A DNA stretch of 64,000 nucleotides. It comes from Macrostomum lignano. Taxonomy: Eukaryota. This document shows positions 1 through 64,000 of the stretch, one piece after another. Positions within the stretch are counted from its first letter, which is position 1. The number at the start of each line of letters is the position of its first letter. Both the position numbers and the translations under genes were made by a program. Location of the stretch: positions 52,803 to 116,802 of the forward strand of contig NIVC01003145.1 of NCBI GenBank assembly GCA_002269645.1, in the 5' to 3' direction. The notes beneath the pieces were generated by a model. That model did no database searches. It was not told the origin of the DNA and worked only from the letters and a program-made list of their open reading frames with translations.

Positions 1-2
1 GC

Positions 3-257
<255 letters not shown>

Positions 258-499
258 TCAAAATGGAACCGCGATGAAGCTGAGCTAACCAGCTGCCATG
301 GCTTAATCCAAAAATATCTCAATCTAGGATTTACTTGACTAGGAAGCTTCTAACAGGTGATTTTCTATTAATTATAATTGCTAAAAACTTAATTGAACTG
401 TAAGTGTTATTTTCCAGAAGGTATTGCATCTTAAACGTTTAATTACTCAGATAATTGATCAGAAAAATATTTTACTTCTCAAACAAATAATTTCTCAAA

Positions 500-905
500 C
501 AGGTAATTGTTTAGATAGGTAATTGCCTAAGCAGAAAACTGCTGAGACATGTAATTGCTCAGACAGGTATTTGCTCAGATAGACAATTGCTCCGACAGGT
601 AATTACTCAGACAGTTAATTACTCAGGCAGGTAATTGCTCAGACAGATAATTACTCAGGCAGGTAATTGCTCAGACAGGTAATTGCTCAGACAGATAATT
701 ACTCAGGCAGGTAATTGCTCAGACAGGTATTTGCTCAGATAGACAATTGCTCCGACAGGTAATTGCTCAGACAGATAATTACTCAGGCAGCTAATTGCTC
801 AGACAGGTAATTGCTCAGACAGATAATTACTCAGGCAGCTAATTGCTCAGACAGATAATTACTCAGGCAGCTAATTGCTCAGACAGGTAATTGCTCAGAC
901 AGGTT
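500..905. repeat. Intronic minisatellite, AGGTAATTGCTCAGAC-like units of variable length
   Basis: Visible tandem copies of aggtaattgctcagac / agataattactcaggc. Confidence 0.85.
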
Positions 906-1018
906 CATTGCACAAGACAAACAATGTCTCGGACAAATAAGATTGCCTTGTCAAATGGTCAGACAGTCAAACTTGTCTCTATTGCAATTGTACTGCAGAA
1001 GAGTTAGCATCCTGTTCA

Positions 1019-1290
1019 GTGAATTCCCAATGACTCATCGAAGGGAATTCCCAATGACACATAGACGGGAACTCTCTATGACAAATCGAAGGGAATTCCC
1101 AATTACTCATCGAAGGGAATTTCCAATGACTCATCGAAGGGAATTCTTAATAACCCTTATTCCCTATGAATTATCGAAGGGAATTCCCAATGACTCTTCG
1201 ACGGGAATTCCCTATGACTCATCGAAGGGAATTCCCAATGACTCATCGAAGAGAATTTCCAATCACTCGTCGATACGAGTGGGAATTCTC
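1019..1290. repeat. 24-bp minisatellite GGGAATTCCCAATGACTCATCGAA
   Basis: Tandem units; ORF 943-1299 shows the 8-aa period THRREFPM. Confidence 0.85.
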
Positions 1291-1652
1291 AATGAATGAT
1301 TGATGAGATTTTGGTATTTCTCAATTAATTATCGATGGAATTTCCCTACTAATTAATCATCGATGAGATTTCCCCATGGGATGCCAAATGTATCATCATA
1401 TCGACGGTGTTTTCTAATGACTCATTGATGGAACTTTGGGATTTCCTACTGAATGATGGACAGGAATTCCCAATAACACATCAATTGGTTTCCCAATTCA
1501 TAGGTTTTCCAGATGAGTTTGTGCGTTAACTAGGAGATAGCTTTGAATCTTTGTTTTTAACTCTGACTACATTTACCAATAGTGGGGGTTATAAACTACG
1601 AGTACTGATATGAGTTTGTGAAAGTTCAAATATCATCAGCAGGATTGCTCAC

Positions 1653-1769
1653 ATCTTCGAATTTCTGGCACATCATAGCGAATGCAACGTGAATCTGGTC
1701 CACGGTGCCGGTCACCGTGACGATTCTCTCTGGACAAGAGCCGTCGGAGATGTTGATTCTTGCTCCGCT
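1653..1769 (-). CDS. PCBP: PCBP-like exon, end of KH1 (SGARINISDGSCPERIVTVTGTVDQIHVAFAMMCQKFED)
   Basis: atacag| ... |gtgagc boundaries, 117 nt; SGARINIS..CPERIVT is typical of PCBP KH1. Confidence 0.9.
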
Positions 1770-1877
1770 CTGTATAATTTTAGTACCAAGTAGAGATGTA
1801 TTATATTTGGAAGGGAGAATTAGCCAAGTCCTGCCGACGATCAACAAAGACGAATCAAAACGATCAAAAAGACTCAC

Positions 1878-1910
1878 CTCTTCGCGATATTTCTTCACAT
1901 TTTCTCCTTT
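1878..1910 (-). CDS. PCBP: PCBP-like microexon, 33 nt (KGENVKKYREE)
   Basis: tttcag|AAAGGAGAAAATGTGAAGAAATATCGCGAAGAG|gtgagt; completes GKKG and the following KH helix. Confidence 0.88.
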
Positions 1911-2011
1911 CTGAAAGTAGAGAAAAATTCGCGAAACTCAAAAGTTTTTATAATATTTACCGAGATATATTCGCGTTAACTACATGTATATGCACTGAAA
2001 TTCATGCTCAC

Positions 2012-2035
2012 CTTTCCTATGATACTGCCGACTTC
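2012..2035 (-). CDS. PCBP: PCBP-like microexon, 24 nt (EVGSIIGK)
   Basis: tttcag|GAAGTCGGCAGTATCATAGGAAAG|gtgagc; canonical AG/GT, phase 0, encodes the first half of the KH GxxG loop. Confidence 0.88.
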
Positions 2036-2110
2036 CTGAAATCCGAGACAGTTAAGAAAACAAATCGTTTAATATTCATAATTATTCCCAGTATAATTCA
2101 CGCTTTTTTT

Positions 2111-4076
2111 CACATCACTCAGCAACCCTGACACCTCACTCAGCAACTCTGACACCTCACTCAGCAACCCTGACACCTCACTCAGCAACTCTGACACATC
2201 ACTCAGCAACTCTGACACCTCACTCAGCAACCCTGACACCTCACTCAGCAACTCTGACACCTCACTCAGCAACCCTGACACATCACTCAGCAACTCTGAC
2301 ACCTCACTCAGCAACTCTGATACCTCACTCAGCAACCCTGACACCTCACTCAGCAACTCTGACACCACACTCAGCAACCCTGACACATCACTCAACAACC
2401 CTGACACATCACTCACAGCAACCCTGACACATCACTCAGCAACTCTGACACATCACTCAGCAACCCTGACACCTCACTCAGCAACTCTGACACATCACTC
2501 AGCAACTCTGACACATCACTCAGCAACTCTGACACATCACTCAGCAACCCTGACACCTCACTCAGCAACTCTGACACCTCACTCAGCAACCCTGACACCT
2601 CACTCAGCAACCCTGACACCTCACTCAGAGAAATCCTGACACATCACTCAGCAACCCTGACACATCACTCAGCAACCCTGACACCTCACTCAGAGAAATC
2701 CTGACACATCACTCAGCAACCCTGACACATCACTCAGCAACCCTGACACATCACTCAGCAACCCTGACACATCACTCAGAGCAACCCTGACACATCACTC
2801 AGAGCAACCCTGACACATCACTCAGCAACCCTGACACATCACTCAGAGCAACCCTGACACATCACTCAGAGCAACCCTGACACATCACTCAGAGCAACCC
2901 TGACACATCACTCAGCAACCCTGACACATCACTCAGAGCAACCCTGACACATCACTCAGAGCAACCCTGACACATCACTCAGCAACCCTGACACCTCACT
3001 CAGCAACTCTGACACATCACTCAGCAACCCTGACACCTCACTCAGCAACTCTGACACATCACTCAGCAACCCTGACACATCACTCAGCAACTCTGACACA
3101 TCACTCAGCAACCCTGACACATCACTCAGCAACTCTGACACATCACTCAGCAACCCTGACACCTCACTCAGCAACTCTGACACCTCACTCAGCAACCCTG
3201 ACACCTCACTCAGCAACCCTGACACCTCACTCAGAGAAATCCTGACACATCACTCAGCAACCCTGACACATCACTCAGCAACCCTGACACCTCACTCAGA
3301 GAAATCCTGACACATCACTCAGCAACCCTGACACATCACTCAGCAACCCTGACACATCACTCAGCAACCCTGACACATCACTCAGAGCAACCCTGACACA
3401 TCACTCAGAGCAACCCTGACACATCACTCAGCAACCCTGACACATCACTCAGAGCAACCCTGACACATCACTCAGAGCAACCCTGACACATCACTCAGAG
3501 CAACCCTGACACATCACTCAGCAACCCTGACACCTCACTCAGAGAAATCCTGACACATCACTCAGCAACCCTGACACATCACTCAGCAACCCTGACACCT
3601 CACTCAGAGAAATCCTGACACATCACTCAGCAACCCTGACACATCACTCAGCAACCCTGACACATCACTCAGCAACCCTGACACATCACTCAGAGCAACC
3701 CTGACACATCACTCAGAGCAACCCTGACACATCACTCAGCAACCCTGACACATCACTCAGAGCAACCCTGACACATCACTCAGAGCAACCCTGACACATC
3801 ACTCAGAGCAACCCTGACACATCACTCAGCAACCCTGACACATCACTCAGAGCAACCCTGACACATCACTCAGAGCAACCCTGACACATCACTTAGAGCA
3901 ACCCTGACACATCCCTCAGCAACCCTGACACATCGCTCAGCAACCCTGACACATCACTCAGCAACCCTGACACATCACTCAGCAACCCTGACACATTATT
4001 CAGCAACCCTGACACATCACTCGGCAACCCTGACACATCACTCAGGCAACCCTGACACATCACTCAGCAACCCTGA
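2111..4076. repeat. 21/23-bp minisatellite (CACTCAGCAACCCTGACACAT) filling a PCBP intron, with higher-order duplications
   Basis: About 2 kb of tandem units; explains the SGLLSDV-repeat ORFs. Confidence 0.95.
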
Positions 4077-4089
4077 AATTTTGGCGCAC

Positions 4090-4326
4090 CTTGCCCGACA
4101 TCAGCATCCGAATGGTGAGCATCTGCGATGCCAAGCTCTGCGCCTCCGAGGTCGACGGCGGCCTAGTTGACGATGAAGTGCCCGAGTGCTCTGGCGAGCC
4201 GCCGCCGCCGTTAGCCTGCTGGCTGCAAGCCGCCTGCGGTGCTGCGTGCGGCAGCATCTGAGCAAACTGCTGCTGATGAACCAGCGCGAGGGAATCTGCG
4301 GTAATCACGTGACCGCCGCTGTACAT
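4090..4326 (-). CDS. PCBP: PCBP/mub-like KH-domain RNA-binding protein, first recognisable coding exon (N-terminus and start of KH1, ...LTIRMLMSGK)
   Basis: ATG at 4326. The 79 codons end in LTIRMLMSGK followed by a GT donor at 4089. Joins in frame to EVGSIIGK, giving the start of PCBP KH1. Confidence 0.85.
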
Positions 4327-4618
4327 CAGCTGAGCCAGCGCGACTGTTGAGTATTTCTCCTTTTATGGAATTGAAATTCTTTCTTAGAGGTCAAACTTGA
4401 CTGTTGCTGTCTTCGAACTGCCGCTGCCGTCTGTTGCTTTAAATTGGGAAATTTCGAGGCTTGTTGCAGAATTTTTCTTTTTTTCTCTAACAGAGAAATA
4501 AAAAAAAATTTGGGGCGCGAAAGAAGGAGGGAAGGAGGGAATAATATTGCTTGTAGTGTGCGAATCTCTGCTTTGCCCTCTTTCTACCTCTCTTTCTCTT
4601 TCCCGTCTTCTGCGCTTC

Positions 4619-4657
<39 letters not shown>

Positions 4658-6170
4658 GCCAATCTGAAAGCAACGCAACGCAACCCACTCCCAAAACCGA
4701 ATCCCCTCCCCCTTCCCTTTCTCAGTGGAGAACTGATCAAGGTGTGCTGAAAGAGGTGGTTAGTAACCGTCTTTCAGTTCTCACAATGCCTGCTTGGCCA
4801 GAGTCCGCCAACCCCTTCCTGACCAGCCCGCCCCACGGTTCCCCAGATGCAGTCTCTCAGGAAGTGACGAGAAAAAGAGGAATAGCACTGGAGGGAGTTG
4901 GGTGGGAGAATTACGACTGCAATGGGGGATATTTATGACGAGGGTTGTAATATATTACTGCTACAATTAAGGAATAAGCTAATAGTTGTAATTTTTGGCC
5001 TAAGCGCATGACTGCTGCTATGCAGGGTTGCAATTTGCTTCACGAGGAAATCTGAAAGTGTGTAAAACCTTGCACCTTGCACTTCTGCGGGGCTGACTGA
5101 CTAGATAGAAAAACGATTTTCTAGGTCGAACCCTGTACTACGCCAAAAGTTTTACGGTACATTTCCATTTATAATACGACAAGATTAATGGGAATGCCAG
5201 TTTGTGCGCCACCTAATCACTATAGGAATAGGCCAACGATCTGAAACCAAAACGTGTTTGTTAGTTTACACCGCACCTGCAGCGAAACCGCGTCTTTTTC
5301 TGCACCAGGTAAATCGTAAATCACTTTGTTGTATCGGGTTTATGTCGGCAATCACTGAACATTAAAGCAATCCAAGAAACTACTTCAGTTTGTCTGTATG
5401 TGTCCTCTCTGTCTGTCCTGTTTGTCTGTATGTGTCCTCTCTGTCTGTCCTTCAGTTTGTCTCCAGCTGTCCTGTGTAGTGCACACTATGGATTATATGA
5501 AGAGAGAGAATTCCCAAAACATTTTTCATGTCATCTGCTTTCTGTATTTTCCATTTTCTTTACGGATCGGATTGTCTATTTGTATTTCAAGCCTCTGAAA
5601 CTCTGTGCCGGCCTGTAGCTCACGTTGCCCGTGCAAAAGCAGAGAGTTGCAGGCCAAGATGGACACAGACAGCTGCGCCGCTAGGAAAGATAGATAGGGG
5701 GGGGGCAGAAAAATCCAAGCCAATGTCTTACAGTCTGGAATACCCTTGCAAAATGCAGTGGAATGAACTTCGTTACATGGGAAATTTTCCCTAAACCAAG
5801 CCATATCATCCAAGAGGCGGCCTTCAGTGGCTGCAAACCGAACCGAGAGAAAAATTGAAAAGTTATTTAAAAGTGACCGACTTTTTCTGCAAGTTCCGGT
5901 GTCTATGCTTCCTCCCAATGAAGCCCGAGTTTTTTTCGGTGTACTAGCTATCACCTAACCCATCTGCCGGCTGGCTGATGAAAGGCGCCAGGCGCAGTCA
6001 GACCCTTACATGGTCTGAGGCGATGGGGCGCGCGTTCTGTTGCAGGAAAAATAAGTAAAAGGAATTATTGCATTAGGAACATTTTGTACAAAGTTCACTG
6101 ATAAGATTTATAATATCTGATAGTGGGCGGAAAGAAAGCACTGAGTTAGAATGAAGAAAGGAAAAATAGG

Positions 6171-6976
6171 GGTTAGCTACTCCCATCGAAGATAGCTAGC
6201 TACTCCCTCAGTGGGGGTAGATAGCAACTCCAATCGAAGATAGCTATAGCTACTCCCTCAATAGGGGTAGATAGCTACTCCCACCGAAGATAGCTACTCC
6301 CTCAATAGGGGTAGACAGCTACTCCCACCGAAGATAGCTACTCCCTCAATAGGGGTAGACAGCTACTCCCACCGAAGATAGCTACTCCCTCAATAGGGGT
6401 AGACAGCTACTCCCACCGAAGATAGCTACTCCCTCAATAGGGGTAGACAGCTACTCCCAAGATAGCTACTCCCTCAATAGGGGTAGACAGCTACTCCCAC
6501 CGAAGATAGCTACTCCCTCAATAGGGGTAGATTGCTACTCCCACCGAAGATAGCTACTCCCTCAATAGGGGTAGACAGCTACTCCCAAGATAGCTACTCC
6601 CTCAATAGGGGTAGACAGCTACTCCCACCGAAGATAGCTACTCCCTCAATAGGGGTAGACAGCTACTCCCACCGAAGATAGCTACTCCCTCAATAGGGGT
6701 AGACAGCTACTCCCACCGAAGATAGCTACTCCCTCAATAGGGGTAGACAGCTACTCCCACCGAAGATAGCTACTCCCTCAATAGGGGTAGACAGCTACTC
6801 CCACCGAAGATAGCTACTCCCTCAATAGGGGTAGACAGCTACTCCCACCGAAGATAGCTACTCCCTCAATAGGGGTAGACAGCTACTCCCAAGATAGCTA
6901 CTCCCTCAATAGGGGTAGACAGCTACTCCCACCGAAGATAGCTACTCCCTCAATAGGGGTAGATTGCTACTCCCAC
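6171..6976. repeat. 44-bp minisatellite (CGAAGATAGCTACTCCCTCAATAGGGGTAGACAGCTACTCCCAC)
   Basis: ctcaat recurs at 6301 and 6345; each unit has an imperfect internal inverted repeat. Confidence 0.92.
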
Positions 6977-7630
6977 TTGAAAAAAATATTTTAGCAGTGT
7001 CGATACCCTGTTGAAGAAGGCCAAAAATAGGATCAGTGTATAAACACGAGTTCCGCGCTCCAATGGGCCTCTCCAATACATCTAGCTATGCTTTATAAAC
7101 ACTCCAGTTGGTGGTGCCTGTAAAGCTGGGTGAATGGACGGGATTAGCATTGTGTGGTGTGTGAGCGAGTGCCCGAGTGAAAGAGCCAGAGAGAGAGAGG
7201 CTGGGTTATATACAGGGAGAGTGGGAAATGGCAGTGATAAACACGGACACACAAGAGAATCAGTGCTTTTCAGCCCATAGTCTGCAAACAAATCCACGGG
7301 TCACGGTTTGACATGTCCGCATAGGGATAGGCCTTATATATATAATATCGTACGTTGCATACGTAAACTAGTGAAGTATGGCTCCTGGCGTTGTGATTGA
7401 TCGTGCATAGGTCACTGTGTAGTTGTGTGTTAAAACTCGATTTTAAGCGCGGGGTGGACTGTGCAGAAACTTCGTGAAAAGCCATGTTACTGTAAACTGC
7501 TGTGCTAATATGCTTATAGATTAAGTATTTTATTATAAAATCTTTTACTTAACTTCTACGCTTATAACGTTTTACGCAACATCATTTTTCTGTCTTACAG
7601 GGGAAGTTAAGAAATTTTCAGGTTACATGT

Positions 7631-8560
7631 TTAGGTTAGGGTTATGATTTAGGTTAGGGTTAGGATTTTGGTTAGGGTTATGATTTAGGTTAGGGTTATG
7701 ATTTAGGTTAGGGTAATGATTTAGGTTGGTATTACGATTTAGGTTTGGGTTATGATTTAGGTTGGTATTACGATCTAGGTTAGGGTTACGATTTAGGTTG
7801 GTGTTAGTGTTAAGATTGGTGTTAGTGTTTAGACTGGTGTTAGTGTTTAGATTGGTGTTAGTGTTTAGATTGGTGTTAGTGTTTAGGTTAGTGTTAGGAT
7901 TTAGGTTTGGGTTATGATTTAGGTTGGTGTTAGTGTTTAGATTGGTGTTAGTGTTTAGATTGGTGTTAGTGTTTAGATTGGTGTTAGTGTTTAGATTGGT
8001 GTTAGTGTTTAGACTGGTGTTAGTGTTTAGACTGGTGTTAGTGTTTAGATTGGTGTTAGTGTTTAGATTGGTGTTAGTGTTTAGATTGGTGTTAGTGTTT
8101 AGATTGGTGTTAGTGTTTAGATTGGTGTTAGTGTTTAGACTGGTGTTAGTGTTTAGATTGGTGTTAGTGTTTAGATTGGTGTTAGTGTTTAGATTGGTGT
8201 TAGTGTTTAGATTGGTGTTAGTGTTTAGATTGGTGTTAGTGTTTAGACTGGTGTTAGTGTTTAGATTGGTGTTAGTGTTTAGATTGGTGTTAGTGTTTAG
8301 ATTGGTGTTAGTGTTTAGGTTAGTGTTAGGATTTAGGTTTGGGTTATGATTTAGGTTGGTGTTAGTGTTTTGATTGGTGTTAGTGTTTAGATTGGTGTTA
8401 GTGTTTAGATTGGTGTTAGTGTTTAGATTGGTGTTAGTGTTTAGATTGGTGTTAGTGTTTAGATTGGTGTTAGTGTTAGTATTTAGGTTGGGGTTACGAT
8501 TTAGGTTAGGATTCGGATTTAGGTTAGAGTTAGGATTTAGGTTAGGGTTTTGGTTAAGTT
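7631..8560. repeat. 18-bp minisatellite (TTAGATTGGTGTTAGTGT) flanked by degenerate TTAGGG-like repeats
   Basis: Central homogeneous 18-mer; ttagggtta/ttaggtt variants at both ends. Confidence 0.9.
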
Positions 8561-10006
8561 AGGTCTGCAAGTTAAGCTGAGTTGGAAGTGGTTAGTACAC
8601 AGCTAAATTGGCTCCCTGTGATAGGGTATAGCTGCTGTAGCAATACAAAGGGTGACATGTTTCAGCACTGTGCCAGCTCGCACACAAACAGCAATCGGAT
8701 GCACCTTGTAGCAAATCAGGCGTATTTCTTATTATATCTATTTTCTGCTCATCCTCTGCTCAGCCATGCGCATGTTCGCGTCATCCCAACCTGAGAGTGT
8801 GCAAGCGGACAAGCTCATTATTATAACAAAGCTTTTCTTCTTTTGATGATGAAAGCCCAGCAAGGTGTTAAGATGTCTCAAAGGCGCGCGCACTCCATTT
8901 CAACCCAGCGTGAATGTTAAGCTAACACACGTTATTAGATAGATCTATTTGGTCCAGTAGAATCTGTTCTGTTTATTGGCAGACGCTTAGCTTAGACTGG
9001 TCAAGCAAAAACATCTACATGGGATCCGGGATCAGAGCCGGGGGAAGGCGAGGCAAGGATGGGGGTATGAAACGAAAACACAAAAAAATCTTGCAAAAAG
9101 AAAAACATCTTTTTTTCTGTTGCATACTGTGCGGCAAAGATGGACAGGTGTCTTCGAAATGGCTTAGCTCGTAGCGACCTTAGCCAACCAAGTTGGGAAA
9201 TCCAATGTGGCAGCAGTAGATTTGGTCTTGCCCATAGACATAGATATGGACGGGAAAAAGGCAAGCAAGTGGAAAATTGGGCCATAGACATCAGCACAAA
9301 AAGGGATGCAAGCAGCAACCTCTCTCAACCACGCTCACACATGTACACTCTCCGCTCCTAAATCCCACTATTCCAAGAATCGACAGACAAGCAGGCCATC
9401 TTTTAAGAAGCTAAAAGGAACAGATTTATCTAAGCCGCGAGTGGAAAGGCAGAGAGATTATAATCAACTTTGGTCCAGAAACACGATGGACGAGAGATGC
9501 AGAGACAAAACGATAAGGAAAAGAAAAAGTTCTGAGGCCAAAGAAAACGACTGTGCTCAAAGCATTAAAGTATTAATACTAAGCCGATAATCTTCAATGA
9601 GAAAATTGCGTGCTAACTCGAATTTCTTTCAGTATGTTAAGCTTATTTGATAGTCAACTTCCCGCCAAATATTTTTGTTATAACAAAGCGTGACTTCAGA
9701 AGACTTTAAGAGGCCTATTTCTTAGAATATCTTTAAAAATGCATAAAAATGAATTTATAGTTAAGGATATTTGCCATCTTTCTTCATAGTTCTCATCTTT
9801 CATAGCCAATAGGAAATGCTGAGTCATAATATATTGCCAAGCTCTATTAAGGGACGATTACGGGAAGAGAAAGGTGAGTCGTGTCCAGCTCAGAATGATG
9901 AAAATACCACTAAAAATATAATGTTAGAAAAGCTCACTAAGCGCGTGATGAACCAACCAGTTATCGTTAAACAGCACGCGAATAGTTTTCTAAGAATCAA
10001 CCATTA

Positions 10007-10985
10007 AGCGCGAACATTTTTCTAAGAAACATGGAATAAGCGCTAGACAGCTTTCTAAGAATTTTAGAATAACCGTGGACAGTTTTCTAAGAACCGTGGA
10101 ATAAGCATGAACAGTTTTCTAAGAATCGTGAAATAAGCGCGAATATTTTTCTAAGAATCGTGAAATAAGCATGAACAGTTTTCTAAGAATCGTGGAATAA
10201 GCGCGAACAGTTTTTCTAAGAATCATGGAATAAGCATGAACACTTTTCTAAGAATCGTGGAATAAGCGTTAGACAGCTTTCTAAGAATCGTGAAATAACC
10301 GTGAACAGTTTTCTAAGAATCGTGGAATAAGCGCTAGACAGCTTTCTAAGAATCGTGAAATAACCGTGAACAGTTTTCTAAGAATCGTGGAATAAGTGCG
10401 AACAGTTTTCTAAGAATCGTGGAATAAGCGCAAGAAAGCTTTATAAGAATCGTGGAATAAGCGTTAGACAGCTTTCTAGGAATCGTGAAATAACCGTGAA
10501 CAGTTTTCTAAGAATCGTGGAATAAGTGCGAACAGTTTTCTAAGAATCGTGGAATAAGCGCAAGAAAGCTTTATAAGAATCGTGGAATAAGCGTTAGACA
10601 GCTTTCTAAGAATCGTGAAATAACCGTGAACAGTTTTCTAAGAATCGTGGAATAAGTGCGAACAGTTTTCTAAGAATCGTGGAATAAGTGCGAACAGTTT
10701 TCTAAGAATCGTGGAATAAGCGCAAGAAAGCTTTATAAGAATCGTGGAATAAGCGTTAGACATCTTTCTAAGAATCGTGAAATAACCGTGAACAGTTTTC
10801 TAAGAATCGTGGAATAAGTGCGAACAGTTTTCTAAGAATCGTGGAATAAGCGCTAGACAGCTTTCTAAGAATCGTGAAATAATCGTGAACAGTTTTCTAA
10901 GAATCGTGGAATAAGCGCTAGACAGCTTTCTAAGAATCGTGAAATAACCGTGAACAGTTTTTTCTAGGAATCGTGGAATAAGCTC
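10007..10985. repeat. ~30-bp minisatellite (TTTTCTAAGAATCGTGGAATAAGCGCGAACAG-like)
   Basis: Tandem units with alternating variants. Confidence 0.9.
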
Positions 10986-12414
10986 GAACGGTTTTCTATG
11001 AATCTTAAAATTACTACGCTTGTATTTCGAGAGCATCAGCCAGTGGAGATAAAACTGATTAGAAAATCTCCTCAAAAAGCGACTCAGCTTTTTACACAGA
11101 CCAGCAGCGTACTTTTGCGATTTAGCTCGTCAAACTAAAACATCGCGAAACAATCTCCCAATGAGAATAATTCAATACAATTTAAACAAATGCGGGTCAG
11201 TATTTGAAATTTCATAACAGCATCCATCCTCACGATGGTTTCAAATTAAATGAATGATCAGTGATTAGGATGGCATTGTTGCAATTTCTGATAAAATCTT
11301 GGAAATCTGATATTTATTAATGCGCTGAAATTCGTTATAAAATTGAAGCAAGTCTAAAATTGCAACGCGATTCGGTTTGGTTTCGAATTAACACGAAAAT
11401 TATGCGGATTAAATCGCAATCTTGAGAGACTTGAGTCTCAAATCTCCCTTATCCTACTCCTACCTAACTCGCCTCCCTTCTCATCTCCTCGTCAGATGCT
11501 GAAAAGCATAGCCTAGGTCCCGTCTTTGCCCTACTTTTTATAATCTCTCGCCAACCTCGTCAGTTGAATGCGCGGCTGTGCGGAAATTGAGACCCATTGA
11601 AATTTCTTTGCCTTATGAAAATGCCAGCAGCTTATACTAGCTAATATCGCTGCCTCCTGACTATCGGCAGGAAATGAGATTTCAAACAGCGTATAGGCAG
11701 TAAAATCAAAATCATTCTTGAAGCCTTTTACAAGCCTGTCCTGGGTAATATGAGATTTTCAGCTCCAACTGAGATCATTTCTGTAGAATATAGAGATAGT
11801 TCTACTATTTATTGTCCATAAGACACAGCCTGGCGCAATGGTAGATTGCGTAGTAGGTAAGGGGCTGAAATAATGGCCAAACACGAGTGCGCACGCAACG
11901 TCATTGTCTATAAGACACAGCCTGGCCATTATTTCAGCGTGCCGGAAGCGGTCATTATTTCAGGGTAAGAGTCTGCGTGCGTGCGACTGCGTAAAGAGGG
12001 CGGTGGTTGGGCCATAGACTATAAATAAAAAAGCTGTTGGGCCATATACTATAAATGAATAAGCTGATATAAGTTAATATATGAATACTTTAACTAATCG
12101 TCTATGGTTCAGACGTCTGTTAAAGCTGAACTAATGGCCAGTTGAGTTTGTCATTACGCCAGGCTGTGTCTTCTGGACAATGATAAACTCAACTGCCCAT
12201 TATTTCAGCTTTAGCAGGCGTTTGAACCATAGACAATTAGTTAACTATGCATTTATGTGTGCTTTGTGGGCGGCCGTAGGCCGCGTACAAAGTGTGTTAG
12301 GGGTGGCGGGGTGGCGTCTGCGTTGGGGGGGGGGTTGTCGCGGGGCGGCTAGCTTTTAACCCCCAGCTTGTGCTCTGCTCGCGGTGTCGCACACCTGCTC
12401 AATTTTTTTGCGCG

Positions 12415-13421
12415 ATGGCTAGCCTTGCTAAACTTACAGCCCGAGAATTGAAAGCCCAACTCTCCGCGGCTGGCCAGCCAACTAATGGTAACAAGAGAAC
12501 TCTGTTAGCGCGCCTGAAAAGTCTGCAAGGTAGAGACCCTGAACAAGACGACTCAACCAGCAGACGAGAAGAATCAACTGACAGCGAGACCGACAGCCAA
12601 CCGCAGCCCCAGCCACCGCCCCCAACCGCCACCGCTCGACGAAGGGTCAGGACCTGCGCGATGAGATCGAAGCGACCGAGGAACGCATCAGGCTACTGAG
12701 GCTCCAAAAGGAGGAAGCGGAATTGACAGCCGAGCTCAGCGGCAGACGCCATGGCACGAAGACGTATGGTAAGCCAGCTTTTTCTGCTAGTTGGGGCGCC
12801 GCCCATTCTGCCTTGGAGAATATTCCCCTCCTGGAGCAAGATGCTGACCCCACCAAGAGGGGCCCACTTCTCATACCTGACTTCGTCGAAGACTCCGGAA
12901 ATGTCAGCGCTGGCAATAAGAAAGGAACAAATACCAGACAGAAGCCTCTGGAGCAGATTAGCATCGGCGAGTGGATAAGTGCGAATGCGAGAATTCTCCA
13001 GTCCCTGATCGAATCTGGCGAGATGATTGACTGGGAAGCGCGCGCTGCTCCAAGGTTGCATGAGTACCTTGCCTACAACCGCCAGTTAGGCGAACTGCTG
13101 AATAGTGGATTTGACGTCAGTAATGTCCTGCTCTATGATGACAGCTTTCGGAGGCTCCAGCATGAAACCAGTCGTCACTGGGACAACGAGTCTTTCCAGT
13201 TGCTCTCACGACACCTGCTTGCTCCGAATCGGCTTAGCGCTATAGACAGCAACTTGCAGCGTAGAAAGCAGCCACAGAATAGGAGGAATCGCCAAATCTG
13301 CCTGCTCTTCAACCGCGATACCGGCTGTAAGTTTGGCGAGGAATGCAAATTTCAGCATGCTTGCGTCATCTGCAGAAGGGACCATCCGGGTCATCTGCAC
13401 GCTTCAGCGTCAAAAAACTAG
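12415..13421 (+). CDS. Ngaro ORF1 (gag-like): N-terminal SAP-like domain, coiled coil, C-terminal CCCH-type zinc finger; one frameshift between 12582 and 12697
   Basis: LTARELKAQLSAAGQPTNGNKRTLLARL is SAP-like. The frame-0 continuation QDLRDEIEATEERIRLL runs into ORF 12723-13421, which ends CLLFNRDTGCKFGEECKFQHACVICRRDH. Confidence 0.75.
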
Positions 13422-15139
13422 ATGACCGCCCGCCCGCCATTGTAAATAGTTCATCAATCCGCGATTTTATTCCTGATAATTTTCCTACATCCAGCTGTGG
13501 TGACATGCGCTTTTGTGAATGGTCGAAGTATCTTGATGAAGACAGAGATGCCGAGTTTCTCTTAAATGGTATTAGTGCCGGGTTTATGATCACTGATGAT
13601 ACCAAATTCTGCGAAAGCTTTAAGCCTAACTACAACTCTGCGCTCGCGCACCAGGAGCTCGTGGATAAGCAAATTAAAGAAGAGCTAAGAACAGGCCGCT
13701 ATGTGATGTCTTCCACAAAGCCTACGAAGGTCAGCCCGCTGGCAGCAATCCCTAAGGGCAGCTCATCAATCCGGCTGATTCACGACGCCAGCGCTCCGTA
13801 TGGAAATTCTATCAACAGTCACTACCATCAGCAGGAACGCATCCGCTTTCAGTCTATCGATGAATTTTATCGTCTGCTCCGTCCTGGCTGCTTTGTGGCT
13901 AAAGTCGACATCAAGCATGCCTATCGCTCCGTTGGCATTCACCCTTCTTGCTACCCGGCAGCCGGTCTACAATGGAAATTCAAAGGAGCCGACTCGCCGT
14001 GCTACCTGGTTGACACCCGGCTGATGTTTGGCGCAGCTGCCTCCGTGTCCATTTTTCACAGAATCTCGCAGGCGATTGTCCGAATTATGCAGCGGTCTGG
14101 CTTTAGCAATGTCGTTGGTTATTTGGACGACTTTGGCCTTGCCTTTGACAGTAGAGCCAAGTGTGAAGAGGCCTTTGAGTTTTTAACTGGCCTTCTCCAA
14201 CGTCTCGGGTTCGACATCAACTGGGAGAAGAGCAGCGCCCCAGCCCAGACCGTCACCTACCTCGGTGTGAACATCGACACGAGTTCTGGTTTGCTTTGCC
14301 TGCCCCATGATAAGATCGATCTGACTGTCAACCTCGTCCAGCAGATGAAGCTGAAGTCTCGGTTGACTAAGCGGGAGCTTCAGAAGCTGTGTGGCAAGAT
14401 TAACTGGTGGTGCCAGGTCGCTCCTCCCGTGGGTAGAAGTTTCCTGCGCAACCTTATCTCCAGAGTTAACTCTCTAGCTCATCCTAGGCACTGCGTCCGT
14501 ATGGATGAGTCGCTGCGTGGCGAGCTGGAGTGGTGGACCCTGGCTATCCGAAAGCTGAATGGCCGCGAGCTCTGGCCCAAGTATCTCAACGAGTGGGTGC
14601 TGGAGAGTGACTCATCCGAGAAGGCGGGCGGCTGCATCGTCCGCAGCCACAATTTTTGTGACTGGATCTTCATCGACTGGGAGAAGGACTTCAATGGCCA
14701 GTTTGCCAAGTACCCGATCAACTACAAAGAAGCTCTCGTGCCGCTTCTCACTCTGATGGTGCTGCGCCCGCTGCTGAGCCAGTGCAAGGTTGTATGCTAC
14801 GTTGACAATGACCCAGCTGTCTTCATCCTCAACAAGGCTGCTTCTAAGGACCCTGAGCTGCTGCGCCTGCTTCAGACCATTGGTCTCTTCTGTTTCGCTA
14901 ACAAAGTTGTGTTAAGCTTCTTTCATGTGCCGGGCTGGTTTCAGACCTATGCTGACCCCATTTCGCGTCTTCATTCTCGGAGTGGCCTCATTAACTTTTG
15001 CATGCGTTTTTATGGCACTGTGCAAGTGTGCCCGCTTGAATTTGCCTCCCACGCGCTGGCCTCTGCTGCCTCCCATTTTCTGCTTTTACAGGTCCTGACC
15101 CTGCGGTGCGGCGGCTTCGGGGGCGGGCGGCTCGTCTGA
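13343..15139 (+). CDS. Ngaro reverse transcriptase / RNase H
   Basis: RLIHD, KVDIKHAYR, LMFG, YLDD RT motifs; RNase H residues ESDSS, INYKEA, YVDN, HVPG..ADPISR; uninterrupted 598 aa. Confidence 0.95.
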   Translation: MQISACLRHLQKGPSGSSARFSVKKLDDRPPAIVNSSSIRDFIPDNFPTSSCGDMRFCEWSKYLDEDRDAEFLLNGISAGFMITDDTKFCESFKPNYNSALAHQELVDKQIKEELRTGRYVMSSTKPTKVSPLAAIPKGSSSIRLIHDASAPYGNSINSHYHQQERIRFQSIDEFYRLLRPGCFVAKVDIKHAYRSVGIHPSCYPAAGLQWKFKGADSPCYLVDTRLMFGAAASVSIFHRISQAIVRIMQRSGFSNVVGYLDDFGLAFDSRAKCEEAFEFLTGLLQRLGFDINWEKSSAPAQTVTYLGVNIDTSSGLLCLPHDKIDLTVNLVQQMKLKSRLTKRELQKLCGKINWWCQVAPPVGRSFLRNLISRVNSLAHPRHCVRMDESLRGELEWWTLAIRKLNGRELWPKYLNEWVLESDSSEKAGGCIVRSHNFCDWIFIDWEKDFNGQFAKYPINYKEALVPLLTLMVLRPLLSQCKVVCYVDNDPAVFILNKAASKDPELLRLLQTIGLFCFANKVVLSFFHVPGWFQTYADPISRLHSRSGLINFCMRFYGTVQVCPLEFASHALASAASHFLLLQVLTLRCGGFGGGRLV

Positions 15140-16131
15140 TCGAGTTGTCTCTGGCGGAGTCGACACGGCTGACCTACGAGTCTGTCTGGCGAGCCTGGTG
15201 TCGTTTCTGTCAAGGGCTAAATGAACGACCTGAGCAGCCCACGGTGGAGCTTCTCGTTCTCTACCTGTCCGACATCTCTCTTCGCCTACTTTCGTTCAAC
15301 AGTGTTCAGCTTCATCTGCAAGCGTTGAGCTGGTATTGCCGCTGCCTCGGTCTTGACGAAGTCGCGCGAGCTCCAATTCTGCCACTCATCCTAAAAGGAA
15401 TCAGACGGGACCTAAGCAAGTCGTGGACCCCAGCCACTAAGCAACCACTCCGGCCGGAGCATCTGATGCGCATTCGCCAGCACCTGCTGCTGTCAGATCC
15501 GGCAGATGCTGCTCTGTGGGCTCTCGTGCTCACGGGCTGGTTCGGCATGCTTCGCCTCGATAATCTGTGCGCCCGCAAGAAATCGGGTGACTCGGCGAGC
15601 GCGATAAGGATATCTGATGTCAAGTTCAGCCGCGCTGGTGTTACCATCTTTGTAGCCCGTTCAAAGACAGTGCAGTTCGGTGAGCGCATTCACACCATCC
15701 AGCTCCCGGTTATGGGCCCGAGCTCAGCAGCTGCTCTCAGATTGTGTCCTGTGGCTGCGCTCCGACATCACTGGCAGCTGAATCGCCTTTTTGATGCGTC
15801 TCACAGTCTGCCCATATTCTCAGTTTCATCAGCGCCGCGATCCTGGCGGCCTCTGACTCAGCGGGGGGTTCGCCACCGCCTGCATCGCCTGTTCTGCAAG
15901 GCCGGACTGGAAGCTTCTAGCTTCTCGGCGCACTCGCTCCGGCGTGGTGGAGCGACGTTTGCTTTCAATGCTGGGCTGAGCGTGGACCGCATCAAGCTGC
16001 TGGGAGATTGGCGCAGCTCGGCGGTTTCGCGGTACATCTCTGATGGCAATGCCGGTAACCTAGCGGCCCGTCGATCTATGTCTGCTTGCCTTGGCTCCTA
16101 CTGTTCATCATTTGCCTCCTCTCCCCTCTGA
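15106..16131 (+). CDS. Ngaro tyrosine recombinase
   Basis: GWFGMLR (catalytic R), SKT, HSLRRGGAT and LGDWRSSAVSRY motifs; overlaps the RT ORF end. Confidence 0.95.
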   Translation: MRRLRGRAARLIELSLAESTRLTYESVWRAWCRFCQGLNERPEQPTVELLVLYLSDISLRLLSFNSVQLHLQALSWYCRCLGLDEVARAPILPLILKGIRRDLSKSWTPATKQPLRPEHLMRIRQHLLLSDPADAALWALVLTGWFGMLRLDNLCARKKSGDSASAIRISDVKFSRAGVTIFVARSKTVQFGERIHTIQLPVMGPSSAAALRLCPVAALRHHWQLNRLFDASHSLPIFSVSSAPRSWRPLTQRGVRHRLHRLFCKAGLEASSFSAHSLRRGGATFAFNAGLSVDRIKLLGDWRSSAVSRYISDGNAGNLAARRSMSACLGSYCSSFASSPL

Positions 16132-17623
16132 CTCGCCTGCTTTTTGGAGTTTGGGGTTGCTCCCCTGCTCGCTGCTTTGTGCCCACGTTCTGCGTTCGGT
16201 CTTCGTCACTCGCCTAACCCCTAAGTGTGCTTTGTGGGCGGCCGTAGGCCGCGTACAAAGTGTGTTAGGGGTGGCGGGGTGGCGTCTGCGTTGGGGGGGG
16301 GGTTGTCGCGGGGCGGCTAGCTTTTAACCCCCAGCTTGTGCTCTGCTCGCGGTGTCGCACTCCTGCTCAATTTTTTTTAAAAAAATTCGAAGTAATGCAT
16401 TCTTTTATTCTTAGTGTCTTTTAAATACCAATTTCAAGTAATACGCTCGTAGTTCATCGAACAGCCTTTCAAATAAATAACTCGTCGAACAGCCAGGGGT
16501 TGCTCCCCTGCTCGCTGCTTTGTGCCCACGTTCTGCGTTCGGTCTTCGTCACTCGCCTAACCCCTAATAACTGACATAAGGGAATAATGTTCGCAAACAG
16601 TCTACATGGCATTCTGAAATACATTCAAAAAAGATACTAAAGACATTTTAGACAAGACGCAAACGAAATCAGCACTCATCACAGTGTTGTCTATGGTCAA
16701 ACTATGGGTAAAATAACTCTCAAAACAGCCGCAACTCTCTCGCTTCTGGTACGCTGAAATAATGGCCTCTATGTGTCTTCTCGACAATGACCATATCTAC
16801 CATCTAGCATTGTTATGGTCACGTGAGCACAAATAGAATCTAAAAAAGTAATACTTTGTACATTATTGCAGAATTGACTTACTTTAGCAAGACTATCGTT
16901 AAAATCTTGTAGAAATTCGCAGCGAAGATTTGAGGTATTCAGGTCAACTTTTGCTAGGGGTAAAGTCTGACTTCAGTTTCCTTGCCTATATGTTAGCCAC
17001 CCCTATTTTTTGTTAAACTCCTATTGGTTGTCAACGGATGCAGAGGCTCAGCATCATGTGTTGCAGAGTGGATTTTGATCGATAATAAAATATATTTTCC
17101 AGAAATGTTTTCAAAACTTTTCGATACTTCAAACGGTGCAAAGACACCGTACATATAGTGAAGAGAAGAAACGACAGAGCAGGGATGCCAGGGATGGCGT
17201 CAAACGTTCTCATCAACTGCAGGGGAAATTTGCAACAGAAGCTCGACAAGAAGACGGATATTGAAGTAGAGGACTACTCACTCTTAATTATCTTCTGTTC
17301 TTGTTTGAGCTATTCGAGAGCATCTTTGTCCCGCATCGGATGTGCTCAGAGACACCCTCCGAGCAGGACGAGCCCCGGGGCGATGCGTCTCAACAGAGAC
17401 AGGCTCTGTCCGCATTATAGGAGCGGCAGAGCTCTGGGGCTGTTTGTTATTCTGAGGCCAGGGGCTTCTCTAACAGAGCTTTGCCAGAATTAGGCGTCCG
17501 CGCAGTCCCTCAGCGCAGGATGCAGGGTTGGGATTTTTTGGCGATTTGCAAAAAATTAATTATCGGGAAGGCGATGCTTGAAACTCGAAAGGTCTGCTAG
17601 CTCGATTGACGATCTAGCTCGAT

Positions 17624-18117
<494 letters not shown>

Positions 18118-18904
18118 ACTGTCTTTAGTATCTTATTAAATTTCTCCGCTTTACTTCCGTGTTTCCCAAATATTATCCTTCAGTGTCATTTGTTTAACAA
18201 AATTCTCTCCCACAGAAATATAATGAATGATAAAATAAGAAGATTTAAAATAATAACTGTACTTGCCTTTGAATTAGAAAAAGCAGAACCCAGTTGCCCT
18301 GAGTCTTCCCGAAGGGTCACAGACAGGCTTGTATGAGGCTATTAACTTCAAAGCTTTATAACTTGTAAAAAAATTGTTCAAATTAACTGAGAATTCAAGT
18401 CTGCAGTACACAGATAGTGGTCATCCCCATCTGAGCAGTGCCGCACATGTTTTATACATGGGTAGCGAGCGTGTTGACTCTTCGCAGTGACAGAGACTTA
18501 AGGAGAGACATGGCTAAGCACACAGGTAAAGTGTCAGTCAAACAGCGTAGAGTTGCTCTGGCAGAATTTATACAATCTCACTGGTACCAAAACACTTACA
18601 AAGCACCCCAATGCATGATAGTCTCTACAAGGTTTATCGTGTAGCAAACAACATGGTTAACAGGGTTCGCATACTTGCGGCCACCAAAGGGTCTGAGCAA
18701 AAAAAAAAGACTTTATATTTCTGCGCATGAAACTTATGAACGCGCGTGTCCAGTGTTATTCTAAACTAAATATTTGATTTTTTGTTCGCTCCGGCTTAAT
18801 CCATCTGGGTCTGGGTTTTTCCGTTTCGAATTTGCGGTGTGCTATGTTGGCTTCGATAGTCTTGGGAGAAAAGAATTACAGCTTCGCGAAGGCGCGGATT
18901 GGAC

Positions 18905-19316
18905 ACTAATGAGGGCGCCGAATGGACACTATGAGGGCGCCAAATAAACACTAATGAGGGCGCCAAATCGACACTATGAGGGCGGCAAATAAACACTAAT
19001 GCGAGCGCCAAATGGACACTAATGAGGGCGCCAAACGGACACTAATGAGGGCGCCAAATCGACACTATGAGGGCGGCAAATAAACACTAATGAGGGCGCC
19101 AAATCGACACTATGAGGGCGCCAAATAAACACTAATGAGAGCGCCAAATGGACACTAATGAGGGCGCCAAACGGACACTAATGAGGGCGCCAAATCGACA
19201 CTATGAGGGCGGCAAATAAACACTAATGAGGGCGCCGAATGGAAACTAATGAGGGCGCCGAATGGAGACTAATGAGGGCGCCGAATGGATCCTAATGAGG
19301 GAGCCGAATGGACACC
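18905..19316. repeat. 22-23-bp minisatellite (ACACTAATGAGGGCGCCAAATGG)
   Basis: Tandem units with a GGCGCC core. Confidence 0.9.
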
Positions 19317-19700
19317 GCTTTTGTTCTAATGTGCGACTTTCAAGACATTTTTATGGTCTGTATAGATATATCAGTATGCTAACTAAAATTCTGATTGACA
19401 GTTTCAACTGAAGGAAAGCTTCACCGCCGCAGCAGTGTTAAAGTCGGTAAGCAAAACGCAAAAGTAAAAAAGAAGAGAAAGTTGTTTTTTTATTTTTTCC
19501 TGGACTTTGACCTTCGATGCACCACTGGGAATGACTGTCAGGCCCTGCTGCGCAACTTCTTTCTTTTAGTTTTTCCGAAATTTCATGCATTTTGAAGTTT
19601 TGCTGCGCTAGCCAGAGGACTACTAAAAATAGAATGTGGAATTGAAAACTGGGCTGGTTGTGGCAATGATGGTCTGTCTCAGTGTCTACGAGCGCATTTG

Positions 19701-20995
19701 AGTGGATGTCTGTGTCTCTGTTTTTTGTCTGGATCTCTATGTCTCAGTGTCTGTTTGTCTGGATGTCTATGTGTCTCAGTGTATATTTGTCTGGATGTCT
19801 GTGTCTCAGTGTCTATTTGTCTTGATGTCTATGTGTCTCAGTGTCTATTTGTCTGGATGTCTATGTGTCTCAGTGCCTGTTTGTCTGGATTTTTATGTGT
19901 CTCAGTGTCTATTTGTCTGGATGTCTATGTGTCTCAGTGTCTGTTTGTCTGGATTTTTATGTGTCTCAGTGTCTATTTGTCTTGATGTCTATGTGTCTCA
20001 GTGTCTGTTTGTTTGGATGTCTATGTGTCTCAGTGACTATTTGTCTGGATGTCTGTGTCTCTGTGTCTGTTTGTCTGGATGTCTATGTGTCTCAGTGTCT
20101 ATTTGTCTGGATGTCTTTGTATCTCAGTGTCTATTTGTTTGGATGTCCATGTGTCTCAGTGTCTATTTTTCTGGATGTCTATGTGTCTCAGTGTCTGTTT
20201 GTCTGGATGTCTATGTGTCTCAGTGTCTGTTTGTCTGGATGTCTATGTGTCTCAGTGTCTGTTTGTCTGGATTTCTATATGTCTCAGTGTCTATTTGTCT
20301 GGATGTCTATGTGTCTCAGTGTCTGTTTGTCTGGATGTCTATGTGTCTCAGTGACTTTTTGTCTGGATGTCTATGTGTCTCAGTGTCTATTTGTTTGGGT
20401 GTATATGTGTCTCAGTGACTTTTTGTCTGGATGTCTATGTGTCTCAGTGTCTGTTTGTCTGGATTTCTATGTGTCTCAGTGTCTATTTGTCTTGATGTCT
20501 ATGTGTCTCAGTGTCTGTGTGCTTGGATGTCTATGTGTCTCAGTGTCTATTTGTTTGGGTGTATATGTGTCTCAGTGACTTTTTGTCTGGATGTCTATGT
20601 GTCTCAGTGTCTGTTTGTCTGGATTTCTATGTGTCTCAGTGTCTATTTGTCTTGATGTCTATGTGTCTCAGTGTCTGTGTGCTTGGATGTCTATGTGTCT
20701 CAGTGACTATTTGTCTGGATGTCTGTGTCCCTGTGTCTGTTTGTCTGGATGTCTATGTGTCTCAGTGTCTGTTTGTCTTGATGTCTATGTGTCTCAGTGT
20801 CTGTTTGTCTGGATGTCTATGTGTCTCACTGTATATTTGTCTGGATGTCTATGTGTCTCAGTGTATATTTGTCTGGATGTCTATATATCTCAGTGTCTAT
20901 TTGTTTGGATGTCTATGTGTCTTAGTGTCTATTTGTCTGGATGTCTATGTGCCTCAGTGTCTATTTGTCTGGATGTCTATGTGCCTCAGTGTCGT
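19701..20995. repeat. 32-bp minisatellite (GTCTGGATGTCTATGTGTCTCAGTGTCTGTTT)
   Basis: cagtgtct recurs at 20221 and 20253. Confidence 0.92.
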
Positions 20996-21654
20996 TTCAT
21001 CTGCCAGCAGCAGTTTCCTGGTCACTTTCATCTCTAAATAACGCAGCTTTACTGAATGTCTCCAATCCCATCTCCTCAGTGTCTCACTGTCAAACGGTTT
21101 CCGTTTTGTTACACGCACAAACAATTCTGTTGATGTTAATTTCTTCTTTTGTTTTAAACTAAGCAGCCCTGTCAACTTCCTTAGGTCCTGTCCTCTCGTT
21201 TCTCGTTTTGTCCGGACTTTGTTTAAACCGGACGGGCTGTCCGACTCAAAGCGCGCAGGTTTCTGTTAAGCAGTAAAACGAAGGCGGCGATGACGAGCCG
21301 TTCCCCAGGGCGTGGGCCAGATTGGCCCCCTTGCAGACTGGCGCATCGGCCCGGCGGCAGCAGGGAGGCGGGGTGGGCGTGGAAGTCATCATCAGGGATC
21401 TGGGATTAAAAAAAACGCACACAAATTGCGAGCCGAAAATGCCGCGCGGGGTGCCCGCAAGCCAGCCGTGTCTAGCGGAGCAAAACGAATTGAAGCGCTG
21501 ATTAATAATGCTTCCCAGAGGGGATTTGCGGGGCTAATCAGGGACTTGGCGGATGCATAGGTGCTGAAGTGTTTTATTAATTTTGTCTGTGACAGAGTTG
21601 GCGTGAGGTGAGAGCTTGTAAATTTTTTATAAACAGTGCCTGTTTGCTGTTGTG

Positions 21655-26619
<4,965 letters not shown>

Positions 26620-27262
26620 GGATGTCAGTTGGCATTGCAAAATCTGCAGCAGAGAAAGCTCCGCAATTCCAGAAGCTGGCTTTCTACCTAATTAGTCAGG
26701 TTATTCATTCCCATTTCTCTTTCTTCCAGTTTTCCGCAAAGAAATGGCCAAGCAACATGTGTTGCTCGGGCCCGAATCCGCTGCAATCTCTGCCCGTGCC
26801 CTGGGATGGCTGCAGTATCGCTGCGGAGCTGCACGGGCCGCGCTGGCCGCCGACAAAGCGGTCAGTTGTTCTTGTTAGCCATTCTTAATATTTTGCAAAC
26901 CCCACAGCCTAAAAGTACAACTGTGCCCGAATTCGGGGCGGCTGCCTCGATCTTAGCGAACGAAGCTTGACCAATTAGATTTATTGTGCATTCGACTGCG
27001 GCTTCCTAATCGATGAAAAGTTGCGATAAGCTCGAATGTTACTGGAAAAATGTTTTTATTGATACTGAAAGGTGAATTATAAGCTTGAATCTTTTTTGTG
27101 TTATGCATCAATTTGTTACGCATATATTCTCAACTGACTACTAATATCGGTTATACAAAAATTTGTTTACTAAGTATCAGTGTCACAAAAATTCTTGAAA
27201 ATCTAAGTTGAAGAAAACTAAACGAAGTTAACTCTTTGTGAGAGAATCAGAGGTGGGAGACG

Positions 27263-27566
27263 AAAGGGAAGAGGGAATCCTTATGGGATGAGTGAGGGGA
27301 GTGGGAATCCCTATGGGATGAGTGAGGGGAGAGGGAATCCCAATGGGATGAATGATGGGAGAGGGAATCCCTATGAGATGAGTGAGGGGAGAGGGAATCC
27401 CTATGGGATGAGTGAGGGGAGAGGGAATCCCTATGGGATGAGTAAGGGGAGAGGGAATCCCTATGGGATCAGAGAGGGGAGAGGGAATCCCAATGGGATC
27501 AGAGATGGGACAGGAAACCCCAATGGGATCAGAGATGGGACAGGAAACCCCAATGGGATCAGGGAG
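27263..27566. repeat. 30-bp minisatellite (GAGAGGGAATCCCTATGGGATGAGTGAGGG)
   Basis: 10-aa period in the overlapping ORFs. Confidence 0.88.
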
Positions 27567-28739
27567 GGCAGATGGAAGAAAAAATCCGATTATAGTCAAG
27601 CGAGACTTTACTAAACAATTTCCTAATGTTTCGCTTCCTCCCTACTTGAGCACACAAGCACACTAAGTTCGAGGTACCCTACTCCCAAAACTCTCTTCTA
27701 ATGGTTTTTGTTGTAAGCTACTGGTTTTTGGGATCGATAGAAGCTAGTGGAAATAGAAAGCCGGAGTCACGTGACCATTCTGTAGACACATAAGTATCTC
27801 TACTTCAAATAAAGCGACTTTGCGTCTATTTACAACCGAAGTACATGTATTTGTATGGAGGCTTTTTAACACGAATATTCTTTATGGCTCACAAGCATTA
27901 AGATGAATATCAATTGCATTGACTGTTACCGGAACCATAAACGATAACCGTAGACTATGGAACCATAGACTATTACCATAGACTATAGAGTCATAGACTA
28001 TTACCATAGACTATAGAACCATAGATTATTACCATGGACTATTGAAGCTTAGACACCATATACTATAGAGTCATAGACTATTACCATAGACTATGGATCC
28101 ATAGAAAATAATATCAGGGCCAGCAAAAAAAGCTAACGACGATGATTTTTTTAAAGATTGACCGGTCATAGTCTGAATGCCGTTGCCATGAAGTTTTTTA
28201 ACCATAGACACTTCTATAATGAATTTTAAGTGCTTTCACAATACGATAGCGACTGCATTGAATTCAAGCACTGGATACAGGAGCTATTGGTCTTGAAAAT
28301 AGAGAGAAATAAACTTTGCAAAAAAATCATACTTAAATCCATAGCTAAGTGAGAGTGTGTGTGTGAGACTGAGAACGATCTGGGTCTGCTCACGAGACTT
28401 TAGAAGTGCCGCACCCCGTCCGCAAGAGGTCTGACTGACATCTTGAAGATATTGCATGCAGGCCTGCCCTAGTCAGCTATTGATTCGAGATCGGCTGATC
28501 TCTGACCCGCCGCGACTCTCTACTCCCAGCTCTATCCTTGCTGGCTGTGTCATAAATCCGAATTCTTTTGCTACGAGTGGATCAGAGGGGCAGGAAGAGG
28601 AGGGACTGCATGAGTGCCAGTTCAAACATGTCCGCGTCAGTATAGAACAGAATGACTGCCGCTCTAGGCTGTGAGGATGGGATATAAAGACGAGAGATTA
28701 GTGATGAAGCCGGAGGAGGGAATATAAGATGAGAGACTA

Positions 28740-29764
28740 GAGGGAGAGAGGCAAGGGAGGGATGGAGATGAAAAGGGAGGAAGAAGAGAGGGAGCGAGGT
28801 AGAGAGGGAGATAGGGAGACGTAAAGAGGGAGAGAGGTAGGGAGGGAGATAGGGAGACGTAAAGAGGGAGAGAGGTAGAGAGGGAGATAGGGAGACGTAA
28901 AGAGGGAGAGAGGTAGAGAGGGAGATAGGGAGACGTAAAGAGGGAGAGAGGTAGAGAGGGAGATAGGGAGACGTAAAGAGGGAGAGAGGTAGAGAGGGAG
29001 ATAGGGAGACGTAAAGAGGGAGAGAGGTAGGGAGGGAGATAGGGAGACGTAAAGAGGGAGAGAGGTAGGGAGGGAGATAGGGAGACGTAAAGAGGGAGAG
29101 AGGTAGGGAGGGATATAGGGAGACGTAAAGAGGGAGAGAGGTAGAGAGGGAGATATGAAGACGTAAAGAGGGAGAGAGGTAGAGAGGGAGATATGAAGAC
29201 GTAAAGAGGGAGAGAGGTAGAGAGGGTGAGGGAGAGAGAGAGAGAGGGAGAGAGGGTGAGGGAGAGAGAGAGAGAGGGAGAGAGGGAGAGAGGAGAGAGG
29301 GAGAGAGGGAGAGAGGGAGAGAGGGAGAGAGGGAGAGAGAGAGGGAGAGAGGGAGAGAGGGAGAGAGGGAGAGAGGGAGAGAGGGAGAGAGGGAGAGAGG
29401 GAGAGAGGGAGAGAGGGAGAGAGGGAGAGAGGGAGAGAGGGAGAGAGGGAGAGAGGGAGAGAGGGAGAGAGGGAGAGAGGGAGAGAGAGGAGAGAGTGAG
29501 AGAGGGAGAGAGGGAGAGAGGGAGAGAGGGAGAGAGGGAGAGAGGGAGAGAGGGAGAGAGGGAGAGAGGGAGAGAGGGAGAGAGGGAGAGAGGGAGAGAG
29601 GGAGAGAGGGAGAGAGGGAGAGAGTGAGAGAGTGAGAGAGGGAGAGAGGGAGAGAGGGAGAGAGGGAGAGAGGGAGAGAGGGAGAGAGGGAGAGAGGGAG
29701 AGAGGGAGAGAGGGAGAGAGGGAGAGAGGGAGAGAGGGAGAGAGGGAGAGAGGGAGAGAGGGAG
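28740..29764. repeat. Polypurine (GA-rich) minisatellite/microsatellite
   Basis: GAGAGGGA-type 8-mers plus a longer purine-rich unit. Confidence 0.92.
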
Positions 29765-30312
29765 ACAGTGGCAGTTCAAACCTGTGCTTGAACATTTAAA
29801 ATGAGACGTCATTGAAAGCGAGAGAAAAAAGAAACGAGGGAGTCGGCCAGCTAAAAAAACAATTCAGCCCAGTTTTCGCACCCATGGAACTGACAGATCA
29901 AATTTCCATAAAGGAGCGCTGCGGCTTGGTTCAGGGTAACGTATACTCGTATATATTTATTTAGCTATAAGAGAAAAATCTGAGGAACAAAGCTTTTTAT
30001 ACTTGAGCAATCCAGGCTGCTCTCTGCTTTCAGTTGCAGACTTTACTAACAAGATGCGAACGAATTCCCTCTCTCTCTCCCTGTCCATTCCGCTCCATCG
30101 CTCTCTCAGGGAAAAAATTCAAGGCAAAGAAACTTGATAGGATTTGACAGCTCGGGTTCTCCGTAGTGCCTAATAACATGCAGGCACTGCGGAGACGCAC
30201 CATCATTCCGCTTCAGTTCCGCATTTCACTTCTTGGAGAAGCTGTATCGAGCTTACTTCTGCTGTTCTTTGAGTAGATTGAACTTCAGTTTGCTTTCTTA
30301 CTTTCCTTCTTT

Positions 30313-31018
30313 TATCTTCTGCGTCTTCTGCGTCTTCTGCATCTTCTGCATCTTCTGCATCTTCTGCATCATCTGCATCTTCTGCATCTTCTGCATCTTC
30401 TGCATCTTCTGCATCATCTGCATCTTCTGCATCTTCTGCATCTTCTGCATCTTCTGCATCTTCTGCGTCTTCTGCATCTTCTGTATCTTCTGCATCTTCT
30501 GCATCTTCTGCATCTTCTGCATCTTCTGCATCTTCTGCATCTTCTGCATCTTCTGCATCTTCTGCATCTTCTGCATCTTCTGCATCTTCTGCATCTTCTG
30601 CATCTTCTGCGTCTTCTGCATCTTCTGTATCTTCTGCATCATTTGCATCTTCTGCATCTTCTGCATCTTCTGCATCTTCTGCATCGTCTGTATCTTCTGC
30701 ATCTTCTGCATCTTCTGTATCTTCTGCATCTTCTGCATCTTCTGCATCTTCTGCATCTTCTGCATCGTCTGTATCTTCTGCATCTTCTGCATCTTCTGCA
30801 TCTTCTGCATCTTCTGCATCTTCTGCATCTTCTGCATCTTCTGCATCTTCTGCATCTTCTGCATCTTCTGCATCTTCTGCATCTTCTGTATCTTCTGCAT
30901 CTTCTGCATCTTCTGTATCTTCTGCATCTTCTGCATCTTCTGCATCTTCTGCATCTTCTGCATCTTCTGCATCTTCTGCATCTTCTGCATCTTCTGCATC
31001 TTCTGCATCTTCTGCATC
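30313..31018. repeat. (TCTTCTGCA)n 9-bp repeat
   Basis: Tandem 9-mers. Confidence 0.95.
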
Positions 31019-31177
31019 ATCCCTTCGCTATTCTCAGTGGCTTGAGAGCTGCTGAGGCTGCCGAATTCGAGGGAATAACTCTTTACATCCACTCTCTCAC
31101 TCTCTCATCCACTCTCTCACTCTGTCTCATCCGTGTTTACAGTAATGTGTCTACAGTAATGTGTCTACAGTTTTCAC

Positions 31178-32040
31178 AGGGAGAGAAAGAGGGAGAGATA
31201 GAGAAAGAAAGGAAGAAAGAGAGAGGGAGATAGAGAGAGGGAGATAGAGGGAGGGAGAGATAGAGAGAGGGAGATAGAGAGAGGGTGAGATAGAGAGGGG
31301 GAGATAGAGAGAGGGTGAGATAGAGAGGGGAGATAGAGGGAGGGAGAGATAGAGAGAGGGAGATAGAGAGAGGGAGATAGAGGGAGGGAGAGATAGAGAG
31401 AGGGAGATAGAGAGAGGGTGAGATAGAGAGGGGGAGATAGAGAGGGGAGATAGAGGGAGGGAGAGATAGAGAGAGGGAGATAGAGAGAGGGAGATAGAGG
31501 GAGGGAGAGATAGAGAGAGGGAGATAGAGAGAGGGTGAGATAGAGAGAGGGAGATAGAGAGGGGAGATAGAGGGAGGGAGAGATAGAGAGAGGGAGATAG
31601 AGAGAGGGAGATAGAGGGAGGGAGAGATAGAGAGAGGGAGATAGAGAGAGGGTGAGATAGAGAGGGGGAGATAGAGAGAGGGTGAGATAGAGAGGGGAGA
31701 TAGAGGGAGGGAGAGATAGAGAGAGGGAGATAGAGGGAGGGAGAGATAGAGAGGGGGAGATAGAGAGAGGGTGAGATAGAGAGGGGGAGATAGAGAGAGG
31801 GTGAGATAGAGAGGGGGAGATAAAGACGAGGAAAGAAAGGGGAGATAGGGAGGGGAGATAGAGAGGGGAGAAGAGAGTGGGAGACAGAGATGGACAGATA
31901 AAGAGGGGAAATAGGTAGGGGAGACAGAGAGGGGAGACATGGAAGGGGATAGAGAGAGAGGAGGATAGAGAGGGGAAAAAGGGGGGGGGGAGAAAGAGAG
32001 GGGAGACAGAGATGGGGAGGTAGAGAGTGGGAGGCAGAGA
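31178..32040. repeat. Polypurine GAGATAGAGAGAGG-type repeat
   Basis: Purine-rich tandem units. Confidence 0.9.
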
Positions 32041-32640
32041 GGAATGTAGCTTGAAAGTAAGCATGACAATAAAACAGCGGGAGAAATAAGGGCTGAAGCT
32101 GCTTAGAAAAATAACAAATAAAGGCTGGAGTAAAAACAGGGAACAATATTCCTCAGCCGAAGACTACAGCGGACATCGGCTTCTCAGGAGGAAGCCTTTA
32201 CAAAACAAGTAAAGCAGCCTGCATGTCTCAGCTGTTTCTGTCGCCTGCCCCTCTGATCTGCAATGATGATGTGGCTTTTTGCGATTTCCTTCCAAATCAG
32301 CTAGCAGCAAAATCTTTTAGCTAGAGAAATATAATGCTTTTTTATCTTTAAGTCGCGCCTTTCAATGCTACATCTTTACGACCTTTCTGGGACAGTGGGA
32401 GATGAAGATGGAGGGCAAACAGAGGATGCTGTGTTTTCTCGGTTTTGACCGAGATTGGCCTGTCTTTAGGCCTAGAAATAGATGCCCATGTCTTGTGTCT
32501 CCAGCTGAAGCAGAAGAACCCACGCTTGATTTTCTTAGAAATGAGCTGGGAGGCTGGTAAGGAACATCATATTTATCGTGTTACTAGTATATTAATACCA
32601 ATTTTTTAGGGCGTAAATTGGAAATCAGAGGGCGTCTAAA

Positions 32641-33004
32641 GCACTAGGGGCGCCAGCACCAGGGGCTTTAGCACCAGGGGCTTTAGCACCAGGAGCTTTA
32701 GCACCAGGGGTGCCAGCACCAGGAGCTTTAGCACCAGGAGCTTTAGCACCAGGAGCTTTAGCACCAGGAGCTTTAGCACCAGGAGCTTTAGCACCAGGAG
32801 CTTTAGCACCAGGGGCGCCAGCACCAGGGGCGCCAGCACCAGGGGCGCCAGCACCAGGGGCGCCAGCACCAGGGGCGCCAGCACCAGGGGCGCCAGCACC
32901 AGGGGCGCCAGCACCAGGGGCGCCAGCACCAGGGGCGCCAGCACCAGGGGCACCAGCACCAGGGGCGCCAGCACCAGGGGCGCCAGCACCAGGGGCGCCA
33001 GCAA
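32641..33004. repeat. 15-bp minisatellite (GCACCAGGGGCGCCA / GCACCAGGAGCTTTA)
   Basis: Two variant blocks of 15-mers. Confidence 0.92.
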
Positions 33005-34209
33005 CACAAATCTAAATATACTATATCTCTAAGGTTTTTATGCTTGTCCATAACGCGCTAGAGCTTATACTTATACTAATAAGCACACCAAAAGCATCAA
33101 ATGATGCCTTTACCATTAATTAACTACGGATTGGAGGAATCAAGGAGTGCTTGATTCCCATTCTTATTTGATCCAACATGTGTGGCTAAAGTAGACAAGG
33201 GTGAAGCTGGTTGTGTGGAGTTAGACTTGAACCATAGACAAAATATGCGCGAGCTAGTCCGAACATTGTTGCACGATGGAAAGAAGATTATGCTTGTAGT
33301 CTATGGCTGTTCTGCTAAATATAGAAACATTGCGCATTACATTCTTGCATGATTGACATTCCTGCACGGAGTGCACATGTAAATTCAAGGTGTTTTTACC
33401 ATAGACGCTTGCATTTCTGCACGCATATGGCGACTTCCAAAGCATTCTTGCACGCTGGATCAAATAGGACAGGTCAAATAAGACAGGTCAAATAGGACAG
33501 GTAATTACCATGAAATTGACCCTTTCACGCCTTCACTATGGCTTTCATTAATACGGAGTCTTTATTCAGCGCAGTTGAAATTTACCGCAATGCAATCTGC
33601 AACTAACATTATCCAGACTTAGTGCAGTGTTTCTGCACTAGATAAAGTAAAGAAATTTTCCTTTATAAAAGCCATGCACACTGGAACTACCAAGCAAACT
33701 GAAAACTTTATGACAGTTTCAAGGTTACTTTACAGGCTGTGTATGCCAGCAGACTGCATACGCGTCCCTCAGAGGTTTAGTTGGTCAGAAAAGTTTCCCA
33801 AAACGATGTTATATGTATATCAACCGATATTATAGCAGGTCAGCTGGATTTTATTAGTCTCTTCCGCAAGCAGAAATTTCCTAAACTATCGCGCGTACAA
33901 GAAAAAGTTTGCAAGGCACCTGGAAATTTGATGAAGTTGGCTGATGCATTTTACTAGCCGACTGAATCTAAGCATTGTAAATCTTAGAGGGGGTTGCAGA
34001 CTCTTTCGATATTTCATAGAGAACCCGTAAGCAAGCCAGACAGTTTAAACATCTGAACCGCAGCCTAAATAACAGTTGAATTCTCCCTTAAACTATTTTT
34101 ATTAAACTTTATAGACTTAGACTTGCAAACGAATGGTAGCCTATGAAGAACACTTAAAAACTTGGAGAGTAGATGAGAGAAAAGAGAGATGAGAGGATAG
34201 GTGACACGA

Positions 34210-34735
34210 CAGATAAAATGAGACAATATGATAGGAGAGAGGAGAGAGGAGAGAGTAGACAGGAGAAACAGTGAAGAGAGGAGAGAGGAGAGAGGAGAGA
34301 GGAGAGAAGAGAGAGGAGAGAAGAGAGAGGAGAGAGGAGAGAAGAGAGCAGAGTGGACAGGAGAGAGGAGAGAGGAGACAGGAGAGAGGAGAGAGGAGAG
34401 AGGAGAGAGGAGAGAGGAGAGAGGAGAGAGGAGAGAGAGGAGAGGAGAGAGGAGAGAGGAGAGAGGAGAGAGGAGAGAGGAGAGAGGAGAGAGAGGAGAG
34501 GAGAGAGGAGAGAGGAGACAGGAGAGAGGAGAGAGGAGAGATGAGATAGGAGAGATGAGAGAGGAGAGATGAGAGAGGAGAGAAGAGTGGAGAGAGGAGA
34601 GATGAGATAGGAGAGATGAGAGAGCAGAGAAGAGTGGAGAGAGGAGAGAAGAGTGGAGAGAGGAGAGAAGAGTGGAGAGAGGAGAGAAAAGAGGAAAGAG
34701 TAGAGAGAAGAAAGAGCTGAGAGCTGAGAAGAGAC
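34210..34735. repeat. (GAGAG)n-like polypurine tract
   Basis: Simple purine repeat. Confidence 0.9.
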
Positions 34736-35424
34736 ACAAGCTCGAGTCGGATTGCTTTTTTGAAGCTTCATATTGCCGGATAGAGAGGCTTCGCAGACCC
34801 CAGCTAAAATTTATACAAATCTGAAAATAAAAAAGTGAAGTGAATAATGTGGATTTTCTGTGGATTATTTCCTCAAAAGATGCTTCAAAAATAACGTCGA
34901 CGAAATCATAACTTTTGGGAAGGGGCAGGGGGTGGAAAGCTTAGGGAGCGGATTAAAACGAGTGGGTCAGTTTGGCTGACAAAATGGGGATTTAGTAGGA
35001 AAAGAGTGGGGAACAAACAAAGGAGATCTGGGAGGGGGAAGGGGCAGGGAGAGATGCGGAGTGGGGTGGAGGGGATTGGCAAACAAAAATGCCAGCTGAT
35101 CCCCAGATTTTGGTGAAAGCTGAGGTATAGCTAGAGAGACTTACAGGGGAAGCTCATTTGAGCTCACTCCGCACTCCGCGTTTGCTCACCGCGCTGTCCC
35201 CACTCTCTCCTCCGCTCTCTCTCCCTCCCCACGCATTTTTCCCAAAGCTCAATTCTGGCCATCGCGTGGCCGGCGGACCCCTTACTCACTTTTTTTTGGC
35301 TGAAATTGCATACAATCTATAGGAGTTGAATGCTTTCCTCTGTATGAATATGGAAATGTGTAGCTATAGAGGGGACTTACGGGTCACCCAGCGGAGTAGC
35401 TAGGGGGAGCAAGGTCTGGCAAGC

Positions 35425-35750
35425 ATTTTGGCGCCCCACTTCACAGCTGGTTTGGCGCCTCCTTCACAGCTGGTTTGGCGCCCCCTTCACAGCTGGTTTG
35501 GTGCCCCCCTTCACAGCTGGTTTGGTGCCCCCCTTCACAGCTGGTTTGGCGCCCCCTTCACAGCTGGTTTGGTGCCCCCCTTCACAGCTGGTTTGGCGCC
35601 CCCTTCACAGCTGGTTTAACGCCCCCCCCTTCACAGCTGGTTTGGCGCCCTCCCTTCACAGCTGGTTTGGCGCCCCACTTCACAGCTGGTTTGGGACCCC
35701 CGTTCACAGCTGGTTTGGCGCTCCCTTCACAGCTGGTTTGGCGCCCCCTT
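35425..35750. repeat. ~23-bp minisatellite (CCCCTTCACAGCTGGTTTGGCGC)
   Basis: Tandem units with a GGCGCC core. Confidence 0.9.
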
Positions 35751-36044
35751 CTGCCATTTTTAGCAGTTCCCAAACAACTATACTTTGGCGGTAACATTGC
35801 TGGCGCCCCCAAGATAGCGTCTCCCCCACGATGGCGCCCCTCTACGATGGAGCCCTTAGAATGGCGTTCATTTTTAAGAGCTTTATAGCAAGTGTTGCTC
35901 AGTTAAGTTTGAGGGCTGCTGGAAAAGGTTAGAAGTGGTGCGACAAATTTTTTTTATTTTCTGAGCATTCTACAGGAGGAAAGAGGTAAAACTATTAGAT
36001 AAATCTATCACAACTTAAGTAGGAGGCTATACTCTCTCAAACGG

Positions 36045-36200
36045 TCGTGAAATCACGACTGAAAGGTTTGGGGGTTCGATTCTCGACCCAAACGGAAATA
36101 TCTGTGTCCTATATCTCTGCATTGCTTCAGTTCACCCAGCTGTAAAATGGGTGCCAGCATTATCTGGGGTAATTGAGGCTGTGTGGCGACTCCCCAGTCC
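36045..36200 (+). mobile_element. tRNA-derived SINE fragment with a CORE-like central domain
   Basis: B-box-like GGTTCGATTCT at 36073, then CTTCAGTTCACCCAGCTGTAAAATGGGT resembling the CORE-SINE central motif; boundaries uncertain. Confidence 0.5.
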
Positions 36201-36729
36201 TTGCACTGAACAGCCGTACGCAGCCTTCAGATGCACCGCAAACCGAAAAAATTCAACTTCGTTTTAACAAAAATATTTCTTCTAAAAGACAACACGATTT
36301 GGGAAAAGTATTATCATCAAGGTTAATTATAAACGTTCTAAAATGTACTTTAGGCTGAAGGTACATACACACACAGGTTTTTTTACTAGGCCTCTACATA
36401 TTGGCTTAACCAAATCCTAATACTGATATGTATGGTAAAACTGTCATCCTGTTTTCATTTTCAGATACAGGAGATAGAACTGGGAGCGTACAAGAAAGGA
36501 TTCACACGTAAGTACGAGGGTCACTCAGAAAGTCTTTAGCCTGAGTAGGATCCACGAGACGTTCAATGCGTTCAACGGTTGGTTATTGGTGAATCTACAA
36601 AGCGCGGCTGTACAGCGTATTGAAAAAAAACATTCACAGCAGGGGTCCGCAAACTTTTGTTACCTAAAGAGCCAGAAAAGAAAGGAATAGAATTGGAATA
36701 AAGGAGAATGAAAAGAAGTGGTTTAGCCA

Positions 36730-37285
36730 GAGAGATGAGATGAGAGAAGATGAGAGAGGTGAGGAGAGAGGACAGTGGAGAGAGGAGAGGGAAGAGAGGA
36801 GAGAAAGGACAAGAGACAAGAGACAAGAGACAAGAGACAAGAGACAAGAGACAAGAGACAAGAGACAAGAGACAAGAGACAAGAGACAAGAGACAAGAGA
36901 CAAGAGACAAGAGACAAGAGACAAGAGACAAGAGACAAGAGACAAGAGACAAGAGACAAGAGACAAGAGACAAGAGAGAAAAGAAAAAAGAGCAGAGAGA
37001 AGAGAGGAGAGAGTAGACAGGTGAGAAGAGAGAGGAGAGAGGAGAGAAGAGGAGAGAGAAGAGAGGATAGTGAAGAGAGAAGAGAGGAGAGATAAGAGAA
37101 GAGAAGAGAGAAAAAGAGAGGGGAGAGGAGAGGAGAGAGGAGAGAAAAGAAAGTGAGAGGAGAAAGGAAAGAAAAGAGAAAAGAGACGAGAGAGAGGAGA
37201 GAGGAGAGAAAAAAGAAAAGAGAGGAGAGAAGAAGAGGAGAGAGTAGAGTGGAGAGAGTAGAGAGTAGAGAGAGGGCAGAGAGCA
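36730..37285. repeat. (GAGACAA)n and GA-rich tract
   Basis: 7-bp perfect core with degenerate purine flanks. Confidence 0.9.
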
Positions 37286-38227
37286 GAAGTCTGAGAAAAC
37301 CCTAAGCATGCCTTATTGCGAAGGAGCCGAGGGCTGAATAGAGAGAGTTTGCCGACCCCTAAGTTACTAGGGAATTATTTAGATAATGGCGGTGCATCGC
37401 ATGTCTTCGACTGCTTATATTTCTAAGAAAAACAAAGACAGAGAAATGATCTGAAACAATAAAAAGCTAGGATAGACGGGAGACTATTGCTGAATTTAAG
37501 CCGGAAAATTTCACGAGGTTCGGATGGGAATAAAACTAGGCGGTTTGCAAATTTATGAAATGGGATTTTTAAGCTCGTGTTGTGTTGTTGCGGTGCGAAA
37601 GTCTACGCTGTGTTGGGTTTTGGCAATTGGATTTTATAAATATACACTTAAAGGAATGCACAGTTTAGCAATCTCTGCATTTATACCTGATCTGCAGTGT
37701 CTAACAGCACTGAAAACATTGGAATTAAAAATTAAAACAAATACTTGCAAAGTACACCAATTTTTAAAAGAAAAATCTATTTCCATTTACTTAAAATCGG
37801 TTGGCCAAGAAGTCAAAGTCATGCAGCAACTTACTGTCTTTTCTTCGTCAGCGTTAGTTTGACAAAAAAACCAATCTCTATAGGTATGGGGCAAGTAGTG
37901 AACTGGCAGGGAGAAGTCAGCTGATAGAGGTAGGGAAGCAGAGTTAGGGCTGAGGGGCCGGGAAAAAGAGCGAGCATAAATGCTGCCTTTTAGACCGAGT
38001 TTGACTTTACCTCGCGTCCCATAGGTCTGCGAGAGTAGGATGTAGGGGCTGGGGGGGGGTTTCCAGTGTGCCCGCCTCCCATGCATGCGGATCCCCTGCT
38101 CACCCCCGTGTGCTGGGCAATTGCTGGCCAATCGGGATTCGGTTGAGAGCAGAAAGAGCAATAATCTTTTTCCCGTTTTTATTATCGCCCTGCCGCGCAG
38201 CTGTGTGGGTTGGGATTGCCTTCCATT

Positions 38228-40339
<2,112 letters not shown>

Positions 40340-41082
40340 GATTCTCTCTCCCCACAGCCCTCGCAGGTTTTCTGCCTGTACTTATAAATCCCAGTTTAGT
40401 TTACTCTGAGCAGATACAAAGTAACAAACGCCAAAACAATACTTAAAACGAGGAATGTGCAGATATAAAAAGTGTGCAAGTTGTACAGATTAATATTATT
40501 TTTAAATCCATTTTATGAAAGCCTGAATCCCCGTAGCGGTGCAGAATGTTACAAAACTGCCTCTCTTCTGTGTCTGTTTCTGTTTTATTTCTGCAGGGCA
40601 AGATTTCCTCCGCGGCTCGTACTATACCTGTGTGCAGTGCGAAGCTTTTACTGCAGAAGATATGCCTCAATACCTAAAACGCGAATCTACTCTGGAAATC
40701 GGGAATTGATTTATTTGGCCTCTGAAAATGGACTCCTTCTCTACCTAAAATAAGAAAAAAAACATCTGGGATCAGTTTATACAGATTTTACCCAAGTTTT
40801 ACTTGATGCATTTACAAGCCAATAACAGGCCTTTCGTGTGGCTTATAGATTAATTTTTTGCCAACTATTTATTATTGTGTGCACTGCGTCTTTTTAAAGT
40901 AAAAAATAAAGTTAACAAAATTGCTGAGTGAGTGGCATCGGGTGTATTTCTAGAGGCTGGGGTAACAGATGTACCGTAGTAAGTCATTCTGCGATGGGCA
41001 TGTGGGATTAATGGAAACGGTACAGCCACAGGTAGACTGACCTGGTCCCTGAACAGCTCAACATTCCTCGAAAATTCCCCTC

Positions 41083-41430
41083 AACAGTCACCCCAACATT
41101 CCCCCCAACATTCCCCCCAACATTCCCCCCAACATTCCCCCCAACATTCCCCCAACATTCCCCCCAACATTCCCCCAACATTCCCCCCAACATTCCCCCC
41201 AACATTCCCCCCAACATTCCCCCAAACATTCCCCCCAACATTCCCCCCAACATTCCCCCAACATTCCCCCAAACATTCCCCCAACATTCCCCCAACATTC
41301 CCCCCAACATTCCCCCAACATTCCCCCCAACATTCCCCCAACATTCCCCCAACATTCCCCCCAACATTCCCCCAACATTCCCCCCAACATTTCCCCCAAT
41401 TCGCACCAACGTTCCCTCAACATTCCCCCC
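41083..41430. repeat. (CCCCCAACATT)n repeat
   Basis: 11-12-bp units. Confidence 0.92.
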
Positions 41431-43148
41431 AAAATTGTATCAACAACCCAACAAACAATACAATAAGTCCAACAAACAGTTTAACAAATGATCCAACAAA
41501 CAATCCAACAAACAATCCAACAAACAATCCAACGATCCAACAAACGATCCAACAAACGATCCAACAAACGATCCAACAAACAATCCTTCAATCTAACAAA
41601 GATCCAACAAACGATGCAACAAACGATCCAACAAACAATCCAACAAGCAATCCAACAAACGATCCAACAAACAATCCAACAATCCAACAAACGATCCAAC
41701 AAACGATCCAACAAACGATCCAACAAACGATCCAACAAACAATCCAACAATCCAACAAACGATCCAACAAACGATCCAACAAACAATTCTAACAATCCAA
41801 CAAACGATCCAACAAACAATCCAACAATCCAACAAACAATCCAACAAACAATCCAACAAACAATCCAACAATCCAACAAACGATCCAACAAACGATCCAA
41901 CAAACAATCCAACGATCCAACAAATGATCCAACAAACGATCCAACAAACGATCCAACAAACAATCCTTCAATCTAACAAACGATCCAACAAACGATGCAA
42001 CAAACGATCCAACAAATGATCCAACAAACAATCCAACAAACAATCCAACAATCCAACAAACGATCCAACAAACGATCCAACAAACAATTCTAACAATCCA
42101 ACAAACAATCCAACAAACAATCCAACAATCCAACAAACGATCCAACAAACGATCCAACAAACGATCCAACAAACGATCCAACAAACAATCCAACAAACGA
42201 TCCAACAATCCAACAAACGATCCAACAAATGATCCAACAAACAATCCAACAAACAATCCAACAATCCAACAAACGATCCAACAAACGATCCAACAAACAA
42301 TTCTAACAATCCAACAAACAATCCAACAAACAATCCAACAATCAAACAAACAATCCAAAAAACAATCCAACAATCCAACAAACGATCTAACAAACGATCC
42401 AACAAATAATCCAACAAACGATCCAACAAACGATCCAACAAACAATCCTTCAATCTAACAAACGATCCAACAAACGATGCAACAAACGATCCAACAAACA
42501 ATCCAACATGCAATCCAACAAACGATCCATAAAACGATCCAACAAACGATCCAACAAACAATCCAACAATCCAACAAACGATCCAACAAACGATCCAACA
42601 AACGATCCAACAAACGATCCAACAATCCAACAAACGATCCAACAAATGATCCAACAAACAATCCAACAATCCAACAAACGATCCAACAAACGATCCAACA
42701 AACAATTCTAACAATCCAACAAACAATCCAACAAACAATCCAACAATCCAACAAACAATCCAAAAAACAATCCAACAATCCAACAAACGATCTAACAAAC
42801 GATCCAACAAATAATCCAACAAACGATCCAACAAACGATCCAACAAACGATCCAACAAACGATTCAACAAACAATCCAACGATCCAACAAACGATCCAAC
42901 AAACGATCCAACAAACGATACAACAAACGATCCAACAAACAATCCAACAATCCAACAAACGATCCAACAAACGATCCAACAAACGATCCAACAAACAATC
43001 CAACAAACGATCCAACAAACGATCCAACAAACAATCCAACAATCCAACAAACGATCCAACAAACGATCCAACAAACGATCCAACAAACAATCCAACAACC
43101 GATCCAACAAACAATCCAACAACCGATCCAACAAAAAATTCAACAAAC

Positions 43149-44196
43149 TGTAGTGAGCCGCTAGTTTATTGTTAGGCGTCGCCCTTGTCAGCCGCTCCCT
43201 TGCCCTCCCTTTGGGTTGCTGTCTGCCGCTGGTCAGCTTCCCGTCCCTTTTTCGGTTGCCTGTTGCCCCCCGTGTCCCTTTCCACCCTGTTGCGTCTCCG
43301 TTCTCAGCCCTCAGTCTCTCGACTGTGGGCTGTCTCTGTTTCGCTTCCATCCTGTTTTCCTCTGTCATGTGAGCAAGTCACATGACAGCTTTTGCGTTCT
43401 TTGAGTCTTAAAGTGCAGTAAACATGTTTACTGCACTCGTTGGCCCTGTTTACCGGGTGAGTCACATGCTTTCGGACCCCTCCCTTTTCTAAGGAGAGGA
43501 GTGACTCATGTTGCTAAAAATAGCAACTGAGTCACAGCCATGTGTACTCTGCCGGGGACCCTCGAGTGACGTCAGTTCTAAAAATAGAACAAGTCACGAG
43601 GTCTTCCGCGCGCTTGTACCCTGCCTGAGACTCTCGAGTGACGTCAGTTCTAAAAATAGAACAAGTCACGAGGTCTGGAGCGTGGGAATTTCCCGGCTAT
43701 AAATAGGAGCCCTCTCCCCCTTGTTTCCGTCAAGGAGTCTTCCTTCTGTTCAACCTCGAGTTCTACGTCCGCGTGTGACTAAGTCCGAGTGTCCGAATCT
43801 TTGCGCACATTGATTCTGTTCCTATTGCTCCGACTGAGACCCGACCAAACCAATCCAAGTCTACGAGAGGCTAACTCAGCCCTCCCTGTACCATCCAAGC
43901 CCGGCAGGTGCTGCTGACGAGACGCCTTATACGTTGAGCTGCAAATCTGCACGTCGTGCTGTGTTCGTTGACTTCATTATTTCGTTCCGACGGGAAGCTC
44001 ACCTCACCGAAGGCCGAGACCTGAAGGAACTGGTGGCAGCACTACCTACGCTACTAAAGTTAAGAAGGCTTCTAAGTGAGAGGACGGAGCCCAAGTCACT
44101 GCGCTGTACAGCAGGACAACCACAGGTACAACACTGGTGGAAGCGGTGGGATTCAAAGACCTACCAGGCCACCCCGAGAAAACCCAAACTATTTCA
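43149..44196 (+). mobile_element. Solo LTR, copy 1 (probably Ty3/Gypsy-type)
   Basis: TG...CA termini (tgtagtgag...ctatttca), AAAC on both sides consistent with a 4-bp TSD, TATA box ctataaata near 43698, no internal coding region. Confidence 0.75.
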
Positions 44197-44374
44197 AAAC
44201 GATCCAACAAACAATCCAAAACAATCCAACAAACGATCCAACAAACAATCCAACAAACAATCCAACAAACGATCCAACAAACGATCCAACAAACGATCCA
44301 ACAAACAATCCAACAATCCAACAAACGATCCAACAAACGATCCAACAAACGATCCAACAAACGATTCAACAAAC

Positions 44375-45423
44375 TGTAGTGAGCCGCTAGTTTATTGTTA
44401 GGCGTCGCCCTTGTCAGCCGCTCCCTTGCCCTCCCTTTGGGTTGCTGTCTGCCGCTGGTCAGCTTCCCGTCCCTTTTTCGGTTGCCTGTTGCCCCCCGTG
44501 TCCCTTTCCACCCTGTTGCGTCTCCGTTCTCAGCCCTCAGTCTCTCGACTGTGGGCTGTCTCTGTTTCGCTTCCATCCTGTTTTCCTCTGTCATGTGAGC
44601 AAGTCACATGACAGCTTTTGCGTTCTTTGAGTCTTAAAGTGCAGTAAACATGTTTACTGCACTCGTTGGCCCTGTTTACCGGGTGAGTCACATGCTTTCG
44701 GACCCCTCCCTTTTCTAAGGAGAGGAGTGACTCATGTTGCTAAAAATAGCAACTGAGTCACAGCCATGTGTACTCTGCCGGGGACCCTCGAGTGACGTCA
44801 GTTCTAAAAATAGAACAAGTCACGAGGTCTTCCGCGCGCTTGTACCCTGCCTGAGACTCTCGAGTGACGTCAGTTCTAAAAATAGAACAAGTCACGAGGT
44901 CTGGAGCGTGGGAATTTCCCGGCTATAAATAGGAGCCCTCTCCCCCTTGTTTCCGTCAAGGAGTCTTCCTTCTGTTCAACCTCGAGTTCTACGTCCGCGT
45001 GTGACTAAGTCCCGAGTGTCCGAATCTTTGCGCACATTGATTCTGTTCCTATTGCTCCGACTGAGACCCGACCAAACCAATCCAAGTCTACGAGAGGCTA
45101 ACTCAGCCCTCCCTGTACCATCCAAGCCCGGCAGGTGCTGCTGACGAGACGCCTTATACGTTGAGCTGCAAATCTGCACGTCGTGCTGTGTTCGTTGACT
45201 TCATTATTTCGTTCCGACGGGAAGCTCACCTCACCGAAGGCCGAGACCTGAAGGAACTGGTGGCAGCACTACCTACGCTACTAAAGTTAAGAAGGCTTCT
45301 AAGTGAGAGGACGGAGCCCAAGTCACTGCGCTGTACAGCAGGACAACCACAGGTACAACACTGGTGGAAGCGGTGGGATTCAAAGACCTACCAGGCCACC
45401 CCGAGAAAACCCAAACTATTTCA
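44375..45423 (+). mobile_element. Solo LTR, copy 2 (near-identical tandem duplicate)
   Basis: Same sequence as 43149-44196; the one difference noticed is an extra C (aagtcccgag vs aagtccgag). Confidence 0.75.
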
Positions 45424-47362
45424 AAACGATCCAACAAACAATCCAAAACAATCCAACAAACGATCCAACAAACAATCCAACAAACAATCCAACAAACGAT
45501 CCAACAAACGATCCAACAAACGATCCAACAAACAATCCAACAATCCAACAAACGATCCAACAAACGATCCAACAAACGATCCAACAAACGATTCAACAAA
45601 CAATCCAACCATCCAACAAACGATCCAACAAACGATCCAACAAACGATCCAACAAACAATCCTTCAATCTAACAAACGATCCAACAAACAATCTAACAAC
45701 CGATCCAACAAACAATCCAACAACCGATACAACAAACAATCCAACAAACGATCCAACAAACAATCCAAAACAATCCAACAAACGATCCAACAAACAATCC
45801 AACAAACAATCCAACAAACAATCCAACAAACAATCCAACAAACAATCCAACAAACAATCCAACAAACGATCCAACAAACAATCCAACAAACAATCCAACA
45901 AACGATCCAACAAACGATCCAACAAACAATCCAACAAACAATCCAACAAACAATTTAAAACAATCCAACAAACAATCCAACAAACGATCCAACAAACAAT
46001 CCAACAAACGATCCAACAACCGATCCAACAAACGATCCAACAAACAATCCAACAAACAGTCCAACAAACAATCCAACAAACATTCCAACAAACAATCCAA
46101 AACAATCCAACAAACGATCCAACAAACAATCCAACAAACAATCCAACAAACGATCCAACAAACGATCCAACAAACGATCCAACAAACAATCCAACAATCC
46201 AACAAACGATCCAACAAACGATCCAACAAACGATCCAACAAACAATCCAAAACAATCCAACAAACGATCCAACAAACAATCCAACAAACAATCCAACAAA
46301 CAATCCAACAAACGATCCAACAAACAATCCAACAAACGATCCAACAAACAATCCAACAAACAATCCAACAAACAATTTAAAACAATCCAACAAACAATCC
46401 AACAAACGATCCAACAAACAATCCAACAAACGATCCAACAACCGATCCAACAAACGATCCAACAAACAATCCAACAAACAGTCCAACAAACAATCCAACA
46501 AACATTCCAACAAACAATCCAAAACAATCCAACAAACAATCCAACAAACGATCCAACAAACAATCCAACAAACGATCCAACAAACAATCCAACAAACAAT
46601 CCAACAAACGATCCAACAACCGATCCAACAAACAATCCAACAAACGATCCAACAACCGATCCAACAAACTATCCAACAAACAATCCAACAAACGATCCAA
46701 AAAACGATCCAACAAAAATTGCATCACAAGTCACTGAATAATCCCAGTTAAAAGCATTCCTACAACAGCCATTTTGCCAGTCCATGACCTGTAGTGTTGG
46801 ACAACAAGCAAATCAAGTCAGAGTTCGGTTACGATTCAGATGTCGCTGCTATAGCAGTATACAAGCAGTCACAAAACTAGCAAGGTTAATGGGTTGGCTG
46901 GCAAAGTACCGGTTGACCTCCCCAGCCAAGCCATCAGTCCTAAATTACTTTTTATGACTGTCCTCCAAGCCTGCTTGTTCATTTCAGTTTGCACCAAGTA
47001 TTATGGTATTGGGTAGGTCGGGGACACAGGGTCGCATAGAGGGAGGCAGAAGGGGGGTAGAGACGGGGTAAGAAGTAAAAAAGCAGAGTCTCTGAGATCC
47101 GACCTGAGGGACGAAAATATCGATGCTGAAATTTCCTTTCAGCTTGGAAGAAAATGGAACACAAGACGGTATTACCTGATTGCGACCCCAGCTGCAACTG
47201 CCTCTAAAACTCAATTATGTCTATGGCTTATGGTTTTGGAGGCTCGGGCCGGTAGCTAAGGGGAAGGCTTAGAGAATTCTATTTTATTGCTACCACAGCA
47301 ACTTCCCTCTTGCTGTCTTTCATTGAATTCCTTTTAGCATTCTTTAGGTTCCCTTCAGGTCT

Positions 47363-48228
47363 GGACTGAGTTCCCTTCCCTATCACTGACTGAGTTCCCT
47401 TCCCGATCCCTGACTGAGTTCCCTTCCAGGTCTCTGACTGAATTCCCTTCCAGGTCTCTGACGGAGTGCCCTTCCCGATCTCTGGCTGAATTCCCTTCCA
47501 GGTCTCTGACGGAGTGCCCTTCCCGATCACTGACTGAGTTCCCTTCCCGATCACTGACTGAGTTCCCTTCCAGGTCTCTGACTGAATTCCCTTCCAGGTC
47601 TCTGACGGAGTGCCCTTCCCGATCTCTGACTGAATTCCCTTCCAGGTCTCTGACGGAGTGCCCTTCCCGATCACTGACTGAGTTCCCTTCCAGGTCTCTG
47701 ACTGAATTCCCTTCCAGGTCTCTGACTGAGTTCCCTTCCAGGTCTCTGACTGAATTCCCTTCCAGGTCTCTGACTGAGTTCCCTTCCAGGTCTCTGACGG
47801 AGTGCCCTTCCCGATCACTGACTGAGTTCCCTTCCAGGTCTCTGACTGAATTCCCTTCCAGGTCTCTGACTGAGTTCCCTTCCAGGTCTCTGACGGAGTG
47901 CCCTTCCCGATCACTGACTGAGTTCCCTTCCAGGTCTCTGACTGAATTCCCTTCCAGGTCTCTGACTGAGTTCCCTTCCAGATCCCTGACTGAGTTCCCT
48001 TCCCGATCCCTGACTGAGTGCCCTTCCCGATTCTCCACTGAGTTCCCTTCCCGATCCCTGACTGCGTTCCCTTCCCGATTCTTGACTGAGTTCCCTTCCC
48101 GATCCCTGGCTGAGTTCCCTTCCCGATCCCTGACTGAGTTCCCTTCCTGATCTCTGACTGAGTTCCCTTCCCGATTCTTGACTGAGTTCCCTTCCCGATC
48201 TCTGACTGAGTTCCCTTCCCGATCCCCT
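47363..48228. repeat. 24-bp minisatellite (TGACTGAGTTCCCTTCCAGGTCTC)
   Basis: 8-aa period in the overlapping ORFs. Confidence 0.92.
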
Positions 48229-48486
48229 ACGAATCTTTACGAATCTTGGCAATTTCCAAAAAAATCTGCAACAAGGCCGAGAAAGCACTTCTTTTGCAAG
48301 CGTTCAACAGCTGCTGCCTCTCAAAGCAATTGGAACCAATTAAAATGACGCAGGTGCAGAAAAAAAATTAAACAATTTTTATATGACTCTATGAAATGAT
48401 AAACACAGCAAGAGAAGCGACAAGAGAAAAAGAGGCAAACGAAAGACATTGAATTTGTGGAAATGAATTTTCACATAGTACAGCGC

Positions 48487-49390
48487 TGCATCTGCATCAT
48501 GATATCTGCATCATGATATCTGCATCATGATATCTGCATCATGATATCTGCATCATGATATCTGCATCATGATATCTGCATCATGATATCTGCATCATGA
48601 TATCTGCATCATGATATCTGCATCATGATATCTGCATCATGATATCTGCATCATGATATCTGCATCATGATATCTGCATCATGATATCTGCATCATGATA
48701 TCTGCATCATGATATCTGCATCATGATATCTGCATCATGATATCTTCATCATGATATCTGCATCATGATATCTGCATCATGATATCTGCATCATGATATC
48801 TGCATCATGATATCTGCATCATGATATCTGCATCATGATATCTGCATCATGATATCTGCATCATGATATCTGCATCATGATATCTGCATCATGATATCTG
48901 CATCATGATATCTGCATCATGATATCTGCATCATGATATCTGCATCATGATATCTGCATCATGATATCTGCATCATGATATCTGCATCATGATATCTGCA
49001 TCATGATATCTGCATCATGATATCTGCATCATGATATCTGCATCATGATATCTTCATCATGATATCTGCATCATGATATCTGCATCATGATATCTGCATC
49101 ATGATATCTGCATCATGATATCTGCATCATGATATCTGCATCATGATATCTGCATCATGATATCTTCATCATGATATCTGCATCATGATATCTGCATCAT
49201 GATATCTGCATCATGATATCTGCATCATCATCATCTGCATCATCATCATCTGCATCATCATCATCTGCATCATCATCTCCTGCATCATCATATCTGCATC
49301 ATCTTCTGCATCATCATCTTCTGCATCATCATCATCTGCATCATCATCTTCTGCATCATCATATCTGCATCATCATCATTATCTGCATCA
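48487..49390. repeat. 14-bp repeat (ATCTGCATCATGAT)n degrading into CAT-rich repeats
   Basis: Each unit contains the palindrome ATCATGAT. Confidence 0.95.
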
Positions 49391-49753
49391 TATTTACAAC
49401 GCCATAATAAACAGACATGACAACTGTCAGAGAATCTTCTGCATCTGAGCTTCCAGATAGGTGGGGAAAATAATGTAGGATTGACATTCAGTTTTGAGTG
49501 CGTTAATGTCTTGGCCACGAGTGCAGCGCACGAGTGCCATAGACATTTACGCACTCAAAACTGAATGTCAGACGCATTGTACGAACGCGAAATTATTCTC
49601 TCTGGTGGCCATAGACATCCGATATCTGCACGCTTTTCGGGTATCAGCGATAGACATAACGTTATATCTATATAACTTTAAGAGCGTTTGAAGTTTAAGA
49701 AGTGCACAGAAATCACGCGATCTACAACTTGACCATGGAGCCACCGGCTAAGC

Positions 49754-50266
49754 GTGTCTACTATGTACGAGCTAGACTACAAGAAACTGCCATGGAGAAG
49801 CCATTTCGGAATGTCATCATCAAAGATTGATATTCTCCTTCAACAGCAAACCGAGGAGCGGTTTTTGGAAAAGCAAATGGACGAGCGTCTGGTCGAGCAA
49901 ACGTCAAATGGAGATGGCGAGTTTGAGCTGCCCGAGGATATTGACCTGGATGGCATGTTCAACTGCGTGCCTAGCGTTAAAGACCTCGAAAAAGCTATCA
50001 ACGACCTAGAAGACAGTGTCGCGATTAACAATACCAGACGACAGACGGATCAGTACGTCAAAAGGCTGTTGGCCTTCATGCAATCGAATCCGTCATTAAA
50101 AATTGACCTGCTGACGGCTGAGCCGGAGGATGTCAACCGTGTGCTGCGAGTGTTCTACGGCACGGCTTGTAAGCCTGACGGCGGATTTCATTCACCAGCG
50201 TCGCTAATCTGCATTTGTGCGGCCTTGACACTCAACTTTCATGGAAACGTGAGTGTGCACCTTTAA
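49754..50266 (+). pseudogene. Crypton-like (KCTD1/QRICH1/ZMYM-related) tyrosine-recombinase N-terminal fragment
   Basis: NNTRRQT...DVNRVLRVFYGTACKPDGGFHSPASLICICAAL resembles the Crypton NT..T / L..FY....K.DG..Y...SL motif; no catalytic domain recognised downstream. Confidence 0.45.
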
Positions 50267-51502
50267 TTTGCCAAAATGACGGTACCTTTTTTACAACTAC
50301 TTTAAAATGGACAATACTGCGAGTGACGCAGGCCTCTCATAAAGTTCTTTGCAGTTGTTTCGTTAAATTTTCACTTAAAATATACACACTGACAAACTAT
50401 GTTAAAGTTTTGCCATAGACATAAATTATCTGCACGATTTTTTATGATCAGCACGCTTTTTGTATAGACTGACTATAGGATTTTACCATAGACATAGGCG
50501 TTATCTGCACGCTTGAGCGTTGTACAATGGATTCGGTCAGTGTTTAATATTCGGTTTCCAGCTTACACTTTATTACATTCAGGAATGTGGGCGGTTCGAA
50601 TTTGACATTTGGTTCCGCATGGCAATGAGATGGCATCCATTAACTGCGAAAGCTCAACATTTAGATTAATTCATTAGCAAAGGAGTTCTTTTCTGGGACG
50701 TATATAAATATGGCTGCATATCAACTCTAGAGTGCGTGTTGTAAAAATACAAGACTGAATTCGAAGACATTTAATAATGCACTTTTGCACATTTGCACTT
50801 CGATGCCAATTTTTTAGCACAACTTTCAGACGAGTCTTGTATTTTTTAGATCAACTTGTAGACAATTGTTGTCAAGCAGATATTCGATTCGAACAAAATA
50901 CTAAACTGTTGACTGAGAATTTAGAATTTAGAAATCTAGATGTACCTCATGGTTATGCATCATCAGTTTTTTGGTACAAATTCAGACGCGACACTTTGAA
51001 CGCGTCATGTAACGAAGTGGCTACAGTGTGTCTCCAGGTGCTTCTTTCTATATATACGAAGCAAAAGGTAGCCATTTTCGACAACTGTTGTTCTTGAAAC
51101 ACACTGAATGCAGCTGCAAAGATACAAATTATAGCAGAGTTTTCGAATTTGGCTTGCAGCCTTGACTACTGCTGGGATCGGCGGAGCACAAAGAATCCGC
51201 CGACACATCCAGACACCTACCTGGGGTCACTGTTGCCTCTCGCTTTGGCTTGGCCATTCCGTGAATAATGGCGAAAGCATTCCTTCGATCTGCATTCGGC
51301 AGATGTGCGCGATAATTTAAATATGGAATGCTCTCCGGAGAATGCATAGCGCTGAATGGGGCTTTCTATAGCGTTCTTTATCAGCCTCTCGGTCATTTCT
51401 AAGAAAATCCAGTTTAGAGCGTCCTCATCCGTGCCACTGTAGGGGACCACCCTACGGAAGCTGCCATCACACGGCTTTTATGAATAGGCACACACAGTCC
51501 CC

Positions 51503-52091
51503 AGCAGGGGCGTCGCCACCGGGGGGGGGAGAGGGGGACATGCCCCCCCCCAGTAAAAGATATGGGAGGGCATGCCAATGCTTTCTCCCCTCCCATCCAA
51601 CTTTGTGTCCCGTTATGGAAATTAATAATTTTGCTACAGGGCAACAAAATATAGCGCCTGTGGCGCCAAAATGAGTGTCTGCGGCGCTAAAATGAGTGCC
51701 TGCAGCGCTAAAATGAGTACCTGCAGCGCTAAAATGAGTGCCTATGGCGCAAAAATGAGTACCTGCGGCGCTAAAATGAGTACCTGCAGCGCTAAAATGA
51801 GTACCTGCAGCGCTAAAATGAGTACCTGCAGCGCTAAAATGAGTACCTGCAGCGCTAAAATGAGTACCTGCGGCGCTAAAATGAGTGCCTGCGGCGCTAA
51901 AATAAGTGCCTGCGGCGCTAAAATGAGTTCCTGTGGCGCTAAAATGAGTGCCTGCGGCGCTAAAATGAATGCCTGTGGCGCCAAAATGAGTGCCTGTGGC
52001 GCCAAAATGTACAAAAATAATATGTAATTGTACACGTAGCTTTCTTGGCTTGTCCCCCCCCCACCATAAAATCCATGGCGACGCCCCTGCT
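51503..52091. mobile_element. MITE-like element with 16-bp TIRs and an internal 21-bp minisatellite (51665-52007)
   Basis: AGCAGGGGCGTCGCCA (51503-51518) is the reverse complement of TGGCGACGCCCCTGCT (52076-52091); no clear TSD. Confidence 0.7.
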
Positions 52092-52327
52092 CCCTGGCCA
52101 TGATGATAAGGGGTGTGAGCTGGTCGGGAAGTTGCCCTATAACCGAAGCTGGGATCCTTTGTGGCTGTGACTGACGAAAATCCCAGCGTGCTAGGCTACT
52201 AAGAGTGGTATGAGGGAACTTGAACTCACTGGTTTCCAAATGTTCAGTGTGAGAAGGGTCCTACGAATTCCGTCCATTGCGATGCTTCCAACCTTCCAAT
52301 GCCATCTCTGCCACTCACAATCCCGCA

Positions 52328-52597
52328 AGTAGTATAGAAAAAGACGCTTCTAGACCCAGAGCACTTTTTTAATGACCGTTTTAAGGGTCTAGAGGGGGGA
52401 CACGGGGGGTAAATAAAAAAACACATCTAAACACCATTAACACATCTAATCACCCATAATCACCCCTAACAATAAAAATCAATCCCAACACTTCCAAACA
52501 CTCCCCAACACCCCCCTCGCGTCCCCCCTCTTAAGACCTTACAAACGGCCATTAAAATAAGGTCTGATCTAGAAGCGTCTTTTTCTATACTACTACT
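52328..52597. repeat. Fold-back inverted repeat at the left end of the Polinton
   Basis: AGTAGTATAGAAAAAGACGCTTCTAGA (52328-52354) is perfectly inverted at 52568-52594; the arms extend imperfectly to about 85 bp around a ~100-bp A/C-rich loop. Confidence 0.9.
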
Positions 52598-52651
52598 CTA
52601 TAACCCCTTGCCCGCGCCGCAGGCGCGAAGGGTCTTTTTCTGTTACTAAAA

Positions 52652-52966
52652 ATGACCCGAGTTTACACCTTTTCTGTTAGTGATACTTTTGAGACTGTTG
52701 CTAAAAATGCAGAGATAATAAAACAACATATTTTGAATGGAATAATTGATGAAGTTTATTTAAAATATGACGACAAGCATGACCTAAAGCTTTATCCATT
52801 AGAGCTGGATGAGATGTATGATTTAGAACAAGAGGGTGAGTTAATATTTCAACTTGGAGATTATTTAAATTCGGATGATTGGGAGGTTAGATCAACAGAT
52901 TCCGAATCAACAAATAGTTCATATGAAACCAGTGATTCAGAGAATGAAAGTGAAATTTTTATGTGA
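52652..52966 (+). CDS. Polinton hypothetical acidic protein (104 aa)
   Basis: ORF preceded by TAAAAATG like the other viral genes; no family recognised. Confidence 0.6.
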   Translation: MTRVYTFSVSDTFETVAKNAEIIKQHILNGIIDEVYLKYDDKHDLKLYPLELDEMYDLEQEGELIFQLGDYLNSDDWEVRSTDSESTNSSYETSDSENESEIFM

Positions 52967-52982
52967 AAAAAATATTTAAAAA

Positions 52983-53207
52983 ATGAACTATTATTCTATA
53001 ACAGAAACGACGTTTATTGTGAAAAATATATATAAAAAAATGAAGGTAAACTATTCCTACATCGGAAATGTTCCAATTAATGAACTTAATGAAAATTTAA
53101 GTTTGATAACAGTTGAACAAATGTCAATAATAATATTAGTAACAATTATAGTAATAATATTGTTTTTGTTTGTAATAAAAAATTTACTACCATGTTGTCT
53201 TAAGTAA
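52983..53207 (+). CDS. Polinton small membrane protein (74 aa)
   Basis: C-terminal hydrophobic stretch IIILVTIIVIILFLFVI. Confidence 0.5.
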   Translation: MNYYSITETTFIVKNIYKKMKVNYSYIGNVPINELNENLSLITVEQMSIIILVTIIVIILFLFVIKNLLPCCLK

Positions 53208-53217
53208 CTGTTTGAAC

Positions 53218-54366
53218 TTAGTTCGCAGACATTATTTGGTTCTCATAAAAAGAACCCAATATTTCTTCACCATCCTTATCAGCAATTATATAGGTTGTAG
53301 GATTTGTATTTAAAACTTTACTGATGGTAAATTTCTCACTTATTTTCCAATATCCTTTTCTTCCCTTTTCAAACTTATCTTTCCATTTATAGATATAAAC
53401 AGAATCACCAACCTTAAAACCTTTAGTTTTCTTTTTTTCAAAATCTCCAAAAGTAACCCTAACATTTTCAGGATTGTTATAAGCTTGTTGAGGAGTCATC
53501 TTTATCGCCGAATGATATGAATTGTTATAATCTTTCACTACGTCTGGTAATATTTTTACCCACTTTTGGTTACCATTAAGACTAAACTGAAACCATAATT
53601 TCTTACCTAAAGTTCGATTAAATCTTTCTATTAATGCGTTTTTACTCTCTCCATAAATAGAATAAATTTTATTAATATACTCCCCATTCGCGTCTTTTTT
53701 CCTTTCTTTTCCTTTTTCAAAATGATACAATTTATACATGTGAGGATTGTAAAATTCTTTTCCTTCGTCAACACACAACCTTTCACTTTTTTCTCCAAGA
53801 CTTCTAAAAGCAGCAGCAACCTCCTCTCCCTTTTTGGATTTTAAAGGAACAGCCCACGCGTATCGAGTAAAACCATCTAATATGGTTAAGATATATTTAT
53901 ATCCTCTTTCGTTCGGCATCGACATTAAATCAGCATACCAAATTTCATTCTTTTTGAAGTTCATGATTTTTCTATAAAATTTAGGTTTTCGATATTCTTT
54001 ATGAAGAATCTTTGCCTCATCAGAACTTAACCCGCCGCCACTTAACAACAAACACTCAACACAATTATTTCCATGTTGATTATAATTAATTCCCAAACCA
54101 AATTTAACTTTAGACTGCAAGATCTTTTTAACCATCCACCTAGTTAATTTTTGACCTACCGATAATCCCTGCAAGTTATCTAATCCTTGAATCATTTTTT
54201 GATCGGCTTCATGTTTTAATCTTAATGCTTCCTCGGGCGGGTTCTTGTCAGCATCTCTATATGCTAAGTCGTGATAGTATGCTAACCAATCAATCCCATT
54301 TATTGGAATTGAATCAGATTTTGGGGTGTCATCAGGATTTAATCTCAAATCTAAGCGAGTGCCGGG
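53218..54366 (-). CDS. PLA2-like domain / retroviral-type (rve) integrase fusion gene, exon 2
   Basis: PGTRL...YYHDLAY (PLA2 HDxxY), then Polinton integrase with the DDE triad (YADL, VDEGKEF, IERFNRT) and C-terminal FKVGD...GSFYE; spliced product 424 aa. Confidence 0.92.
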   Translation of the reverse strand, partial: PGTRLDLRLNPDDTPKSDSIPINGIDWLAYYHDLAYRDADKNPPEEALRLKHEADQKMIQGLDNLQGLSVGQKLTRWMVKKILQSKVKFGLGINYNQHGNNCVECLLLSGGGLSSDEAKILHKEYRKPKFYRKIMNFKKNEIWYADLMSMPNERGYKYILTILDGFTRYAWAVPLKSKKGEEVAAAFRSLGEKSERLCVDEGKEFYNPHMYKLYHFEKGKERKKDANGEYINKIYSIYGESKNALIERFNRTLGKKLWFQFSLNGNQKWVKILPDVVKDYNNSYHSAIKMTPQQAYNNPENVRVTFGDFEKKKTKGFKVGDSVYIYKWKDKFEKGRKGYWKISEKFTISKVLNTNPTTYIIADKDGEEILGSFYENQIMSAN

Positions 54367-54698
54367 TAGTTTACCCTCAATCTTTCGAAAGAGGCTGGAG
54401 CACACCTTAAGCGGTTAAATTACCGCCCATCTCCGTCTGCTCTCTGAACCTTCTCCTTATATTTAAAATACTTAGGAGCTTGGCTGCGCATTGCCACCGT
54501 GTCTTCAAGCTTGTTACCATCGAACCATAGGTTCGCGTGCAAAGCACGATTGGGAAGAGGAGTTACCTCTGTTCCTTCAAAAGATTTCTCAATTGAAGTG
54601 GTACTTGAAGCTGTATGATGGGTTTCACGCAATTTGGAGATGTCGCCACAAATAGTGACTAGCAAGGACATTGCCTTCCTCACTCAGGCCACGGGTTA
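54367..54698 (-). ncRNA. Group I self-splicing intron (IC1-like), 332 nt, without a homing ORF
   Basis: P1 CAGGU/GCCUG with U.G at the splice site; P3 CAUCUCC/GGAGAUG; P4 UGCGUG/UGCGCA; P7 G(A)GAGCA/UGCUCC; P8 GCGGU/ACCGC; A-rich bulge AUGGUAACAAGC; GAAA loops in L5b and L9; CCUAAG..UAAGG receptor. Removing it restores the ORF. Confidence 0.92.
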
Positions 54699-54824
54699 AC
54701 CTGTGAAGTTCATTGATGGTAGGTGTAGTTCCCCTGTATATTTACCAGTAGTAAAGATTGGTGGTAAGCTTGTTAATCCTTTTTGAACATCTAACAATCC
54801 TCCTTCAAACACTATTTGGTTCAT
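54699..54824 (-). CDS. PLA2-like domain / integrase fusion gene, exon 1 (MNQ...GELHLPSMNFTG)
   Basis: TAAAAATG start. ELHLPxxNFxG is the N-terminal half of the parvovirus-type PLA2 motif, and it joins exon 2 in frame to give NFTG|PGTRL. Confidence 0.85.
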
Positions 54825-55374
54825 TTTTAATAGCCTTAAAAATACATGAAAGCACCAATTGTTTTGCAAACTCTTCAATGGTTGGTTGTTTAACTTTTTT
54901 ATAGTTATTATCTACGCTAGTTAAGTATCTTTTATTTGTCCAATGTTCAGACTTTTTCATCTGATCTTCATCTTTGTAACTAAACGAAGAAGCGGGAATG
55001 AAATGATCAATATCTAAATTTCCAGTATAATCTTTTGAAACATAATATTTTCTTGTGAAATTTAACCAATCAAAAAAGAATTCTTTTGTGCAATCAAGAT
55101 ATGAGATATAGTCCTTGTCATTAAAATTTTTCAACGCCCAATTTATTCTATTTCTAATTAAAACAATATGTTTGTAATTATCATCATTGTGATACTTGTT
55201 TTTTCTATATTCATTAAATTTATCTTTATTGTTTTTCATCCAAATAGTAGATGAGGTATTATGACAAGATCGACAATCATTTCTAAATTTTTTTGAATCA
55301 TTTCTCCAAAAATAAAATTCTTTCGTCATTGGTTTTTCTTGTTTACACTTAATACAAATCTTTTTAGGTTCCAT
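54805..55374 (-). CDS. HNH-type endonuclease with an N-terminal Cys4 zinc finger (free-standing homing-endonuclease-like)
   Basis: CIKC...CRSC; IDHFIPASSF...HWTNKRYL..VDNNYKK resembles the DHIIP...N...L...N..K HNH motif; overlaps exon 1 of the next gene by 20 nt. Confidence 0.75.
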   Translation of the reverse strand: MEPKKICIKCKQEKPMTKEFYFWRNDSKKFRNDCRSCHNTSSTIWMKNNKDKFNEYRKNKYHNDDNYKHIVLIRNRINWALKNFNDKDYISYLDCTKEFFFDWLNFTRKYYVSKDYTGNLDIDHFIPASSFSYKDEDQMKKSEHWTNKRYLTSVDNNYKKVKQPTIEEFAKQLVLSCIFKAIKNEPNSV

Positions 55375-55401
55375 TTTATAAAAAATAAATTTAACAATTA
55401 A

Positions 55402-56073
55402 TTAAACTCCAGTATGTCCAGCAGCTTTCGCAGCAGCTAAAACAAGTTTTCGCGGTGTTTTAAATCCTTCTCCAACAGCTGGTTTGTTATTTATAGAATT
55501 AACAATCCTTTTATACAAGCTGGTATTTTTAGCAGCTCTTACTCCCAACTCATCATAAAAAATTTTTGCACTTACTAATTCATCCCTAGTATATAATTCA
55601 GGGTTAAATTTTACCCTAGGGTTCATAACAATATTATATGCTCCGCCCAATTCTCTATATAGTTCATTTCGATTTTTATCAACTCCACCAATTCGATAAT
55701 TATTATTACCTAAATCTGTCACAGCAATACTAGTTGGTGCAGCTCTCGGATATTCATCAACTCCACCCCTTTCTGCAGCCCTAATCTCTGCAACTCTCAA
55801 TTGAGCTTGATCAACATCATAAGCTGGCGGCTCATCCAAAATTTCATCCTCTTTTGGCTCCGTATTTTTAGCAATTTTTTCCAGAAGATCTTTATCTGTT
55901 TTTTCTAGTTCACTAATTTTCCCAGTAATAGGATTAACAAAAGGAGCAGCAAATCTTTCACCAGCTAATTGTATTCCTAACTTTCTTTTTTGTAAATTTC
56001 TAACAAAATCAGAATATCTTTGCTTCTCTTTATAAATCGCTAACTCTCCATCAACGTCCATAAATTGACTCAT
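55402..56073 (-). CDS. Polinton hypothetical protein (223 aa), possible virion core protein
   Basis: TAAAAAATG start; the C-terminus LVLAAAKAAGHTGV resembles a motif recurrent in Polinton accessory proteins (recalled, not searched). Confidence 0.6.
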   Translation of the reverse strand: MSQFMDVDGELAIYKEKQRYSDFVRNLQKRKLGIQLAGERFAAPFVNPITGKISELEKTDKDLLEKIAKNTEPKEDEILDEPPAYDVDQAQLRVAEIRAAERGGVDEYPRAAPTSIAVTDLGNNNYRIGGVDKNRNELYRELGGAYNIVMNPRVKFNPELYTRDELVSAKIFYDELGVRAAKNTSLYKRIVNSINNKPAVGEGFKTPRKLVLAAAKAAGHTGV

Positions 56074-56107
56074 TTTTTAACATAAAAAACTTTTTTAACT
56101 TAAAAAA

Positions 56108-57577
56108 ATGGCTGAAACAAAAACTATGTGGAGTGATAAATTTCATTTCAAAAAGCACCGACAGTATATTAATGAGGTCAGAGCAAGAGATTTAAATTAT
56201 ACCCTACCAACAAGTGATAATTCAAATAACTTTACTACTGGAACGGTAACTTTTGACATCGGCGCAACCAACACTATATTGGATATGAAAAATGCATTTT
56301 TCCGTGTTAGATGGTTGTATACTAGAAATGATGGAACTGCTCTTGCAGCCGGAGATATCGCAGATCGATCCGGAATAATAATAGAAAATGATTGGTTTTA
56401 TAAATGTTTTTCCCAAGCTCAACTAACTGTTAATGGTGCTGAGGTTGAGACATCATCAAACCCCGCAGAGATTAATGGAGTTTTGAAACATTTAAATTAT
56501 ACTTATTTATCAAAACAAGTTGGTGATAATGTTGGGTGGATGCCGGATAAAGGTAACGGTCAAGCAGTAGTTTTCCCTAATGTACAAAACGCAGCCGGTG
56601 CAGATACTGCAGCGCTAATTGTTTACCTTAATACAAACATAGTTCCAGTTGTAACCACTATGACTAATACAAAAGATATTAATACTGGTTTTATAGATAG
56701 ACAGACTAAATTCCCAGTAGCGGTTTTAACCACAGCAACAGCATATGAGCAGGACTTTTCAATCTTCCGCTATTTGGGTTCTTCTCACCAAATCGGTATG
56801 GAAAGGATTAAAATTTGGGATACAGTTGCAAATATCTGGTGGATATCAGCCTAGGATACTTTATGGAACCTCAATTTCAACCGATATAGCAGTTCGTATA
56901 GATTCAATTCAATTAGTCGTACCAACTATTGAGGTAACAGCCCCACTTTTAAAACACATCGATAATCAGTTAACGCATGATCAGGAAATATTTTATTTGA
57001 ATCGTCGACATTTTATGCGAACCATTAATAATAACCAGGATTCATTCCAGTGGCAAATACTGACATCAAAACGTCGGGTGAGATATATTTTTGTTTGGTT
57101 TAAGATAACAAATAGAAGGAGTAAAAGAGCAAATGGGGATTTATATTGGCTTCAATCCGGTGCCATAGCAGAACAAGCAGCCACCGCAACAGACAATGCG
57201 GCTGCAGCTATTAACGAGTTTAATGTTCAGAATATCCGCCTGCAGGTTGATGATCAATATTATCCGGTTAAAGACCCCTAAATTTAAATATAGCAAATAA
57301 TAATGTTAATGATTTTATAAAATATTATCAAGATTATGCTAAAAATGAAGCGTATGCCGTCCCTCAGTACACACCCACAGAGTTTCTAAACATTCATCCA
57401 GTGGTTGTTTATGATCTAACGGCACAGAAAGAAAACGTAGCCAATATTGGACTTAATTATATGTTAGAGATTAATAAAACTGGTAATCAGGCACTTGACG
57501 CCCACGTATTGTTTCTAGAGGAATATATGTCAATTGCTAAAGCTGATGGCACGATTGTTCGGGACGCGCCACTTTAG
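56108..57577 (+). CDS. Major capsid protein (double jelly-roll), two single-base frameshifts near 56780 and 57278
   Basis: FSQAQLTVNGAEVE...VGW; the second frame continues TKSVWKGLKFGIQL...QYYPVKDP; the third continues LNLNI...EFLNIHPVVVYDLTAQKE...APL-stop at 57575-57577. Confidence 0.85.
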
Positions 57578-57660
57578 TGTCGCAGTGCAAAGCACGTCGC
57601 CCCCGCTGTAAGCGGCGCAGGTCTCCGACCGTCGCGCCTATTTAAATTATTTCTTTAAAA

Positions 57661-58422
57661 ATGGTAAAGGCAAAACACGATAAGATATTTCCAAATGATC
57701 CTTTTCTTTGTTTAGTAATCGGAGGATCAGGTAAAGGAAAAACACACTTTGTTTACGATTTATTAACAACAGATGGAATGCTAGACTATAATAATTTAAT
57801 AATTTATACTAATAAACCTAGAATAAAATATTATGAATTTCTTAAACATGGATTAAAAAACAAATTAAAAAAAGATGTCTTGTTTAGAATGTTAAGAGCA
57901 TATGAGCAATATGAGGATGATGACGAACCGCGATTTACACTCGATGACATTGAGGATTTATGTAAAACAATGGCACAACAGCCAGAAAACATCACCGAAC
58001 GAGCCCCAACTGTTAGAGTATCAACCCGATTAGCCTATGATCAAATTCCAAAACATGATAAAACACTAATTATTTTTGATGATTGTATTAATGACGGTGA
58101 TCAAGAATTGCAAAAGGAAATTTTTGTTAGTGGTAGAGGAGATGGAATTGGAGCTTTTTATCTAACACAGTCCTTTAGAGAATTAGAATCGATTATAAAA
58201 AAGAATGCAAGTTGTTGTGTAATGTTTGATTTAGATAATTATGATTTACAAAATATACACGCTAGATTTAATCCCGGGTTGGATGCAAAACCATTTAAAA
58301 GTATGTGTAAAAAAATTTGGGATGATAGCCAATACAAACATATTTATATCAATCCGAGGTTAGAAAGGAAAAATCGAATCTTAAAAGATCTTATAAAAGA
58401 AGACAATGAGGAAGAAGAATAA
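57661..58422 (+). CDS. A32/FtsK-like DNA packaging ATPase
   Basis: Walker A GGSGKGKT, Walker B LIIFDD, and the SGRG...FYLTQS motif. Confidence 0.93.
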   Translation: MVKAKHDKIFPNDPFLCLVIGGSGKGKTHFVYDLLTTDGMLDYNNLIIYTNKPRIKYYEFLKHGLKNKLKKDVLFRMLRAYEQYEDDDEPRFTLDDIEDLCKTMAQQPENITERAPTVRVSTRLAYDQIPKHDKTLIIFDDCINDGDQELQKEIFVSGRGDGIGAFYLTQSFRELESIIKKNASCCVMFDLDNYDLQNIHARFNPGLDAKPFKSMCKKIWDDSQYKHIYINPRLERKNRILKDLIKEDNEEEE

Positions 58423-58436
58423 TTCCCACTATAAAA

Positions 58437-64000: not shown

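Follow-up and report, generated by a model that had tools for sequence, protein, structure and literature searches.

Does a group I intron that ends in A, where introns of this class almost universally carry a terminal guanosine (omega-G), represent an inherited form, a mutation confined to one copy or a sequencing error, and could such an intron still be spliced? The question is raised by a 332-nt group I intron on the minus strand (54698-54367) of a 64,000-nucleotide stretch of the Macrostomum lignano genome (contig NIVC01003145.1; hereafter the window), where it splits a PLA2-like/integrase gene (Table 1). An earlier note on this DNA had read the final base as A and had offered as explanations a natural omega-A intron whose slow second step limits integrase expression, a G-to-A mutation that disabled this copy, and a base-call error. 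A local covariance-model search matched RF00028 (Rfam) at 54708-54376 (62.1 bits, E 2.6e-15; gathering score 50), whereas a whole-window Rfam search with a fast filter at the gathering threshold missed the intron. To judge from its sequence, the insert resembles a group I intron in every other feature tested, that is, the RF00028 match, the U-G wobble of P1, a P3-P8 core with the guanosine site in P7, and restoration of the reading frame on removal; the departure is the last base, A54367 in place of omega-G. Unspliced RNA would stop after 42 codons.

Table 1. Coordinates of the intron, its predicted structural elements, the flanking exons and neighbouring features in the window.
Feature	Position	Strand	Remarks
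Group I intron	54367..54698	-	332 nt, without ORF; reading on in the exon-1 frame meets a stop at the first intron codon
Omega position	54367	-	A; in the copies read, 82/111 A and 29/111 G
Alternative 3' splice site (less likely)	54376	-	Only nearby in-frame G
P9.0 3' strand (CU)	54368..54369	-	
P9.0 5' strand (AG)	54395..54396	-	Immediately behind P7
P9 hairpin, GAAA loop	54375..54394	-	G54376 paired in stem
P7 3' strand	54397..54402	-	C54398 pairs with G54442
P7 5' strand	54438..54444	-	Bulged A54443; G54442 in the canonical guanosine-binding pair
P3, P4, P5 with P5abc extension, P6, P8	54410..54642	-	
Internal guide sequence	54685..54698	-	P1 3' strand 54689-54685, plus P10 partner
Exon 1	54699..54824	-	42 codons, start of PLA2-like domain
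Exon 2	53218..54366	-	382 codons, rest of PLA2-like domain and rve integrase core
Free-standing endonuclease VII/HNH-like ORF	54805..55374	-	189 aa; phrog_1035, E 9e-7
Element end	52328..52594	.	Fold-back of ~270 nt with a perfect 27-bp internal inverted repeat and an inner 19-bp one

The element that carries the intron is best classed as a Polinton. A packaging ATPase (PF04665) lies at 57661-58419, and paralogs (among them C3109, C3469, C5207 and C506) have a protein-primed DNA polymerase B (PF03175) some 10 kb away from the intron; the polymerase is absent from the window copy, where the contig stops at the edge of the window. Of 41 copies checked, 39 share one element end, and these lie at 37 flanks. 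The motif split by the intron belongs to the PLA2-like domain (PF08398), which was recovered with E values of 3e-8 to 4e-9 in all three natural intronless paralogs searched; the rve integrase match (PF00665, E 1.6e-7) falls slightly under the curated cut-off, and no PDB match was found for the start of exon 2. An internal ATG in exon 2 at 54195 opens a frame of 325 amino acids containing the whole integrase core, so the integrase need not depend on splicing. Directly upstream, the endonuclease VII/HNH-like ORF overlaps the start of exon 1; it is also present upstream of 3 of the 11 intronless loci, and is a candidate mobiliser and a candidate for collaborative homing. No capsid match was found in Pfam for the ORFs at 56108-57577 and 58437-59222 (for the first piece, none in PHROGs either), and we take 56108-57577 (+) to be the probable capsid gene on the basis of its position. 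This putative capsid gene is split over three overlapping frames, at ~56750-56850 and 57270-57280, reflecting either decay or assembly indels. Elsewhere in the window, an ORF at 59899-60726 (+) contains about eight tandem 17-residue repeats and is followed by an ORF with a weak match to the F5/8 type C domain, and a retroelement reverse transcriptase ORF (PF00078) occupies 13343-15139 (+).

The ribozyme structure predicted for the window copy is retained across the A-ending copies. The 82 A copies comprise 56 distinct sequences, one truncated copy of which was omitted, and across the remaining 55 the 76 pairs of the model were paired in 99.2% of cells, a figure flattered by the structure having been drawn from the window copy. 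Six pairs had changed on both sides in this set, against 3.3 in shuffles (0 of 500 as high, a test that relatedness of the copies inflates) and 0-1 in slid-structure controls. The mean minor-allele fraction was 0.002 in core motifs versus 0.048 in the unpaired periphery, P7 and P9.0 were invariant across the 55 sequences, and so was the P1 wobble at the 5' splice site, U54699-G54689 (55/55). The pair G54442-C54398 is presumably equivalent to G264-C311 of Tetrahymena, and the predicted guanosine-binding site is canonical, without rewiring that would favour A. Subgroup IC1 is a candidate label for the intron, in which a P5abc extension is present. An optional 30-nt double-hairpin insert occurs in P5 at 54521-54550 (-), and short palindromic inserts of a similar kind occur just past the exon-1 start in other copies and runs (54818-54821 in paralogs).

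The 3' splice site can be placed from natural alleles. Eleven of 147 paralogous loci are intronless and read G-P-G-T continuously across the insertion site, which fixes the exon junction and bears out the proposal of the earlier note that the splice restores this motif. In the window, A54367 is preceded by C54369-U54368 and followed by exon-2 codons for P-G-T; CU precedes 54367 alone among the 22 positions scanned from 54381 to 54360. As the note had also suggested, this CU can pair with the AG behind P7 (54369-54368 with 54396-54395), forming a P9.0 that is invariant in the A-ending set. The predicted splice site is thus set by the intronless paralogs, the P9.0 pairing and the G-ending sister introns together, and with it the position and structure of the A form are established. 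Every one of the 82 A copies retains the CU of P9.0. Of the 29 G copies, 12 have a disrupted CU, through three different changes, which are too few events for significance. The duplex of guide sequence and P10 has an energy of -13.2 kcal/mol in the common A type versus -17.5 kcal/mol in the common G type; compensation through P10 in A copies had been suggested by pair counting and is contradicted by these energies. In local folds the last intron base is buried in a hairpin across the splice site in 54/82 A copies and 6/29 G copies. A 5-bp hairpin at 54361-54376 (-) is possible in the common A haplotype; it would bridge the 3' splice site as a competitor of P9.0 and P10.

The earlier note had proposed comparing base 54367 across paralogous Polinton copies and had held that a G in most of them would speak against a natural omega-A. 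We read 147 paralogous loci, 30 from one search and 117 from 150 hits of another (150 of 436 candidates scored, four listed hits not being included among the 147), which comprise 111 copies of the window intron (type 1), 24 type 2 introns, one type 3 intron and the 11 intronless loci. Read on the minus strand, the final base of type 1 is A in 82 of 111 copies, including the window copy, and G in only 29. Exact genome-wide patterns, which miss some variants, gave 81 A versus 23 G, and haplotypes may inflate such copy counts, many Wnt genes of this genome being present in 2-4 near-identical copies. The element end was found in 34 of 36 A copies checked, at 32 different flanks, and 18 of the 20 pairs of A copies that differ at <=3 of 1550 bases are located at different flanks. 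Contigs of two other public runs agree: record 14 of run X2 (54332-54414) has no differences from the window, and record 26 of run X8 has four, which appear to be accounted for by rows at 54325-54331, so that A is apparently kept. A54367 is a real inherited variant, neither a base-call error nor a private mutation, and the A form, present in a widespread lineage, has spread recently and now outnumbers the G form; its inheritance, frequency and recent spread are established by these comparisons. Among the three explanations originally offered, the paralog census and the runs thus leave the natural inherited omega-A standing and remove the other two. The note did not anticipate that A and G segregate within the family, or that a variant splicing poorly throughout the family may be involved.

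Some copies have introns identical except at the 3' end, which is A in one and G in another. The first codon of exon 2 is C-C-C in 73/82 A copies and 2/29 G copies, and linkage with the last intron base, calculated for 90 copies, has r2 values of 0.59 at +3, 0.34 at -1 and 0.33 at +6, with values of <=0.12 at all other positions. Linkage of A therefore reaches only about 6 neighbouring bases, and the copies recombine freely. It follows that signals of selection belong to the family and are not creditable to the A allele, and the selection seen in exons and helices may have taken place in backgrounds that ended in G or had no intron. Exon 2 is open for at least 380 codons in 51/82 A copies and 16/29 G copies, pN/pS for exon-2 codons 1-57, upstream of the internal ATG, is 0.09 in A (66 copies) versus 0.08 in G (25 copies), and pN/pS for the last 36 codons of exon 1 is 0.31 in A (71 copies) versus 0.33 in G (22 copies). 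A tree of 110 of the 111 introns and one outgroup has 14 scattered state changes; with 43 of its 71 branches unresolved and recombination evident, no order of events is drawn from it. No match was obtained with a degenerate pattern designed for an intronless version of the exon type found in the window. Contigs of four runs (guessed to be RNA, possibly DNA) over 54050-54950 contained no joint across the intron and are uninformative on splicing, as such contigs drop rare forms and could have lost spliced ones.

Two other intron types occupy the same site. The type 3 sister intron ends in CU-G in 28 of 28 Rfam hits; these copies (L161-L188) belong to a divergent Polinton family and measure 836-895 nt in the 27 of 28 with a 5' end found. 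Their P2 carries an ORF matching PF09553 (RE_Eco47II, E 2.4e-7; e.g. L165:1092-1619 +), a candidate homing nuclease of restriction-enzyme type. By eye, the gene end upstream of exon 1 in L081, L082, L088, L097 and L126 resembles the tail of this ORF, and the nuclease may occur both free-standing and inside the intron. The type 2 intron (24 copies; L088, L089, L095, L096 and 20 further loci) has P2 and P5abc sequence in common with type 1, whereas its P3-P7 core differs, and it looks to be a mosaic. Three Gs are in frame at its 3' end, but none yields P-G-T, and 18 of 24 copies keep an open exon 2, indicating that exact restoration of the loop may not be required. Outside this genome, 6 of 32 viral pattern matches have group I core motifs. 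Introns of giant viruses (IMG/VR L198, L200, L209, L211, L216) have the same P6-P7 core motifs, although they sit in the gene for the large RNA polymerase subunit and several appear with long ORFs. In one of them, L198, the exon resumes in frame, and its AG, P9, loop and CU tail are those of the window intron, but it ends in G. With both outgroups (type 3 and L198) ending in CU-G, G is probably ancestral at the omega position. The intron core was found in 0 of 67 metagenome matches, a single viral-contig hit to exon 2 proved spurious, and six homologous proteins were found without genomic context.

Omega-A is itself a known rarity, known only as isolated cases. The L1917 intron of Coxiella burnetii reportedly ends in A and splices more slowly and is not known to be polymorphic, and a stony coral mitochondrial ND5 intron is likewise said to have omega-A. 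L1917 is described, in the part of the report available, as a self-splicing group I intron of 23S rRNA without canonical omega-G (Raghavan et al. 2007, J Bacteriol 189:6572), and it differs from the window intron as a bacterial rRNA intron with a LAGLIDADG gene, of subgroup IB2 according to PMC11019260. The available portion of PMC6545197 does not state omega-A for stony corals. In Stichodactyla haddoni, the omega-A intron ND5-717 yields ligated ND5 mRNA and, like the window intron, has A as its last base, interrupts a protein gene and resides in an animal host (PMC8146996, available in part). As described there it is mitochondrial, obligatory and single-copy with genes carried in P8, whereas the window intron is ORF-less, optional and multi-copy in a nuclear-integrated Polinton where A and G forms coexist.

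On balance we lean, by a modest majority of our confidence, towards an omega-A intron that is tolerated and remains able to splice at the A, its second step being probably slowed. On this reading it is a structurally intact group I intron of a Polinton family, in which one lineage, now widespread, had its last base altered from G to A. Its first step would use free guanosine at the unchanged P7 site, and we infer that it is normal because P1 and P7 are intact. In the second step the 3' splice site would be positioned by P9.0 and P10, not by a tight fit of the last base, and ligation of the exons would follow A54367 and probably be slower than in copies with a final G. A slower second step with omega-A is reportedly known from mutant studies and from the Coxiella intron; our literature search on omega-A mutants found nothing. 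The omega-A reading is favoured by the A majority, its spread at many flanks, intact structure, open frames and the precedent of ND5-717.

Clearly less probable, at somewhat over a quarter of our confidence, is that splicing of the A form is poor or absent, and that this form was spread by recombination or homing and integrated with protein that G-ending or intronless copies supply in trans or that is made from the internal ATG (54195). Such a history would sit well with the fine-scale recombination around the last base and with state changes scattered over a poorly resolved tree; helper copies exist (11/147 loci intronless, 29/111 G-ending), an endonuclease-like gene adjoins, the integrase core lies within the 325-aa internal ORF, and the type 2 intron has spread despite its odd 3' end. 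It sits less well with A being the majority allele and present in the youngest expansions, with the lack of any extra decay of core, P9.0 or reading frame in A copies, and with the documented function of an omega-A intron (PMC8146996, as available in part). A special case of the omega-A reading, of which we are doubtful, is a two-state dial, in which both alleles are kept and the commoner A form would help elements to spread by lowering or delaying PLA2-like/integrase output or by shielding the RNA from 3' hydrolysis; a tolerated variant suffices for the data, and an adaptive throttle is unnecessary.

Splicing at the upstream in-frame G54376, regarded in the earlier note as the lesser alternative, is unlikely. 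It would remain in frame, introduce no stop and add G-K-L to the PLA2-like loop, G54376 is the only in-frame G nearby, and the type 2 intron suggests that the loop tolerates change. That base is however paired within the co-varying stem of P9 and lacks a partner for P9.0, and its guide duplex is -7.8 kcal/mol against -13.2 kcal/mol for A54367. The Rfam alignment does end at G54376, an artefact of the model, which likewise stops 9 nt early on G-ending sister introns. A bypass of the ribozyme by host splicing at GT-AG sites seems improbable: 28 of 84 pairs near the intron ends are in frame (e.g. donors 54700 or 54745 with acceptor 54351), but one third is the chance expectation, none reproduces the natural intronless junction, stop-free pairs would remove 6 to 45 codons of the conserved domain, and the ribozyme core is conserved. 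We think it very improbable that host A-to-I editing converts the last base to inosine, which can act at the guanosine site, making splicing host-dependent. Such editing is conceivable in an animal host, to which the Wnt genes point, and the base can be folded into a short duplex, but that duplex is only about 8 bp, short for ADAR, and G-ending paralogs would mimic editing in reads. Finally, although some copies have single-base indels typical of long-read assemblies, a base-call error or a mutation private to the window copy is negligibly probable, since A recurs in 82/111 copies, was found at 32 flanks and is also seen in contigs from two further public runs.

A 2013 review, in its available part, has nuclear group I introns confined to rRNA genes of microbial eukaryotes (PMC3679873), a rule already broken by protist Polinton-like viruses, in which RF00028 introns of 309-376 bp lie in protein genes of integrated elements (PMC12220804, partial text). 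Within that text these occur in three protist groups only and in a short gene that precedes the capsid gene, with omega-A unmentioned, unlike the window intron with its animal host and PLA2-like/integrase gene. The host element shares the rve integrase, packaging ATPase, protein-primed polymerase (in paralogs) and PLA2-like domain with animal Polintons/Mavericks and adintoviruses, but in the accessible part of their description the domain is a PLA2X with a pX-like tail (PMC8502044), whereas the PLA2-like domain of the window is fused to the integrase. In the literature searched, which covered few subscription papers and no supplements, no group I intron was found in an animal Polinton, nor was one found in the available portions of 10.1101/2023.08.22.554363, PMC11296320, PMC11131425, PMC8502044 and 10.64898/2026.10.13.758929.

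What is new is the segregation of A and G in one multi-copy intron family, and the presence of group I introns in a protein gene of an animal Polinton, introns that were probably taken from giant viruses. Since A and G occur in otherwise identical introns of one genome, the cost or tolerance of omega-A is directly testable through natural pairs. If the introns splice, they would be ribozymes acting on protein-coding RNA in an animal nucleus, and should the two alleles indeed be kept for their different output, this would be a ribozyme-regulated protein gene in that nucleus.

Follow-up and report, generated by a model that had tools for sequence, protein, structure and literature searches.

Published accounts limit nuclear group I introns to the rDNA of microbes (PMC8395846) and describe those of animals as mostly mitochondrial, occurring in placozoans, corals and sponges (PMC11835236). 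Closest to the locus described here are RF00028 introns of ~300-380 nt found in integrated Polinton-like viruses (PLVs) of Rhodomonas, Paulinella and Desmodesmus (PMC12220804); these are reported as restricted to protists and lie in an ~50-aa gene before the capsid gene, and the accessible part of that report identifies no nuclease. In Bodo saltans virus, a non-integrating giant virus of a protist, the essential viral gene polr2a/b carries both nuclease-bearing parental introns, with HNH and GIY-YIG nucleases, and ORF-less introns, which have been proposed to mask the target and to harm competing viruses (PMC5871332). Collaborative homing in phages, whereby an ORF-less intron is paired with a free-standing nuclease, has been proposed as the precursor of elements that carry the nuclease within the intron (PMC3984707, PMC11296320). 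In the searchable literature, from which closed journals, Repbase and supplements may differ, we found no group I intron in animal Polintons or in nuclear protein genes of animals: the word "intron" is absent from both the coral polintovirus paper and a 2026 PLV survey, no such intron is described in the available main text of the adintovirus paper (PMC8502044), and the accessible text of the paper on nematode Polintons refers to group I introns solely where it considers the possible origin of an HNH domain.

The window analysed here, a 64,000-nt stretch of Macrostomum lignano DNA that ends where contig C3145 of the 764 Mb assembly ends, contains a Polinton/adintovirus-type provirus of 33% GC (52328-64000, cut off by the contig end) with a group I intron in its PLA2-integrase gene. 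Like the introns of protist PLVs (PMC12220804), it is an RF00028 intron in a gene of an integrated virus of Polinton type; however, the host is an animal, the interrupted gene encodes a PLA2-integrase, and nucleases are attached. Whereas the mitochondrial introns of animals belong mostly to subtype IB4, the window intron is nuclear and viral; the original prediction, made from the sequence alone, had held that animal group I introns are known essentially from mitochondria. The database cited above lists no animal group I introns other than those of corals, sponges and placozoans (PMC11835236). Group I introns in protist PLVs being already published, what is new is the location in animal nuclear DNA together with a proposed driver of restriction-enzyme type, accompanied by site loss. 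The rule of confinement to microbial rDNA and mitochondria does not hold for these numerous intact copies, which are under selection in the chromosomes of an animal, and they provide a natural system for asking whether a group I ribozyme splices a protein-coding transcript in an animal cell.

On the minus strand, a 332-nt insertion at 54367-54698 has a GGT codon on one side and a CCC codon on the other, exactly as predicted, and is a complete, ORF-less, IC1-like group I intron (hereafter type 1). The covariance model RF00028, named in the original prediction as the means of checking it, matches 54250-54800 over its full length with 62.1 bits (cmscan, E = 2.1e-15; gathering cut-off, 50). An Rfam scan of the whole window with fast filters missed the intron at 54367-54698; the RF00028 cut-off was exceeded in five of nine type-1 sibling loci, and Rfam scans at E 0.01 missed four of these nine together with three type-2 loci (see below). 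The intron folds better than expected for its composition (MFE z = -3.55; 0 of 100 shuffles equally good). In the P1 helix (54685-54703, minus strand), exon U 54699 pairs with an intron G and marks the 5′ splice site, and this U.G pair is present in 25 of 25 aligned copies. P3 (54642-54636/54434-54428) and P4 (54631-54626/54490-54485) were located in the window copy, as was the guanosine-binding helix P7 (54444-54438/54402-54397), which encloses the 3′ strand of P3 and P8, all on the minus strand; the P3-P7 pseudoknot core contains the G-C guanosine-binding pair. All four core helices thus lie where they had been predicted, and P8, P5abc and P9 are also there, but the bulge in P7 is an A following the G-C pair rather than the bulged G that had been claimed. 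The P7 sequence is a GAGCA/UGCUC variant, invariant in all 25 copies, with compensatory variants in the introns of L093 and L089 (see below).

The remaining helices are P2, P2.1, P5abc with two optional extra hairpins, P6, P9.0 and P9. IC1-type architecture comprises P2.1, P5abc with an A-rich bulge and a GAAA loop, an 11-nt receptor and P9.0. Of the IC1 features, P2.1, P5abc and IC1-type P4 and J6/7 can be recognised in the window intron, and P7 and J8/7 deviate, so that it is best called IC1-like. It resembles the Tetrahymena-type nuclear IC1 introns of fungal and protist rDNA in P2.1, P5abc, the 11-nt receptor and P9.0, and differs from them in residing in a protein-coding proviral gene and in ending with an A. 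Among type-1 copies, the loops vary, a 30-nt double hairpin is optional and the catalytic core is invariant. Across 25 copies hand-picked for diversity, one of them misaligned in P6b, 99.1% of helix cells are paired, compared with 39-45% in slid controls. Changes on both sides of a pair are seen at 12 of 101 pairs, among them four in P2 and one each in P3 and P9. Given that the sample consists of related copies and that the structural model is a hand-made one of the window intron, this pairing supports, rather than proves, selection on the structure.

The intron interrupts the coding sequence of the PLA2 loop after a Gly codon and before a Pro codon. Exon 1 (54699-54824, minus strand), which matches the N-termini of intron-less homologues, contributes 42 codons up to the Gly codon, and exon 2 (53218-54366, minus strand) encodes, from the Pro codon onwards, a PLA2-like domain and the fused rve integrase, as judged from homologues and Pfam (rve, E = 1.6e-7; Phospholip_A2_4, E = 0.015). 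Among 65 distinct loci, two natural alleles without the intron (L066 and L067, gap 0) fix its boundaries; the original prediction had proposed searching for such alleles, and their junctions agree with it. A junction pattern allowing at most one mismatch retrieved one exact intron-less allele in the genome, on contig C3967, but nothing in which the exons of the window copy itself are joined exactly. A looser pattern gave much noise, with 128 matches (100 of them listed) against 60 for the control.

Overlooked in the original prediction is the last base of the window intron, which is an A (54367) rather than the usual G. It directly follows the 3′ strand of P9.0 (AG/CU, 54396-54395/54369-54368), so that CU and the terminal A occupy 54367-54369 on the minus strand, a position at which sibling copies have G. 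Of 57 type-1 introns, 44 end in A, 11 in G and two have a junction shifted by one base. The terminal A marks a variant of a group I intron rather than a non-member, because A-ending members are a rare known exception, the introns of Coxiella L1917 and stony-coral ND5 ending in A and still splicing. A G within P9, considered as an earlier 3′ splice site, was rejected because P9 covaries.

The intron is one of many. The best 40 of 212 candidates in an intron search of the genome share 88-100% identity, and an exon-2 search yielded 1912 candidates, of which the best 108 were scored; both counts are lower bounds and include haplotype duplicates. In 65 distinct loci (80 fetched minus 15 duplicates, chosen by similarity or odd frame length rather than at random), the site is occupied by the type-1 intron in 57, by a second intron (type 2) in six and is intron-less in two; a third intron-less copy lies on contig C1051. 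The type-2 intron, exemplified by L062:1595-1925 (G000:C2954) with ~23 further copies, has 24 close matches among the best 40 scored, and the single copy scanned reached 33.4 bits with RF00028. It has P2, P2.1 and P5abc sequence in common with type 1, whereas the P3/P4/P6/P7 core is different, which suggests from sequence comparison that introns at one site have exchanged domains. At its 3′ end are two adjacent candidate G residues, of which one alone keeps the frame, and P9.0 pairing favours the frame-breaking one. A third intron (type 3) with a canonical P7 accounts for the 28 best RF00028 matches in the genome (72.7-91 bits); the copy fetched, L089 (G000:C1830:15710-16210), from a sister Polinton lineage, likewise has the Pro codon at its 3′ end. 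One site in one genome is thus used by three distinct group I introns; the original prediction had noticed neither the other two nor the link to nucleases described below. Decayed type-2-like introns with a degenerate PLA2 remnant, found at L081 (G000:C45:485734-486005) and also on contigs C114 and C2521, show older invasions.

Beyond this genome, a group I intron occupies the same codon boundary in two (L093 and L145) of 47 PLA2-bearing loci among 80 fetched from metagenomes. Within it, other PLA2-bearing elements have an uninterrupted PLA2 domain (best 150 of 426 candidates scored). The P7 variant of the window also occurs in three IMG/VR viral contigs (L084, L086 and L088), and the L088 intron interrupts the RPB1 gene of a giant virus at the catalytic motif, as the L086 intron probably does. 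The Rfam scan missed all five IMG/VR intron matches, although three have clear group I cores; the remaining two were discarded as chance. No relatives of the integrase were found in IMG/VR. The most likely source of the intron stock is giant viruses or the PLVs of protists.

Of particular relevance are the nucleases that accompany the intron. In the window, a free-standing HNH/endonuclease VII-like ORF of 189 aa (54805-55374, minus strand) overlaps the start of exon 1. It matches PHROG 1035 (E = 9.1e-7) and viral clusters in Atlas (0.95-0.96), its fold model is poor (pLDDT 52), and a word search returned no homologues; a homologue does lie downstream of an intron-less PLA2-integrase on a metagenome contig (L100:1491-2069). 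Across the 65 loci, the slot upstream of exon 1 holds this HNH-like ORF in 46 and, in 18 of the 19 others, a 167-aa Eco47II-like protein with 103 matches among 114 candidates in the genome. All 11 aligned members of the latter match PF09553 (Eco47II), the query itself scoring 20.6 bits, below the curated cut-off of 25.9, and Atlas gives 0.94 with 179 shared features. Its fold model is good (pLDDT 89), with EcoO109I as best structural match (Z 9.7, 166 aligned, rmsd 3.7; TM 0.68) and AvaII also listed; no solved structure was matched by sequence, and no relatives were found in IMG/VR. EcoO109I recognises RGGNCCY and AvaII GGWCC. These results show that sibling copies encode a PD-(D/E)xK nuclease related to GG-N-CC cutters, a fold also used by the homing enzyme I-Ssp6803I. 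Eco47II itself has been tied to GGNCC (PMC10305163), and by analogy with these remote relatives we infer the same specificity for the Polinton protein. The fold and the Pfam similarity are common to it and to Eco47II, EcoO109I and AvaII; in contrast to those enzymes, no methyltransferase was seen in the examined part of the element, and protection appears to consist of site loss plus the intron.

In the sister lineage the nuclease and the intron are joined more closely. All 28 best RF00028 matches (type 3) abut an Eco47II-like ORF, the frame of which is often 237 aa, and in L089 it continues into P3-P5 of the intron without a stop. Loose contig ends from public runs show an exon-1 junction and, following P2.1, an arm with complementarity to the L089 sequence that immediately precedes P3, which indicates that the Eco47II-like ORF lies in the P2.1 loop. 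Consistently, six of nine close database homologues of this ORF run into an intron core, one of them with the P7 variant of the window. Free-standing Eco47II-like copies adjoin an intron in 34 of 34 checkable cases (coordinates compared by hand; five more not checkable). The nuclease is missing from the three known intron-less copies, where ~1 would be expected by chance, and the association between nuclease and intron is weak because intron-less copies are rare. As in collaborative homing of phages, both states of the nuclease are found, here within one genome; unlike there, the carrier is a eukaryotic virus, with two alternative nucleases per slot and three introns per site. The link to a nuclease suggests an undescribed class of intron-borne endonuclease.

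A Gly-Pro codon pair always contains GGNCC, and the junction codons of the intron-less alleles spell this motif. GGNCC was chosen before counting; in the left 11.7 kb of the element, which the test covered (52329-64000), it occurs 0 times against 7.2 expected (Poisson P = 7.5e-4) and is the lowest of 256 gapped 4-mers. Host DNA within the window is not depleted, with 47 occurrences against 50.6 expected. In 213 kb of element-homologous DNA from 64 other loci, GGNCC is again absent against 86.6 expected, the copies not being independent, and inside the element it occurs in sibling loci solely where L066 and L067 have their intron-less junctions. Gly-Pro pairs are missing from 16 element ORFs (0 against 5.8 expected), a count that is not independent of the site count. 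The metagenome relatives overall are not depleted of GGNCC, and L145 has an intron at the same site yet GGNCC nearby. Among the 77 homologues in databases that have the PLA2 motif, Gly-Pro is retained in 64, the Pro is replaced in four, and nine start later or inside an intron. Replacement of the loop Pro by Ala or Val was observed in P0010, P0017, P0019, P0024, L090, L123 and L130 and is possibly a second way to lose GGNCC. Two other motifs, CTNAG and CANTG, are also under-represented in 52329-64000, at ~0.57 of expectation.

We consider it probable that the mobile intron is both an immunity against, and a passenger of, a GGNCC-cutting nuclease of the same Polinton family. Splicing and cutting, both of which we infer from sequence, would each be part of this mechanism. 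Its first three steps are observed: the intron separates the Gly and Pro codons, which spell GGNCC in intron-less alleles; the family encodes a PD-(D/E)xK nuclease, in some copies free-standing upstream of exon 1 and in the sister lineage inside the intron; and the element has lost every other GGNCC. The intron would thereby mask the single unavoidable target. During replication or co-infection, the nuclease would cut intron-less relatives at the Gly-Pro junction, and these would be destroyed or repaired from an intron-bearing copy (homing); such loss or conversion would explain why the intron has nearly swept the family. The ribozyme would excise itself with GTP and Mg2+, so that PLA2-integrase would still be made, the second splicing step being probably slower in A-ending copies. 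The window copy, which carries the HNH-like gene instead, would be an immune passenger. Because host DNA is not depleted of GGNCC, an active cutter would have to be silent while integrated. The further-reaching proposition, that this is a new conflict module of restriction without modification, in which a short-site type II enzyme was recruited as homing endonuclease of an intron, protection comes from element-wide site loss plus an RNA catalyst as immunity factor at the one site held in place by protein function, and ribozymes brought in by Polinton viruses splice actively in animal nuclei, strikes us as evenly balanced; if true, one genome keeps the free-standing, intron-embedded and nuclease-free stages. 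The required silence of the nuclease, the remoteness of the relatives from which its specificity is derived, the uninterrupted site in other PLA2-bearing elements of the genome, the metagenome relatives without overall depletion and the GGNCC near the L145 intron count against the mechanism. The competition model for Bodo saltans virus is close to it (PMC5871332), but here the nuclease has a type II restriction-enzyme fold, its short site is lost element-wide and the carrier is a chromosomal provirus of an animal. If cutting takes place as predicted, the nuclease link would show animal Polintons competing as live viruses.

Ordinary or collaborative homing by the HNH-like or the Eco47II-like protein at a long site, with the loss of GGNCC left over from earlier selection that a helper giant virus or a different restriction system exerted, is in our estimate unlikely, albeit well worth weighing. 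Collaborative homing is described for phages (PMC3984707), PLVs have been proposed to meet restriction systems that giant viruses bring into a co-infection (10.64898/2026.06.19.733378), the HNH-like ORF, which overlaps the start of exon 1, is present in 46 of the 65 loci, and the retention of GGNCC by the host genome suits this reading. However, both fetched intron-less alleles carry the HNH-like ORF (L066 and L067; 85% and 71% identity), which means that this ORF is tolerated beside an open site. Furthermore, a long site gives no reason for losing every GGNCC, and a fold of the GG-N-CC type is found in the very intron that interrupts GGNCC.

In the frame of exon 1, the first codon of the intron is a stop, in line with the prediction that splicing is needed for PLA2 and integrase; for the integrase this prediction is qualified by an internal ATG at 54195, the start of a 325-aa ORF that includes the integrase core, from which the integrase alone could be made without splicing. 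The nonsynonymous/synonymous ratio is 0.18 in exon 1 (53 open-frame type-1 copies), 0.07 in the 57 exon-2 codons before the first Met (51 copies) and 0.15 in the integrase core (47 copies); for each segment, any copy that a stop or frameshift interrupts there was omitted. Judged by these ratios, the exons on both sides are under strong purifying selection in intron-bearing copies, and part of the exon variation may predate the intron. An improbable alternative is that the intron is a relic that no longer splices in the animal, given its terminal A and nuclear conditions; the integrase would then come from the internal ATG or be supplied in trans by the rare copies that lack the intron or end in G, and the conservation of the exons would be inherited. 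This would accommodate the terminal A in the window and most type-1 copies, the fragmented state of the probable capsid gene in the window (see below) and the two adjacent 3′ G residues of type 2, but it leaves unexplained why codons upstream of the ATG are as constrained as the integrase core, why this constraint is equal in A-ending and G-ending copies (0.075 and 0.067, respectively) and why the catalytic core stays invariant while loops vary; moreover, A-ending introns can splice, as the examples above show.

In annotations, PLA2-integrase genes look broken because of the intron, with database entries starting within it; the proteins P0003, P0044 and P0130 start with in-frame intron core. 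Four public contig sets (three only presumed to be RNA), searched with 54000-55100, list no junction across the intron, and their contigs cross both intron boundaries unspliced. Since contigs lose rare forms and may be DNA, these sets are mute on splicing. Removal by the host spliceosome, for which one in-frame GT-AG pair (GT at 54700 to AG ending at 54351) brackets the intron, is very improbable: it would take out the conserved Gly-Pro-Gly-Thr loop, the exon-2 codons of which specify unchanged amino acids in all 51 copies. Nor is there a pyrimidine tract at the acceptor, and the AG in question is missing from type-2 copies.

The identity of the element as a Polinton/adintovirus was borne out by the integrase, an A32-like packaging ATPase (57661-58422, plus strand; Pfam Pox_A32, E = 4.7e-7), the AGTAGT terminus, the PLA2-like gene and a gene for protein-primed PolB ~10-11 kb from the integrase, beyond the window, in sibling copies (C506, C826, C955, C2140, C2506, C3109, C3469, C5207 and C166). 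Adintovirus genes include PLA2, in an alpha-class virion module (PMC8502044); here PLA2 is fused to the integrase, and the PLA2-integrase gene is proviral rather than a host gene. By position, 56108-57577 (plus strand) is the probable major capsid gene, its three overlapping ORFs reflecting decay or an assembly error in the window copy. It is followed on the plus strand by what we take, from position and motifs, to be the minor capsid (58437-59222) and cysteine protease (59448-59888) genes; the probable capsid and protease genes had no library match, and their ORF size and order fit. The ORF list also contains a 223-aa element ORF (55402-56073, minus strand). The left terminus, AGTAGT..., occupies 52328-52354 (plus strand), and its 27 nt recur inverted 240 nt inward (52568-52594). 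The right end lies outside the available DNA, so that the left AGTAGT terminus alone was compared; it is reached in 13 fetched loci, with 11 different host flanks.

The animal nuclear location that had been claimed also holds: Wnt is a metazoan gene family, and of 86 matches to Wnt exons in the assembly some are on contigs that carry element copies (C952, ~23 kb from the intron, C67, C393 and C506). The element is thus an animal nuclear provirus, and co-assembly of protist or fungal DNA with that of the animal, which relatives in environmental metagenomes and the protist origin of published PLV introns might suggest, is largely refuted and has a negligible chance of being correct given Wnt on shared contigs, the 11 host flanks at one terminus and contigs of up to 1.5 Mb. 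Within the element, two fibre-like ORFs span 59899-61946, of which the first contains ~8 copies of a 57-nt repeat and the second weakly matches F5/8 type C. The host flank encodes an LTR-type reverse transcriptase/RNase H ORF at 13343-15139, and tandem repeats dominate the host DNA of the window (1-52000), including a perfect 4965-nt (TATC)n tract at 21655-26619.

Follow-up and report, generated by a model that had tools for sequence, protein, structure and literature searches.

A group I intron in the PLA2-integrase gene of Macrostomum lignano Polintons as a probable shield against a predicted GGNCC-cutting nuclease, with an HNH nuclease as the alternative occupant of the same slot

A gene for a small, free-standing nuclease lies directly beside a group I intron in the 64,000-nt stretch of Macrostomum lignano DNA analyzed here (the window). 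The question raised by this locus is whether the two form a selfish pair, as described under the name collaborative homing for the endonuclease F-CphI and the ORF-less psbA intron of cyanophage S-PM2 (PMC6083498, PMC3984707). An earlier note, made from the letters of the window, had proposed just such a two-component system among Polinton copies. The anatomy was as it had been read: a 189-aa zinc-finger/HNH-type open reading frame (ORF) overlaps the PLA2 gene by 20 nt (PLA2 start codon at 54824), and its stop codon (54805) falls 106 nt short of the point where exon 1 ends (54699) and the intron is inserted. The intron indeed has no endonuclease ORF of its own; its sole ORF of at least 60 aa (54420-54671) is the frame of the catalytic core, into which the intron-encoded nucleases of relatives read through. 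A nuclease-plus-intron system was present, but the evidence pointed mainly to a second nuclease, of the PD-(D/E)XK type, and not to the HNH protein as the partner of the intron.

The features of the locus are listed in Table 1. The element is a Polinton, as the earlier note had it: Pfam recognized an rve integrase, an A32 ATPase, and PLA2, with the match to a double-jelly-roll capsid coming from family B, a Polinton family whose PLA2 is 58% identical. Another gene, recognized by its motifs, presumably encodes the polymerase. The host is an animal, as indicated by 86 matches to Wnt genes above the cut-off in the assembly. PLA2 and integrase share one reading frame (53218-54824), and splicing would be required to produce integrase from the first ATG; in the intron-less copy L031, a single 424-aa ORF contains both PLA2 (PF08398) and rve (PF00665), and 200 codons of exon 2 are open in 65/87 copies. 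An LSGGG stretch between the two domains resembles an adenoviral protease site. In the window's copy, the capsid gene is fragmented (56108-57281), though the studied locus is ~99% identical to its nearest sisters. The only Pfam match in a polymerase-like ORF of family A (L138:332-2929) is an Endonuclease VII domain (PF02945; E = 2e-7). The replication genes of family B vary, with a piece of a D5/PriCT-2 primase-helicase and a Prim-Pol in some copies and a polymerase-like gene in others. The host flank contains long microsatellite and tandem-repeat tracts (22001-26000, 38085-47000, and 51671-52101) that yield spurious ORFs.

Table 1 Coordinates of features of the locus, in the window unless a locus handle (L) is given
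Feature	Location	Strand	Basis or remarks
Family A Polinton/adintovirus-like element, cut by window end	52328..64000	.	Integrase, capsid gene in pieces, A32 ATPase; 0 GGNCC in 11.7 kb
Exon 2, with PLA2 core continuous in frame with rve integrase	53218..54366	-	
ORF-less group I intron, 332 nt, between Gly and Pro codons (GGN/CC), last base A	54367..54698	-	RF00028; intron-less copies
P9 hairpin, P9.0 partner CU, terminal A	54367..54394	-	
P7 strands (54438-54446 and 54397-54402), guanosine-site G-C pair present	54397..54446	-	Alignment by eye
GC-rich double-hairpin insert in P5 extension, missing from 303-nt introns	54521..54548	-	
Short P2-region hairpin; family B introns hold the PD-(D/E)XK ORF at this place	54645..54663	-	
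Internal guide sequence, pairing with exon CAGGU; U-G wobble at 5' splice site	54685..54690	-	
PLA2-integrase exon 1, 42 codons, last = Gly codon GGT	54699..54824	-	
Zinc-finger and HNH (beta-beta-alpha-metal) nuclease gene, free-standing, 189 aa	54805..55374	-	ORF, relatives, model
AT-rich promoter/start motif directly upstream of HNH gene	55375..55400	-	Read by eye
Conserved 223-aa gene upstream of slot	55402..56073	-	
Loci with second intron type	L018, L019, L047-L050, L053, L064, L065, L092, L112-L116, L118, L121		
Family B replication genes	L141:83-1213, L077:1835-2509, L143:6887-9920		

The intron scored 62.1 bits against RF00028 (gathering score, 50; E = 2.6e-15) and had a fold z score of -3.87; a gathering scan of the whole window had missed it. 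Its ends (54698-54367) were set by three natural intron-less copies (L031 to L033), in which exon 1 is joined directly to the P-G-T-R codons. The 3' end given by Rfam (54376) was rejected as the splice site, as that G lies in the P9 stem and the intron-less copies join 10 nt further on; a spliceosomal intron was rejected by eye, as the reading meets a stop. The catalytic core, the U-G pair at the 5' splice site, and the G-C pair of P7 were all found, with P7 and the guanosine site assigned by eye against Tetrahymena numbering; a terminal G, another hallmark of the class, is replaced by A in the window copy. The copies have P1 (including its U-G pair), P7, and P9 in common, and four copies show a compensatory change in P9. 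The assembled contigs of four runs, whose status as RNA was guessed or unknown, contained no splice joint, which bears neither way on splicing.

We searched the 764-Mb assembly and took 170 PLA2- or nuclease-centered loci and 20 flanking stretches, a part of all matches. Matches numbered 130 for HNH, 103 for PD-(D/E)XK, and 150 scored of 501 candidates for PLA2, with extra group I introns at 73 to 91 bits; these totals count fragments and duplicated loci as well and should not be read as copy numbers. In family A, the slot between the 223-aa gene and PLA2 holds either HNH (68 of 105 classifiable loci) or a 167-aa PD-(D/E)XK protein (37 loci). The swap is precise, as the first codons are common to both genes and both end at the PLA2 start. 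The HNH gene is preceded by an AT-rich motif; sister copies have a motif of the same kind ahead of the PD-(D/E)XK gene, and family B has one ahead of the PLA2 start. The nuclease thus seems to sit between the upstream motif of PLA2 and its start codon. The main intron accompanies HNH in 55 loci and PD-(D/E)XK in 30, a second intron type accompanies HNH in 10 and PD-(D/E)XK in 7, and three loci with HNH, and none with PD-(D/E)XK, are without an intron (loci with a missing exon, namely, L051, L093, L119, L120, L122, L125, L151, L152, and L155, were left out). In L119 and L120, which lie on one contig, a fragment of another gene, in inverted orientation, comes after HNH, and the PLA2 exon is absent. 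In a search with the intron-less junction, 150 of the 409 candidates were scored, and these three were the only intron-less family A copies among them; two are nearly the same in sequence, and one is frameshifted while two are apparently intact.

In family B and more distant PLA2 lineages, the PD-(D/E)XK gene lies within the P2-region loop of the intron in 26/26 intron-bearing loci, and 25 intron-less loci have neither nuclease in the 1.4 to 2.7 kb upstream that was examined (L079, a hybrid, and L090, L161, L162, and L170 were left out of this count). HNH was not found in the family B copies examined. Among classifiable loci, PD-(D/E)XK occurs only with the intron, in 37/37 family A loci and 26/26 family B or more distant loci, with five further partial PD-(D/E)XK loci being unclassifiable. 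The earlier note had looked to joint occurrence of HNH and intron in support of its model and had named an HNH gene equally common in intron-less relatives as evidence against it. Joint occurrence was seen in 65 copies, but at least 37 intron-bearing copies have PD-(D/E)XK instead, and the fact that all three intron-less copies carry HNH touches that objection; the intron-less share (3/68 HNH copies versus 0/37 PD-(D/E)XK copies) does not differ significantly (Fisher P = 0.27, one sided).

The PD-(D/E)XK protein resembles restriction enzymes. RE_Eco47II (PF09553) matched 10/10 aligned members (best E = 4e-7), with the query scoring 20.6, under the gathering score of 25.9. In its structural model (pLDDT, 89), the best match was EcoO109I (Z = 9.7; rmsd, 3.6; 165 aligned), and AvaII matched at a Z of 6.1. 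GGNCC is the site of an Eco47II homologue (PMC10305163), and EcoO109I and AvaII recognize RGGNCCY and GGWCC, respectively (PMC12944874). By sequence and model, the protein is kin of restriction enzymes with a GGNCC core, and we predict that it cuts GGNCC. A Pfam scan of 33 ORFs (not every ORF of a complete element) revealed no methylase.

Avoidance of GGNCC was predicted from the Pfam match ahead of counting. The element in the window has 0 GGNCC (11.2 expected), other family A stretches have 0 (7.8), 1 (9.0), and 0 (7.5), and family B stretches have 0 (8.1), 0 (10.4), and 0 (9.8); one family B set that took in its upstream flank has 6 (13.3). A codon-shuffle scan of 544 gapped patterns ranked GGNCC first for depletion, and synonymous-shuffle tests taken alone were modest (fraction of 0.02 to 0.11 per copy). 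RGGNCCY alone was rejected as the avoided site, since all GGNCC are gone. Because the copies within a family are related, the avoidance is shown by only about two independent lineages. Formally, the loss could be compositional or driven by the host, with the intron sitting at Gly-Pro merely because group I introns favor conserved motifs, and host DNA is itself short of GGNCC (89 versus 148.5 expected; ratio, 0.6). However, the seven Polinton stretches contain 0 or 1 GGNCC while near-cognate words occur about as often as expected, a third Polinton family of the same genome has an excess (12 versus 7.9 expected), Gly-Pro is absent (0 versus 12.5 expected in 6,995 aa) while Pro-Gly is normal (14), and the nuclease was independently matched to enzymes with a GGNCC core; we therefore consider this explanation very improbable.

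Gly-Pro codons always spell GGNCC, and so the Gly-Pro pair of PLA2 forces one GGNCC on the element, which is the one that the intron splits. In 12/13 intron-less copies of a first batch, the junction was the sole GGNCC of the region, and the junction GGNCC was kept in 13/15 further intron-less copies. The intron-less copies L169 and L171 have lost it by a Pro-to-Gln change.

The occupancy of the slot, the purge of GGNCC, and the split Gly-Pro site together make it most likely that the intron protects against a GGNCC cutter and is spread along with it. We put the probability of this reading, a pair of intron and GGNCC cutter in a Polinton with HNH as a second nuclease, at about 0.62. Cleavage, splicing, and homing are inferred to proceed as follows. 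The PLA2-integrase protein would have an essential Gly-Pro pair, always encoded as GGNCC; the PD-(D/E)XK nuclease would cut GGNCC, and the element would be protected by loss of GGNCC elsewhere instead of by a methylase. The group I intron would break the last GGNCC in the DNA, and splicing would restore the message. Intron and nuclease would form a pair of shield and sword, with the nuclease encoded in the intron in family B and next to it in family A. Where two elements share a cell, the nuclease would cut intron-less or unpurged rivals, and repair would copy in the intron and sometimes the nuclease gene too. HNH, most likely a long-site homing endonuclease, occupies this slot in roughly two thirds of the family A copies, and its carriers would be immune to the GGNCC cutter through the intron; if HNH targets the intron-less junction, the intron-less HNH carriers would escape through flanking changes. 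Two points count against a shield: the genome that encodes the cutter still has at least 25 intron-less copies whose site is intact or almost so, and a 5-base cutter would have to be tolerated in an animal cell. A broader proposal, namely, methylase-free Polinton restriction made up of the GGNCC cutter, the loss of GGNCC and Gly-Pro, and the site-breaking intron, with an unrelated HNH that converged on intron and slot and competes for them, seems to us about an even bet.

The HNH protein has cysteines at positions 7, 10, 34, and 37 near its N terminus and, further on, D123-H124, N147, N156, and K159. A full HMMER search returned 2,547 relatives at E <= 0.001, and the query was aligned with 141 of 150 listed relatives (142 sequences). 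In this alignment, H124 is invariant, and G94, D123, P127, N147, N156, and K159 are at least 90% conserved (the window's protein has D94 where at least 90% of the relatives have G); the catalytic motif of HNH nucleases (D-H, central N, and metal-binding N or H) is present as D123-H124, N147, and N156. Pfam gave 0 matches for the protein, PHROG matched it to endonuclease VII (E = 9e-7) and HNH (E = 1e-4), and among named clusters of the ESM Atlas, those closest to it are HNH (0.87 to 0.89). A word-index search confirmed 0/24 candidates, and sequence searches of the PDB gave no clear match. The catalytic residues agree with the HNH fold proposed in the earlier note, the AlphaFold model is confident (pLDDT, 93.9), and the top rows of Foldseek are HNH domains, but the fold matches are weak: the best Foldseek E value was 0.04, with none reaching 0.001, and VIA-align gave Z scores of 5.3 for Hpy99I (residues 1 to 42), 5.0 for Cap5, and 4.2 for IscB, with HNH rows at 3.4 to 5.0. 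The protein does not belong with the DHHRN family (Endo VII and F-CphI), which is defined by a DHDH core, flanking zinc cysteines, a conserved Arg, and the absence of a central Asn (PMC6083498); it has DIDHF, the central N147, and a catalytic core without flanking cysteine pairs.

Relatives outside the genome tie both nucleases to this intron family. In the HNH protein P0009 (35% identity), the reading frame continues straight into the core of this intron family (E = 4e-13), the intron position being taken from the read-through peptide; the same read-through occurs in 4/6 other members of its cluster, and more distant HNH proteins show a weak trace of it (P0067, E = 0.001; P0047, E = 0.004). 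Among outside PD-(D/E)XK relatives, 10/24 end in a peptide spelled by the core of this intron. Scans of viral contigs with PLA2, the intron pattern, and both nuclease alignments, together with two metagenome scans, confirmed no outside relative with DNA context. With HNH apparently intact and P0009 reading into this intron family, HNH is probably a second homing nuclease, one with a long site. It is unlikely to be a GGNCC cutter, since GGNCC is retained in the intron-less HNH copies, which occupy two separate positions among the intron-bearing copies in a quick HNH tree. A motif-avoidance search for a short HNH target found no short motif wholly purged in family A alone, which fits either a long site or an inactive HNH. 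CTNAG, partly depleted in family A only (3 versus 12.7, 4 versus 13.1, and 3 versus 8.2 expected), is at most a weak lead, with HNH-bearing copies keeping 7 to 12 sites. As to what HNH would cut, we tentatively place the intron-less junction, as a long site, ahead of the other candidates; a rival allele or flank is a less likely target, and a protein with no target or with a viral housekeeping role is somewhat less likely again.

The model of the earlier note in its strict form, in which the intron has HNH for its partner, intron-less PLA2 is cut by HNH so that both are mobilized, and PD-(D/E)XK is incidental, draws on the position of HNH 106 nt from the site, on its intact catalytic residues, on the P0009 read-through, and on synonymous diversity, which reaches 0.22 to 0.28 in three 10-codon windows near the insertion site while the integrase is mostly below 0.15. 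This raised diversity fits repeated cutting there without pointing to a particular enzyme. A dN/dS of HNH below 1 and its precise swap with PD-(D/E)XK in one slot also speak for the earlier note. We consider the strict model improbable because HNH is present in each of the three family A copies that lack the intron, at two positions of the HNH tree, only PD-(D/E)XK is found inside introns of this genome (26 copies), GGNCC is lost also in family B, where HNH was not found, and HNH and intron haplotypes are weakly linked (rho, 0.19 to 0.31 with the 3' half of exon 1 and the 5' part of the intron, values that low intron diversity depresses, versus ~0.5 with the upstream gene). That HNH tracks the upstream gene would suit another view, in which HNH is a selfish nuclease independent of the intron that cuts the rival PD-(D/E)XK allele or the flanks and takes the slot (intronless homing). 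So would the precise swap at shared first codons and PLA2 start, the faster change in the N-terminal and linker parts of HNH (dN/dS, 0.73 and 0.61, versus 0.42 in the catalytic half), and the presence of HNH in 68/105 slots though 102/105 copies have the intron, intron-less targets consequently being rare in the family. Against it, P0009 ties the HNH subfamily to the intron elsewhere, and the commonest exon-1 end is common to 33 HNH and 12 PD-(D/E)XK copies, so that this stretch cannot separate them. Intronless homing, which is compatible with an intron shield, strikes us as unlikely, though less so than the strict model.

HNH might instead be a decaying passenger, or a domesticated viral nuclease for packaging or host DNA breakdown, without a part in homing. 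Purifying selection on it is the weakest among the genes tested (dN/dS, 0.56, versus 0.25 for PD-(D/E)XK, 0.13 for the integrase, and 0.06 for PLA2 exon 2), its ORF is full length in 49/68 copies, and HNH genes beside packaging genes have been discussed for polinton-like viruses (PLVs) (PMC12220804). Yet the gene is dispensable, being absent from 37 family A copies and from all family B copies examined, it is replaced by an unrelated nuclease, and D-H..N..N is kept in nearly all full-length copies. We regard such a role as doubtful, standing between intronless homing and the strict model, and we retain the reading in which the intron shields against the PD-(D/E)XK nuclease.

Compared with F-CphI and psbA, the Polinton system would work like collaborative homing, a likeness that is partly supported and best so for the PD-(D/E)XK partner. 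It differs in that the virus is eukaryotic and integrated, with two unrelated nucleases in one slot; in that the better-supported partner resembles a 5-base restriction enzyme, with genome-wide site loss; and in that free-standing and intron-encoded states coexist in one genome, with the tree leaning toward exit from the intron. The free-standing PD-(D/E)XK clade is placed among intron read-through forms in midpoint-rooted trees lacking an outgroup, and the read-through frame is open in 78/82 family A introns, which one ancestral sequence could explain. This leans weakly toward exit of the PD-(D/E)XK nuclease from the intron, opposite to the route proposed for phages (PMC3984707). Collaborative homing has also been raised as a hypothesis for helicases and replicases (PMC11296320, 10.64898/2026.10.13.758929). 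Chloroviruses and marseilleviruses are likewise eukaryotic viruses with type II-like restriction nucleases, proposed to exclude coinfecting viruses, but there a paired methylase protects the genome (PMC7253447), while in the Polinton none was seen among the ORFs checked and protection appears to come from site loss and the intron. PLVs of protists have RF00028 introns of 309 to 376 bp in protein genes, as well as homing-type HNH and GIY-YIG nuclease genes; their hosts are protists, however, the intron lies in a short ORF before the capsid gene, and the available text names no nuclease partner or target (PMC12220804). The PLA2X module of alpha adintoviruses likewise places a PLA2-like gene in an animal Polinton that also encodes integrase, ATPase, and capsid, whereas the PLA2 of the window is in frame with the integrase and has a group I intron inside, a PLA2 intron not being mentioned in the available text of PMC8502044.

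In a literature search, with subscription journals mostly outside its coverage, neither introns in animal Polintons nor a group I intron in a Polinton PLA2 turned up, and the same holds for GGNCC avoidance combined with an intron shield; the supplementary intron tables of PMC12220804 may affect how new these findings are. The present introns number in the hundreds and lie in a protein gene within an animal assembly, in contrast to a 2013 review which, in the part available, limits nuclear group I introns to the rRNA genes of microorganisms (PMC3679873). If our reading is true, collaborative homing would be carried from phages to animal-integrated viruses, the intron would gain a testable job, namely, immunity to a restriction-like enzyme, and self-protection by site loss and intron would replace methylation. 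The presence of free-standing and intron-encoded forms of one nuclease in one genome makes the debated origin of mobile introns directly testable.

The introns themselves vary within the family. The second, divergent group I intron (~325 nt; RF00028, 31.9 bits; E = 2e-6) occupies the same site, occurs with either nuclease, and has an altered 3' exon start. GC-rich double-hairpin inserts of ~30 to 35 nt come and go across the family, at 54521-54548 in the window and, in other copies, in the gap that separates HNH from PLA2 and on the upstream side of the slot. Of 84 family A introns tried, 83 were parsed, and the last base of these is A in 62 and G in 21; a cruder count gave 64 A, 19 G, and 1 misregistered. 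A group I intron ending in A is also known from hexacoral mitochondria, where ND5-717 is reported to be spliced with correctly ligated exons in vivo (PMC6545197); ND5-717 is mitochondrial and obligatory, whereas the intron described here is viral, nuclear-integrated, and A/G polymorphic within one family. P9.0 pairs directly ahead of the last base of the intron, and its CU is intact in all 62 A-ending family A introns but broken in 10/21 G-ending ones (P = 1e-7, calculated on copies that are not independent). Such natural A- and G-ending copies of one intron provide a ready comparison for 3' splice-site choice.
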